From assembly GCA_965215885.1 (NCBI GenBank), contig CBDCEW010000085.1, positions 15,741 to 79,740 of the forward strand: 64,000 nt of DNA. Direction: 5' to 3'. The notes beneath the pieces were generated by a model that worked only from the letters and a program-made list of their open reading frames with translations, was not told the origin of the DNA and did no database searches. The DNA is from Candidatus Moanibacter sp. GTDB taxonomy: Bacteria > Verrucomicrobiota > Verrucomicrobiia > Opitutales > UBA2987. Position numbers and translations under genes: made by a program. Positions 1 through 64,000 of this stretch are shown piece after piece. Positions within the stretch are counted from its first letter, which is position 1, and every line of letters starts with the position of its first letter.

Positions 1-397
1 ATTGCGCATCTGCCGCGGAAAACCCGAACAGACGACAGTCGTAACGACCGCAACCCCCGCCCCTTTTCCCGCTTATATCGAAACATCATCGGTTACACCA
101 CGGACCGCACCTCCGGAGGCTGAGTCCGCGGAAGAGGAGGGGGAAGAAGATCAATCCGTCGAGCAGATAAATTCACCCATGGTTGGGACTTTCTACCGTT
201 CCCCTTCACCCGATAGCGCACATTTTGTGGAGGAGGGGAGCGAAGTTAGTGATGACACCATAGTTTGTATAATCGAGGCCATGAAAGTGATGAATGAAAT
301 TCAGGCTGAGACAACGGGAGTTATCACGGAAATTATGGTAGAAAACGGCCAATCAGTCGAATTTGGTCAGCCACTTTTCAAGGTTAAAATGCAGTAG
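1..397 (+). CDS. accB: Acetyl-CoA carboxylase biotin carboxyl carrier protein (5' partial)
   Basis: [13 protein letters not shown] and biotin-attachment motif EAMKVMNEI; directly upstream of accC. Confidence 0.96.
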
Positions 398-471
398 TCA
401 ATCGGTCCAGGACCATGCCCGTCACGTAGGCAGAAGAGCGTCCAGCGCAGGCCAATACCGAACCTCCCTAC

Positions 472-1851
472 ATGTTTCAAAAGATCCTCATTGCCAACAG
501 AGGCGAAATCGCCCTTCGCATTATTCGGGCCTGCAAGGAACTGAGCATTAAAACAGTAGCCGTCTACTCCGAAGCGGATGAGCAATCCCTCCACGTCCAG
601 TTTGCGGATGGCGCCATCTGCATAGGGCCTTCACCGAGCGGCGACAGCTATCTTAAAGCCGACCGCATTATCAGTGCCGCGGAAATCGCCGACGTCGACG
701 CCATCCATCCCGGCTACGGTTTTCTTGCCGAAAGGGCCGATTTCGCCGAGCAGTGCGAAAGCTGCAACATCAAATTTATCGGCCCGAAATCGGAATCGAT
801 TCAAAAGATGGGTGACAAGGCCCTGGCTCGCGAAACCGTGAGAAAAGCGCGAGTGCCAATCATACCGGGAAGTGACGGACCTGTCGAAGATGCCAAGACA
901 GCCGTAGATCTAGCCAAAAAGCTCGGCTTCCCGGTTATCATAAAAGCCGTGGCGGGCGGGGGTGGCAGAGGTATGCGCACAGCTCACAACGCGGTTACTT
1001 TTGCAAAGGAATTCGATATCGCCCGGAGCGAAGCTGAAAAAGCCTTTGGGAACGGCGCTGTCTACATCGAAAAGTTTATTGAACATCCCCGCCATATTGA
1101 ATTTCAGATACTCGCCGACAAGCATGGCAAGACGGTCCACCTCTTTGAAAGAGACTGTTCGGTGCAACGCCGCCACCAGAAACTCATCGAAGAAGCGCCT
1201 TCGCCCTTTCTGAGCAACGACCTGCGCAAACGTATGGGACGCTCCGCAATAAGAGCGGCGCAAGCCTGCGACTACGAAAACGCCGGGACGGTAGAGTTCC
1301 TTGTCGATAAAAATGGCGATTACTTTTTCATCGAGATGAACACCAGAATTCAGGTGGAACATGGTGTTACCGAGGAGGTCACAGGTATCGATCTGATTAA
1401 GGAGCAAATTCTCATCGCAGCGGGAGAAAAACTTGAGTTTGATCAGAAAGACTTGAAACCAACCCGACATGCCGTGGAATGCCGCGTCTGCGCGGAAGAT
1501 CCTGCGAGAAACTTCGCCCCCTGCCCTGGAGAAATCTCCCTCTATTATCCCCCGGGCGGGCATGGCGTAAGGATTGACTCACATGTCTATGGAGGTTATA
1601 TCATTCCTCCTCATTACGATAGTATGATCAGCAAAGTAATCACCACCGGGAGGTCCAGGGAACTCGCACTCGACCGGATGTACCGCGCCCTCGGTGAATA
1701 TCTAATTCGAGGCGTGAAAACGACCATCCCATTTTCTATGGCCGTTATTCGAGATCCCGTATTTCGGCAGGGGAACGCCACTACAAATTTCGTCGATGAT
1801 TTTCTTAATCGAACACCTAAGAAGCTTTTCAGCAATAAAAATGAGTCATGA
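472..1851 (+). CDS. accC: Biotin carboxylase
   Basis: [11 protein letters not shown] start; [26 protein letters not shown] and YDSMI motifs. Confidence 0.97.
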
Positions 1852-2327
1852 AAAAAAAGATGCAGAAAACTAAGTCAGCTCCAAGCGACATTGCCGACGT
1901 GAAGGTTATTCCAACGATAAGCGAGGACTCTTCTGCCCTCGGCGAAATTAAAATAAACCACAAGGTAGTCGCCAATATCGTTCAGTTGGCCACCCTGGAG
2001 GTGGAAGGCGTTGTCGCGGTAATAGGAAGTAATATTGTCGACAAGATTGAGGGAATGTTCAGCAAAAAGGACCTGGGCGCCGGTATCCGTGTTGAAGAAA
2101 ACGAAAACGGACACTATGTGATTGTGATTCAAGTCATCCTTTCTTTCGGCGTAGAGTTGGCCAAAACCGCATGGGAGATCCAAAAGGAAGTTCGCGATCA
2201 TGTTCAGAAGATGACCAACAAGCAGGTCGCGAAGGTCGATGTTGTTATTGAGGAAGTCAAGATGCCGGATACCAGCACGCGGGCCGCGGGGAAAGACGAT
2301 TGGCAGGAAGAGCCTCATACCGATTAA
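1848..2327 (+). CDS. Asp23/Gls24 family envelope stress protein
   Basis: GEIKIN..VVA.I...ATLEVEGV and IQKEV...V.KMT...V.KVDV pattern; overlaps the accC stop. Confidence 0.88.
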
Positions 2328-2336
2328 CGGAAGCTG

Positions 2337-2840
2337 ATGTTTCAAGAATTCACTGACCGCGCCATAGCCGCCCTCGGGAGCTTTGTCGGGAGTCCCTATT
2401 TCTGGCTTTGCCTCGTTGTCGCAGTGCTCCTTCTTCTGTTATGGCTCTACTCCCGAGGCCGCTCGGGTTCGATCGTAGCTTTCGACAGCGAGACAGGTCA
2501 CGTACTGGTATCCCGGAAGGCAATCAACGAAATTGCGCAGCGAACCTGTGACACTATGGAGAGCGTTGGAAAATGCACCACGCGCATAAGATCTCAGCGG
2601 GGTGCGATTCATATCCAGGTTCTCATTCGCCTCCGAGCGGGAAGCAACTTGAGTGAAGTCTACGCTGAACTCCAAGGCCGGCTTTCTCGGACACTCCGTG
2701 ACAACCTGGGAATCGAGCGGTTGGGAGACATCGACATTGAGGTAACCGGTTTTGAAGGTGATCTCTCACTGGACGAATACGATATTCCAAGTGAGTCGAG
2801 CGATGCCTATATCCCAATTTCCGACAAAGATGCGGAGTAG
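2337..2840 (+). CDS. AmaP-like membrane anchor protein (Asp23 partner)
   Basis: One N-terminal TM helix, then G.V.VS..AI..I pattern and C-terminal LGIE...I.IEV; adjacent to the Asp23 gene. Confidence 0.65.
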   Translation: MFQEFTDRAIAALGSFVGSPYFWLCLVVAVLLLLLWLYSRGRSGSIVAFDSETGHVLVSRKAINEIAQRTCDTMESVGKCTTRIRSQRGAIHIQVLIRLRAGSNLSEVYAELQGRLSRTLRDNLGIERLGDIDIEVTGFEGDLSLDEYDIPSESSDAYIPISDKDAE

Positions 2841-2843
2841 TCT

Positions 2844-3479
2844 GTGCCGGTTGAACTGAACGACGCCCGCTTTTACGGCATTCTCGACACTGCATACGTG
2901 TCTCCTGAAAAATGGCAGGAAAAATGCCGTGCCCTACTCAACGGTGGAGCCGATGTCGTTCAAATGCGCGCAAAACGCGAATCCCACGCCGAGCGCATTG
3001 AACTCCTCGAAGCAATTCTGCCGCTATTTGAAAATACCCATGTTCCCTTGATCGTAAACGACGATATGGAACTGGCCCTTCGCAATCCGGGAGTGGGACT
3101 CCATGTGGGCCAGGAGGATACGGAGGTTCACACCGCGCGAGACCGGCTCGGCCCCGACCGAATTCTCGGTCTCTCTACGCACTCTATAGAGCAGGCTAAG
3201 GAGGCGATTGCATTTGGAGAGGTACTCAGCTATTTTGCTGTTGGGCCCGTATTTGCCACGGCCACGAAACCGGATTATTCGCCCGTCGGTCTTGAGCTTG
3301 TTCGGTCCGTCGCCGCCCTGGCCCCGCCTATTCCTTTCTTTTGCATCGGTGGAATCTCACGATCGAACGTTGAGCTTGTACGGCAGGCCGGCGCCGAACG
3401 TGTCGTATCCATCTCAGATATTCTCTGCGCACCCGATAGTGCCTCGGCGGTTAAGACATTTCAATCCGCCCTAACCTGA
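2844..3479 (+). CDS. thiE: Thiamine-phosphate synthase
   Basis: VQMRAK, LIVNDD, GLHVGQED, GLSTHS, GPVFATATKP and IGGI motifs. Confidence 0.94.
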   Translation: MPVELNDARFYGILDTAYVSPEKWQEKCRALLNGGADVVQMRAKRESHAERIELLEAILPLFENTHVPLIVNDDMELALRNPGVGLHVGQEDTEVHTARDRLGPDRILGLSTHSIEQAKEAIAFGEVLSYFAVGPVFATATKPDYSPVGLELVRSVAALAPPIPFFCIGGISRSNVELVRQAGAERVVSISDILCAPDSASAVKTFQSALT

Positions 3480-3635
3480 GGACCTCACTACCGATCCCGT
3501 TCAGACCCCTTAAGGGACTCTTTGTCGTGAGCTTCGTCGCGAGCTTTGTCGAAATCGAAGGTCGTCGTCATAATCGTAGTCGACCACACTTGCGAGGACG
3601 GGAAGGTTCAGAAAAGGCTGACGATGGAAGATATC

Positions 3636-3781
3636 TCCCGTAGCCGGACGACTTCGTCGCTCGGGTCACCCCGGCCAGGTAGATTACCTGCCCGTAATTT
3701 TCGACCCTGACCACAGCTCATTGGTTGCTATCCCTCCCTCTTTCGCGTTTTTTCGCGTGTTTAGCGGGCAATTTCCTATCC
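3636..3781 (+). repeat. Dispersed ~145-bp repeat, copy 1 (copy 2 at 8541-8686)
   Basis: TCCCGTAGCCGGACGACTTCGTCG...TTTAGCGGGCAATT aligns by eye with 8541-8686 in direct orientation. Confidence 0.9.
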
Positions 3782-4113
3782 AAAGCAAATATTAGGGGAC
3801 AGGCTCTTTATACTACCCGGCGAGCCGGGACAAAAAAGTGAGCGTGAAAGAAAAGAGTGATGCCCGCCAAACACGCGAAAAAGCGCGAAAGGGGCAGAGA
3901 GTGTTCCGTTTTCAGTTTCCGGTCTTTGTCCGAAATCGACTTTCAATCTCGTTTATCATTAGACGAAAGATCCATCAGCTTCGCCCTCTCTCCGTCTCCG
4001 TGTCTGCCCATTTCCCCCTCCCCTATCGTGCTTCTCAAGCGTACCCTCCAGTCGATTTTCTTTTCTTTCGATTTTAGATTGCGATTATGGCCCGGCCAAA
4101 GTTGCAATCCTCA

Positions 4114-4466
4114 TCAAGACAGAAACAGCGTACCGCCCGGAGCTTTCGGTCGAACTTCTGTAAGCCTACACGCACCGGGCGGCGCCTTCTATTTGTCTCG
4201 GCGAGGCCGGGAACGGGACAACAGCCGGGTCAGGCTCCGGCTCTCCGGCGCGTGAGCTGACATTCGACGTAGAACGCCCAGTTTGTATCATTTGATTCCG
4301 CTGAAAGCCCCCACGTTCTTGCGAACGCGGCTACAAATATCAAAGACTTGCGGGTCACCGTAGCCGCGTTCGCAAGAGCGTGGTCGCGAATTTCGAAACG
4401 GCGTCTTTTTCAGCAAAATGGTCATGTGTATCCTGAGCAAGTTCACGGTTCACGGAGAGTACGCGG
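4114..4466 (-). repeat. ~350-bp module copy A (DGR spacer-like segment + REPIN + HRDC gene fragment)
   Basis: Near-identical direct repeat of 5317-5670. Confidence 0.9.
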
Positions 4467-4822
4467 AGCAATTATTAGGGACAGGCTTTTATACGACCAT
4501 CTCTTTCGAATTTAGACTACGTTTAGAATCACGTTGGGAAGACTGAACCGGTTCCCACTCCTACCGTGCCTCTCAATCGTGATCTCCTGTCGATCTTCTC
4601 CTCTTTCGATTTCAGATCACTGCCTGCCATGAGCCCGTCGAATGGATTATGATCCACGACGGAAAGATCGAAGCGGTTCCCTCTCTGCCATCGTGCTTCC
4701 CAATCGTGATCTCTCGTCGATCTGCTCAATCCTTCGATTTTCGACTACGATTATGACTACGAATTTCGATTAGGAACTAGCTAAGTAGACCATCTAAGGT
4801 GGTAGTCATTATCGCAGTCGAT

Positions 4823-5091
4823 GGTCGCAATTCTACGCGAGACGAAGTTTGGGCAACAATCCTGCCTTGGAATAGAGTCCGACAAACTGCTCGACAAGGT
4901 TCGCACATAGGTGATTCGAACGCCTCCACTGAGTTTCATCTTCCCCTTAATCCGGACCACCCGTAAGGGAAACCTTGCCTGCCTCGGCAGAGCGGAGCGA
5001 CGACGGGTCGCGAACCTCGTCTGCCTCGGCACAGCGGAGCGACGACGAGTCGAATCCATTTCGATTTCAGATCACGATTATGACTACGATT
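4823..5091 (+). repeat. Dispersed ~270-bp repeat, copy 1 (copy 2 at about 8848-9083)
   Basis: AATTCTACGCG.GACGAAGTTTGGGCAACAATCCTGCC...GATCACGATTATGACTACGATTA present in both copies. Confidence 0.9.
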
Positions 5092-5316
5092 AAGATTGGG
5101 TGGATATCCACTCGAAGTTCGTCGTCGTAATCGTCGTCGACGGTCGAATAATGTGTTTCGAATTTAGACTACGATTATGACTACGAATTTCGATTAGGAA
5201 CTAGCTAAGTAGCCCATCGAACGTCGTCGTCATAATCGTCGTCGATAGTCGGTCGAGAAAGATTACCAGCACGATTACGATTACGATTACGGCATGGCCA
5301 GAGGGACACTTCTGGG

Positions 5317-5670
5317 TCAAGACAAAAACAGCGCACCGCCCGGAGCTTTCGGTCGAACTTCTGTAAGCCTACACGCACCGGGCGGCGCCTTCTTTTTGTC
5401 CCGGCCAGGCCGGGAACGGGACAACAGCCGGGTCAGGCGCCGGTTCTCCGACGCCTGAGCTGACATTCGACGTAGAACGCCCAGTTTGTGTCATTTGATT
5501 CCGCTGAAAAGCCCCCACGTTCTTGCGAACGCGGCTACAAATATCAAAGGCTTGCGGGGCACCGTAGCCGCGTTCGCAAGAACGTGGTCGCGAATTTCGA
5601 AACGGCGTCTTTTTCAGCAAAATGTTCATGTGTATCCTGAGCAGGTTCACGGTTCACGGAGAGTACGCGG
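5317..5670 (-). repeat. ~350-bp module copy B (DGR spacer-like segment + REPIN + HRDC gene fragment)
   Basis: Near-identical to 4114-4466; contains inverted pair CCACGTTCTTGCGAACGCGGCTAC / GTAGCCGCGTTCGCAAGAACGTGG. Confidence 0.9.
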
Positions 5671-5750
5671 TGGCCTCGCAGAAAACGGTTCAACTTCTCC
5701 TGTCCTTCCTCAGCCGCCGTTGTAGGAATCATAAGTAAAGCAAATTGCAT
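5640..5750 (-). pseudogene. Truncated N-terminus of an HRDC-type DGR accessory protein
   Basis: MQFALLMIP..AAEEGQEKLNRFLRGHRVLSVNRE resembles, from recall, the N-terminus of small HRDC proteins found beside DGR targets; the frame runs into repeat DNA after about 35 codons. Confidence 0.65.
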
Positions 5751-5766
5751 GTCTTAAACCGGTGCC

Positions 5767-5822
5767 GAAGGGCGACTTGGCGGGGGCGGCTTCGCCTCCT
5801 CACCCCCGCCACGACGCCCTTC
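5767..5822. promoter_or_regulatory. GC-rich hairpin/cruciform downstream of the putative VR
   Basis: GAAGGGCG..TGGCGGGGG..GGC-TTC-GCC..CCCCCGCCA..CGCCCTTC stem. Confidence 0.55.
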
Positions 5823-5970
5823 TCCCCGTACTGTACCTATTACTCACTTGACCTGCATGCCAGGGCGCAGCCATTCATGGCGTAGACCGGAGGGCAAGGC
5901 GGACCTGTCTTGGCACCGCCCCTCGATTGGGTGGATTCGGCCGCACTACTGGGAAGACTACGCGAAGTTG

Positions 5971-8355
5971 TCAGTTCTGGACCTTGCGCAGGCAGAGCCG
6001 GAAGCCCAGGAATTCGTAGCGGTAGACGGCCGGGCCCCTGCCGCGGCTGGCCGACCGGCAGAACTGCGCGTCGTTTTCCCAGCCGCCGCCGCGGCGCACG
6101 CGGTACCAACCCGATTCGGGTCCCTTCGGATCCACCCTTCGGCCCGTCGGATACTCACCGTACCAGTCCGAACACCATTCCCATAGGTTACCATGCATAT
6201 CATACAATCTCCATTGGTTCGGCTCGTAGCTGCCCACTTCGACCGTCTTTTTCAAGTACGGCCCCTTCCCTCCTCCACCGTAAGGATAGTTTCCATCGAA
6301 ATTCGCCTGTCTCGAGGACAGACTGTCGCCATAGCGAAAAGCCGTCCTCGTCCCCGCCCGTGCCGCATATTCCCACTGCGCCTCGGTCGGAAGGCCGTAC
6401 ATATACCCATCCGGCAGCCGCCCCGCGGCGCGCTCGCGCTCAGTCAATTTCATTGCAAAATTCGTGGCATCCTCCCAGGATACATTCTCCACCGGCGCCC
6501 GATCTCCCGCCTCCTTGAATTTACTCGGATTACTGCCCGTGATACGCTTGTACTCCCCCTGTGTCACCTCATACTGCCCCAGCCAGAAGCCTTTCGTCAA
6601 TACTACCTCGTACAGAGGGTCTCATCACTACCCCGCCCCGACTCTCTCGCCGGGCTCCCCATCATGAACGTCCCCGGGTTAATCCAGACCATCTTCAGCC
6701 CAAGGTCAGGGACCGTCCATGGCTCCCCTTCCACCGGGCCCGAAACTTCCTCCGCCGCCGTATCCCTTATTCTCAGGCTCCCCGCCGCCTTTTCCAGCGT
6801 GACGCTGAGCCGTTTATCCTCTCGGGCTTTAAGCTCAAAAGCTTCAACGTAATCACGGTAGCCCGAGGCCGAGAGCACAACCCGATATTTCTTCAAGGGC
6901 TCCTGTTCTCCCGCCGTATAGGGCGTCACTCCAGCCCGCACTCCGTCGATCTCCACCTCCGCTCCGCTCGGAGAAGAGAGGATGACAAGCGATCCAGGCA
7001 AGGGTTGCAGCCCAACCTCGACGACAACCAGCCGATTCTCTTCAATCACTATTTCGGCAATCCCGGAATCACGGAAATCCTTTTTGCGGACTAGAATCAT
7101 CCGGTTTCCGACAGCCATTCCATCCTTTAATTCGAAGAGCCCGTTGACATCACTCTTGCCGAGCAATGTGCCGGGTTCCGCTATGCGGCCATCAGGCGAC
7201 CGGTCAACCAGGAAAATCTCAGAATCCGGAAGCGTGTTTACCAGAAGGCTTCCGAAGGCCGGCACTCCCTCTCCCTGCTCTTCTCCACCCCTTTCTTCGC
7301 GCACGATTCGTATCGCCTCAGGTCGCTTTTCTTCCCCCTCCTTCCCGGGCAGATACACGCCCCAGTAATAGCCCGCCGCCAGCCCCGCAACGAGGATGAG
7401 CGATAACGTGGCCCATACCGGCGCCCTGGATTTTCCCTTCTTCTCGGGACCGATCTCAATTCGCCTCAAATCGCCCAGAACCTCTTCGGCGCTCCCATAC
7501 CGCTCGGAACGCTCCAGCTCCATGCAGCGGTCAATTACGGCGTCCCACGTTTCGCTCGCCTCAGGAACCAGATCCGCGATCGCCTTTGCCCGCCCCAGCG
7601 GCTTCCTCCCAGTCAGCAAGTAGTAGCCCATGACTCCCACCGCGTAGAGGTCGCTGCGCTCGTCAGCCGGGCGGCCTTCCCGCACCTCCGGGCTCATATA
7701 ATCAATCGTTCCTACATATGATTCGCTACCCGAAGAGCCCGCCACCTGGGTCTCCTGATCCCCCAATTGCGAGAGGGCAATGCTCTTCCGGATCATCGTC
7801 TGCAGGAATTCCTCGCCCACCACCCGGACCAGCCCGAAGTCCGAAATCTTGATCCTCCCTGCTGCTGTGCGCAGGATATTCGCCGGTTTGAGATCGCGGT
7901 GAATAATCCCCTCTCCATGGGCATAGCGCAGTCCCTCCAGCATCTGCGTGAGAATGTCCACAACCTCCTCGGGCCTTATCCGACCGCCCTGATTCCTGAG
8001 GTAGTCTTCAAGGCTGCCCCCCTCGACATACTCCATCGCAAGGTAGAATCGGCCACGGTCCTCCCCGGCGTAGAGAACCTGCACAATCTGGTTATGCTTC
8101 AGCTTTGCCAGCGTCTTCGCTTCGCGTCGGAACCGTTCCCTGAAGTTTCCCCTCTTCGAAAGCCCGCGCGGCAGCACCTTCAGCGCATATTTCTGCTCGA
8201 GGTGCACCTGCTCCGCAAGATACACCTCGCCCATCGCCCCGCGGCCCAGTTCCTCAATGATGCGGTAATCGCCCAGGCGCTCTCCCGGCCTCAGGACACC
8301 GGGACCGGTCCGGGCCTTCGCCCGCCAGCCGCGTCTCGTCGGAATCAAAAGGCAT
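5971..8355 (-). pseudogene. Frameshifted receptor-type Ser/Thr kinase: Pkinase - TM - PEGA-like repeats - FGE-sulfatase (CLec-fold) domain; probable DGR target
   Basis: LGRGAMGEVY, HRDLKPANI, DFGL, GTIDYMSPE; TM VWATLSLILVAGLAAGYYWGV; PEGA SSPSGAEVEIDG...GVTP; FGE PGTFMMGSP, LPTEAQWEYAARAG, LYDMHGNLWEW, RVRRGGGW, LGFRL. Frame break near 6615 joins ORFs 6603-8462 and 5971-6600; a second break is probable near 8310 after ATG 8355. Confidence 0.88.
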
Positions 8356-8540
8356 GATGAGGGAAGTGGAAGCGTGAGAGTGAAAGGCGCCATCGTAACC
8401 GCGTCCTTTCCAGCGTCAAGGCTGTGGGACGGCTCCCATTTGCTCTCGGCACCGGACCCCACTTCGCTCCCCCCTGAGCGGGACTACGAGCGTCAAGAGC
8501 GGTACAGCTACCCGGGCTTCAAGTGTGCACAAGGGCCCCA

Positions 8541-9135
8541 TCCCGTAGCCGGACGACTTCGTCGTTCGGGTAATCCCGGCCAGGTAGATTACCTGTCCCT
8601 GATTTTCGACCCTGCCCACAGCTCATCGGTTGCTATCCCTCCCCCTTTCGCGATTTTTCGCGTGTTTAGCGGGCAATTCCCCATCCCGTAGCCGGACGAC
8701 TTCGTCGTTCGGGTAATCCCGATGTCCAGCCGAGTACGGATCGAGGCATAAAGCCTCTCCTACAACCTGACGGTCGTCGATGCGGCCGACTGTCTTCGAT
8801 GAGGATTGCGTGGATATCCGTTCGAAGGTCGTAATCGTAGTCGAAAGTCGTAATTCTACGCGCGACGAAGTTTGGGCAACAATCCTGCCCTGGAATAGAG
8901 TCCGACAAACTGCTCGACAACGTTCGAACAAAGGCGATTCGAACTCCTCCACTGAGTTTCGTCTTCCTTTTAGTCCGGACCACCGGTAAGGGAAACCTTG
9001 CCTGCCTCGGCAAAGCGAAGCGGCGACGGGTCCCGAACCTTGTCGAATCCATTTCGATTTCAGATCACGATTATGACTACGATTACGAATGGATGGAAAT
9101 CTGTCCGAACCTCGTCGTCGTAATCGTAGTCGACG
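8541..9135. repeat. REP mosaic holding second copies of the 3636-3781 and 4823-5091 repeats
   Basis: Visual alignment with the left-side copies. Confidence 0.88.
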
Positions 9136-9282
9136 TTCGACTTTACCCTCATCCGTTGCCGTCCCTTTCCCGGCCTGCCGGGACTGCCAAACTCTCCCGG
9201 CTCATCCCAATGAATCCGGCCTGAATGATTCTAACAACTCCTGCTACTGCCGAGGGCTGCCTCCACAACGGAAAACCCGACC

Positions 9283-9792
9283 TCACGAATCCGATGATCG
9301 AATCCGGGCGATCAGATCGGTCGTGCTATATCCCTTCAGATAGGGAAGGAACTGAATCTGACAGCCGGCTTCCTCCAGGGCTTCGCGTTCCCCTCGGTCA
9401 ATCGTTTCTAAGGAATAATCACCCGCTTTCACATATATGTCGGGCCGGAGCGCGCTGATTTCCCGCACCAGCCTCTTCGTTTGAAAAGTCACGACACCGT
9501 CGACAAAACCCAGTGAGGCAAGGGCATAGGCGCGCTCCCACTCCGATTGAAAAGGCCTTCCCGTTCCCTTGCCGAGGCGGCGGACGCTCTCGTCTCCGTT
9601 CAGCAGAACCCACAATTGGTCGCCCAACCTCGAGGCCTTATCAAGATAGTAGAGATGGCCTGTATGGAGGAGATCGAAACACCCATTTGTCACAACCAGC
9701 TTATGCTCTCTCGAAGGCAGACTCTCCCGCCGCTTGACAGCTTCATCGAGCGACCACAATTTCGGATTTGATAGATCTTCAGCGCCTGGCAT
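9283..9792 (-). CDS. rfaE2: D-glycero-beta-D-manno-heptose 1-phosphate adenylyltransferase (RfaE domain II-like)
   Basis: TNGCFDLLHTGH, LNGDESV, PDIYVKAGDY, YSTT motifs. Confidence 0.88.
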   Translation of the reverse strand: MPGAEDLSNPKLWSLDEAVKRRESLPSREHKLVVTNGCFDLLHTGHLYYLDKASRLGDQLWVLLNGDESVRRLGKGTGRPFQSEWERAYALASLGFVDGVVTFQTKRLVREISALRPDIYVKAGDYSLETIDRGEREALEEAGCQIQFLPYLKGYSTTDLIARIRSSDS

Positions 9793-9796
9793 GCCT

Positions 9797-10936
9797 TCAT
9801 TCGAAGAAACGTTTCGCCTTCTTAAAAAAACTCTCGCTTACTGGGTTGTCGGCATCGCCACAGGCCACGGCAAAGTCCTCCAGTATCTTGCGCTGATCGG
9901 AGGAGAGTTTTGTCGGGACCTCGATCTGCACCCGTATCAACTGATCCCCTCCGTAAGAATTTCGCAAACTCGGCATACCATGGCCACGCAGACGGAATGT
10001 CGTGCCGCTCTGTGTTCCTGAAGGAATCTTCAGGGAGGCCTTTCCGTTTAGAGTCGGTACATCGATTTTACCCCCTAACGAAGCGAGCGTGAATTTTATA
10101 GGGATTTCACAAAATAAGTCTTCCCCGTGCCTCTCAAATATCTCGTGTTCCCGCACGTGTATTACGACGTAGAGGTTTCCCGATTCCCCTCCCATAACAC
10201 CGGCTTCACCATTCCCGGCCGATCTCAACTTGGAACCCGTATCGACACCTGGAGGAATGCGCAGCTTGATCTTGCTGTTCTTCATAATACGACTGTCACC
10301 ACCACATTTCTTACACGGGTTCGCTACTTCGAACCCACTCCCTTGACAGTTAGGGCAGACCTGGCGAACGCTGAAAAACCCCCTTTGCGAGGTTACCTGG
10401 CCATGACCGCCGCAGGTCGAACAGGTCGATTTGCTCGAGCCCGGTTCGGCGCCACTTCCTCCACAACGATCGCATGGAGCAGCACGTCGATAAGATATCT
10501 CCCTTTCAATCCCTTTGGCTGCCTCGGCAAGATTAATCTCCAAATCGTAGCGAAGATCTGAACCGCGTTGTGCTCCACCGCGCGCAGCGGATCCGCCGCC
10601 ACCGAAGAAATCATCGAATATGCTACCTCCACCGCCAAATACCTCCCGGAATATGTCAAAGGGGTCATGAAACCCTCCAAACCCCCCTTGACCGCGCCCT
10701 ACTCCGCCCTGCTGAAACGCTGCATGCCCGTAACGATCATAAGCGGCACGTTTCTCCTCATCCTTCAGGATTTCATAAGCTTCCGAAACTTTCTTGAACA
10801 TTTCTTCGGCCTTCGGATCACCCTGATTCTTGTCGGGATGATACTTTACGGCTTTCTTGCGGTAGGCCTTTTTGATCTCTTCAGGGGAAGCCGAATTCGA
10901 CACCCCGAGGAGTTCATAGTAATCCTCTTTAGCCAT
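9797..10936 (-). CDS. dnaJ: Chaperone DnaJ
   Basis: J domain with HPD, G/F region, four CxxCxGxG-type motifs; start placed at MAKEDYY. Confidence 0.97.
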
Positions 10937-10961
10937 TTGCGTAGAAGTTAGAGTCGAAAGA

Positions 10962-11627
10962 CTACGTCTTCTCTTCGTCCTGGCACGGCCCGCTCGAGAC
11001 AACCACCGACGCCGGCCTCAATAATCGTTCATGCATCTTATATCCAACGCGGGTCACAGCCAAAACGATCCCTTCATCCACCGTTTCACTCGGCATGTGC
11101 GAGACACCTTCGTGCAGATTAGGATCGAATGGGTCACTCCCGGGATCAATCTCTGTCACCCCATATTGCCTCAGGACATTTCTCACTTGCTCCACGGCCA
11201 AGGCAAATCCCTCGGTCACGTCTTTAGCCTCGAGGTGGCCGACTGCCGCATCAAGGCCAATCTTAAAACTGTCGAGTATGGGCAGGAGCTCTTCAATAAA
11301 ACCAGCTGCGCCATATTTTCGCAGCTCTTCTTTTTCACGCAAGGTGCGTTTGCGGTAATTCTCGAGATCGGCAACCGCGCGCAGGAACCGATCATGATTT
11401 TTCTTAGCTTGACCGAGTGTTTCTTCGAGTTTCCTCAGCAAATCCCCATGAGGTTCCTCCTCAGCGGGCCCCTCTACTTCCACTACCTCTTCCGCGGCGG
11501 ATTGCGCTTCATTCAAGGATTCCACCTCCTCAACCTTTTCTTCAATATCGGATGCTTCCGCACTCGTCTCCGGAGGGTCGCCTTTTTCTTCACGTATGTC
11601 AGTCGAAGTCTTACTGCTACCGCTCAT
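10962..11627 (-). CDS. grpE: Nucleotide exchange factor GrpE
   Basis: [36 protein letters not shown]. Confidence 0.96.
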
Positions 11628-11641
11628 AGCTTTATCTCAAT

Positions 11642-12454
11642 TTATTCTTTCTTCAGAGAATCAAATACACCCTTTATCACTTTGCCGGTACCCTCAGCGC
11701 CTTCCTTTATCTTCCTGGCTCCTCCTTCGAGGGTGACTGAGGGCATCTTTAGAATACCTTCGGCGAGGCCCTGGTAGGTTTCAATTTCAACCAGGGATTT
11801 CATAAAGCTGTTTACCAGAATCGCGAGACCCAATTGGGACAACTCGCGCGAAAGCGGCCCAACGATCTCCTTTACATCAGTAACCTCCTCAAGCTCGATC
11901 ACTATTTCCGGTTTGAATCTCCGCACTCGTGGATTGCGCCGAGAATAATCCGCATACTCTACCCTCTTCAGGCGAAGCTCAAAGTGTTCGATGAGGAACT
12001 GCCTCTCCTCAACAGCTTCCTCTTCCTCTTCAAGGTCCCCTACACTTCCCCGCAACGCATTTATGAAGCGAATCGCGTTATTCTCCTTCTCCGCGGTAGT
12101 GATATAGCCGAACTCTTCAACGTCGATAACAAGCTCCTCCAGAATTACCTTTTCCCTTAAAAGGCTCATCGGCTTAATATCCACCTTAAGCTGCCCGATT
12201 CTGATGAAAGTCGGTACGGGAAATGTCTCCGGATTCTCGATCACGGCTCCCGTCAACTCGACTGCTCCCCTGAAGACATTCACGTCCAGGTCTTCAAATT
12301 CGGCTTTGAAACCGGTGTGGTCCTCAATCTTGTCCTCCAAGAGCGTGGGCAGGTAGATCAGAGTCGCCCATACCACACCGATAAGAAGGAACGAGGCCAT
12401 CACGAAAAGGGAAAATAGGCATCCAATTGTCTTCCTGGCGATTTTGAACAGCAT
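11642..12454 (-). CDS. AsmA-like/DUF748-like membrane-anchored hypothetical protein
   Basis: N-terminal TM, then beta-rich segment with IENPETF...FIRI..LKVD. Confidence 0.5.
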   Translation of the reverse strand: MLFKIARKTIGCLFSLFVMASFLLIGVVWATLIYLPTLLEDKIEDHTGFKAEFEDLDVNVFRGAVELTGAVIENPETFPVPTFIRIGQLKVDIKPMSLLREKVILEELVIDVEEFGYITTAEKENNAIRFINALRGSVGDLEEEEEAVEERQFLIEHFELRLKRVEYADYSRRNPRVRRFKPEIVIELEEVTDVKEIVGPLSRELSQLGLAILVNSFMKSLVEIETYQGLAEGILKMPSVTLEGGARKIKEGAEGTGKVIKGVFDSLKKE

Positions 12455-12514
12455 ATACTCTCTCTATTGCGGAAATTCTGTGTATCTGATTAAGGTGTCG
12501 GCCGAAAAATAACC

Positions 12515-13465
12515 TCATGCAAAGTTGTCCGTAATCAAAACCGTGCTGTCCTGCGATGCTCGAAATGCGTATTTGCCACAGAATGGCAGGAGTGCGCTTT
12601 CTCCCATCTTCAAGCCCACTCTCGTGACCATGTCGTGCAGATCTCCGCTTACGACATGGACCAAGCGCGGTTGTTCCCAAGCGCCGAATTCCAAGCTCGG
12701 CTCCCCTGTTTTCAAGAAATATCGGGTCACCCGAAATTCAGAGCAGTTGGCAAGTTCCGTAACCCTACCAAGGTCTTTCTTAGGCGCAGGTGCGACATCG
12801 TCAAAATCAATACTGGACATTGCCTCCTCGAAATGAAGTGGGCGCGTTTTTCCATTCAGACCCACTCTATTCCAATCGTAGACACGATAGGTCGTATCCG
12901 AATTTTGCTGAATCTCGAGAATAAGGCATCCCGCATCGATCGCATGAAGCCTGCCGGCCGGCACAAACATGGAATCGTCGGGCCTCACTTCGCACCGGTG
13001 TAGCAGTCTCTCGAGCGTGTTATCCTGCAACGATTGCTCAATCTGTTCGCGGCTCACGCGCCTTCGAAACCCAATCATTACGGCCGCCTCTTCAGAAGTG
13101 TCGGTAACATACCACAGTTCGGTCTTCGGTTCTCCGCCCAGTTGAGAAGCAACCTCTCTCGGAGGATGTACTTGAAGACTGAGCCGCTCCTGACAGTCGA
13201 GCCACTTCACAAGCACGGGAAACGGACACTCGGCAGAGTATTCCGGCCCCATCAGTTCCCTCGAAGCGGACTCGAGTGCAGCCCGTAGCGTCCTCCCGGC
13301 CCATTCCCCTCCCGTGACTAACGATTGCGCTTCCGGACGGTCTACAACCTCCCAACTTTCCCCGATTCTACCACTCGCTGGAAGCTGCCGTCCCAGCTTA
13401 CTTTCCAACTTCCTCCCACCCCAAACACGTTCTTGATAAATGGGTTGAAAAGTCATAAAATCCAT
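12515..13465 (-). CDS. manA: Type I phosphomannose isomerase (cupin)
   Basis: RVWGG..L, IGESWE, LSLQVHP, KTELWY, PAGRLHAI, EIQQNSDTTYRVYDW. Confidence 0.9.
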   Translation of the reverse strand: MDFMTFQPIYQERVWGGRKLESKLGRQLPASGRIGESWEVVDRPEAQSLVTGGEWAGRTLRAALESASRELMGPEYSAECPFPVLVKWLDCQERLSLQVHPPREVASQLGGEPKTELWYVTDTSEEAAVMIGFRRRVSREQIEQSLQDNTLERLLHRCEVRPDDSMFVPAGRLHAIDAGCLILEIQQNSDTTYRVYDWNRVGLNGKTRPLHFEEAMSSIDFDDVAPAPKKDLGRVTELANCSEFRVTRYFLKTGEPSLEFGAWEQPRLVHVVSGDLHDMVTRVGLKMGESALLPFCGKYAFRASQDSTVLITDNFA

Positions 13466-13569
13466 CGAATGCGCGAAATTAGTGGGACTTTTTTGCACCG
13501 TCAACCAGCAATAGAAGAGTCCTGCCGAGAGGATTGACCTGAAGCAGGACGTCCGATTGTATTGATCTG

Positions 13570-16119
13570 ATGGCGAAGCCAAAACGAAAAGCTTCGAAAA
13601 AGAAGCCGACCTTTAACCCAAAGGACGCGCGCCCCAAACTGTTGCCGGGGATCATATTTCTGGGGCTTTCCATATTGACGTTCGTCTCGATATGGGACTA
13701 TCAGCCCGAGCAGAGCCCATTTATTACAACTTCGGCGGAGGACATTAGGGAAGGGGCGGCGGAGAAAACCGTAGCGGATTCGACCGGAGCAAAGAATAAA
13801 GTGGGTACCTTTGGCGCATTTGTGGGCTTTTGGGCCCTGCGCATGGTGGGCTTCGCCGCCTGGCTGATTCCAATCTACCTCCTTTGGTTCAGCTATATGT
13901 ATTTCTTCTCAAACTCACACAAAGTGAGAGTGCCAAAATACATCGCAATACTGGCCTCGTTGGCAAGTGCTGCCGCGATTGCCAATATGCTTGAATCGGA
14001 GTCGCTCAAAAAGGCCATCGATAATGATATGTATACAGCGGGCTTCGGCGGGATACTGGGCGATCTGATCTTCGCGAACCTCCTGGCTAAAATGCTCGGC
14101 ACTTTTGGAGGCGTTCTTGTTCTGGCTGCGATTTTCTTCGGAGGCACCTTCATCCTCCTCCACGACAATCTCGCGAGGGCCGGTTGGAAGGAAAAGCTGG
14201 AGAAATGGAAAGACGCGCGACGGGAACGCGTTGAGCAGAAAAGGGCTCAAGAAGAATCAGAAGAAAAGGCCAAAGCGACACCGACCAAGGCTAAACCTCT
14301 TCCGAAGCGACCCGGGCGGGAGATCCCAGCACTGCGAGACTCGGCCGGAGAAGATGAATCAGAGGCAGCCGCCGGTGCGGCCGAATCTCAAAGCGAGAGC
14401 AAACCCCCCATCGAGGAGCAGGAAAAAGCCGTCCTGGAAATTGGTGGCATTCCCGCCGCTCGCCCCAAGTCCTCGCAAGGTTCCGGGTTGAGAATCAAAT
14501 CGGAAGCGCAGAGAAGCGGCGGTAGATCGCGCGGGGCCCTCAAAATTGTCGCCGGGGAGACCACGGAGAAGGCCAGCGTTCCTCTTCCTGAGAAAAAGGG
14601 TGACTACCTCTTCCCTTCCCTCTCACTTCTCCAGCAAGAAGCTCCGCGGGACATGGGACAATCGGCGGAAGATCATCAAGCTGTTGCCGAGGCACTGGTG
14701 CGAACGCTCACTGAGTTTGGAGTCAAAGTTTCCATGGGAGAGGTGCACACGGGCCCCGTCATTACACGTTATGAAGTACTGCCGGCAGCGGGAGTACGGG
14801 TCGAGAAGATCATAAATCTCGATAAAAACATCGCTCTAGGCCTTAAAGCGGCTTCTGTGCGGATCCTCGCTCCCGTCCCCGGGAAGGGAAGCGTGGGTAT
14901 CGAAGTGCCGAATTCAAGCCCCTCGCCAGTTTCCATCCGTGAAATCCTGGAGTCGACCGCCTGGGCAGAAAGTGGCGCTGAAATTCCCGTCGCACTGGGA
15001 AGGGAAGTTACTGGTAAACCGTTGGTGGCCGACCTGGCGAAAATGCCCCATCTCCTCATTGCCGGCGCCACCGGGTCCGGAAAGACGGTCTGCATATCTG
15101 CGATAATCACCTCTCTTCTCTATCACGCCGGTCCGGATGAACTCCGTTTCGTCATGATCGATCCAAAAATTGTGGAGTTGCAGATCTACAACGATCTACC
15201 TCATATGCTCATTCCGGTAGTAACGGATCCGAAAAAAGTTCCCTTTGCTTTGAAATATCTGATTTCGGAAATGGAGCATCGCTACAAAGTCTTTGCCAAG
15301 ATCGGTGTGCGCAATATCGCATCCTTCAATGCCAAGAGAGCCGAAGATGTTAAAGGATCGGTCGCAGACAAGGAACTTGAGGCCGATCTCACCCCGGAAG
15401 AGCGCGTGGCAGCGGGCAACATTGAAGTGCCTCGCGACGAAGATATCGATATTCCGGAAAAGTTACCCTATATCGTCTGCATCGTCGATGAATTGGCGGA
15501 TCTCATGATGGTAGCTCCAGCCGATATCGAGACTTGCATCGCCCGCCTCTCGCAACTTGCTCGCGCTACCGGGATCCACCTCATCATCGCCACCCAACGC
15601 CCCTCTGTAAACGTGATTACGGGAGTGATAAAAGCCAACCTCCCCAGCCGTATCGCCTTTAAAGTCGCCTCCAAGGTGGACAGTCGGACTATCCTCGACG
15701 CAATGGGCGCGGATCACCTCATTGGCAGGGGAGATATGCTGTTCCTTCCCCCTGGTTCTTCGGATCTCATTCGCTCGCAGGGTGTTTTTGTATCGGATAA
15801 TGAGATTAAGAAGATAGTCAACTTCCTCAAACAGAAGGGGCCGCCCGAATTTGACGACGAGTTTCAACAGACTGTAGAATCCGGAGAACTCGCTGGCGAG
15901 AGCGTGATAGCCGAGGAGAGTGACGATAAACTGGTGCCCGACGCCATAGAAGTAATAAGAGCGACCAAACGTGCCTCGACTTCCATGCTGCAGCGGCGTC
16001 TGAGAATCGGCTACAACAGGGCTGCCCGGATCATGGAAATGTTAGAAGAAAAGGGTATCGTCGGACCCGAAAACGGCGCCCAGCCAAGAGAAATTCTCAA
16101 AGATCTCGATGCTCTCTGA
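13570..16119 (+). CDS. ftsK: DNA translocase FtsK
   Basis: N-terminal TMs, PHLLIAGATGSGKT, DELADLMM, ATQRPS, gamma domain LQRRLRIGYNRAAR. Confidence 0.97.
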   Translation: MAKPKRKASKKKPTFNPKDARPKLLPGIIFLGLSILTFVSIWDYQPEQSPFITTSAEDIREGAAEKTVADSTGAKNKVGTFGAFVGFWALRMVGFAAWLIPIYLLWFSYMYFFSNSHKVRVPKYIAILASLASAAAIANMLESESLKKAIDNDMYTAGFGGILGDLIFANLLAKMLGTFGGVLVLAAIFFGGTFILLHDNLARAGWKEKLEKWKDARRERVEQKRAQEESEEKAKATPTKAKPLPKRPGREIPALRDSAGEDESEAAAGAAESQSESKPPIEEQEKAVLEIGGIPAARPKSSQGSGLRIKSEAQRSGGRSRGALKIVAGETTEKASVPLPEKKGDYLFPSLSLLQQEAPRDMGQSAEDHQAVAEALVRTLTEFGVKVSMGEVHTGPVITRYEVLPAAGVRVEKIINLDKNIALGLKAASVRILAPVPGKGSVGIEVPNSSPSPVSIREILESTAWAESGAEIPVALGREVTGKPLVADLAKMPHLLIAGATGSGKTVCISAIITSLLYHAGPDELRFVMIDPKIVELQIYNDLPHMLIPVVTDPKKVPFALKYLISEMEHRYKVFAKIGVRNIASFNAKRAEDVKGSVADKELEADLTPEERVAAGNIEVPRDEDIDIPEKLPYIVCIVDELADLMMVAPADIETCIARLSQLARATGIHLIIATQRPSVNVITGVIKANLPSRIAFKVASKVDSRTILDAMGADHLIGRGDMLFLPPGSSDLIRSQGVFVSDNEIKKIVNFLKQKGPPEFDDEFQQTVESGELAGESVIAEESDDKLVPDAIEVIRATKRASTSMLQRRLRIGYNRAARIMEMLEEKGIVGPENGAQPREILKDLDAL

Positions 16120-16135
16120 TTCCGGACAATGATCC

Positions 16136-16924
16136 ATGCAGAATATCGGTGAGAAACTCGAAGAGGCGCGCAAGCGGCACGGTATCTCCATCAGAGAAGC
16201 GGCTGAGGCGACGAAGATTCGCGGCGACTTCATTGTCGCATTTGAGAACAACTCCATGGATATCCCGCTCCCTGAAGTCTACATACGCGGGTTTCTCACA
16301 AATTACGCAAGGTTTCTCAAGCTGGATCCAGATAAGATAATTACAGATTACGACGCCATGCAATTGGGGCAGGGAAAGGTTGCAAAAAAGGACACTCACG
16401 ACTTCCTCGGCCGCATGGATCTGCCCGAATCGGAACTCCCTTCCGAGCCATCGGATTTGGCCGAGGCCGAAACTGCCCCACCCGAACACCCATTTCAGTC
16501 GGACAAAGCCCTATATATTAAAGTGGGGCTGATTTTCGGCGGCACATTCCTCCTTGTTTTCCTTATTGTCATCCTTGTAAACCTCGTCGTTTCACGAAAA
16601 GGCCCCGAGCTGAATCCTGAACTGGGAGAATTTTCATCTCAACCCGGTAGCTCGGGAACCGGCTCCTCGCCTTCCTCCGCCAGCCCTCTCGGTGAAGAGG
16701 AGATCATCCTTATCGCCCTCGATGATGTAAACGTTGTGGTGCGACAGAAAATCGACAATAAACAGATTTTTAACGGCATGTTGGCCAAAGGGGATTCCGT
16801 TCCCGTTAGAAAAATGGGACCAGTCCGAATCAGCTTTCTGGAGGGAGACAATCTGATCGTGGAAAAAGCCGGGCAGAAATTTAAAATGGGAAAATCCGGA
16901 CCCGGTACGCGCAGTTTGGAATAG
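16136..16924 (+). CDS. RodZ-like HTH membrane protein
   Basis: IGEKLEEAR..GISI HTH, VYIRGFL.NYA, single TM; follows ftsK. Confidence 0.75.
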   Translation: MQNIGEKLEEARKRHGISIREAAEATKIRGDFIVAFENNSMDIPLPEVYIRGFLTNYARFLKLDPDKIITDYDAMQLGQGKVAKKDTHDFLGRMDLPESELPSEPSDLAEAETAPPEHPFQSDKALYIKVGLIFGGTFLLVFLIVILVNLVVSRKGPELNPELGEFSSQPGSSGTGSSPSSASPLGEEEIILIALDDVNVVVRQKIDNKQIFNGMLAKGDSVPVRKMGPVRISFLEGDNLIVEKAGQKFKMGKSGPGTRSLE

Positions 16925-16948
16925 GCCCTGGCTATCCTGGTTCCCTTG

Positions 16949-17560
16949 CTACTCTTCCCAGAACTGCATGAAGCCGCTGCGTCGGCGTAGGCTCAAGGGG
17001 ATGCCCAACACCTCAGCATAAACAAAAGCTCTTTTGAGACTGTCAGGGTCTTTCACGGCGTTTCGCAGGGCTTGCCTTTCCATAAGTCCGTCATGTACGA
17101 TCACTTCACTGATTTGTTGTCGCTGCCTTACGCGCTCCTTGTTTTCCATTGCTGTATGCAGCGAAGCGAGTTGGCCCTGCCGCAGTTGATCCATTTGCGC
17201 CTGTAGCCCGGCCGACGACGGCTGCTGCATAGCTGGATGTGGCGTCTCTACCACCACAAAAGGAGAATCGCCTCTGTGATGATCCGGCCCGCGCATCTCT
17301 TTGACAGCCGTCTCCAGTTGACGGACCGGCGGCGCGGGCGGCGCTCTCCCAGCAGAGGGGGGAGCTGGCGACTCAACTGTCCCCCGGTCCTGCTGTCTTT
17401 CTGCAATGCGTCGGCGTATCTCCTCCTGAATCTCCTGCTTTCGCCGCTCCGCCTCTTGACCTGGAGCGGCTTCGGAATCATCCTCTTCTTTCCCGAAGAA
17501 CTTGCGCGCTAACCAAATGACCACAAAAATGATCGGTACCAGCCATTCCAGTATGTCCAT
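16949..17560 (-). CDS. Hypothetical membrane-anchored protein of the floA cluster
   Basis: N-terminal TM and C-terminal LKRAFVYAEVLGIP motif; downstream of floA. Confidence 0.6.
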   Translation of the reverse strand: MDILEWLVPIIFVVIWLARKFFGKEEDDSEAAPGQEAERRKQEIQEEIRRRIAERQQDRGTVESPAPPSAGRAPPAPPVRQLETAVKEMRGPDHHRGDSPFVVVETPHPAMQQPSSAGLQAQMDQLRQGQLASLHTAMENKERVRQRQQISEVIVHDGLMERQALRNAVKDPDSLKRAFVYAEVLGIPLSLRRRSGFMQFWEE

Positions 17561-17654
17561 CGTCCTGTTCGCCGAATTCGGGTTATTTTTGAGTTTCGTC
17601 TTCTAAGAGCCTGTCGGCAAAGTCCGACGGAAAACTGAGGTCCTTCGACTCGCT

Positions 17655-18683
17655 CTACTCCGGTTCCTTCTCGCCCGGCCCCGCGATGGACTGCCGCATC
17701 TCAGTATCGGATTGAATGTTCATCATGCGATAGTAATCCATAACACCGAGTTTTCCGGACCTGAGGGCGTCCGCCATAGCCATCGGCACCTGTGCCTGAG
17801 CCTCCACCAGCTTGGCCTGCATCTCCTGCACTTTCGCGACGTTTTCCTGCTCCAAGGCAACGGCCGCCGCTCGCCTGATCTCAGCCTGCGCCTGGGCCAT
17901 GTTCTTGTTTGCCTCCGCCTGCGCTTCCTGCAGCTTCGCCCCAACATTTTCACCCACATCGACGTCCGCGATGTCGATAGAGAGTATCTCAAAGGCCGTC
18001 CCCGTATCGAGGCCGCGATCGAGGACGTTTGTAGAAATGGAATCGGGATTTTCCAATACCCACTTATAGCTTTCCGCTGAACCGATCGTTGTCACGATAC
18101 CTTCACCGACCCGGGCGATTATTGTCTCTTCCTGCGCGCTACCAACATAACGATCGAGGTTGCTCCGCACCGTTACGCGCGCCTTTGCCTTTACCTGTAT
18201 CCCGTCCTTGGCCACGCCGTCGATCGTAGCGCGGCCTCCCATATTTGGATCCGGGCAGTCAATCACTTTCGGACTTATTGACGTGCGCACCGCCTCAGTA
18301 ATGGATTTGGATGTTCCTTTGGTCGCGAGATCAATAGCGCAGGCCCGGTCCCAATCCAGGGGAATTCCCGCTTTCATTGCGTTGATCACACCCTGGGTTG
18401 TCTGGATGACATCTCCGCCCGCCATGTAGTGTTGCTCGAACTGGTCCGAGGGTATCTCAATTCCTGCTTTAACGGCAGTAATTCGTGCATCCACGATGAG
18501 CGAATAGGGATTCCCGCGTAGCCGCATTGCGACCAACGTGCCAAACCCAACATAGGCTCCCGACAACCACGCTTTCAACCAGACGTTGAAAAACGAAATG
18601 ATGATAAATGAGAGCACCAGAACAACGACGAGGCCGATGATCGACCCGATCTGCATGACGCTAATTGCTAACGGATTGGACAT
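17655..18683 (-). CDS. floA: Flotillin-like protein FloA (YqfA)
   Basis: [45 protein letters not shown]. Confidence 0.93.
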
Positions 18684-18884
18684 GATATTAGACTGAGTTT
18701 AATTTCGCGAAGTAATGATGTTTTAACGGGGAGGAAATCCATTGCGGGAACGCCCCGTAGTTTCGCGGTTGCCGGAACTGCGCGCCAGATCAATTTCCCC
18801 CCATCAACTTCAAGTTGTTGTCTGTCGGTTGCAATGTCAAGTACTCACCACTCGCACGGCCACCAGTACTCAAACCAGGCCAGT

Positions 18885-19349
18885 TCAGACTTTATCCACA
18901 ATGAGTCGAAAACTATCCTGGTTCACCACCTTTATGGGAGTGCCCTTGTCGAGTAATCCGCTCTGTGAAAAGGCCTCATACTGGACCCCCTCAACGACAA
19001 TTTTGCCGGTAGGATTGAGGCGGGTGCGTGTTTCCCCTTTCTTTCCAATAATCTCATTGCCGGCCTGTTCTTTTAGACTCGTTTCCTGCAGGGAAGACTT
19101 GTGAAAAAGTCGCTGCCCGAATCGTGTCTTTGGAATTATCTTCAGTTCCAGAATGAACATCGCGAGAGCGAGAATCATGGAAAGAAGAAAAGTAATCATT
19201 GCCGCCATTACGCCCATTTCGGTGTAGGCCACAACACAGGCGCCAAACATCAGCAAAACGCCTAAGATCGCAAGCAGCCCCCCAGGAATGAGAATCTCAA
19301 AAAAGAAGAGCACGAGGGCGATGCCTATTAAAGTAAGGATGAGGCTCAT
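18885..19349 (-). CDS. Short NfeD-family protein
   Basis: TM helices with FFEILIPGG, then OB-fold G.T.TRLNPTGKI...G. Confidence 0.85.
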   Translation of the reverse strand: MSLILTLIGIALVLFFFEILIPGGLLAILGVLLMFGACVVAYTEMGVMAAMITFLLSMILALAMFILELKIIPKTRFGQRLFHKSSLQETSLKEQAGNEIIGKKGETRTRLNPTGKIVVEGVQYEAFSQSGLLDKGTPIKVVNQDSFRLIVDKV

Positions 19350-21028
19350 GATTCTAAACTATCTACCAGGAGCGCGAAATTCTTATAGCCCACTACCTTT
19401 ATCATAGCGCCTCTCCTTACCGTTCCAAGGCTCAGCATTGCCTGGTAGCGTCTACCTCCGATATCGACTTCACCCATTGGATGGAGATCACTGGCAGCAA
19501 TGCCCTCACTCCCGACATCAGGTAAACTCGATTCGTTACTTAGGCTGCTCGCACCTCCCGCGGTCAGCGGATCGGCGGCGGCGACACTGCCGGCTAATAC
19601 AAGCTTATCGTAGATCCACGACCTCGGTAAGAACCGCCAGATCGCTACCCCTCCAAATATTGATATCAGAATTCCCAAGGCCAGATTGTAAATCGGTTGC
19701 CAGAGCACTTCAGGATCAAATTCAATACCATTTCCTCCATCCGGCCAAATATCCGCCATGGACCAAATGAGAGACCCCAATATCAGAACGATTCCCAAAA
19801 ATGCCGGGAAGACAGTACCGGGAAGCAAAAACAGTTCGATGCCGATAAGGATGATTCCGAGAAGGAAGAAAAGGATAGCCTCATACCCGGCCAGGCCCGC
19901 CACATAATTGCTGGCGAAGACCGTTAAAAGAAACGCAATTCCAATTCCGCCAATGAAACCGAATCCAGGAGTCTTGAATTCTATCATCATACACAGGAAA
20001 CCTATGCCCAGGAGAATGGGCGCAATAGCGTCCATATACTGGGCAAGTGTTTCAGACCAGGTAAGATTGAATTCCTTGATGACGTAATTTCCATCGCCGT
20101 ATTTCTGATCGAGTAGCTCCTCGAGCGTCTCCGCGATACCGGCCCCTAAAAGCGGCCGCGGAGGATCGCCATACTCTTTCATCGCCTCCGCCGCCGTCAG
20201 GGTCAACAGTTCCCCCTCTGGTTTGATGACTTCTCCCTCGATTTCAAGAACGTAGTCCGCATCCATCATGGCCTTAATCACCTTGGCCCGGTAGGGATCG
20301 GTCTCAGAGTAGTTGCGCACTTTTGCCCCCATATAGCTCTCGATTTTCTGCTTCGCTGTTTCAGGCACATCGTCCCCGGTTCCAAAGATTACCGCGGCGG
20401 CCCCGATCTGGCTCTTTGGCGCAAAGTATATCTCATCTGTCGCTGAGGCGATAAAAGCTCCCGCGGAGATCGCATCGACATTCACGAAAGTGACCGTCTC
20501 CCCTTGGAAACGATCCAGTATCTCCATGATTTCCAAGGTCACATCGACGCGGCCTCCTGGCGTATCCATATCCAGGACAATCACATCAACATCATTGTTA
20601 ATTGCCTCCTTGAGCCCACGACGCACGATATAAAGAGTCGGTTTCGAGATCGTATCCTGCACGGGAACGACGTAGACGGAGTGTTTCTTACCATCAGGGA
20701 GGGATCGAGGCGCTCGCTCTTTCTCGGTGGGCTTCTTGGGCTGTTCCTCTTCCACATTATCATCCGCCAATGTTTCCGTCGCTTCTACTTCCTTTGAGGG
20801 CCGGGAATCTTCCGTAAGACTCGATTCTTCCGTTTCCGACTGAGGCGCCTCCTCATTGGCCGTTTCTGTTTCGACATCCTGTCCGGGACCGGCTGCTTCC
20901 TCGATCTCAACTCTCAAGGTTCTGGCACTGTGCTTCGAAAAGGAATACGAGTACACAGAAACGATTCCGACCAAGACGATCATACTTAGTCTAACGGATG
21001 CGGCATCCCTTGAAGATCGTGTCAACAT
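19346..21028 (-). CDS. NfeD-family membrane-bound serine protease (ClpP class)
   Basis: MDTPGGRVD, AISAGAFIA, IGAA, LLTLTA, EFKTPGFG, C-terminal OB domain; start uncertain. Confidence 0.88.
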   Translation of the reverse strand: MLTRSSRDAASVRLSMIVLVGIVSVYSYSFSKHSARTLRVEIEEAAGPGQDVETETANEEAPQSETEESSLTEDSRPSKEVEATETLADDNVEEEQPKKPTEKERAPRSLPDGKKHSVYVVPVQDTISKPTLYIVRRGLKEAINNDVDVIVLDMDTPGGRVDVTLEIMEILDRFQGETVTFVNVDAISAGAFIASATDEIYFAPKSQIGAAAVIFGTGDDVPETAKQKIESYMGAKVRNYSETDPYRAKVIKAMMDADYVLEIEGEVIKPEGELLTLTAAEAMKEYGDPPRPLLGAGIAETLEELLDQKYGDGNYVIKEFNLTWSETLAQYMDAIAPILLGIGFLCMMIEFKTPGFGFIGGIGIAFLLTVFASNYVAGLAGYEAILFFLLGIILIGIELFLLPGTVFPAFLGIVLILGSLIWSMADIWPDGGNGIEFDPEVLWQPIYNLALGILISIFGGVAIWRFLPRSWIYDKLVLAGSVAAADPLTAGGASSLSNESSLPDVGSEGIAASDLHPMGEVDIGGRRYQAMLSLGTVRRGAMIKVVGYKNFALLVDSLES

Positions 21029-21091
21029 TAGCAAAGTACTATTCTGAAAAGCGCAGATAACAAATGCAAGCCCACGCAAGGTAGGCTTTTG

Positions 21092-21255
21092 CTAGGAATC
21101 TGTCGGACTTAGAATTCCTAACATTCCCTTGGTGCAGATTTCATGGTTACAGATCGACATTCCGACCCAGATAAGACCGACAGATTCCTAGCAGCCTGTC
21201 GGAATGAAACCGAGTAACTCTTTCGAAAGATGCACAAAGTCCGACAGGCCGCTAG
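21092..21255. mobile_element. Two tandem CTAG-bounded mini-MITEs
   Basis: CTAGGAATCTGTCGG...CCGACAGATTCCTAG (21092-21191) and CTAGCAGCCTGTCGGA...TCCGACAGGCCGCTAG (21188-21255). Confidence 0.65.
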
Positions 21256-21450
21256 TTGGAAGACAGCGACCCACCCAAAATGTTGCCAGGCTGCGCTCAG
21301 GCCTTGCAATTTTCACCTTCGTCTAATCTGCTAACTTCGAATTTTCACAAGATATTCCGGTCAATTGACTCCAACGATCCGGCTCCTCCCACAATCCCTC
21401 ATCGGCCGCCGCGGACTCGATGCGATCCGGCTCCTCCCACAAGGTCCCTC

Positions 21451-22527
21451 ATGGCCTCCTACGAACATCAACTGAAGAACGCTCTCTTGAACGAGGCCAG
21501 GTTGCTCGACTTCGAAGTCTGCGGAGTCGCGTCAGTCAGGCCGAACCTTCGACGAGAGTATTATCTCAAATGGATAGCGGATGGCCAACAGGGAGATATG
21601 GCGTGGATGGAGAAGAACAGCGAACGGAGACTCAACCCCGACCGGATCCTTCCCGAAGCAAAGAGCATCATCTGCCTGGGTCTCAATTACTATCAGCCGG
21701 AACCCCGCCGCCGTGGCCGCATCGCAAAATACGCCCTTGGTTTCGACTACCACGATATCATGATGAAGAAGCTGAAACAGCTCTGCCATTGGCTCAGGGA
21801 CCAGGGGGGGGAGAACAAACCCTATGTAGACACGGGCCCGGTCTTGGAGAAACCGATCGCGGTAGAAGCCGGTCTCGGGTGGCAGGCCAAGAGCACGATG
21901 CTTATCCACACTCGGCTCGGAACCTGGCTCTTTCTCGGGGAGATTTTCACAACTCTGAAATTTCCCCCGGATGAACCTGTTAACGATCACTGCGGTAAGT
22001 GCACCGCCTGTATCGATATCTGCCCGACACGTGCTATCACAGCACCCTATACCCTCGACGCACGTAAATGCATAGCCTATTTGACAATCGAACACAAGGG
22101 GCCCATCCCGGAAGAGTTTCGAGAGGCGATCGGCGATAGGGTGTTCGGCTGCGACGAGTGCCTCGACGTCTGCCCCTGGAACCGTTGGGCAAAAGAATCA
22201 CGTGAATCAAAATTCCATGCACGCACCTATCCCGACCTTAGGGAGATGCTCGAATGGAGTGACGCCGATTTTCGCGCCTACTTCGGAAAGACGCCGATCT
22301 ATCGGCTGAAACGCCCACGTTGGCTCCGAAACGTCGCGGTCGCCCTCGGCAACATCGGAATCGCGGAAGATCTTCCCGCCCTCCAGACGGCGGCGGAAGA
22401 TCCCGATCCCCTCATCGCCGAACACGCCGCCTGGGCAGTTGTGCAGATCAGGAAAAGGTTGCATGCAAAGGCGAACCTTCCCACCGCGACTTCAGGACTG
22501 TCGGACCGCGCTTGTCGAAGACCCTGA
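21451..22527 (+). CDS. queG: Epoxyqueuosine reductase
   Basis: YALGFDYH, VDTGPVLEK, CGKCTACIDICPT, DARKCIAYLTIE, FGCDECLDVCPWN. Confidence 0.95.
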   Translation: MASYEHQLKNALLNEARLLDFEVCGVASVRPNLRREYYLKWIADGQQGDMAWMEKNSERRLNPDRILPEAKSIICLGLNYYQPEPRRRGRIAKYALGFDYHDIMMKKLKQLCHWLRDQGGENKPYVDTGPVLEKPIAVEAGLGWQAKSTMLIHTRLGTWLFLGEIFTTLKFPPDEPVNDHCGKCTACIDICPTRAITAPYTLDARKCIAYLTIEHKGPIPEEFREAIGDRVFGCDECLDVCPWNRWAKESRESKFHARTYPDLREMLEWSDADFRAYFGKTPIYRLKRPRWLRNVAVALGNIGIAEDLPALQTAAEDPDPLIAEHAAWAVVQIRKRLHAKANLPTATSGLSDRACRRP

Positions 22528-22553
22528 GCCTGCTTGCCCCGTCCCGCTCAGCG

Positions 22554-23126
22554 CATTGGCGTCAACTTTAGACGCCAGACATTGAACCACAGGCACTAAA
22601 CCAATTGACAGAACGTCTAATGTGGCGAGTCCGAATTCGGGTTTCTCGCATTCGGAAATCCCCCGGCCTCGCGCCGGGGATTCTTAGGTTCCCGGCTACA
22701 ATGCCTGGGCCCTCCTTTGGAAGATCCTCCGGGCTTGACCCGGAGAGCCTCAGGTTTCCCGCTCGTTCGCTTCCTGTTTCCCATAGGCTTTGCCATCGGG
22801 TGAAGTTCCTAAGCAGCTTATGCTCAATAAGATGTGCTTGACTCGATGGTAGTAGCGAAGAAACCTAACAATCCCCGGCGCGAGGCCGGGGGATTCCTTG
22901 ATGTACTCTGTTAAATGCTCTAGCCCGAATCCTCAACTGACCCCACGGCAAGCGTGGGGAATGGAAAACAACCACAATGGTGAACCGATGAGAACGGCCC
23001 TGCCAGGATTTCAGGCTGTTGCATTTGAGGCGCATAGTAAGACAGAAGACCGATTCGCCGGTGGCATTAATTATCATTCAACTAACTGATTATTAGCATA
23101 TTATGAAAGTTAGGTTGACGCGTATG
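22554..23126. mobile_element. Non-autonomous IS4/IS231-type element with CAT termini, carrying IS200/IS605-like hairpin modules
   Basis: Ends CATTGGCGTCAACTT / AGGTTGACGCGTATG; flanking 9-bp repeats CGCTCAGCG / CGCTCCGCG; internal ~36-bp inverted pair at 22655-22690 and 22862-22897. Confidence 0.6.
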
Positions 23127-23191
23127 CGCTCCGCGGGAGTAGCGACGAAGGGTCGAACTTCAGACCTCACTATATTGCCCCTCTAAAGGCA

Positions 23192-25417
23192 CTATGCAAT
23201 CGCAAGTTTAAATCCCGATTTTTTGCCCAGTCGGAAGATGATTCTTCGGCCTGAACCGTCGGGCATCAGTAAGGGCTTCTCATTGAGAGTTTGCAGATAC
23301 TCAAGCACCACCGCCTGCACCCGAGGGGGATAAGTTGCGGTGGGGAATAAATGCGCTTCGACCGCACAGCCCCTCTCTATAAGAACGCCGTCACTGTGAG
23401 TCAAATTGCGAAACAGATCGTGGTCGTCACGATAGTTGTTGTAGCGAGCTTTAAAGGGTTCGAGCTGCTTGTAGAAGCTGTTACGGGCGAAGATTTTCAA
23501 GGCATCCATGAGGGACTTGTTAGCGGTGTCCAGGCGGACATAGTTTTCATCAATGAGGCGCTGCAGCCTCGAGCATTCGGTGTCGATTTGCTCCAGTTCG
23601 AGTTGGAGGGCTTTGAGGGCCTGATCGAGTCGACGGATCTTTTCGCCCCTTGAGGCGCTTTTGCCCGGGTGGGCATGCTCGGCCAGGAGCAGTCTTTTCA
23701 ATTCTTCGGTGCATTGCTGTTTTTGCTTCAGGAGGGCTTTGGCGGCACCGCTTTTCTCCTGCTTGTCCTCAAGGTGTTGGGCTAATCGCTTGTAGTGGAC
23801 GGTGCGATAAGAGGTGATCTGATTAATCCCAAAGTGCTTATCGAGGTATTTGAAGTCATTCTCCTGAATCCAGCGACTGAACATCCCTTTGATTACCTCT
23901 TCATTTCGGGCCTGCTGATCGGTCGCCAGGATGCTCACGGTAATGGTTCGATTTTTTGGATTGGTCGCCTCCACGATCCACTGCACCAGTTGAGGATTTT
24001 TCTTCCAGGGGCCCCGCTGATAGCGAAGATGATACTCCTGGAGATCTTCGGCATGGTTGCGCGCGCGCTGCAGGCGCAACTGCCCGTCGATCCGTTGGAG
24101 GGGCTGGGCGCTGGCCTTGTAACCTTTTTCCCAGGTAATGATTTCGAGTTGAGGATGCTCCACGATGGCTTCGTAAAACCACTCCGCGGCGATCGCCCGG
24201 TCCACGTAAATGCTCACCTTCTTATCAGCCGGCAACTGCACCAGCTCGAGCATCGCTTCGCAGTTGGGGATAAACCGTTCCCTTATATCCTCATAGTTGT
24301 CGGTACTCGCAAAATAGATCGGATAGCCCTTGAGGGTATGAATAAAATCGCTGTGGAGCGCTTTGTCGGCCAGACGGATACCCGGACACCATCCCGCCAG
24401 CACCTTGCTCATTCCGGTGTAATGTTTGGTGTGCGGATCATAATAAAAGCTCTCTTCATCCGAAGCATTCAGGCCCCTCGCGTTCACTCTGAGGATCTCT
24501 CTTAAAAGCCCTTCATCGGCCAGGGCGCTAAGGCTTTGGCGTTGCAGATAGGGGGTATACAGGACTCGCCCGATGAGTTTTTGCAGGTCTTCGAGATCGA
24601 GCAGTTTGCTCTGCTCGATATTGACCGCGGCCAACAACCCGCAAGCCACCCATTGTTTCAAAAGCCAGCCCTCTTCGCGATCAATCTGAGCGACTTCTCT
24701 GAGCGCGGCACTGAACAGAAGTACTCCCAGGTGCCGATACCATTGCACCGCTTCGGAGCTCTCCCTCGAAAAATCGGGAGACCCCTTGCGATTGTCCCCT
24801 TCGCTTTCGGGGCTATTTTCTGCTTCTTGCTCCTGTTCGTCCCTCCCCGAGTCCTCCGGGCAATCCCAGGGAGTCTCCCGATTTTGCGCCCTCTCGGCTT
24901 CGGCCTCCTTTGCCCGGGCCTCTTTAAGCTCCTTAAAGACAGGGCGCAAAGTTTCCCCACTGAGGTTAACTCCGAACACCTCCTCGATCTCCCCCCGTAT
25001 CTTCTTGCTGTAGCCATACCGACTCTCCCCATAGATCTGCCCGAAGCGCACCCGCACAAAACTCCGGATTTCCCTCGTCAATTTGCGATGAGCGCTGCGT
25101 CCCGCCAGCACTCGCGCTAAGGTCTCGGCATCTCCGCTTTGAAGCGCCTCCCCCCACCGCTTCATCGTTTTGGGGTCAACCTCAAATTGCTTCTCTAAGC
25201 GCCCTTTCTTCAACCCCGCATTGTAGAGGCGCCCCACCAATAGCTTGAATTCAACTTGCTCCCGATCGTCCTCTACGACTTCAAAAAGCTCATGCCCGTA
25301 ATAGACGTGCAGTTTGCCTTCGCTCAGATCCCGATAGACCGTGATCGAGGGATTACCCTTGTCCACTCCAAGGATGCACTGTAAGAAGGTCTCTTCTTTG
25401 ACGGTAGGTTTCTCCAT
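23192..25417 (-). CDS. Putative transposase, 741 aa
   Basis: N-terminal HTH-like segment; candidate catalytic YYDPH, YVDRA and FSRWIQENDFKY (IS4-superfamily-like R-W-x-x-E); inside TIRs; duplicated in the window. Confidence 0.75.
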   Translation of the reverse strand: MEKPTVKEETFLQCILGVDKGNPSITVYRDLSEGKLHVYYGHELFEVVEDDREQVEFKLLVGRLYNAGLKKGRLEKQFEVDPKTMKRWGEALQSGDAETLARVLAGRSAHRKLTREIRSFVRVRFGQIYGESRYGYSKKIRGEIEEVFGVNLSGETLRPVFKELKEARAKEAEAERAQNRETPWDCPEDSGRDEQEQEAENSPESEGDNRKGSPDFSRESSEAVQWYRHLGVLLFSAALREVAQIDREEGWLLKQWVACGLLAAVNIEQSKLLDLEDLQKLIGRVLYTPYLQRQSLSALADEGLLREILRVNARGLNASDEESFYYDPHTKHYTGMSKVLAGWCPGIRLADKALHSDFIHTLKGYPIYFASTDNYEDIRERFIPNCEAMLELVQLPADKKVSIYVDRAIAAEWFYEAIVEHPQLEIITWEKGYKASAQPLQRIDGQLRLQRARNHAEDLQEYHLRYQRGPWKKNPQLVQWIVEATNPKNRTITVSILATDQQARNEEVIKGMFSRWIQENDFKYLDKHFGINQITSYRTVHYKRLAQHLEDKQEKSGAAKALLKQKQQCTEELKRLLLAEHAHPGKSASRGEKIRRLDQALKALQLELEQIDTECSRLQRLIDENYVRLDTANKSLMDALKIFARNSFYKQLEPFKARYNNYRDDHDLFRNLTHSDGVLIERGCAVEAHLFPTATYPPRVQAVVLEYLQTLNEKPLLMPDGSGRRIIFRLGKKSGFKLAIA

Positions 25418-25484
25418 TTTTCTTCGAATTTGATGGTTCGAAGATGAAGCCTACCGTCACATTCTGTTTTCTTTAGCTCTTAAA

Positions 25485-25613
25485 GATCCTCGGGGCAAGC
25501 CCCGAGGCATTTGATATTAGACTTTATGAATTAGAAACGAAGCAAGCTTCGGGGAATTAAACCCGCTCACCCGGTAATAGCGATGCCGATCCGCCTTCAC
25601 CGCAGCGATTAAA
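25485..25613. mobile_element. 129-bp palindrome-associated mini-element (IS200/IS605 PATE-like) inserted in the IS left end
   Basis: Hairpins CCTCGGGGCAAGCCCCGAGG and GAAGCAAGCTTC; absent from the sister copy near 58345; flanked by TTAAA on both sides. Confidence 0.8.
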
Positions 25614-25784
25614 AGCCGGGAATTGTATCTGCGATTGCCCCCTGCCCGCCAACCCGCATGATAGCGAGTTCTGAAATTCACTGCCGTACGTCAGGAAAGT
25701 TTCACATTAGTCGCGCCCCCGGCCACGCTGGCGCTTGCCGGATCAAACGGGTGTGAAACTTTCGGCCGTGTCTCCCGCCACTCG

Positions 25785-25962
25785 AGACCTCCTCCTCGTT
25801 CTCGATTCCTCGCTCCTCTCAGATGCTCAAAATACAAAGTTGACGCTCGATCAAAGTGAATCGGAGAGTGGTACGAGTGATTTCTCGGATAGATCGTTCG
25901 ATAAAGATCGCTGCGCTCCGAGGACGAGGACGATATCTAATCCGCCAACTGGCAATTTTCCC
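25785..25962 (+). repeat. Dispersed repeat with GAGGACGAG REP ends (copy at about 36730-36892)
   Basis: CTCGATCAAAGTGAATCGGAGAGTGG...GATCGTTCGATAAAGATCGCT shared by both copies. Confidence 0.85.
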
Positions 25963-26019
25963 ACTCGAAAACACCTAGAATTATGGCCCGAAAACCCCCA
26001 TCTACATTGAAGTCTCGAG

Positions 26020-27138
26020 TCAGCGGGACTCTACGACCGGTGCTGGGACCACTCCCTCCTCGACTCTTGTCCGTCGAATTAGAATCCGCGAAACCAAAAC
26101 CGTTAATAACAATCCAACTGCGAGAACACCCACTGGCTCCAAGCTGCTGTGAGACCAAATATAACCCGGAGTCGCCTTAACCACAATCCCCCAATCGTGA
26201 CCTGCGTGGGCGACCTTCTCTTTAATACTCAACCCTTTCAGGGCAGCAGCCGCTTCCCCAAATGAAGCAAATGATACCCGCGGCTCCCATTCTATAACCT
26301 CGACAAAGAGAAACGGCTGTTTATTCCTGTCCATCAAGTCGTAAAACCATAACTGAATATCATCCAGGGCGACAAACTCCAGCGCCGACAGAACCATGTC
26401 TCCAGATCGATACGCACCTTCCAGATAGCCCAACAGTTGCTCTTGGCGCTGTTCTTTCGTATGGGGTGTAGAGCCGCCCGAATAGATGGGAGTGAGCAGT
26501 GTGTAGGAATTCTGCAAGCCCGCCTCCTGTTTGAGACGGAATGGCAGGGAGATAACTACCTCCCCGGAATCGCGAGCTCTCTCCAAAGCGTTGTGCTGCC
26601 TCTCATTCGAGCTGATATCCAATCCGAGGGCGGATCTGTTTCCTTCGATCGGTTCGGTAAAGAGAATGGGAAAATACTCTTTGCGAAGGGCCGCCCGGCT
26701 GTGGGTTCGTATACGTCCCTCATCGAGGAACTGAAAATCTGGAGAGTACTCTCTTCGCCCGAATGCTTCCCAACTTTCGCGCTCTTCGTGGCTAATCCGT
26801 GGCACCCAATTCATAGCTGCCAATCCCGTATTGGCTTTTACGATCGGACCTGCAACTTCCTTGAACACCTCACGACCAAAAGGAAGGCTCTGCCCCAAAA
26901 GTACAGCTGCCGTTTCAAGTTCCCTTACATTATTTCTAGCGGCCTCTCCAAGCGCCACCACTACCACTGCCGCTGTGCCTTCGAACTCATCACGGATCTT
27001 CAAATACTCTCTGCCCCACAAGACTGCGAAGGCGACTATAGACAGGCCTAACCCTACACATCCGCACGAGCAGATGCAAAAGATACACTTCTTGCTTCGC
27101 CCCTTCTTCGGTCCCGTCTCTTCAGTTTCACTACTCAT
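26020..27138 (-). CDS. CHASE-domain membrane protein without a cytoplasmic output domain
   Basis: WVPRI...ERE, YFPILFTEP..GN..ALGLD, ALERARDSG...S.PF.LKQE between two TMs. Confidence 0.82.
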   Translation of the reverse strand: MSSETEETGPKKGRSKKCIFCICSCGCVGLGLSIVAFAVLWGREYLKIRDEFEGTAAVVVVALGEAARNNVRELETAAVLLGQSLPFGREVFKEVAGPIVKANTGLAAMNWVPRISHEERESWEAFGRREYSPDFQFLDEGRIRTHSRAALRKEYFPILFTEPIEGNRSALGLDISSNERQHNALERARDSGEVVISLPFRLKQEAGLQNSYTLLTPIYSGGSTPHTKEQRQEQLLGYLEGAYRSGDMVLSALEFVALDDIQLWFYDLMDRNKQPFLFVEVIEWEPRVSFASFGEAAAALKGLSIKEKVAHAGHDWGIVVKATPGYIWSHSSLEPVGVLAVGLLLTVLVSRILIRRTRVEEGVVPAPVVESR

Positions 27139-27203
27139 TAGTCCGCTTTCCCCACGAATATTCGAAGCTCTTTGAACAACAGAACGGTTCTACCTTCGCC
27201 ATA

Positions 27204-29228
27204 TTAACGAAACCGTTTCAGAAAAGCATCCATCATGGTATAGAGCTCTATCTGGTTTTCAACCTTGCGAAAACCATGTCCTTCGTCTTTTTTCACCAAC
27301 CAGACAAAATCCTTTCCCCTCTTTCTCAGCTCCCGGCGGAGCACCTTCGCATGATCGATGGGGACTCGCGGATCTTGACTGCCGTGTACGATGAATATCG
27401 GTGCTTGGATCCTCTCGATGTAATTAATGGGAGAGAAGCGCGCCAGGAGATCCCTGTCATTTTCGGGATGTCCAATCGTTCGGCAATAAAAACCGTAGAC
27501 CATCTCCTGTTTCCATTTTCTCCTCCAGTTGATCAGCTCTATGAGATCGACTGGGCCAAATGCGCTGATACCAAACTTATAGATCTCCGGGAATTTCGTA
27601 AGCTGCGCTAATGCGGCATACCCGCCGTAGCTGGATCCATAGATCCCAATAGAATTTGGGTCGGCGATTCCTCGTTCCGTTGCCCATTTCACTCCATCGA
27701 CAAGATCAGTCTGCATATTCGAGCCCCATAGTTTGTCACCGGCATGGAGGAAAGCCCACCCATATCCCAACGATGAACGGAAATCTATCTGAAGGACGGC
27801 AAATCCCCGATTGGCGAGAAACTGCACCACGGGATTATATCCCCATGAATCACGCACCCACGGGCCTCCATGCGGGTGAACAATAAGCGGTAGGTTGCGG
27901 GGTTCCTGATCTGTTGGAAGGGTTAGATAGCCATGCAAGGGTGTTCCATCTCGAGCTTCAAAGCGGATCGGCCTCATCTCTCCCAGCATGGAGGTCTCGA
28001 TGACCCGGTTGTCGGCGAGAATCTCCAGATTCAACTCACCCTTATCGATACTGAGTAATGAATAAACCACGGGGTGGCGATCGGAGTAGCTCGCTACCAC
28101 CATTTTTGTATGATCATCACTCGTGTTTACGACTCGACTGTGGAACCCTGGAAACTTCCTCTCCAGATACGCCTGAATAATCCGCTTCTCCTCATCAAAC
28201 CAGAAGACTTCGGGCTTTTCGGTTTCGTAATATACACCAAGTGGTCTCTCCAAAAAGTCCGATAGTTGGAGGTCGACGACATCATGTGAGGGAGTCTGGA
28301 AAAGCATTCGCCCCATCTCTTTCGCTTGCGGGTCAAATTCGAAAATTGCCGATACCGTTCGCCCGATTTCGCTCGCCACATACAGTTTCAAGTGATCATA
28401 GCTGAACGGTTGGGGAGGAGGGACCAGGATCGGCATCTGGTCAAATTCGGGAGGTCCAACCGGGCGCCACTTCGCCTTTCCAAAAGGGAAATAGGCAATT
28501 TCACCCCAATCCTTCTTCCCTTTCTCGCGAAAATAATACGTCACTCCACCATCATGATCCCTCGCCTCGCCCAAACGAACTTCGCCATCCTGATCTGTGC
28601 GCCACCCCGTAAAATTGCCCGGATTTCTAACCGCTAAACGTCTCACGCCATTGTTGATATTCATCCGATACACATCGGGATAATCGACCCGCCTCTCGTT
28701 ATTCAGAATTAAGATCTCATCGGGATGGTCTCTGAGCAGATCCAGCGGTCGCGAGTAGCGAAATACAAAGCTACCGGTGCTTCCCAGAGGTGGAACGAGT
28801 GTTCGAAGATTCGAGCCATCACGATTAACGGCGAAAAGTCCCCATGACTCATTGCCATTCTGATCCATGGTAAACAATATCCGTTCTTTGCTCGCCCACA
28901 GATAGTGGTTTATGGTCTGGTCGGTTGTCGCCGTTATCCGGGTGGAAGTGCCCAACTTCAGGTCGATGACGTAGAGATTCATTCCGTCCTTCCAACTCCC
29001 GAGGGCCGAAAGATATTCTCCACTCGGGGAAATCCGAAACCGGGTAAACCCAGGACTGCGGAAAAAAGACTCCACCGGTATCTCTTCCGCCTGTGCCACA
29101 AGAGCGGCGACCAAACCAATCAGAAAAAAGAGAGCTCGGAGGATTCTTATTACTCCAATTTGCAAATACGATGAGGTGTGTGGGAGCGAGTCGTGCACGG
29201 TCGACCGCAGGTCACGATTGAGAGTCAC
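27204..29228 (-). CDS. S9 family (prolyl oligopeptidase/DPP-like) peptidase
   Basis: HGGPW, GSSYGGY, HGSQDPRV, EGHGF; start uncertain. Confidence 0.92.
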   Translation of the reverse strand: MTLNRDLRSTVHDSLPHTSSYLQIGVIRILRALFFLIGLVAALVAQAEEIPVESFFRSPGFTRFRISPSGEYLSALGSWKDGMNLYVIDLKLGTSTRITATTDQTINHYLWASKERILFTMDQNGNESWGLFAVNRDGSNLRTLVPPLGSTGSFVFRYSRPLDLLRDHPDEILILNNERRVDYPDVYRMNINNGVRRLAVRNPGNFTGWRTDQDGEVRLGEARDHDGGVTYYFREKGKKDWGEIAYFPFGKAKWRPVGPPEFDQMPILVPPPQPFSYDHLKLYVASEIGRTVSAIFEFDPQAKEMGRMLFQTPSHDVVDLQLSDFLERPLGVYYETEKPEVFWFDEEKRIIQAYLERKFPGFHSRVVNTSDDHTKMVVASYSDRHPVVYSLLSIDKGELNLEILADNRVIETSMLGEMRPIRFEARDGTPLHGYLTLPTDQEPRNLPLIVHPHGGPWVRDSWGYNPVVQFLANRGFAVLQIDFRSSLGYGWAFLHAGDKLWGSNMQTDLVDGVKWATERGIADPNSIGIYGSSYGGYAALAQLTKFPEIYKFGISAFGPVDLIELINWRRKWKQEMVYGFYCRTIGHPENDRDLLARFSPINYIERIQAPIFIVHGSQDPRVPIDHAKVLRRELRKRGKDFVWLVKKDEGHGFRKVENQIELYTMMDAFLKRFR

Positions 29229-29317
29229 GATTAAAAGAGAGTAACCCCATGAAAACTTCCCGTCGTGATCATAATCGTAATCTGAATTCGAAAGAGGTGC
29301 ATCTACATGCTGGCGGG

Positions 29318-32137
29318 CTAAAACGTCCTCTTCAGTGAAACCGTAACCGTTCTTCCGTACGGATTATAGGCGCCGAGATTAGTATCGTAGCCTTCCTCCT
29401 CCGTCACATTGGCGGGAGGATCGCGGTCGGTCAGATTCTTGATGCCGAATATTACCTCGGTATCAAAAAGGCCAGCATAGGTCAGCTGCAGGTCGAAAAC
29501 GGTATGACTGTTCACCCTGGGCACCCCGACAAATTCAGTCTTATACCCGGAGGTATAACGCGACACCAGGGCAAGGCGAAGATTACGGTTGCTGCTGGAC
29601 CATCGAAACGTGCTGTAGGCTTGATATCGAGGGAGACCGATAAACCCGACGAGATTGAAACCCCCCGTAACGTAACGATCGACGTATACGGAATAATGTC
29701 GAATCCAGAAATCCCCAAACGTCTCCGTCTTGAAGCGGTAAAATATCTCGAAATCCAGCCCCTCCAGTGTGACCCCTTCAAAATTCCTGAATTCACTCAC
29801 AACATAATCGATCTTTCCGGGAATAATAAATGTGATCTGCGGTGTTTCCGGACGCACCCAGGGCCCATTCGGGTCGCGAAACACACCCGTCATCGCTCCC
29901 CGGGTCTCACGGTCCAAGAGGAAAAGGTAGTTGACTGGATCCTCAAAGTAGAAGTCCTCTTCCGCTGACAATAGTGAAGGGATAGACCGCGTCGCGATCA
30001 CATTGTCGATTTCCAGCCGCCAGACGTCGAACCCGATTGCCAGATCCTCCAGGAACTTGGGACTGTAGACTATTCCCGCGTTGAAATACCTGGAGCCTTC
30101 CGGCCTGAGGTCCGGATTTCCCTGACGGCGTACTTCGCGGGATCGAAAATCGTCAAAGGGCCAGGGCGTCCCCTCATCGAAGACACCGAATGTAAAGTTT
30201 GTGCGGAGAAAATCTCGCTCCTGCACGAAGCCGCGGGTGATGCCGCCGAAGGCCTGTTCGAGAGACGGTGCTCGAAACGCTTCGGAGTAGGACGCGCGCA
30301 GCAGCACACTGGGAAACGGGCGCATTTTTATTCCTACCTTGGGATTTACGGTGTCGCCAAAATCGCTGTATTCCTCCCAGCGCGCCGCGAAATGGCCTTC
30401 GAGGAACTTGTGAAGGGGAATAATCATCTCTCCATAAAGGCCATATACGTTGCGGCTGCCTTCCGCCGACGTCCCTCCCGATCCGAATAATAGGAAATTC
30501 CCAGCCAATTCCGACTGCAATCGATTCATTGATTCATCGCGAAACTCTACACCGAAATGACCGATCGCAGGGCCGGCCGGCAGACTGAACAACTCCTTGC
30601 TCATCCCGGCATTGATCTGAAAGAATTCACGATTGCCCGAACGCACATCGTCGGTCGTGATCCGGTTGTAAATGGCGGCGTTATTGTCCTCACCGGGAGC
30701 CGAGGCGAAGGGATTCAAGGCATCCGCTCCAGTGGCATTGAGAGCTTCTTGAAAGAGATCGACCCGGATGAGGTTTTTCGTGACCTCCTTTACCACACTT
30801 TTTCCGTAGAGTAAAGATAGCTCCCATTGGGCTCCACCCCATTCCCCCTTCAGTCCCGCCACTAGTCGAATCAGCTCCGAATCGGTCTCATTCTTTCGTG
30901 GGCCCGGATCGAGCGGCCGCAACAGGGAGTCCGTAATGTCCAGTCCACCGGGGGGGACAAGCGGGCCACTGAAGAAGTTGTCGAATGAAGGGGTAGGATT
31001 GAACGGATTGGACGCGGGGATAATGTAACCGCGGTTCAGTGGAGCAGAGGCCAGCTGGTAGTTCGCGGCGTTGTCCTGGTAACTGAATTCCCCGAAAAAT
31101 TCCAGTGAGTTGTTGATTTCGTAGCTTCCTAAAAAGCTAATCCCGTAGCGTTCCGCTCCACTCACCAGGGTGGCCTCGGTGTTATAGTTGAACCGCTCAA
31201 AACCTTCCATATCTTCCGTAGAACCGTCCCCAAAAAAAACGAATAAGTGATTCTCAAGCCGGGTGAAATCAGCCGGATTTCGTCGCAACCCGAGAAACTC
31301 AAAAAACCCGGGATAGCTGTCCCACCCCAGAAGGTTAAACCCGCCTTTATCCGACTGATCCGGACTGGCCGAGAAGGACCGGTCGCGCCGCATCAAAGGA
31401 TCTCTCTGATAGTAGTTCACGTGTATTATGATGCTCGACCGCTCAGTTGTCTTGCCCCAGGTAACGTCTGTTCCCCAGATTGCGACATCATCTTCCCGTG
31501 TCGTACCTTCATAATAGACCCTTATCTCCCCTTCTTCGTAATCCTTTCGTAAGATGAAGTTAATCACCCCGGAGAGCGCATCGGACCCGTATATGGCCGA
31601 CCCTCCATCTTTCAGAATCTCGATCCTTTCAATCGCGCCCACCGGGATTGCGTTCAAATCGACGAAGTTTTCTCCTCGCGCCGTCGAAAAAGCGTAGGGC
31701 ACCATACGGCGACCGTTCAACAGCACCAAAGTCCCTGCTACCCCGGTTCCCCTCAGATTCGCCTGCGCCCCATCTCCCGCAAAGGAACCGATCTGCCCTG
31801 ATTCCGACGCTCCTGAAGTAATCGGCAACTGCCCGATCAACTCCGAGAGCTGAGTGACTCCACTCTCTTCGATCTGCCGCCGATCCAGGGCGATTATCGG
31901 CACCTCGTTTTCGAGATCGATCTCCTTGATTCGCGTCCCCGTCACAACAAATCGCTCAAATTCTTCGAGCTCATCCTCCTTGTCCTCCACCTCGACCTTC
32001 TCTTCGGCCGTCGGGGCCTGCTTCTCCCTCTCCTCATCCGCCCCGGCAATCGGGATGGCCAATGCCCACACCCAAAAAGACAGGGGCATCCATCGGTGCG
32101 GCAGCAGGGCGATTCTTCGATACACGCGTCGGGACAT
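29318..32137 (-). CDS. TonB-dependent receptor
   Basis: TonB box VVTGTRI, plug TLVLLNGRR, IERIEILKDGGSAIYGSDA, C-terminal Phe. Confidence 0.94.
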   Translation of the reverse strand: MSRRVYRRIALLPHRWMPLSFWVWALAIPIAGADEEREKQAPTAEEKVEVEDKEDELEEFERFVVTGTRIKEIDLENEVPIIALDRRQIEESGVTQLSELIGQLPITSGASESGQIGSFAGDGAQANLRGTGVAGTLVLLNGRRMVPYAFSTARGENFVDLNAIPVGAIERIEILKDGGSAIYGSDALSGVINFILRKDYEEGEIRVYYEGTTREDDVAIWGTDVTWGKTTERSSIIIHVNYYQRDPLMRRDRSFSASPDQSDKGGFNLLGWDSYPGFFEFLGLRRNPADFTRLENHLFVFFGDGSTEDMEGFERFNYNTEATLVSGAERYGISFLGSYEINNSLEFFGEFSYQDNAANYQLASAPLNRGYIIPASNPFNPTPSFDNFFSGPLVPPGGLDITDSLLRPLDPGPRKNETDSELIRLVAGLKGEWGGAQWELSLLYGKSVVKEVTKNLIRVDLFQEALNATGADALNPFASAPGEDNNAAIYNRITTDDVRSGNREFFQINAGMSKELFSLPAGPAIGHFGVEFRDESMNRLQSELAGNFLLFGSGGTSAEGSRNVYGLYGEMIIPLHKFLEGHFAARWEEYSDFGDTVNPKVGIKMRPFPSVLLRASYSEAFRAPSLEQAFGGITRGFVQERDFLRTNFTFGVFDEGTPWPFDDFRSREVRRQGNPDLRPEGSRYFNAGIVYSPKFLEDLAIGFDVWRLEIDNVIATRSIPSLLSAEEDFYFEDPVNYLFLLDRETRGAMTGVFRDPNGPWVRPETPQITFIIPGKIDYVVSEFRNFEGVTLEGLDFEIFYRFKTETFGDFWIRHYSVYVDRYVTGGFNLVGFIGLPRYQAYSTFRWSSSNRNLRLALVSRYTSGYKTEFVGVPRVNSHTVFDLQLTYAGLFDTEVIFGIKNLTDRDPPANVTEEEGYDTNLGAYNPYGRTVTVSLKRTF

Positions 32138-32723
32138 CGGAGTTCGGTATCTTATCCACTCACGCTACAACACCCTTGCCGGCATGACCACTCTAAAATG
32201 TCCCCTAGAAAATTCCGGTGCCTGCGACATTGTCGATTCTCCGATCTCTTATCCGCCCCTGTCACGGCCCATTTCCACCCTTGCCGAACGCTTATGAACC
32301 CAACCGCCCATTTATTAGGGACAGGTAATTTATCTGATTCCGCTCCGGCGGATCTCAAATGCGGAAATTCTCGGCAGATCCCTATTCTATCGCACATTTG
32401 CCAGCTTCACAGTCCCGAATTCTCCACAATCAGCCCCCAGGAATTCCAATGGTAGTCTGCGTTTATGCCCTCTTATTCTTATAAACTACTTATTCATATC
32501 TCCCATCTCAAACTTCTACCATCTGCTAGGTATAAATAGCCTGTCCCTTATTCTGACCCCAGAACATCCAGTGATACACTGCATCAACACCCCTTAAATT
32601 CATAGATTGCTTATTCATAGCTCCTAATTCGATTTTTCGCCTGCGAATCGGTATAGATTGCCTGTCCCTTATTCTGATCTCCGCACTTGCGCTGAGGGCG
32701 GTGAAGTTTACCTTTACTCGGCG

Positions 32724-34913
32724 ATGGAGCTGCACAAGGCGTTAAAACAATACTTCCATTTCGATAGGTTTCGGCCTGGGCAGGAGGAAGTAGCGGCCGC
32801 CATTCTGAGTGGGACTGATGCCATGGTAGTTATGCCGACGGGCGGAGGAAAGTCGCTCTGCTACCAGCTGCCGGCTCTGATGATGGAGGGAGTCGCAGTG
32901 ATTGTCTCTCCACTGATCGCTCTAATGAAAGATCAGGTCGACTCGTTGAGAGAGCAGAAAATAGAGGCCACGTTTATAAACAGTAGCCTAAGCGGGAGAG
33001 AACAGCGCGAGAGGATCGATGCGGTGAGGCAAGGGCGAATCCGGCTGGTCTATATCGCACCGGAACGTTTTCGGCAGGCCCGCTTTGTAGAGGCACTGAA
33101 GAAGGTAACAATTTCATTTTTCGCTGTCGACGAAGCTCATTGCGTCTCGATGTGGGGACACGATTTCCGTCCCGACTATCTTCGGCTCGGTGGCACGTTT
33201 GAAGCGCTGGGTCGCCCCCCGGTGGCAGCCTTTACGGCTACCGCTACTCCGGAAGTGCGGCAGGACATAAGGGACCTCCTCCGCCTCCACGACCCGCGAG
33301 AGTGCGTTACCGGTTTCGCACGCCCGAACCTCGAGTTTCGAGTGACCCAGGTTAGCTCGACCGCTGAGAAATACCTGAGGCTGAGCGAGTTAATCGACGG
33401 AAATCGAACCGGCATAATCTATTGCGCGACCCGAAAGCGCGTCGAGGAGGTCGCGGAGCGTCTGAAAAGCTGGGACATCGCCCATATCGCCTATCACGCC
33501 GGGTTGGATGATGCGGAACGGAAACGTGCCCAGGAGAGATTTCTGCAAAGAAAATCCGACGTGGCCGTGGCCACAAACGCATTCGGGATGGGAATCGACC
33601 GGGCCGACATTCGGTTTCTGGCGCACTTCGAGATGCCGGGCAGTGTTGAAGCCTATTACCAGGAAGGGGGTCGCGCGGGCCGCGATGGAAAACCGGCAGT
33701 CTGCGAACTGCTGTTCAATTACGCGGATAAGCGCGTGCAGGAATTCTTCATCGAAGGCAACAATCCGAGCAAGGCTGTGATCGTGGATGTTTACACTCAT
33801 TTGCGTCGATTGGCTGATAGCCATAGCGAAGTACGGCGGTCGATAAGGGACCTCACGTCAGAGATGAGCTACGGCAATAATTCTCTGCAGGTGAACGCTT
33901 CCCTCACCATCCTGAACCGCATGGGCGTGATCGAGCGCTTCGATATTCCCGGAGAACGAATCCGGGGCACGCGTCTTCGGCAACCCGACTTACAACCCCA
34001 TGCGCTCAATCTCGATGCGGCTGCTCTGGCTGAAAAGGACCAGCGCGATCGCGGCAAACTTCAAGCTATGATCCAATACGGCTACGCCGAACGATGCCGA
34101 CAGGCCTGGATATTGCATTATTTTGGCGAAAGAGACGCACAGCCCTGTGGTTGCTGCGACCGTTGTAACGAGGCGCCTCCGAAAGACTTGCGTGAACCGA
34201 CTAACGATGAAGCGGTTATTTTGCAGAAAGCGCTGAGCGGTGTCGCCCGCGCCTCGTGGCGTGGGGGATCTTCATCAAGATGGCAGGCCCGCTACGGTCT
34301 TAATCGCATTGTCCAGATGTTAGTCGGCAGCCGCAGCCGGAATGTGCTCGATGCCCGTCTCGATACACTCTCCACCTACGGTCTCTTAAAGGAAGAGGGT
34401 CTCCCCTATGTTAAATCCCTCTTTGCCGCAATGGAAAGGGCCGGCCTCGTTCAAGCGACCGACGATCAATACCGCATGATCACCCTTACCTCCCTGGGGG
34501 AGCAGGTGATGAAGGGGCAGTCCACCGTCAAACTCGATTGGCCCGAGCGAAAGGCGCGCCGTCCAAAAAAGCATGCATCACCCGTGGCCGAAACAACCTC
34601 ATCCGAGACCGAAGTCGGTAAAGAACTCTACGAAGCGCTCAAATCAAAGCGCCTCCAACTCGCCAAAGCCCGCGGCAATGTTCCGGCATATACAATTTTT
34701 TCCAACCGCTCCCTGCTCGGATTAGCCTCGATGAAACCGTTGACGGTGGAAGAAGCCATGGCTATCCCAGGAATCGGCAAAGTAAGAGCGCGTACCGTCC
34801 TCCCGGCTTTCCTCAAAATCATCGCCCAACATCGGGTGGATTCCGAGACCAAAGGAGGACGAAATGCTTCCGTCCCGGCGCGCCGGGACTACGCTTGTGA
34901 TCGGGAAATGTAG
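32724..34913 (+). CDS. recQ: ATP-dependent DNA helicase RecQ
   Basis: MPTGGGKSLCYQ, DEAHC, TATAT, ATNAFGMGID, YYQEGGRAGRDG, Zn CGCCDRC, RQC and HRDC domains. Confidence 0.95.
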   Translation: MELHKALKQYFHFDRFRPGQEEVAAAILSGTDAMVVMPTGGGKSLCYQLPALMMEGVAVIVSPLIALMKDQVDSLREQKIEATFINSSLSGREQRERIDAVRQGRIRLVYIAPERFRQARFVEALKKVTISFFAVDEAHCVSMWGHDFRPDYLRLGGTFEALGRPPVAAFTATATPEVRQDIRDLLRLHDPRECVTGFARPNLEFRVTQVSSTAEKYLRLSELIDGNRTGIIYCATRKRVEEVAERLKSWDIAHIAYHAGLDDAERKRAQERFLQRKSDVAVATNAFGMGIDRADIRFLAHFEMPGSVEAYYQEGGRAGRDGKPAVCELLFNYADKRVQEFFIEGNNPSKAVIVDVYTHLRRLADSHSEVRRSIRDLTSEMSYGNNSLQVNASLTILNRMGVIERFDIPGERIRGTRLRQPDLQPHALNLDAAALAEKDQRDRGKLQAMIQYGYAERCRQAWILHYFGERDAQPCGCCDRCNEAPPKDLREPTNDEAVILQKALSGVARASWRGGSSSRWQARYGLNRIVQMLVGSRSRNVLDARLDTLSTYGLLKEEGLPYVKSLFAAMERAGLVQATDDQYRMITLTSLGEQVMKGQSTVKLDWPERKARRPKKHASPVAETTSSETEVGKELYEALKSKRLQLAKARGNVPAYTIFSNRSLLGLASMKPLTVEEAMAIPGIGKVRARTVLPAFLKIIAQHRVDSETKGGRNASVPARRDYACDREM

Positions 34914-35130
34914 CGGAAAGCGGGAGCTTTTCGGCGCCGTTGGATTGAATCCAGAAGATAGTTCCGAAATCCCTGGTAACCTTGTCGCGAACCTCGTCCC
35001 GAACCTTGTCGAGCTACACAAAAGATGGTAGACAAAGGGTAAGATAAACTCGCACCTACGGGCGTGGTTTTCGGTTCTAAGAAGTGTCTGCGAACCGCCC
35101 GGAGACCCTCACCGGCAGTAAAGTCTCAGA

Positions 35131-35343
35131 TCAGGCCCTTTCAGGCAAAGGCTGTCCGACGGCATGGGCAATATCTCTTACGTCCTGTTCGAGCAGTTTC
35201 GTAATTACCGCAACGCGCATGCCGAGATTCTTAAGAGCAATGGCCGTATAATAGGCCGTGCCCCCGGGCATCTCGAATTCACCCTCTGCGGTGCGCACGA
35301 GGTCCTTCGTTACGTGGCCAACCACACAGACATCGAACATCAT
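35131..35343 (-). pseudogene. Truncated PfkB-family carbohydrate kinase (N-terminus only)
   Basis: DVCVVGHVTKD...PGGTAYY.AIAL..LG then an early stop at 70 aa. Confidence 0.7.
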
Positions 35344-35484
35344 CGGTTTCCCACCACATCCTGATCAAGTAGATCACCGCTGACGACAACAATGTTCATC
35401 CCGCGCACCTGTCCTCCGAAGTCCCGGCCCGCTGGGACGAAAGATGGAAGCGCGGTCCTACATGCCTCGCCTTCGCCGTCATAC

Positions 35485-36583
35485 TTACGCTTCGAATATT
35501 GGCTGCTTCGGCGCGAATTTGCGATTCAGTTTCAGATCCCGGGTTTCCAGGGGGAGGGCGACGCGGGCGCCTCCAAGACGGTGGGATTCGATGAAGGCAA
35601 AGATAATCTCGAGGTTGATGCAGGCCACGCGAATCCCCCCCCGGGTAGGACGGCCGCTATCAAGGGCCCGCACGATATCCTCAATCAGCGTCAAGGTCGA
35701 ACTGCGCCTTTCGAATTCGGGAAACGATCCGGGTCGGTAGATGGGATACGGGGCACCTGCGACGCTGTGGCGCTCGTAGACTTCCCATTTCTGACCGTTA
35801 TTGCGGGCCGTGACCGTCCCGGATTCGCAAATGGCCTCAAAATCGACTCGGCGGGCGGTATGGAGAGCGTACCCGCGAACCCCGCCGGGAAATTGAACGA
35901 TGCCTTCCCCGACCGGATCGATCGCGAGATCACCGTCACGATAGAGCTTGTTATCGCCTTCTCTGAGGGTGGCCTGCACCCATTCGGGAGCGACATCGCC
36001 GGCCATCGTGAGCATGAGGTCGAGAGTGTGGCTGGCGGTGTTGAAGAGCGTCCCGTTACCGTAGATGATGAATGATTCGAGAGCGCCGTATTTTCCGCTC
36101 TCGATGAGGGCTTTCAACTCCAAATAACCCACCTCCCAACGCCGGTTGGTTCCCATATTAAAAACTGTTCCATTCCCTTCGATGGCATTGCGCATGGCGT
36201 CGGCTTCTTCCAGGGAAGCCGCCAGCGCCTTCTCAGCGTAGATCGCTTTGACGCCATAGTTCGCGGCGTGGATAACGATTTCGGCCCGTTGTTCGGGCTG
36301 GGTCGCGACGCTAACGATGTCCGGAGACTCTCTTTTTATCATGTCGCGATAGTCGGAATACCGTTTCTCTCCGGGAACATCATATTCCTCACCGAAACGC
36401 ACCATAACCTCTTCACGGACATCGGAACAGGCCACGATCCGGGTGCGCGGGCAGGCCCGGTAACCGGCCGCGTGAGAAAACGGGCGCATAACGGCTGCGA
36501 GGTCTCGGTAGGTGATCTACCTCATTATCGATAAAGGCGCCCATCCGGCTGCAGCCGATGATTGCTGTGCGGTAGGTGATCAT
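35485..36583 (-). pseudogene. Gfo/Idh/MocA oxidoreductase, frameshifted near the 5' end
   Basis: MITYRTAIIGCSRMG in one frame; SHAAGY, PDIVSVAT and AIYAEKAL in another; break near 36510. Confidence 0.8.
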
Positions 36584-36729
36584 GCCAGAGTATCTAATTA
36601 CCGTACCGCACGAAAAGGCGAGCGTTTCCATGATGCGGTGCCTGGATTTACCGTCTCGAAATCGTTCCGGTTCAAACGGGAGTGAGCCGCAGCACTCGAG
36701 TGCTCAGGGTTACGAGCCCTCCTCTATAA

Positions 36730-36892
36730 CGTCCTCGTCCTCGTGCTCGAAACAAGCCAAAACACAAAGTTGATCCTCGATCAAAGTGAATCGGAGAGTG
36801 GCAGGAGTGATTTGTCGGATGGATCGTTCGATAAAGATCGCTCCGAGGACGAGGACGAGAACGATACCTAGTCCGCCAACTTGCAATTTCCC
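36730..36892 (+). repeat. Second copy of the 25785-25962 repeat
   Basis: Visual alignment. Confidence 0.85.
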
Positions 36893-37010
36893 CGGTTGAA
36901 TGGTGCGAAAATCATCACCCTCGAACCCGCTCTGCCGTACGGCAGAGAAGTTTCAGGTTACGACAAAGGGAACGATTGAATTCATTGCTTCAGGTAGCTA
37001 GAAACACTTC

Positions 37011-38012
37011 ATGAAATACACCACTCTGGGTCGAAATACACCACTCTGGGTCGGCCTTCGTGTCTCCCGTCTCTGTCTAGGTACGGTCAATTTCGGGCCC
37101 TACACTACGGAGCAGGACAGCCATGCCATCATGGACAGGGCTCTCGATGCGGGCATTAATTTCTTCGATACCGCGGATGTCTATGGGCATGTCCCCGGCG
37201 AAGGCCTTACTGAAACCATCCTCGGCAGCTGGTTCGCCCAGGGCGGAGGCCGCCGCGAAAAGGTCATCCTCGCAACCAAAGTCTACAATCCCATGAACCG
37301 CGAGGGAGAGGCCGACCCGAATCAGGAGCGCCTCCTCAACGCCCGCAAAATTATCCGGAACTGCGAGGCCAGCCTGCGACGCCTCAAAACCGATACCATC
37401 GATCTCTATCAAATGCACCACGTCGACCGCAACTGCCCGTGGGACGAGATCTGGCAGGCCATGGAACTGCTCGTCCAGCAGGGCAAGGTCATTTATGTCG
37501 GATCGAGCAACTTCGCCGGGTGGGATATCGCCACCGCCTGTCAGACCGCAGCTCGACGTGGATTCCTCGGCCTCGTCAGTGAACAAAGCGTCTACAACCT
37601 CGCCCGGCGGACCGTTGAGCTGGAGGTCGTCCCCGCCTGCCGTCACTACGGCCTCGGTCTCATTCCCTGGAGCCCCCTTGACAACGGCCTCCTCGCAGGA
37701 GCCTCTTTGCAGGAAAAGGGTGGAAGACGCGAAGGTGATGCACAGCAGAAAAAGAGAGAGCGCCACCACGACCAACTGGAGTGTTACGTAACCCTCTGTC
37801 AGGAACTCGGACACTCTCCCGCCAGCGTCGCCCTGGCCTGGCTCCTGCATAACCCCGTATTGACCGCCCCCATCATCGGTCCGCGTTCCATAGACCAACT
37901 CAACGACGTTCTTGATGTACCTGATATCGTCCTCGAGGAGGAGACGCTAAAGAGGCTCGACGAGATCTGGCCCGGCCCCGGAGGCGAGGCCCCCAAAGCC
38001 TACGCATGGTGA
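37011..38012 (+). CDS. Aldo/keto reductase
   Basis: VSRLCLGT, GINFFDTADVYG, ILATK, IDLYQMH, GSSN, WSPL, PIIGP. Confidence 0.94.
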   Translation: MKYTTLGRNTPLWVGLRVSRLCLGTVNFGPYTTEQDSHAIMDRALDAGINFFDTADVYGHVPGEGLTETILGSWFAQGGGRREKVILATKVYNPMNREGEADPNQERLLNARKIIRNCEASLRRLKTDTIDLYQMHHVDRNCPWDEIWQAMELLVQQGKVIYVGSSNFAGWDIATACQTAARRGFLGLVSEQSVYNLARRTVELEVVPACRHYGLGLIPWSPLDNGLLAGASLQEKGGRREGDAQQKKRERHHDQLECYVTLCQELGHSPASVALAWLLHNPVLTAPIIGPRSIDQLNDVLDVPDIVLEEETLKRLDEIWPGPGGEAPKAYAW

Positions 38013-38463
38013 CGTGGTCTTAGGGTCAGGCCTTCGAATTTGATTCCGGTGAAAACCCAGGTTCTTGTCCCGCTGAGCCAATACGCGTTAACTTGGAAGC
38101 GAAGTTAACGCTTCAGGACTTTCTTTTAAGATTTTTCCCACGGTGGGCTTCGCCCCATACCACTGTGCTTGTCAGTGACCCTCGCTACCCTGATCGAATA
38201 AAGACTGGGTTGAGCTTTCGTCCTTCATCTGTCGATCACCGCAAGGAACAGTGGTATGGCTACTGCATCAGTGGGCCAACTCTCTGCGAATCCTCTTCCT
38301 CCCGGGGGCTTCCCCATCGTGTTCCGGTTCAGCTCTTTTGACACAGGCTGGCAAGAACCTCGGGATATTTCACCAGAATCCGGATATACACCTTCTTTTT
38401 GCGACAAAGCAAACTCGGCAAGTGGTAGATTCAGCAACAGCCTTTTTGTTGATTATCCGTTTC

Positions 38464-39000
38464 TCAAGGAAAAGTCTGATTCTTGCTATCAAGCATAGGC
38501 AAATCATCAATCGGTTGAGGCGCTCGCACAACAATATCATCAGCCACTTCGATCACCATACGGTCTTCCCCCACCGTCAAGGGGCCATCATATCCTGCCG
38601 CACGCGTGCGAGCCACAATCTCCTCCGGGATCATCTTAACGGGAAGATCCTTTGCCACGATGTGTGTATAAACGACCATTCTCGGGGCTGTTCGACGGAA
38701 GATTTCCGCTGCTTGCTCCGGGGTGGTAAGTTTTGCCAACACGCCCTTCATTTCAAATCCGTGGTCACGTCCAAGCAGAAACCAGGGAGTAATCCAGAGC
38801 TCGGGAAGGCCTTCGATGTGGTCGTTATGCAAATGGCTTATGAAGAGCTTATCGATCTCCTTCGGATTTATCCTGCTGAGATAGAGATTCTGAGCCGTCC
38901 CCCTTCCAACGTCGAATAGCAAGTGCTGGCCGTTTGCTTCAACGAGCGTTGAAATTCCAAGCCGGTCGGGAAAGAATTCCGGACCGCCCGTTCCAACCAA
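38464..39000 (-). pseudogene. MBL-fold metallo-hydrolase (RNase Z/AtsA-like), 5' truncated with an internal deletion
   Basis: VGTGGP, LFDVGRG, SHLHNDH, then an abrupt jump to the C-terminal TTPEQAAEIF...YTH; no ATG between it and the upstream stop. Confidence 0.7.
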
Positions 39001-39008
39001 GGTAACCT

Positions 39009-39900
39009 TTATGGTGTCATCTCTTTTAGTTTGGCTTGGAGTTTCTTCGCTTCTTGATAATTGGGCGCTTTTTCGAGCACCTCGGCAAGTTCTGCCTCCG
39101 CTTCCTCAATCCGGTTTAAGGCAGCGAGTATTTGCGCGCGCCCGAGTTGATGCAGCAAGGTGAAACGACGCTTCGTTCTCTTCCAATCATCGCATTTTTT
39201 CAGAGTTTTTTCGCGTATGGCCTGAGCTTGATCCATATCACCTTTTGCAGAAAAGATCTCCGCTTGGAGTAATCTCCATTTGATGTCAAAGGAATCGTCC
39301 TTCAAAAATGGCTCAATCCAAGAAAGAGCTTTGTCGTATTTGCCTTGCTGCAAAAAACCCCGAACTCCCGATTCTCGCAATGCCAGGCTTTTTGTTGATG
39401 CCAGACCTTGAACATAGTTTTCTACGGCTTCATCCAGATGGCCCGTTTCTTCCAGCAAGTTCCCTCGCTCCAAAAAAAATCAGCGGTTTGACGCAATTTA
39501 GATGCCTCTCGCTAATCCCTTCTTGCTTCCTCGAGTTTGCCCAAGTCTCGATAGAGAGCCCCTCTCTGAACGTAGACTTCCGATAGTCTTACCCCGAGTT
39601 CTACTGTTTTCGAAAAACTTGCCAGAGCATCTTCATCCCTGCTCATCACTCTCATCGTGAGGCCTTTTTCGAAATGATAAGTTCCATTTTTTGGATTCTT
39701 GACGATGAGTCGGTCTATTTCCTCCAAAGACAATTCCCGGTATCTCTCGCCGTCTGGATGGGATCTACCGATGTGGCGGTAGACGATAGCTCTACGCAGA
39801 AGATACGCTTGATTTTCGGGGTCTTCCTCAAGCCTCTTGTTGATTTGCTCAAGTTGTGCCTCATGACTCAGATCAGCTAGAACGGACTGAGACCACAGAA
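39009..39900 (-). pseudogene. TPR-repeat protein interrupted by a stop and a frameshift
   Basis: TPR-like helices in ORFs 39512-40168 and 39009-39473; TAG at 39512-39514 and a frame change at the A8 run near 39472; 5' end merges into repeat DNA. Confidence 0.65.
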
Positions 39901-40306
39901 AACCGAGCGCAGCAAAGCCGCAACCAAAAGAGCGGAGGGGGAGAAACGGAGACGGGGAGACACGGAGAGAAAGACCTAACGGATTCGATCGGCTCACTGA
40001 AAATAGTGTACTTAGTAAACCTCGTCGCGAACCTTGCCTGCCTCGGCAAAGCGAAGCGACGACGGGTCGACCCCACGACTTTGAGTACCAACATGTTACA
40101 CTCCAAACCGTGTTCAAAAAACTAAGTTCTGACAGATAGTAATACAAAAAAAGCGTCAAGTATCTCATTGCAATTGTCTCCTCTTCGTGGAGGTAGGATC
40201 AAAAGCCTCTTCTTTTAGCCCTATTGTGTTTTTTTTGAGAGCTAATCGATTGTGAGCTTTATGAAGATCAGGTATTAGCTAAAGCCGATTCTCAACAACA
40301 ACCTAA

Positions 40307-42772
40307 ATGTCGAAAAAGATATTATTCGTACTTGGACTATCGAGCCTGTTGCCCCTTGAGTATGCTACCGGACAAGGCGGTGGAAATTTAACCGCCCAAT
40401 TAGAGATGAATGATGCTCCTTGGACGGGAGTTCCTGGTGAGGTAATCGACTCCTCCGGAAATGGAAATAATGGAACTGCTCAGAACGGGGCCACCACCAT
40501 TGCCGATCCTTTCAGAGGACAGATTGGTTCCTTTGACGGGGTGGATGACTATGTGGAAATCGATAATCTGATCGATTTTAGCACAAGCGATTTCTCAGTG
40601 ACAGTCTGGGTCAATATCGCCGCTTTTACCGATAAAGCTGGTATCTTTGCGAACCGATCCAACACGGGAGACGATCCAGGCTTCCTGATAAGAACTGACA
40701 CTTCTTCCACTGGGAGAAAAGAAATCGAAATCCTCACCGATTTCGGAGAGAGCTCAACGCAATCCTATGCGCGTCATTTAGCAACCGATAGATGGTATCA
40801 CGTAGCTGCAACCGTAGATCGAGACGGTAGCCAAAAAATCTACATTGATGGTGCGCTGCAGGATACGGACGATATCAGCTCCTTCGCTGCAATCGCGATT
40901 ACCAGCAGCCAAAATCCCCGGATTGGAAGAAACGAAGGATCTACCGAGTTCCAAGGAGAAATGGAAGACCTTCGTCTCTATAGCAAAGTATTAACCACTC
41001 TGGAAATCCAGGACATTTTTAACACAACCAACGTTGGGCCGGTGGAATTGGTTCGTGGTCCCTATTTGCAAAGAGCTTCCAACGATGAAATTACTCTGCG
41101 GTGGCTGACAAGCTTTAATACCAACGATAGCCGAGTGCGCTATGGAAGCAGCCCGGGATCACTCACCCAGACCGCAACAGTTGCTGGAGCGAAAACTGAC
41201 CACACCGTGCAGATTACCAGCCTCAATCCCAATACGCGTTATTATTACGCTGTGGGTTCAAATGCGGGAGATTTAGTCGGGGATGATTTTGACCATTACT
41301 TTGAGACTCATCCTGACGTGGCATCCACCCAACCCCAACGGTTTTGGGTATTAGGAGACTCAGGAACAGGGAACAATGAAACCATTGCAGTGCGCGACGC
41401 CTATTTGGAATTAGCCGCCAGTGAACAAGACGCAGATATGGTGATGATGCTTGGGGATAATGCATATAATGACGGCACCCAGCTGCAGCATCAGGGCGCG
41501 GTATTTGATATGTATTCAAGCATCCTCCGCAACAAAGTGCTATGGCCGACATTGGGCAACCATGGTGCCCGGGATTTTGATCCGGTTACCGGAGAACTGC
41601 TCGGCTCTGATGGCGGTCCCAACATGGGCTTTCACTACTTGAAGATCTTTACCCTGCCGGCAAACGGAGAATCCGGAGGTATGCCATCGGGTAGTGAGAA
41701 TTACTATTCCTATGATCGAGGCAACGTACACTTTATTTGCCTGGATTCGAATTTTCGGGATGGCTTTGGAAGCGATCCGGACCCCAGTGCGCCGATGGCC
41801 CAATGGCTGCAGCAGGATCTCACAGCGACCAATCAGGATTGGGTAATTGTATTCTGGCATCATCCACCTTACAGCAAGGGCTCTCACAACGGTGATAGTG
41901 CCATGAGAGATAACATTGTTCCGATTATTGAAGCAGGAGGGGTGGATTTGGTGCTAACAGGTCATAGCCACTCCTATGAGCGTTCGTATCTGATAGATAG
42001 TCTCACCTCCGATCCTGGATTGAACGAGCCGGTTCCTCCCTCAGCGATTGTTGACAGCGGGGATGGTCAAGAAGGCGGAGATGGGGTCTATGAAAAACCT
42101 CCCGGAATTGTTCCGAATACTGGGACCGTATACATCGTGGCGGGAAGTTCGGGTAAGACGAGTGGCGTGCAGCCTGACGACCCTGGTGGTTGGCCTTCGC
42201 CGATCATGATTCACGCGGCGCAAGAACTAGGTTCCTTAGTCATCGATGTGAATGATCAACGAATGGACGTTCGGTTTTTGCGAGAGCTTACCAACCCTAC
42301 TCAAGTTGATGACTTCTTTGCTATTGAAAAGACTCCGAGTGCCGGCATTCCGGGGTATATAGCCTGGAGAGATGGCTTCTTTGCGCCCGGAGAAAGCGGT
42401 AGTGAACCCGATGACGATCCCGAGAAGGATAAGCTTACCAATTTCCTGGAGTTTGCCTTTAACCTCGATCCCAAAGCAAACAGCCCCGATCAGTTGCCTT
42501 CTGCTACGGTAGAACTCAATCCAGTCGACCAAGAGAATTATCTCACCTTCCGCTACCGAAGAAGAATCGTGTTTACCGGCATTACCTACACTGTCGAGGC
42601 ATGTGAAGATCTTCAAACCTGGGATTCAAGCCCCAGCACGTTGGAGGAACTCCCGGATCCTACTCCGAATCCGGATGGTGTGACCGAGACGGTTACTGTA
42701 AGAGTCAAACCCTCTCTAGCGACTGCAGTCATAACTAAGAAATTTGTCAGACTGCGGGTTACTGCTCCTTGA
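40307..42772 (+). CDS. Secreted purple-acid-phosphatase-like metallophosphoesterase with LamG and FN3 domains
   Basis: Signal peptide; LamG (FDGVDDY, WYHVA); RGPYLQ; GDSG, LGDNAY, GNH, HHPPY, GHSHSYER; C-terminal DPEKD..TN.LE...FVRLRV domain. Confidence 0.88.
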   Translation: MSKKILFVLGLSSLLPLEYATGQGGGNLTAQLEMNDAPWTGVPGEVIDSSGNGNNGTAQNGATTIADPFRGQIGSFDGVDDYVEIDNLIDFSTSDFSVTVWVNIAAFTDKAGIFANRSNTGDDPGFLIRTDTSSTGRKEIEILTDFGESSTQSYARHLATDRWYHVAATVDRDGSQKIYIDGALQDTDDISSFAAIAITSSQNPRIGRNEGSTEFQGEMEDLRLYSKVLTTLEIQDIFNTTNVGPVELVRGPYLQRASNDEITLRWLTSFNTNDSRVRYGSSPGSLTQTATVAGAKTDHTVQITSLNPNTRYYYAVGSNAGDLVGDDFDHYFETHPDVASTQPQRFWVLGDSGTGNNETIAVRDAYLELAASEQDADMVMMLGDNAYNDGTQLQHQGAVFDMYSSILRNKVLWPTLGNHGARDFDPVTGELLGSDGGPNMGFHYLKIFTLPANGESGGMPSGSENYYSYDRGNVHFICLDSNFRDGFGSDPDPSAPMAQWLQQDLTATNQDWVIVFWHHPPYSKGSHNGDSAMRDNIVPIIEAGGVDLVLTGHSHSYERSYLIDSLTSDPGLNEPVPPSAIVDSGDGQEGGDGVYEKPPGIVPNTGTVYIVAGSSGKTSGVQPDDPGGWPSPIMIHAAQELGSLVIDVNDQRMDVRFLRELTNPTQVDDFFAIEKTPSAGIPGYIAWRDGFFAPGESGSEPDDDPEKDKLTNFLEFAFNLDPKANSPDQLPSATVELNPVDQENYLTFRYRRRIVFTGITYTVEACEDLQTWDSSPSTLEELPDPTPNPDGVTETVTVRVKPSLATAVITKKFVRLRVTAP

Positions 42773-42925
42773 GGATTCAGTAATCAGATACCAGTTGAAC
42801 CCCTCCAACCCCGCTCATCCTTTGTTCCGATGCGTCGGGACTACGGAGAATGGACCGATCTGGCAGCTCCATCACGTTCACCCGTCCCCCCGGCAGCGTC
42901 AGCTGCCGCATATAAATTTGGCCTC

Positions 42926-43169
42926 GTACGTGTTTAGCGTGATGCTTATGGTCTTAAAGTTCTTGCAAGTCTATTCGATCTTCGGGGTCATGACCTTAAG
43001 AAGTGGTTGTTTTTCCGCTTCGCTGAGGGGGTCAGGCCTTGCAAACCGCCCTTCGCAGGCTTCGGGCATTTTGCTAAGGCGGCTGACCCCGAAAAACAAC
43101 CACTTCTAAGGCTTGACCCCTTCCTGAGAACATCGCACTGAAGCAGTAACCATCACGCTAAACACGTAC
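42926..43169. mobile_element. MITE with GTACGTGTTTAGCGTGATG terminal inverted repeats
   Basis: Perfect 19-bp TIRs; related single ends at about 43835 and 54024; internal GGGGTCA...TGACCCC palindromes. Confidence 0.72.
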
Positions 43170-43182
43170 GAGGCAAAATTTA

Positions 43183-43255
43183 TGGGCCCTGAGGGATTCG
43201 AACCCCCGACCAAAGGATTATGAGTCCTCTGCTCTAACCACTGAGCTAAGGGCCC
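43183..43255 (-). tRNA. tRNA-Ile2 (anticodon CAU, lysidine type); CCA not encoded
   Basis: GGGCCCTTAGCTCAGTGGTTAGAGCAGAGGACTCATAATCCTTTGGTCGGGGGTTCGAATCCCTCAGGGCCCA folds as a cloverleaf and resembles ileX-type tRNAs. Confidence 0.9.
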
Positions 43256-43350
43256 GGGATGGGAAACGGAAAGTGCAGGATGGGGAAAGGAGGAAAAGGT
43301 GGCAAGAAAATCCAGAGTCTGGAAATTCGTTCCGAATTTCCAGACTAACT

Positions 43351-43393
43351 ATCGGGAATTCAGCTGAAGCCGAGCTTCCGCTGAATTCCCGAT
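43351..43393 (-). terminator. Strong hairpin immediately after atpC
   Basis: ATCGGGAATTCAGC...GCTGAATTCCCGAT 14-bp stem; no clear U-tract. Confidence 0.5.
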
Positions 43394-43807
43394 CTAGAGC
43401 CGCTTATTTTTGGCCAGTTTCTGGGCGAGGGAGAATCGCACGATGGTCTCGAGTTTCTCGAGTTCGACGGGATCGATCGTGCTGGTCTCAGCCTCTTTGA
43501 GGGCTTCTTCGGCCCGGGCCTGAGCCTCCTCGACGGTGTCGAGATCGATCTCTTCGATATTAATTGCCCCCTCTGTGAGAACGGAAACCTTGTCGCCGAT
43601 GACTTGGGCGAAGCCCTTATCGACGGCGAGATGTTCGGTTTTCCCTGCCGAGCTGACCACGAGCTCTCCCGGATTGATCATCGTGAGAATGGGTATGTGT
43701 CCCGGGAGAATGCCCATCTCTCCTTCCACGGTGGGCAGGACGACAGAGTCGGCCTCATCGCTGTAGACCTTACTCTCCGGCGTGACTATTTCCAAAAGCA
43801 GAGACAT
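43394..43807 (-). CDS. atpC: ATP synthase epsilon
   Basis: LEIVTPE, GEMGILPGH. Confidence 0.95.
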   Translation of the reverse strand: MSLLLEIVTPESKVYSDEADSVVLPTVEGEMGILPGHIPILTMINPGELVVSSAGKTEHLAVDKGFAQVIGDKVSVLTEGAINIEEIDLDTVEEAQARAEEALKEAETSTIDPVELEKLETIVRFSLAQKLAKNKRL

Positions 43808-43914
43808 ATTCTATAAGAGCCAGTCGGAATTTGAACGTGTTCAGCGTGATGGTTACTGCTTAAATTCGATGTTTCCATTTTCTCTAAACTCCTGTCGACG
43901 AAGTCGACAGGAGT

Positions 43915-45345
<1,431 letters not shown>

Positions 45346-45379
45346 TCAAAACATTGAGTTAAAAATTGAGTAATCCAAT

Positions 45380-46255
45380 TTAAGTGCCGACGAAGCTGGC
45401 GGCGGCGATTTCAAGAATCTCCTGAGTAATGGAAGCCTGTCTAACCTTATTGTACTGGAGAGTGAGGTCATCGACCAAAGAATTCGCATTGTCGGTTGCG
45501 GTCTTCATCGCGACCATGCGCGCGCTGTGTTCGGAAGCTTTTGCTTCCAGCACCATCTGATAGACCTCCTGCTTAATATAGAGATTGAGCAACTCGTCGA
45601 GAATAGCCTCGGGTTCGGGCTCGTAGTGAATCTCCCGATCATCCGCGGACGGAGGAATCCTGCCGACGCCCTCCAGCTGTTTCTCGATAACGGATTTAAG
45701 ATCCTCGAGGGGAAGGAGCGGTATCCTGGTAGGTTCCTGCACGAGAGTATTGACAAACCGCGAATAGATAATCTCCACGCTGTCCACTCTCTCTTCTACA
45801 TAGGCGTCTATCATCATTTCGACAGCCGGGCGGACCTCCGCAAACCGCACGCTGTCGCTGACCGAGAAGTCGGCCATGAGGTCGCGGCGAGCTCGGCTGA
45901 GAAACTGGGTGCCCTTGCGCCCCAGCGAAACGAACCGCGCATCCACCGAAGTTTCCGTCACGAGGCGGAAGAGATTCGAGTTAAGGGGTCCGCACAGACC
46001 CTTGTCGGAGGCTATTAGAAGGACACCGGGATGGCGGTTTTCCCGCTTCTCGAGAAAGGGATGCCTGAAATCGCTGGCCCGGTCTCCCAAAGCGCTCAGA
46101 ATCTCTGCCAGAAGCGTAGCATAGGGGCGTCCCTGCAGCGCGCTATCCTGGGCGCGTTTCATCTTTGAAGCCGCCACCAGCTGCATCGCCCGGGTGATTT
46201 GAGCCGTATTCTTGACGCTCCGGATGCGCCGGCGAATATCCTGTGTGCTAGGCAT
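45380..46255 (-). CDS. atpG: ATP synthase gamma
   Basis: ITRAMQLVAASK, DKGLCG, SEHSARMVAM, RQASITQEI. Confidence 0.97.
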   Translation of the reverse strand: MPSTQDIRRRIRSVKNTAQITRAMQLVAASKMKRAQDSALQGRPYATLLAEILSALGDRASDFRHPFLEKRENRHPGVLLIASDKGLCGPLNSNLFRLVTETSVDARFVSLGRKGTQFLSRARRDLMADFSVSDSVRFAEVRPAVEMMIDAYVEERVDSVEIIYSRFVNTLVQEPTRIPLLPLEDLKSVIEKQLEGVGRIPPSADDREIHYEPEPEAILDELLNLYIKQEVYQMVLEAKASEHSARMVAMKTATDNANSLVDDLTLQYNKVRQASITQEILEIAAASFVGT

Positions 46256-46332
46256 ATTATCTATGAAGAATGCCGAATGAGACTGCTGCTAAATACCCAT
46301 TTCCCATGCTCCCTCATCCCCTACTCTCCTCC

Positions 46333-47865
46333 CTACTCGAAAACCTTCTTCCAATCCTCCACCGCGCCCCTCAATCCCTCCGCAACTTCATCATTAATCT
46401 CCTTATCCGTGCGAATCTGCGCAAGAAGCTCCCCTTTTCGCGAGGCCAGAAACTCATCGAAGCTGCCACTCGCCTCCACCATTCTCTTAACATCGATGTC
46501 GTCGAAGTAGCCGTTCTGGGCCGCCCAGAGCAACCCGACCTGGATTTCCACCGGCTTGGGGGAAAAGGCGGGTTGTTTGAAGAGTTCCACCAGCCGTGAA
46601 CCGCGGTCGAGCTGGGCCTTTGTGCGCGCGTCGAGATCAGATCCAAACTGAGCGAATGCGGCCAGCTCGCGATACTGTGCCAGTTCCAGTTTCACTTTTC
46701 CGGCAACCTGTTTGCAGGCTTTGATCTGGGCGGCTGAACCGACCCGTGAAACGGAGAGCCCAACGGAAATCGCCGGTCGAATGCCCTGATTGAAGAGGTC
46801 CGTCTCGAGAAAGATCTGCCCATCCGTGATCGAGATTACGTTGGTGGGGATATAGGCCGCGACATCACCGGCCTGGGTCTCAATGATCGGCAACGCGGTC
46901 AGTGACCCGTTTCCACTCTCCTCCCTCAACCGAGCCGAACGCTCGAGCAGTCGGCTGTGCAGATAAAATACATCGCCTGGAAACGCCTCCCGTCCCGATG
47001 GCCGTTTCAACACCAGTGAAATCTGCCGGTAGGCTACGGCATGCTTTGAGAGATCGTCATAGACAATGAGCGCATCCATCCCGTTCTCCATAAACCATTC
47101 CCCCATGGCCGCTCCGGCGTAGGGTGCGAGGTATTGATTGGCTGGATTGTCCGCCGCTGGAGCTGACACGATTATGGCGTATTCCAAGGCGCCATTTTCC
47201 TCCAACACGTTTATGGTTCGCGCGACATTGGCGTTCTTCTGACCAACCGCCACATAGATGGAGTAAAGTGGCCGAAAATCCGGATCCTCGCTCTCCTTTC
47301 CCTGTTTGTTGATCTTCGCCTGATTGATAATCGTATCGATCGCGATCGTCGTCTTTCCCGTAGAACGGTCGCCAATAATCAGTTCCCGCTGGCCGCGACC
47401 GATCGGGATCATGGAATCGACCGACATGATTCCGGTTTGCACGGGTTGATCGACCGACTTTCGCGGAATTATGCCGGGCGCGATCTTTTCTACTGGATAG
47501 TAGAGGTCGAAATCGATGGGTCCCTTTCCGTCGACGGGTTGCCCCAGGGCGTCGACCACCCGCCCCAATAGCCCTTTCCCCACGGGGACGGAGAGAAGGC
47601 GGCCCGTGGTCTTGACTTCGTCTCCCTCCTTTAAACGGCTCGTGTCACCAAGAATCACACAGCCCACCTCGTCCTCTTCCAGATTGAGAGCGATTCCCAT
47701 GACTTCGCCCGGAAATTCGAGCATCTCGTTGAACATGACCTCTGAGAGGCCGTCGATCTTGGCAACGCCATCGGCCACATGCGTTATGGAGCCGGTATTC
47801 TCTTTCACGACCGAAGTTTCCAGTCTCGTTATTTCCTCTTGAATCTGTTCGATGATTGAGCTCAT
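46333..47865 (-). CDS. atpA: ATP synthase alpha
   Basis: [36 protein letters not shown]. Confidence 0.98.
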
Positions 47866-47886
47866 AGCTAACTTTCCGCTGCTTCC

Positions 47887-48285
47887 CTATTTTACGTTAT
47901 TAGCAAGTTTCTCCAAATGCCCTGCGACGGACGCGTCATAAACGTCGTCTCCGATGGTGACCCTTAAACCGGCAATGAGATCGGGATTCTCACGGGAGAC
48001 ACTGCTAACCGAACGATGATAACGTGAGCTCAGATCCCTCTCGATCGCTTCCACCGCGGCAGGTTGGATCTCTCCCGCATATTCGAGAACAGCCTCGCTC
48101 CGCCGGATCTCCTGTTTTACATAGTATAAGTAAATTTTGAGTATCAGTTTAAGATGTCGTGGTGACTTCTCTTTCAGAACCTGCAGAATGGCGCTTACCC
48201 TCTCATCCGATATTCGCCCGGACCCGTCGAGACTCAACGAGACCAGCTTCCTGGCATAATCCTTATGGCTTTTTTCCGCGAGCAT
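47887..48285 (-). CDS. atpH: ATP synthase delta (short form)
   Basis: Operon position; NPDLIAGLRVTIGDDVYDASV. Confidence 0.88.
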   Translation of the reverse strand: MLAEKSHKDYARKLVSLSLDGSGRISDERVSAILQVLKEKSPRHLKLILKIYLYYVKQEIRRSEAVLEYAGEIQPAAVEAIERDLSSRYHRSVSSVSRENPDLIAGLRVTIGDDVYDASVAGHLEKLANNVK

Positions 48286-48374
48286 CTTATGCGATGGCGA
48301 ATGTAAAAATCGAAGCGCTCAATTCCTCTCTCGTATTATTATCGTTGCGAATTCGAGTACTAAGTTTGTTGGCT

Positions 48375-48929
48375 TCATTCCGCATTGGCCAACTCCCTTG
48401 ATGCCGACTCGCTGAAAGTTGCTCGATCCTGTTCCGACAATTCCTTACGCAAAACTTTGGCTGTCGTCTGCACCACGAGGGCGGCGATCTCCTGCCGCAC
48501 TTCGAAGAGCATCTTTTTCCGCTCCAGATCGATAGCCTGTTCCGCCTTATTCAGGATATCTTCCGCCTTCCCTGCGGCATCTTGGGTATGTTTCTCCAGG
48601 ATCGCTTTGGCGTTCTCGCGCGTCTCGGTGACAATGTTCTGCGCTTCCTGATGCGCCTTCTTCAGCGTTTCGGCCTCTTTCCTCTCCGCCTCCGCCAATT
48701 TCGACTTCATCTCCTCGGCGTACTGGAGCCCGTCGGCGATCTTCGCCTGGCGCTCTTCGATCGTATTGAGCACCGGCTTGAAGGCAAACTTGTACAGGAG
48801 GAAGGCGACCAGGCAGAAGTTAATGATCTGGGCTAACAGAAATTTGCCATTGACACCAAACTGTTCAGCAATACCCGCGCTAGATGCTTCGGCAGAGGCC
48901 GCTCCAAAAGTTACTATGTATTCTAGCAT
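48375..48929 (-). CDS. atpF: ATP synthase b
   Basis: AQIINF TM followed by coiled coil. Confidence 0.93.
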
Positions 48930-49009
48930 TTCGATCTACGAATAAATAATGTTTGATAGAGAAAGAAAGGCATGGCCAGCAGTTCTCGAGCTGGCCATGC
49001 CCGTTATCT

Positions 49010-49240
49010 TCAAGCTCCAAATTTATAGAGAAAGATCGCGTAGAAAGCGACGGCCTCGGCAAGTGCCATTCCAAGAATGGCCTGAACCAAGATCTTTCCT
49101 GAAGCACCAGGATTTCGCCCTACTGCTTCAGAAGCTTTCATGCCGACGAGTCCGACTCCGATTGCGGCTCCAAAACACCCCATCCCTGCCGCCAGTCCTC
49201 GACCCAGATCACCAGTTAGCTGTGCTATTATATCAATCAT
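49010..49240 (-). CDS. atpE: ATP synthase c
   Basis: GAAIGVG, RNP loop, conserved Glu in ALAEA. Confidence 0.95.
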   Translation of the reverse strand: MIDIIAQLTGDLGRGLAAGMGCFGAAIGVGLVGMKASEAVGRNPGASGKILVQAILGMALAEAVAFYAIFLYKFGA

Positions 49241-49353
49241 TCTTTCTTCCTTCCTCTTATCGCTCTTTATTTAATCGTATCCTCTAGGCGTCTACACGCA
49301 GTGCAGATTGGTTACTGCTGGCATAGTCCCGCCTAAGAAATTCTACAAAACCC

Positions 49354-50229
49354 TCAGTGCGCGTGTTCCTCCCCTTCGTGATTGCAGATCAGCCCTATAT
49401 ATACCGCTACGAGTAAAGTGAAAACAAGCGCTTGAACGAGCCCGATCAGGGTCTCCAGAAAGTAAAACGGAAGGGGAATAGGTAACCACCATGGCGCCAT
49501 TCCCATTATGCTAGTCAATAGATTCTCTCCCCCAAACATATTCCCATAAAGCCGAAACGAAAGCGACACTAGCCTTAAGAGGATGGAGATAATCTCAATG
49601 AATCCGACAGCGAAGAATATGAGGAAAAGAACATAATACATAGCAGCGGGCACATCCGCTTTATCCGCCTTGTTTCCAAAAAGATCATGCAGAAGAACTT
49701 TGAGTCCAGCATATCTTAATACGTAGTAACCCCACGCTACGAAAGAGACGATCGCCAGAGCCAGAGTCATGTTTAGATCAGTATTAGCGGGACGATAGAA
49801 ATACGTGAGATGTCCATCATGCTCTAGACCAAATGTCCCAACTCCTGGGAGCAATCCGCTCCAGTTGTGGATGAGTATAAAAACAAAAAATGCGAGAAGC
49901 AGTGGAAACGTTACTTTGACCATCTGCCTCCCTACGATCGGAGCGACCATCTCGCGAATCCCTTCCATGAGATTTTCTATCACTACTTGCCCCCTCGTCG
50001 GAATCAGCTTCGGCTTTCCCGCCACCCAGCGAAAAACCAGAATTATCGCTAGAGAGAATACCCAACTGGTCACCATCGAGTTGGTGATTGGGAGACCGTA
50101 TATCTCGGTCAATTCATACGCGTAGGGGGATACTCCGCCGCTGTCGCCGGCAGCGTAAGCCCCCGACGCCATTAGAAGCAGCGGAGCAAATGAGAGCGTC
50201 TTTCTAAGTGGATGCATCCCTCCGCGCAT
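49354..50229 (-). CDS. atpB: ATP synthase a
   Basis: PITNS, NWSGLLPG, SLSFRLYGN, QALVFTLL; start uncertain (50229 or 50217). Confidence 0.95.
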   Translation of the reverse strand: MRGGMHPLRKTLSFAPLLLMASGAYAAGDSGGVSPYAYELTEIYGLPITNSMVTSWVFSLAIILVFRWVAGKPKLIPTRGQVVIENLMEGIREMVAPIVGRQMVKVTFPLLLAFFVFILIHNWSGLLPGVGTFGLEHDGHLTYFYRPANTDLNMTLALAIVSFVAWGYYVLRYAGLKVLLHDLFGNKADKADVPAAMYYVLFLIFFAVGFIEIISILLRLVSLSFRLYGNMFGGENLLTSIMGMAPWWLPIPLPFYFLETLIGLVQALVFTLLVAVYIGLICNHEGEEHAH

Positions 50230-50312
50230 GAAAATCAACTGCCCAGAAAGTAATCTGATGCCTGAACATTTACCAGTCGTCAACTCTTGAATTTCGATCC
50301 AATCTTCATAAT

Positions 50313-52203
50313 CAGGGTAAAAGGATTCCAGGAAGCAACTAGCTGATAAGCAAGAAGATAAAAAAAGAGCTAAACAAACCCGAGGGAATCAGTCATGTTA
50401 AGATGGGATGAAAGACAAAAAATCTTACCAACTGAATCCTTCGATAGATCGTTTAACTCTGCGTCTGGTCCTGCCCGAAGAGCAGGAGCGATTCAATGAT
50501 CTATTGAAACAACATCATTATTTACACAGTGCGGGCAGCGCAGGAGAGACCCTGCGCTATGTGGCGCAGATCGACGGGCAATGGATGGGCCTGCTCTTGT
50601 GTGGGGCCGCATCCTACCGGCTGAAGGATCGAGACGAATGGATCGGGTGGGACGGGGCGCAACGGCATGCACGATTGAAACTGGTAGTACAGAACCGGCG
50701 TTTTCTGATTTTGCCCGGGGTGGATCTTGCAAATTTGGCCTCCAAGACGTTGGGTATGTGCCTGAGAGTCTTAGCCGATCACTGGCAGGAGGCTTTTGGC
50801 TATCGTCCCTTAGTAGCGGAAACGTTCGTGGACCCACAGATTCACCGGGGCACTTGCTACGAAGCGAGCGGGTGGACGCCCTTGGGCTTGAGCGCGGGAT
50901 ATGGCCGCCAACGCGAAGATTTCTATCAACGCCATGAGCGTCCCAAGCAGATCTGGGTCAAACCCCTCAAGGCTAATGCCCTTGAGCTTTTGCGCGCTTC
51001 AGGGCCATTGCCCGCGGCACAGAGCCAGGCGCTCAATGAAACCGATAACTCCCATGCGGTCTGCCTCAAAGTGGAACAGATGAGCAGCCTGTGGGAACGC
51101 TTCAATCAGATAGAAGACTTCCGTCGTAAAGCGGGCCTTAGATATCGGCTCGCCACGGTCCTGAGCATGATTGTGCTCGGCACGATGTGCGGCAAACAGA
51201 CCCTCAAGGGCATCGTGCGCCTGGCCCATCATCTCAATCAAGCCCAATTGCGCGCCTTACGCTCCTGGAAAACCCCAAAACAGGCCGCTATAAGGCCCCT
51301 TGCTATGATGTCTTCTATCGGGTCTTGCAAAACGTAAAGGCCGAGCTCTTCGATAAAACCCTCACCGAATTCATCTGCTTACAAGACGGCTGTTTGCCCC
51401 GCGATATTGCCGTCGACGGCAAGACCCTCAAAGGCACAAACACCGAAGAATCAAAGGCTCTGCACCTGGTGGCCGCAGTCGATCACCAAAGCGCTCAAAC
51501 CTTAGCCCAAGTCGCTACCGCCGATAAATCCAACGAGATCACCGCCGCCCAGACTCTCTTGCGAAAGATGCCCATTTTGGACGGCTCCACCTTCACCTTC
51601 GACGCCATGCATAATCAAAAAGAAACTGCCCACATCGTCGTCGAAGAACTCAGTGCTGACTATGTTATTCAAATTAAAGACAATCAGCCCAACATGCATC
51701 AATACGCTCAGAATCTCTTCAGCTCCACCCCCTTTTTCTCCACCACCGTGGACAATGACCATGGGCGACTCGAAATACGTCAAATAGCAACCCATTCTCT
51801 AAGCGCTCCCTCTGCCGGCCTGCCCCATGCCCGCCAGTTCGCCTGTGTGCAACGCACCTTCCATTATCCAAACAAAGCTGAACCTTCCTCTGAACGCTCT
51901 TACTACGTAAGCAGTCTCGATCCCGCCGATTTGAGCCCTCAACAGTTCCTCTCGAAAATTCGCAACCATTGGTCGATCGAAAATAAAAATCATTACCCCA
52001 GGGATCGCTTCTTCGATGAAGATCGATGTATGATCCGTAATCATAACGCAGCCAGAATTCTTGCTGCATGCAGGCAACTGGTTCTCAGCCTCAAGTCTTC
52101 CATGGGCGCTGAATCCACTCCCGCACTCTGTGATGATTTCGTCTTTAACTTACATAAGGCCATCAATATCATCACCTAATGCTCCGAGAATCAAAATACC
52201 GTG
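50313..52203 (+). mobile_element. ISAs1-family insertion sequence
   Basis: Imperfect TIRs CAGGGTAAAAGGATTC / GAATCAAAATACCGTG; 10-bp TSD TCTTCATAAT at 50303-50312 and 52204-52213. Confidence 0.9.
50408..52179 (+). pseudogene. ISAs1 transposase with an N-terminal DUF4338 (DruA-like) domain; single frameshift near 51270
   Basis: HHYL, GETLRY, RFLILP, ETFVDP, GTCY; then IAVDGKTL, KSNEI, DAMH, RNHWSIEN; one A missing at TGGAAAACCCC. Confidence 0.88.
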
Positions 52204-52650
52204 TCTTCATAATCTTGATCTCGCCATGGCTAAACCGGAATTCGACCGGACATCAACCTCAGGGAAAGAGGCGTATTAAAGGAAGACGCCCTGCGCAAAA
52301 TCCTTGAAAATGGATCGCCCCTACCCCACCCCAACGAAAACTGGCCCCCGATTACTTTGCTCGGCTCGTGTATTGCGTTCTTATTTTCGCGGCTCTCGCG
52401 CAATTCGGCATAATTATCTGGATGAGTCTGCGCTATCTCGCGAAACAAATCGCCGCCCCAGTTTTCGTCCTCGTTCTCGAGAATATCCAGGGAAACTTTC
52501 GAATCTTTAGAAGAAAGGATTGCTTTCAACCTCTCCCTTATTTCGAGGACAAGAACGAGGACGATTGAATCCGAATGGCAACCGCCAAGGATGGCGAATC
52601 CGATTGTAGGACTCTACCGTACGGCAGAGAACCAAGTGTAAAGTCTTTGA

Positions 52651-52855
52651 TTGCTGGCTGCCCCGGTCTTGTGCCGGGGTGGCGCGCGTTCCCTGCTATA
52701 AACCGTGTGCTTCTACCAACGCCTCCACCGGTCCTTTCTCGCCCCGGCCGTGTTCCGGCCGGGGCGAGAAAGGACCGGTGGAGGCGTACGGGGTGGCAAT
52801 TGCGTATTGTAGCTGTATACCGTGCGCCACCCCGGCACAAGACCGGGGGCAGCCT
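52651..52855. mobile_element. ~200-bp palindromic REPIN/MITE, empty copy
   Basis: Terminal inverted arms GGCTGCCCCGGTCTTGTGCCGGGGTGGCGC and a central long palindrome; homologous to the interrupted copy at 54047-61203. Confidence 0.85.
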
Positions 52856-52994
52856 CAAAAACGCTAAACAGGTATCAGGCTGGAGGCCTGGCTCACTTTC
52901 CCGCTTCAAGTTTCACCCCTGGTTGAACCGGCAAGGGGCGCGACTGACCTTTACGCTGGAAGTTTCACATTTAGTCCGGCGCTCCGATGGAGGC

Positions 52995-53097
52995 AGACCC
53001 ACCCCACCCTTCGGGCACCCCTCCGCTTGAGGGGATTTTTCCTTTTCGGTGCTAATTGATCAAGTTCCCCTCCCACGGAGGGGCTAGGGGTGGGTCC
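52995..53097. repeat. REP-like inverted doublet
   Basis: GACCCACCCC...CCCCTC..GAGGGGA and TCCCCTCC..GGAGGGG..GGGGTGGGTC. Confidence 0.6.
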
Positions 53098-53243
53098 TTA
53101 CCAAGCAAGTCTCCTCCTTCATAATGTGTCAGTCTACGGTCCGCTTTTCGTTGCCGGCAAGAATGGCCAGTCAACGGGTTCGGCAGGAGTTCGACGATTC
53201 CGCTCAGCGGGATGCGGCTGTGCTGCGCTTGGAGAAAAGGAGG

Positions 53244-53834
53244 CTAATTACGCCGCGCGATGAGCGATTGATACTCGCCGACTAGCTCCTGGAAGTAGGA
53301 ACTTTCATGGATCGGCCAACTGCTCTGACTGTCCGCTTCCCAAAAAGGATGTTTGCCGATCAAATCCGAGGTCCATTCGAAATATGGCTCGAAGTCCGTG
53401 CGAAAGTAAAGCCGTCCGCCCGCATTCATTTTTTCTGCCAGTCTATCGAGAAAGACACGCTGCACGACCCTGTTTTTATGATGCCTCTTTTTCGGCCAGG
53501 GGTCTGAGAAGAGGAGCAATGTATCTTCTACCCGTGTATCCGCGGGAAGCGCCGCCAGGAACTCCATCGCTTCGGCCTTCAGGAATAGGACGTTATCCAA
53601 CGAGCGTCTCCGTTTCTTCCGGTCAGCCTTCTCCAGCCGTCTTGATTTCAAGTCGATTCCGACGCAGAATTTCTCCCGCTTCTCTTCCGCATACGCGGTG
53701 AGAAAATGCCCGTGTCCGCACCCAATCTCGAGCGAGATTCGGTCGACTTCATAGAAAAGCTCAGTGCACTTTTCTCTCAACAATTCGCGCCGCTCCCGGG
53801 ACCGTTTTAGATGTTCTTTGTATCCCACTTCCAT
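53244..53834 (-). CDS. trmB: tRNA (guanine-N7)-methyltransferase
   Basis: LEIGCGHG, FSDPWPKKRHHKNR, RTDFEPY. Confidence 0.93.
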   Translation of the reverse strand: MEVGYKEHLKRSRERRELLREKCTELFYEVDRISLEIGCGHGHFLTAYAEEKREKFCVGIDLKSRRLEKADRKKRRRSLDNVLFLKAEAMEFLAALPADTRVEDTLLLFSDPWPKKRHHKNRVVQRVFLDRLAEKMNAGGRLYFRTDFEPYFEWTSDLIGKHPFWEADSQSSWPIHESSYFQELVGEYQSLIARRN

Positions 53835-54065
53835 GATGCTGTTCAATCCCTACTTCGGGGAATTGAAGATTCCCACTTCCAGCCTCCCGGGGCAGGATTG
53901 TCTAACTCTCTCGAAAATAGATCCGAATTTTTCTCTGCTCATCAAGCATTTAAAACAAACGTCCCCGGAGGGGCCGTTCCACCTCTAATACCTTGCTACG
54001 GGTGGATCGGGCGCTCCGCGCACGTACGTGTTTAGCGTGATCATAAGCTGCCCCGGTCTTGTGCC

Positions 54066-55440
54066 CATAAGCGCTAACTTGTTTGCTGACTTGGGAATCT
54101 GACCTCTAACTGTGGTCGGCGTTGCCGTGGAGACTCTGCTAAGCCTTGAGCTATATCGTTCCAATTTTCTATCACTTGTCGCAAAGGCACAGCGGGATCG
54201 ACGGCCCGCTGGAGTTGATGGAAGACGAAGGCAAACTCACGCCATCGACTCTGCTGTTTTTTCCGGCTCCAGGACATATCCCCAGGGGGAAATAGAGATC
54301 GCACTTTGAATGATCTTCTCGGTGATCAGGGCCGCGAAGAGCTTGCCATAGAGCCACGCCTTGGCGCTTTCATCGTCATACTTAGGCAGATGTCCTAACT
54401 GTGCGATCTGTTTGAATCGTTTGAAGACCAGTTCCACCTGCCAGCGGATACGATACCATTCGAGCACCTCCAGTGCGGAAAAGAGCGATTCAGGAAAAGT
54501 CGTCAGCACCATGACGTATTCGGTGTAATAGAGCGTTTCGGGCATCAGCTTCTCGCCCCGCCTGCTGGCGATTCGCCGCAATCTCTTGTGGGCCATGGCG
54601 ATCGCTTGCTCGCTTTTGCGGATGGCACACACCCGCGCTGGCAACGGGGGCTGATCCGATGCGGGCACCATGACTGGCCAAGCGCCCACCTTGCCACCGG
54701 CCCCGATCTGCTCCAGGCAGGCGGTCAGGTTCAGAACCTCTCCCCGAGGATCGAGCAGCCGTATGTTGTGCGGTGCCAGCCGTATACTTACAAAAGCCCC
54801 TTGGGAGGCTGCATATTGAAGCCCGGAAGCCTGGCAGTATCCCCGAGCGGCGATCACGTAGTCACCTGCTGCCAGCGGAAACTGTCTAAGCGACTCGCCG
54901 GTGCCTTCACCTTGCGCTGGCGTAAGTTTGAAAAAATCGCACGCCATCGAAGGAACTCGCAAGCTATAGTGCACACGCCACAAGCTGCCCGTCTTCCCGG
55001 GTTCCTTCACCATCGTCGCATCGATCAGACGAAACTCCCGTTGCCCCACCGCCCCCAAATCCAGGCCACGCTCGCGAAACAATGCCACGCACAGCGAATA
55101 AAGCCAGTCCTTGCACTTGCGGCAGCCGCTTCAGCAACGCTACGTCTGACAGTTCCGCCAACTGCGCCTGGCGCGCACGCACCACGGTTTCGCGCAGCGA
55201 ATACCCACATGCCAGATGCACCATCAGAATCCTCAGCAACTTCCCAGGTGCCTTGTCCCGGCGCAATCCCTTCAACGCGTTGGTCTTCTTAGCCAATTCT
55301 TTCCATTGCGGCGGGAAAAAAGACATCAGCACGCTCCAGTCTTCATCCATCATGGTCGACCTCCCTTCAATTCTGCTAACCTGTTGCGGAAGTCCACAGC
55401 AGGAAATGCACTATGTCAAGCAAACAAGTTAGCGCTTATG
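54066..55440 (-). mobile_element. IS4-family (IS231 subgroup, IS186-like) element with an inactivated transposase
   Basis: 22-bp perfect TIR CATAAGCGCTAACTTGTTTGCT; 11-bp TSD GGTCTTGTGCC; SLRE..LSDVALLKRL, LIDAT, YRIRWQVELVFKR; frameshift near 55123 and IAARGY in place of IADRGY. Confidence 0.92.
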
Positions 55441-55934
55441 GGTCTTGTGCCGGGGTGTCGCACGATCTAAAGCTACAATAAGCCAATGGCGCCTCACGCC
55501 CCCCGCGCCTTCTCGCCCCAGCGCGGCCGCGCTGGGGCGAGAAGGCGCGGGGGGCGTGAGGCGGGGAGGCATCCGGTGTGTAGCAAGAAACGCGCGCCAC
55601 CCCGGCACAAGACCCATAATTACGAAATTGGGTTGGAGAACCCAAAGTAAATGTTATTCAGGCACTTGCAAGATTCTATTGATTACATAGTATGCCAGAA
55701 TGGAGTTTCAACGATTGTTGTGTGCGGGTTCGTTAGAGGTAGAGAGCTTTTCCTGCAGGTTTGTTTTCAGTTAGAAACTTGTTGAGTATTAATCAGTTAC
55801 AAAAGCGCTTTGAACGGGGAGTTGATTTCTGGTGGCAATTGAGTAGAAGCGAAGGGAGCTGGAGAAAGTTGGTATTGGCATTGTATGTAAAATAAAGTTT
55901 GCAGTTTTGCCTCCTTTCCATACTGTGCCGGTGC

Positions 55935-56651
55935 ATGCAAGAAGAGCTTTCGCGTAAAGAGAGGGAGGTGGTCGAAGCGGTACGGCGGGATCGGGTAAGC
56001 ACGGTGTGGAGGCTGATGAAGGAGCAGAGGGTGTCGCGGCGAACGGTCTATCGGGCTTTGCAAAAATATGGCCATTACTCCAGTTACAATGCCAATTGTG
56101 GCTACCTGAGCTTGAAAGACATTCCGCGCTTTGACGGGGCCGGTTTGTGGCGTTTTCGCAAGGGGCGCTTTTCGCGCCACGGCACCTTGGAGGAGACCGT
56201 GGAGGCGGTGGTGGGAGCTTCGCTTTGCGGCTACACGGTGGCTGAGTTGGAGACCCTCCTTGGGGTACGGGTGCACAACCCCATAAGCGTGCTTTGTAGA
56301 AAGAAGCGGTTGAGTCGATACGATGAAGGGCGTCACTGCGTGTATGTCTCGGCCGGGGAACAGGGCGGGGCCGAACAGAAAAAGCGGCGGCAAGGGCGAA
56401 GAACAGCGGCACAAGTTCAGGCAGGGGACCCCGGGGGCGCTTTGCAGGCAGCTCCCGAAGGGCTCGAAACGATGGTCGTGATCGCTTTGCTGGTCGCCTG
56501 TATCGGCCATCCCGAGGCCGGGGTCAAGGAGCTTGTCGAGCTTATGCAAGAGCAGGGAGTAGAGCTGAGCGGGGAGCAAATTGAGCGGGTGATGGCGTTT
56601 TACTCGCTCAAAAAAAACCGGAACGATCGCGGTAGCGGAGCTGTTACATGA
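55935..56651 (+). CDS. ORF A of the unclassified IS (HTH-like DNA-binding protein)
   Basis: SRRTVYRAL HTH-like segment; SSYN...Y.....IPRFD..GLW...RFSRHGTL; A8 run near its 3' end. Confidence 0.65.
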   Translation: MQEELSRKEREVVEAVRRDRVSTVWRLMKEQRVSRRTVYRALQKYGHYSSYNANCGYLSLKDIPRFDGAGLWRFRKGRFSRHGTLEETVEAVVGASLCGYTVAELETLLGVRVHNPISVLCRKKRLSRYDEGRHCVYVSAGEQGGAEQKKRRQGRRTAAQVQAGDPGGALQAAPEGLETMVVIALLVACIGHPEAGVKELVELMQEQGVELSGEQIERVMAFYSLKKNRNDRGSGAVT

Positions 56652-58160
56652 TTTGCGGGCAGAGGCTGAACGGGCCCTGCAAACGGTGGGGGCTGTGCCT
56701 GCGCAAACGAGTTATCGCTTCGATGCCCGGGAGGACGAAGAGGGTCCTTCAGAGGTGCGCAAGACCCTGCGCCGCAAGGTGGTCAGTTTCTCCTATGGAT
56801 GCTTCCAGGCGGTGGAAGTTGTGCGCGAGCAGGGGCAAGGGAGCCACCGCAACAGCTACCGTTCTGCTCGCCTGGAACAGATCGTGCCCTCGCATAGTCG
56901 CTACGCTTACGATCTGATTGCCTATGTGGGCAAGCGATGTTTGTGCGAAAGCGCCACCCTCAAAGAGGTGCACAGGGAACTGCGCGAGGGCCCGGGGCAG
57001 CTGCAGATTGCTCAAAGCAGCCTCTATGAGATGCAGCAGAAGTTCAGAACTCTTTTTTATCTGGGTCGGCTGCACGCCGCGGCCGCTCCAGGTGCTTAAA
57101 GATTACCTGAGCGCTCGCCCTTGCCTGCGCTGGCTGGTGGATGGGACCGTGGAACCGCAGACGCCGGTTTTCTTCGCTGTTCAGGAAGCCGACGAAGGGA
57201 TCCTTTTGGGCAGCTGGAAAATGCCTTCCGAACAGAGCGAAACGATCAGTGGCTCATCTTGCCCGGGCCATCGGGCTTTTGGCCAACCCCACCATGTCTA
57301 TCATGATTTAAGCGCTCAGATCAGCAAGGCCTGCGACAAGCGAAACCTTCCAGGCCCCCCATCGCGTCTGCCATTATCATTTCGCACGTCTATGTACGGG
57401 CGAACAGCTTTATCGAAAACCCCAGCAGATGCTCATCGGGCGCTTGCGGCAATTGAAGCTCATGGAGCGCATGCGCGAGCAACTCAAACACATCACCGCA
57501 AAGCTCCGTGAAGCCCTCCGTGAAAAACACGCCCTCGTCCTGGCCGATTTGCTCACCGCCAAAGCGCTCGCAGTGCCCTTCGATCCCACCCTTGCACGGG
57601 AACTGCTCATGGCCCTGCAATTGTGGATTTTGGATTATCCCTGCGACGGTCACCGCCAGGGCTTTCCCTTCGATCCTTACCTGCTTTATTGGCATCGGCG
57701 GGTCGTGCGCGCCCATGCCGCCCTGGAGCAGTGGCTTGCCCGGAGCTCCTGCCAGTTGCTCTGTTCTGCGAAGCTTCTTTCATCTTTCGACCGGGTTGAA
57801 GCAGTATCTGGCTGATGCCCTCGTCATCGAAGCCGCTACTATCTATGAAAACGCTTTTTGGATTTTCAGCGCTTTGCGCGATGCCCTTTGGCTCAGCGCC
57901 AGCGGCCCCTGCCCTTTAAGCGACCCTTATCTGTTGCAAGCAGGACAAGCCGCTGAGCTCACCGAGGCTCTCCAGAGCTGCTGCGTGCCCAATATCGCCA
58001 AAAAGGCGCCTCCCTGACCAACCCCTCGAAAGCCAAACTCTACCGCACCGTGGTCACTCATCTGGACAAATACTGGCAGCGGCTGCTTCCCCCACCGGCC
58101 CATCCAGACAGCGTACGCACGACCAATGAGCTGGAAGGCACCTGTATACGCCCCTATCTG
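56612..58160 (+). pseudogene. ORF B transposase of the unclassified IS, multiply frameshifted (C-terminal part at about 60720-61080)
   Basis: RS..LEQIVP...YAYDL, WLVDGT, YHDLS, CHYHF (read in an alternative frame near 57369) and RTTNELE. Confidence 0.68.
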
Positions 58161-58280
58161 CAACGCGCAAACGCCGTTAGCGCCCTGGCCGATGAAGGGC
58201 TTTTAAGAGAGATCTCAGAGTGAACGCGAGGGGCTTTGAATGCTTCGGATGAAGAATATTATGATCCTGCACACCAAACA

Positions 58281-59540
58281 TCAGAACTCGCTATCATGCG
58301 GGTTGGCGGGCAGGGGGCAATCGCGGATACAATTCCCGGCTTTTAAGAGCTAAAGAAAACGGTAGGCTTCATCTTCGAACCATCAAATTCGAAGAAAAAT
58401 GGAGAAACCTACCGTCAAAGAAGAGACCTTCTTACAGTGCATCCTTGGAGTGGACAAGGGTAATCCCTCGATCACGGTCTATCGGGATCTGAGCTGGAAG
58501 GCAAACTGCACGTCTATTACGGGCATGAGCTTTTTGAAGTCGTAGAGGACGATCGGGAGCAAGTTGAATTCAAGCTATTGGAGGGGCGCCTCTACAATGC
58601 GGGGTTGAAGAAAGGGCGCTTAGAGAAGCAATTTGCGGTTGACCCCAAAACGATGAAGCGGTGGGGGGAGGCGCTTCAAAGCGGAGATGCCGAGACCTTA
58701 GCGCGAGTGCTGGCGGGACGCAGCGCTCATCGCAAATTGACGAGGGAAATCCGGAGTTTTGTGCGGGTGCGCTTCGGGCAGATCTATGGGGAGAGTCGGT
58801 ATGGCTACAGCAAGAAGATACGGGGGGAGATCGAGGAGGTGTTCGGAGTTAACCTCAGTGGGGAAACTTTGCGCCCTGTCTTTAAGGAGCTTAAAGAGGC
58901 CCGGGCAAAGGAGGCCGAAGCCGAGAGGGCGCAAAATCGGGAGACTCCCTGGGATTGCCCGGAGGACTCGGGGAGGGACGAACAGGAGCAAGAAGCAGAA
59001 AATAGCCCCGAAAGCGAAGGGGACAATCGCAAGGGGTCTCCCGATTTTTCGAGGGAGAGCTCCGAAGCGGTGCAATGGTATCGGCACCTGGGAGTACTTC
59101 TGTTCAGTGCCGCGCTCAGAGAAGTCGCTCAGATTGATCGCGAAGAGGGCTGGCTTTTGAAACAATGGGTGGCTTGCGGGTTGTTGGCCGCGGTCAATAT
59201 CGAGCAGAGCAAACTGCTCGATCTCGAAGACCTGCAAAAACTCATCGGGCGAGTCCTGTATACCCCCTATCTGCAACGCCAAAGCCTTAGCGCCCTGGCC
59301 GATGAAGGGCTTTTAAGAGAGATCCTCAGAGTGAACGCGAGGGGCTTGAATGCTTCGGATGAAGAGAGCTTTTATTATGATCCGCACACCAAACATTACA
59401 CCGGAATGAGCAAGGTGCTGGCGGGATGGTGTCCGGGTATCCGTCTGGCCGACAAAGCGCTCCACGGCGATTTTATTCATACCCTCAAGGGCTATCCGGT
59501 CTATTTTGCGAGCACTGACAACTATGAGGATATAAGGGAA
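58281..59540 (+). mobile_element. Partial second copy of the 23159-25675 IS (left end plus 5' half of the transposase)
   Basis: Near-identical to the reverse complement of about 24280-25674, lacking the 129-bp insert. Confidence 0.88.
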
Positions 59541-61280
59541 CGGCTGCACGCCGCGGCAACTCCGGTGCTTAAAGATTACCTCGAGCTGCTCGCAGTTGCC
59601 TGCGCTGGCTGGTGAGATTTACGTGGACCGTGCGATCGCCGCAGACGCCGGTTTTACTTCGCCATCGTTCAGGAAGCTCGACGAAGGGATCCTTACCTGG
59701 GCAGCTGGTTAAAATGCCTTCCGCCCAGCCCCTCCAACGGATCGACGTGGCTGTTTTGCGCCGGGCGGCCCGGGCTTTTGGCCAACCCCATGCCGATGAT
59801 CTATCATGAGTTTAATCTTCAGCTATCAGCAAGGCCCCTGCGAGAGCGAAACCCTCAACAGGCCCCCAGTGGCGTCGTGGAGGCGATCATTTCCGCAATG
59901 TGGGCGAACAGCTTTATCGTGAAAATCCAGCAGACCGCTCAACAGGCGCTTGCGCAATTGAAGAGGTAATCAAATGGATGCGCATGCGCTGGATTCAGGA
60001 CGAAACACTTCACCGCAATAGCTCCGATGACGCACTCCGTGATTAATCACGCCCTCGTCCTGGCCGATTATGCTCACCGTCCAAAGCGCTCGCAGTGCCC
60101 TTCGAGCCCAACACCTTGCACGGGAACAAGCATGGCCCTGCAAAAGCGGATTTTGCCATTATCCCTGCTGACGGTCACCGCCAGGGCAATTCACCTTCGA
60201 ATCCTTACCTGCTTTATTGGCATCCTGGCCGGGTCGTGCGCGCCCATGCAAAAGCGCCTGGAGCAGTGGCGAAAAGATCCGTCGACTCCTGATCAGTTGC
60301 TCTGTTCTGCGAAGCTTCTTTCATCTTTCGACCGGGTTGAAGCAGTATCTGACACTGAATGCCCTCGAGGCTGAAGCCGCTACTCATCTGATGAAAACGC
60401 TATGTTTGCCTTTTCAGCGCTTGCAAGATGCCCTCATGGCTCAGCCTTGCCAGCTTCGCCCGTAACCCTTCTACAAGCAGCGAACCCTTTAAATCTCGTT
60501 GCAAGCAGGACAAGCCGCTGACGACTCACGATCTGTCTCGCAGTTGCTGACGTGCCCAGTGATCGGCCTTATAGAAAGGCGGCTCCCTGACCAACCCCTC
60601 GAAAGCGCATTTATTCTCCACCGCACCGTGGTCACTCATCGGACAAATACTGGCAGCGGCTGCTTGAGTACCTGCAAATCTCAGACAGCGTACGCACGAC
60701 CAATGACTGGAAGGCACCTGGCGCACCTCCAAGCGCAAACGCCGTCAAACTTCCGACGGGCGCAAAAAATCGGGATTTAAACGCGCGACTTTGCATAGCG
60801 CTCTTTAGAGGGGCAATACAGTGAGCTCCTGGCCAACTTACACAATCCCCGCTATGTGGAGCTGGTTTTAGGCAGTATCGATAATCTGCCCCAAAAGTTT
60901 GCCCAGGCTGCACAGAAAGCACCCCCCTTCAGTCACTGGCGGGCGAACAGAAAAACCCTCGCCGTGGGTCGATTGCCCAAAAAGCTCCTGCGAAAAGAAA
61001 ACTTCCTTGAGGAACTCTTCGAAGTCTGTAATCGCCAGGATCAATCCTTAAACCCGCAACCCCATCGGATTGCCTCCTGACAACGACTCCAGTGCCCTCC
61101 CTCTGCTCCCCATTTTCTTCATGCTCTAACCAGAGAACTCCACGCAATTTGCGTGCCAACCGAAATTCAGAACGATGGGCACAAGACCGGGGCAGCCAGC
61201 AATGGAAGGGAAAGAGGCTAAACAGGTACCCGCGCACGATCACGATCTCATCAGTCCGCCTATTTCACAGAATAAGCGGA

Positions 61281-63137
61281 CTAATGCCTGCTGACCGCAA
61301 CCATGAGGATGCTCACGTCGGATGGATTTACTCCGCTAATGCGACTCGCCTGCCCCAGATTCAGGGGCCGGATCTCTTCCAACTTCAGCACACTCTCGGT
61401 CCTTAATCCCCTAAGCGCTTGGTAATCAATGTCTTGAGGTATCCCAACCGACTCCAGGTTCTTCAGTTTCTCGATCTGTCTAAGCTCGCGTTCCAGGTAA
61501 CCCTGATAGCGGATCCGGTATATCACCTCATCTTTAACTGTATTCGCCGCCCGCCGAAACTCCTCGGGTAGATTTTCAGGCGCTCCTCCCCTTCGCACCA
61601 TATCACCAAAGCTTCCCCCTTTCGTCCGCTCCTTCTCAAGTCGCCTGACCCACTCTTCTATCTGCTGTGCCTTGCTCGTGATTTTCTGTAACCGATTCTC
61701 CTGCAACAGGTTATACCTTTTAGCATGGTGCAGCAGCCTGACCTCCGCACTCCCATGATTAAATAGCAGGCGATATTCCGCCCGACTCGTGAACATGCGA
61801 TACGGTTCCTTCGTGCCCTTCGTCACGAGGTCGTCAATCATGACTCCAATGTAGGCCTCTTCCCTCCCTATTATCATCGGCTCAATGCCACGCGTTTTCA
61901 AAACCGCGTTTACGCCAGCCACAAGGCCTTGCGCTGCAGCCTCTTCGTAACCTGAGGTACCGTTTATCTGTCCAGCAAAGAAAAGGTTCCCGACTTTCTT
62001 CGACTCCAAGGAGGGAAACAGCTGGGTCGGGGGCGAAAAGTCGTACTCCACCGCATAGGCGGGACGCAACAACACCGCGTCCTTCAAACCGAGCACACTG
62101 CGCACCATATCTACTTGAACATCAAAGGGTAAGCTCGTCGATAAGCCATTGATATACCATTCGTCGGTATGCCTACCTTCCGGTTCCAGGAATATCAAGT
62201 GTCTCTCTTTATCGGCAAAGCGAACAAACTTATCTTCAATACTCGGGCAATAGCGTGGCCCCACCCCATCGATCTCACCGGCGTAAAGGGCCGACCTCTT
62301 CAGGTTATTCCGCACGATACGCTCAGTTTCAGGCGTCGTATGGGTGGCCCAACAGGATACCTGATCACTTCCCGGAACCCACCCAAGTTTGGTTTGACCC
62401 GGTTGTTCCACGTGGAACAGTTCTGTATCTTCGCGTGTATCGTAGAATGCAAAGAGCGTCGGAGTCTCGTCCCCACGCTGCTCTTTCAAACGGGAAAACT
62501 CCACCGAACTGCCCAGGATTCGCGGAGGTGTCCCAGTCTTCAGCCGCTCGAGATCAATACCAGCCTCCAGGAAACTTGCGGAGAGCCCTTTCGAGGTAAA
62601 ATCCCCCAGCCTGCCGCCTTCGTTCTTATTGCTTCCGATATGCATGAGTCCCCGCAGAAACGTTCCCGTCGTTACGACCACGGATTTTCCGAAAAATTCC
62701 ACCTCCATGCTCGTTTGAACTCCCACGACTTTTCCCGCACGGGTAATCAGGCCTGTAACGAGGGACTGAAATAGTGTCAGATCCTCTTGAAGCTCAAGGA
62801 CATGCTTCATTCTGAATTGATATGCCTTCTTATCGCATTGCACTCTCGGAGCCTGGACTGCCGGCCCTTTTGAAGCGTTCAAAAGCCGAAATTGTATCCC
62901 TGTGGTATCGGCATTGACCGCCATTTCACCGCCGAGGGCATCGATTTCACGCACCATATGGCCTTTTGCCTGACCGCCGATAGCCGGGTTACAACTCATC
63001 TGCGCTACGGTATCGATATTCCCTGTAAGCAGAAGGGTATCCGCCCCCATCCGCGCAGAGGCAAGTGCAGCCTCGCACCCGGCGTGCCCGGCGCCACATA
63101 CGATCACGTCGTAGCTATGGCTGTGCCCAAACTTCAT
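61281..63137 (-). CDS. mnmG: tRNA uridine-5-carboxymethylaminomethyl synthesis enzyme MnmG
   Basis: GAGHAGCEAA, MSCNPAIGG, LKTGTPPR, PRYCPSIEDK, GQINGTSGYEEAA. Confidence 0.97.
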   Translation of the reverse strand: MKFGHSHSYDVIVCGAGHAGCEAALASARMGADTLLLTGNIDTVAQMSCNPAIGGQAKGHMVREIDALGGEMAVNADTTGIQFRLLNASKGPAVQAPRVQCDKKAYQFRMKHVLELQEDLTLFQSLVTGLITRAGKVVGVQTSMEVEFFGKSVVVTTGTFLRGLMHIGSNKNEGGRLGDFTSKGLSASFLEAGIDLERLKTGTPPRILGSSVEFSRLKEQRGDETPTLFAFYDTREDTELFHVEQPGQTKLGWVPGSDQVSCWATHTTPETERIVRNNLKRSALYAGEIDGVGPRYCPSIEDKFVRFADKERHLIFLEPEGRHTDEWYINGLSTSLPFDVQVDMVRSVLGLKDAVLLRPAYAVEYDFSPPTQLFPSLESKKVGNLFFAGQINGTSGYEEAAAQGLVAGVNAVLKTRGIEPMIIGREEAYIGVMIDDLVTKGTKEPYRMFTSRAEYRLLFNHGSAEVRLLHHAKRYNLLQENRLQKITSKAQQIEEWVRRLEKERTKGGSFGDMVRRGGAPENLPEEFRRAANTVKDEVIYRIRYQGYLERELRQIEKLKNLESVGIPQDIDYQALRGLRTESVLKLEEIRPLNLGQASRISGVNPSDVSILMVAVSRH

Positions 63138-64000
63138 TTGCCGATACAGAAATTCTGAAAGATTCTGTCCAATATCTCCTCATTATCGACCTTTCCGGTA
63201 ATCTGACTCAAGGCGTCGAGCCCACTTCTAAGATGGCTCGCAACAAGCTCGGCCGGTTCTGCATTTCTCATTTTTCCAAGAGCCGCTTCCAGGCTCTCCC
63301 TGGACAGATTCAAAGCGCTGGCATGCCGCGCGCTCACTATCACGCTCTCTTCACCGACATGACTGAAATCCTCTTCCAAGGATTTCAGAAAAGCGGCCTT
63401 CAGTCCTCCTATTCCCTCGCCTGTGAGGGCGGAGAGGCGGACGTGCACACACTCGTTAAGAAAGGCGCTATGTTCCTGACTATCAACGCGATCTATCTTA
63501 TTCTCAACTACCAGACAGCGCTCCTTATCAATCCGTTCGACGATAGTTTGGGGGAGAGTAGGGCGCCTTGTAGTGCTATCGAGCACGTAGAATATCCGTT
63601 CTGCCCGCTCCAGCTGACCGAAAGTCTTCTCGATACCGAGACGCTCGACTCCTGAAGCCGATTCCTGCAATCCTGCCGTATCCACGACTCTCACAAGGTA
63701 TGGGCCCAATGTCATTCTCTCTTCAACAAAATCCCTTGTGGTACCCGGTTCCTCATTCACGATGACACGTTCTTCCCCCGTTATAGCGTTCAGTAAGCTA
63801 CTTTTTCCCGCGTTCGGCGCACCCGTAATGACGGTCCTGATGCCATCTTTGAGAAGCGTACTGTAGCGGCTCGTGGCGATAAGCCTATCCATCTCCAAGC
63901 AAAGTTTGCGGAGGTCCTGAACAGGTCCTTCTACGTCCTCTTCGGGAAGGTCCTCTTCGGGAAAGTCGATGTATGCTTCAAGGGAGGAAATCATCATTAA
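63134..64000 (-). CDS. mnmE: tRNA modification GTPase MnmE (5' partial)
   Basis: IDFPEED, GAPNAGKSS, GTTRD, DTAG, NKID, C-terminal FCIGK. Confidence 0.96.
   Translation of the reverse strand, partial: LMMISSLEAYIDFPEEDLPEEDVEGPVQDLRKLCLEMDRLIATSRYSTLLKDGIRTVITGAPNAGKSSLLNAITGEERVIVNEEPGTTRDFVEERMTLGPYLVRVVDTAGLQESASGVERLGIEKTFGQLERAERIFYVLDSTTRRPTLPQTIVERIDKERCLVVENKIDRVDSQEHSAFLNECVHVRLSALTGEGIGGLKAAFLKSLEEDFSHVGEESVIVSARHASALNLSRESLEAALGKMRNAEPAELVASHLRSGLDALSQITGKVDNEEILDRIFQNFCIGK

Follow-up and report, generated by a model that had tools for sequence, protein, structure and literature searches.

A probable remnant of an HRDC-type DGR behind a frameshifted receptor-kinase gene of Candidatus Moanibacter

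The locus described here is most probably (probability about 0.88) what remains of an HRDC-type DGR after the loss of its RT, its TR and the larger part of its HRDC gene. The target of this DGR, predicted to be a single-pass Ser/Thr kinase whose CLec tip is likely periplasmic, carries frameshifts and has probably ceased to be diversified. Adenine-directed rewriting from a TR RNA is established for DGRs, and a relic of such an element had already been proposed in a preliminary description of this DNA; the footprint of a variable repeat (VR), an HRDC stub, the identity of the Sp and the absence of a TR and a DGR RT from the assembly all speak in favor of it. The window, i.e., the whole stretch of 64,000 nucleotides that was analysed (G000:C85:15741-79740), belongs to an assembly of 6.36 Mb in 105 contigs, which is 90.3% complete and has 5.5% contamination. 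On one side, the locus is flanked by genes which we take to encode acetyl-CoA carboxylase and thiamine functions, and on the other side presumably by dnaJ and grpE. The locus is surrounded by genome repeats; positions 3500-5310 and 8400-9200 are packed with interspersed copies of several genome repeat families and contain many GTAGTC/GACTAC motifs, and a 343-nt block is present on both sides of the locus in copies that are 81% identical. The features are listed in Table 1.

Table 1. Features of the locus, in window coordinates
Feature	Position	Strand	Basis or remark
Target gene, 5' part: Ser/Thr kinase (about 8267-7500), predicted TM, PEGA (about 6995-6786)	6603..8355	(-)	
Predicted single TM helix	7368..7424	(-)	hydropathy
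Target gene, 3' part: FGE-sulfatase/CLec domain, in a frame that differs from the kinase part	5971..6600	(-)	
Former variable repeat (VR) with its 3' end, frozen	5971..6105	(-)	codon-position test, comparison with foreign TRs, public contigs
GC-rich hairpin	5767..5822	(-)	folding; also after C86 paralog
First 35 codons of DGR HRDC accessory gene (stub), ATG at 5750	5646..5750	(-)	
Palindromic genome-wide repeat, REPIN/MITE-like	5499..5622	(-)	occupies place of remaining HRDC, RT, TR
Last bases of TR and Sp (TR 3' flank)	5325..5462	(-)	G215 match, Sp profile
Local duplicate of stub end, repeat and Sp, 94-97% identical	4074..4466	(-)	1.2 kb away

Judged from its sequence, the tail of the target gene is a former VR which carries a DGR footprint. 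In comparison with the closest paralog (C86:16440-17114), the differences at codon positions 1/2/3 amount to 8/8/24 over the 105 codons before the tail and to 13/14/4 over 32 tail codons (Fisher p 6.7e-5 for the shift); position 3 carries 24 of 40 differences before the tail, and positions 1 and 2 carry 27 of 31 inside it. At the amino acid level, 15 of 105 residues differ before the tail and 20 of 32 within it. The preliminary description had noticed that the non-conserved tail codons mostly end in C, and the counts agree: a third-position C is found in 29 of 44 tail codons versus 179 of 736 codons elsewhere in the gene (Fisher p 2e-8), and only 7 of 3871 genome ORFs of at least 250 aa reach this level in their last 44 codons. 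Aligned with the TR of genome G451, the former VR differs at 19 of 29 TR adenines and at 13 of 78 other bases (p 2.6e-6), i.e., 19 of 32 mismatches are located at an A in this comparison with a foreign TR, the cognate TR being lost; with three foreign TRs as reference, the fraction of differing TR adenines is 63-68%, versus 17-21% for the other bases. The codon-position shift and the adenine bias against foreign TRs fit the hypervariable-type tail that had been suggested earlier, and footprint and homology together show, at the level of sequence comparison, that adenine-directed rewriting once acted here.

A Pfam search assigned a kinase domain (PF00069, E 8e-51), a PEGA domain (E 2e-12) and an FGE-sulfatase domain (E 3e-39) to the target gene, and the Gly loop, Lys, HRD and DFG motifs of the kinase are all present. 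The best FGE relatives are mostly found in Verrucomicrobiota and Planctomycetota, and the best solved-structure match of the FGE/CLec part is Treponema TvpA (2Y3C, E 1.8e-23), which is a DGR target. The kinase-TM-PEGA-FGE gene of the preliminary description holds with respect to these domains; however, it is not one continuous frame, but is broken by two frameshifts, and its TM is borderline by hydropathy. As a result of a +1 insertion near 8306, the ATG at 8355, which is equivalent to the paralog start, does not share the frame of the kinase; four paralogs begin with MPFDSDET and continue into the kinase without a change of frame, and the window copy has one additional base near 8306. A 2-nt insertion near 6614 results in a stop of the first frame at 6603, thereby cutting off the kinase-TM-PEGA part from most of the FGE domain. 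The +1 insertion is found in the listed contigs of all four public runs; the 2-nt insertion is present in the X1, X3 and X4 contigs, but not in an X5 contig of 98% identity. An upstream ATG at 8393, which is in frame with the kinase and preceded by AGGA about 9 nt before it, is a candidate start that could bypass the +1 insertion. The predicted TM is a hydropathy peak of 1.63 (Kyte-Doolittle) preceded by KKGKSR, and a second weak peak of 1.68 lies within the PEGA region. The corresponding TM peak reaches 1.67 in a 959-aa paralog on contig C86, 1.99 in genome G321 and 2.29 in G451; a 791-aa paralog on C86 has no peak of 1.6 or more. Based on the positive-inside rule and the basic residues N-terminal of the TM, the kinase is predicted to be located inside and PEGA and CLec outside. 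The receptor-kinase target put forward earlier is upheld in its layout, which has an intact counterpart in G321, but not as an intact receptor at the window locus. The two frameshifts, the additional copy of stub end, repeat and Sp, and five paralogs, one of them intact, had been overlooked in the earlier reading.

The GC-rich hairpin that had been described downstream of the target gene was recovered at exactly 5822-5767 (DNA fold -23.5 kcal/mol, z -5.9 versus 300 shuffles). It starts 149 nt past the target stop, and the hairpin region is conserved after a C86 paralog, where a shorter stub follows; a role of the hairpin in target recognition would be a putative one. The HRDC-like N-terminus previously placed at 5750-5640 was confirmed from the ATG at 5750 to about 5646 and corresponds to the start of a DGR HRDC accessory gene, as far as its homologs indicate. 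Over 35 aa, it shares 57% identity with the complete HRDC protein of G215, and in the own genome it is matched with an E of 4.2e-12 by a profile to which the stub itself contributes; the HRDC domain proper (residues about 79-147 in intact copies) is missing. A Pfam search gave no match for the stub, and a protein search with the 40-aa stub, which is a weak search, gave no candidate. A search with the stub gave matches in 8 of 400 phylum genomes, six with an RT in the fetched stretch and five with an adenine-biased TR/VR pair; among 400 order genomes, a profile search gave 18 N-terminal matches, which are distributed over 14 genomes, and when all 18 were fetched, an RT was present in 15 and an adenine-biased TR/VR pair in 11. 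Over the phylum and order sets, 21 of the 26 loci homologous to the stub have an RT match. Homologs of the stub adjoin DGR RTs, and A-specific TR/VR pairs exist in this lineage, both contrary to what would have refuted the preliminary description. Further HRDC stubs or RT-less HRDC genes were seen in other genomes (L060, L061, L129, L185), and the otherwise intact DGR of G215 carries a gene between HRDC and RT (L058:7484-8160), which we assume to be similar to a REP-associated tyrosine transposase. The palindrome at 5622-5499 occurs at 82 loci on 41 contigs of the genome; the earlier term REPIN is retained here as REPIN/MITE-like, a label that refers solely to this copy number and the palindrome.

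The structured segment behind the repeat (RNA fold z -3.9 for 5462-5336) matches the TR 3' flank of G215 (E 1.8e-5) and aligns with ten other TR flanks. A profile of 19 foreign TR flanks, from which the own genome was excluded, detected no more than two sites in 6.4 Mb, namely 5325-5460 (E 2.5e-5) and its duplicate (E 3.8e-4). With a partial third copy, the 3' half of the Sp inside a repeat mosaic (G000:C84:29333-29426), the own genome contains two full copies of the Sp-like segment and a partial one. The order target-HRDC-RT-TR-Sp prevails among the intact relatives, G267 with TR and Sp before HRDC being an exception, and the segment is accordingly identified, by homology, as the Sp that follows the TR at the end of such a cassette. 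The preliminary description had taken it for a TR-RT spacer; because the order in most such DGRs is target-HRDC-RT-TR-Sp, it has to be reassigned to the TR 3' flank. From this assignment and the cassette order, it follows that the lost block comprises the remaining HRDC, the RT and nearly all of the TR. In the literature, the Sp is reported to lie immediately behind the TR, to be 140 nt long and to prime cDNA synthesis (bioRxiv 10.1101/2023.10.23.563531). Rfam returned no family for the segment at its cut-off, and ten sub-threshold matches to miRNA hairpins were taken as chance; consensus folding of 12 Sp sequences gave only four pairs, too few to claim a shared structure. For the window Sp as a candidate partner of the TR that once wrote this VR, the first bases differ from the VR end, and duplex energies between post-VR bases and Sp are confounded by GC content. 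In 14 intact DGRs, the bases just past the VR can pair with the end of the TR and the head of the Sp, with a longest exact match that averages 8.4 nt and reaches at least 9 nt in 7 of 14; the mean is 5.4 nt for 210 non-cognate pairs, and the window pair has 6 nt. In the window, 5955-5982 (target gene end) and 5454-5480 (around the Sp start) show an imperfect complementarity of ~24 nt by eye.

As the preliminary description had postulated, TR and RT seem to be lost: neither blastn nor an adenine-tolerant scan nor a motif search detected a TR in the 90.3%-complete assembly, the best non-self match of the adenine-tolerant scan being a paralog VR with 21 non-A mismatches. A DGR RT was not found there either; the two RTs present are both of the group II intron type by length and motifs and are 23-30% identical to DGR RTs. 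Of the HRDC gene, the assembly yielded the stub and no full copy. An Avd-family match at C80:2025-2351 was rejected as accessory gene, as it lies among metabolic genes with neither RT nor TR adjoining. Among eight same-family genomes searched, no DGR-type RT was found in five (best 26-29% identity), and HRDC had no match in any of the eight. Variation of the VR was read from assembled contigs of three studies, which hide rare variants. Among the pieces listed, X1, which may be the source sample, has three differences in 1749 nt, X4 one in 493 and X5 one in 555, and no ongoing variation was seen over the VR; an X5 contig crosses the junction of stub and repeat with zero differences. X3 has no high-identity piece over the VR among those listed, and an X3 contig over 5770-6010, considered as a strain with the full cassette, proved to be the C86 paralog (34 mismatches, 5 gaps).

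The target gene has at least six paralogs in the own genome: the window copy, four on C86 and one on C69. On C86, one is cut by an IS, one is intact (959 aa, C86:11803-14682) with synonymous drift in its tail, and two are damaged; the C69 copy is broken and has no FGE domain. An HRDC stub follows two of the paralogs. The paralog VRs differ at third positions too and can therefore not all stem from one current TR without drift. The C86 array is flanked by genes at G000:C86:9396-11066, 17578-18762 and 19449-21119, presumably two near-identical transposases and a Fic-like gene. An intact relative is found in the same order: G321:C94:3472-8569 encodes a 1074-aa kinase-TM-PEGA-FGE target followed by HRDC, RT, TR and Sp, and 20 of its 22 TR/VR mismatches are at TR adenines; its kinase is only 37% identical to that of the window. 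A second similar gene lies upstream of it and a group II-type RT downstream. The G451 kinase is 62% identical to the window kinase and has an internal stop, and the HRDC gene is fused to a cut RT, followed by an IS, then TR and Sp. At a second G451 locus (C3, L183:7429-8000), HRDC is joined directly to the 3' half of the TR and Sp, with an apparent short microhomology at the junction, a parallel path of decay. In G295, a kinase-TM ORF and an FGE ORF are split by a stop ahead of a full DGR. Also widespread in the order is a conserved protein family (e.g., G000:C105:151094-152692) of about 1000-1070 aa, which unites kinase and FGE domains in a single ORF and is without DGR parts. Among 76 FGE-related genome loci, two are intact HRDC DGRs, one has a stub, and six have a kinase in the ORF, with an RT beside none of the six; among 80 metagenome loci, one has target and HRDC at a contig end, and none has an RT.

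A plausible course of events would begin with a cassette target-hairpin-HRDC-RT-TR-Sp, which rewrote the tail at TR adenines. The target gene would have been duplicated into at least six paralogs, the middle from HRDC to TR deleted or replaced by a genome repeat, and the tails would then have drifted while most copies decayed. In the intact form, a variable CLec outside the inner membrane would bind a ligand and thereby switch the cytoplasmic kinase, so that the DGR would change which ligand triggers phosphorylation.

The main reservation about the relic reading is that the assembly is incomplete and contaminated to the extent given above, so a DGR in the unassembled part is possible. The tail could then be a remote target, as published for other DGRs (PMC7517822), which continues to be diversified in trans by a DGR that either resides in unassembled sequence or is carried by only some members of the population; diversification in trans had also been considered in the preliminary description. 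Intact variants beside degraded ones (PMC10907252), the X5 allele without the 2-nt insertion and the hairpin region shared with the C86 paralog would fit. However, such rewriting is very unlikely because contigs from three studies show a near-identical tail; furthermore, the assembly yielded neither TR nor DGR RT nor full HRDC gene, its sole Avd-family match is unlinked to RT or TR, five of eight same-family genomes gave no DGR-type RT and all eight no HRDC match, and one current TR would require drift to account for the third-position differences among the paralogs. It is hardly conceivable that the tail is simply the ligand-binding end of a kinase-FGE family, evolving fast in the ordinary way, with unrelated repeats downstream. 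Kinase and FGE do share an ORF in 31 of 39 distinct loci examined in this order, with RT, HRDC and Sp in none, 22 of the loci having only about 1.5 kb flanks, and the Sp-like segment is itself repetitive. In a quick FGE tree, however, these widespread proteins are set off, as a branch of their own (22 rows, SH-aLRT 100), from the four own-genome FGE cores, which group together (SH-aLRT 96), and positive selection alone does not account for the third-position C, the HRDC stub after two paralogs and the Sp match; this explanation is thus largely refuted.

Another explanation regards the target as a receptor that has been domesticated: once a useful variant had arisen, the DGR would have been discarded, and the gene would still work in some strains or switch by frameshift. 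The in-frame allele at 6614 in X5, possibly also in X1 and X3, the upstream ATG with its AGGA, the intact kinase motifs and the intact 959-aa paralog are in line with this idea. However, frameshifts, deletions or an IS insertion have disrupted five of the six paralogs, and the +1 insertion recurs in all four runs, which makes domestication rather unlikely.

Kinase-CLec targets, HRDC DGRs and degenerate DGR loci are already published. HRDC was reported in 14 of 372 DGRs, with one kinase target type (PMC5758913), and leftover targets are described in isolates without RT and TR (PMC4891356). Like the HRDC DGRs of architecture C, e.g., Treponema denticola with TvpA (PMC5758913; PMC4891356), the remnant combines an FGE/CLec target and a C-terminal VR with HRDC instead of avd; in Treponema, however, the HRDC gene is described between TR and RT and the targets mostly carry lipoprotein signals, whereas in the intact relatives here the prevailing order is HRDC-RT-TR-Sp, and the target is fused as kinase-TM-PEGA. 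Cyanobacterial Ser/Thr kinase-CLec targets (PMC7517822) likewise join a kinase to a variable CLec and have dispersed paralogs, but most are predicted to be cytosolic, whereas here a TM and PEGA repeats lie between both domains; a TM or signal is given there for four DGR and nine remote targets, with domains unspecified. In degenerate DGR loci of Thiohalocapsa PB-PSB1 (PMC10907252), MITE-like repeats in place of RT or TR and duplications are also found, some CLec domains are predicted to be periplasmic, and a kinase is among the target domains; in contrast to our genome, in which no complete locus was found, each class there keeps one complete locus, and loci are active. The structured segment of about 140 nt after the TR and the GC-rich hairpin after the VR resemble Bordetella phage BPP-1 (bioRxiv 10.1101/2023.10.23.563531; PMC3240598) in position, not by sequence comparison, and the hairpin is longer and further away than in phage DGRs, where it lies 4-34 bp from the VR (PMC3240598). 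PEGA domains and membrane-bound DGR targets (Roux et al., bioRxiv 10.1101/2020.04.01.020958) as well as kinase-annotated targets and PEGA after a TM (PMC11661182, PMC7159879) have been described; an intact single-pass kinase-TM-PEGA-CLec layout was not found in the literature searched, and supplementary target tables may list one.

The relic in the window is ordinary in itself, and its value is that of a pointer to the G321 DGR with its predicted transmembrane kinase, in which signal input and output are combined in one chain. With G321 intact, G451 decaying, the window locus apparently dead and split-kinase cases in G295 and one metagenome contig, it is tempting to speculate, albeit at slightly less than even odds, that HRDC-type DGRs of this order have repeatedly been coupled to single-pass receptor kinases with a hypermutated outer lectin-fold tip, the DGR being a transient visitor that leaves behind a fixed array of receptor variants. 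The series from G321 over G451 to the window genome illustrates the decay of such cassettes, and G321 makes it testable whether DGR variation alters which ligand switches on a signalling pathway.
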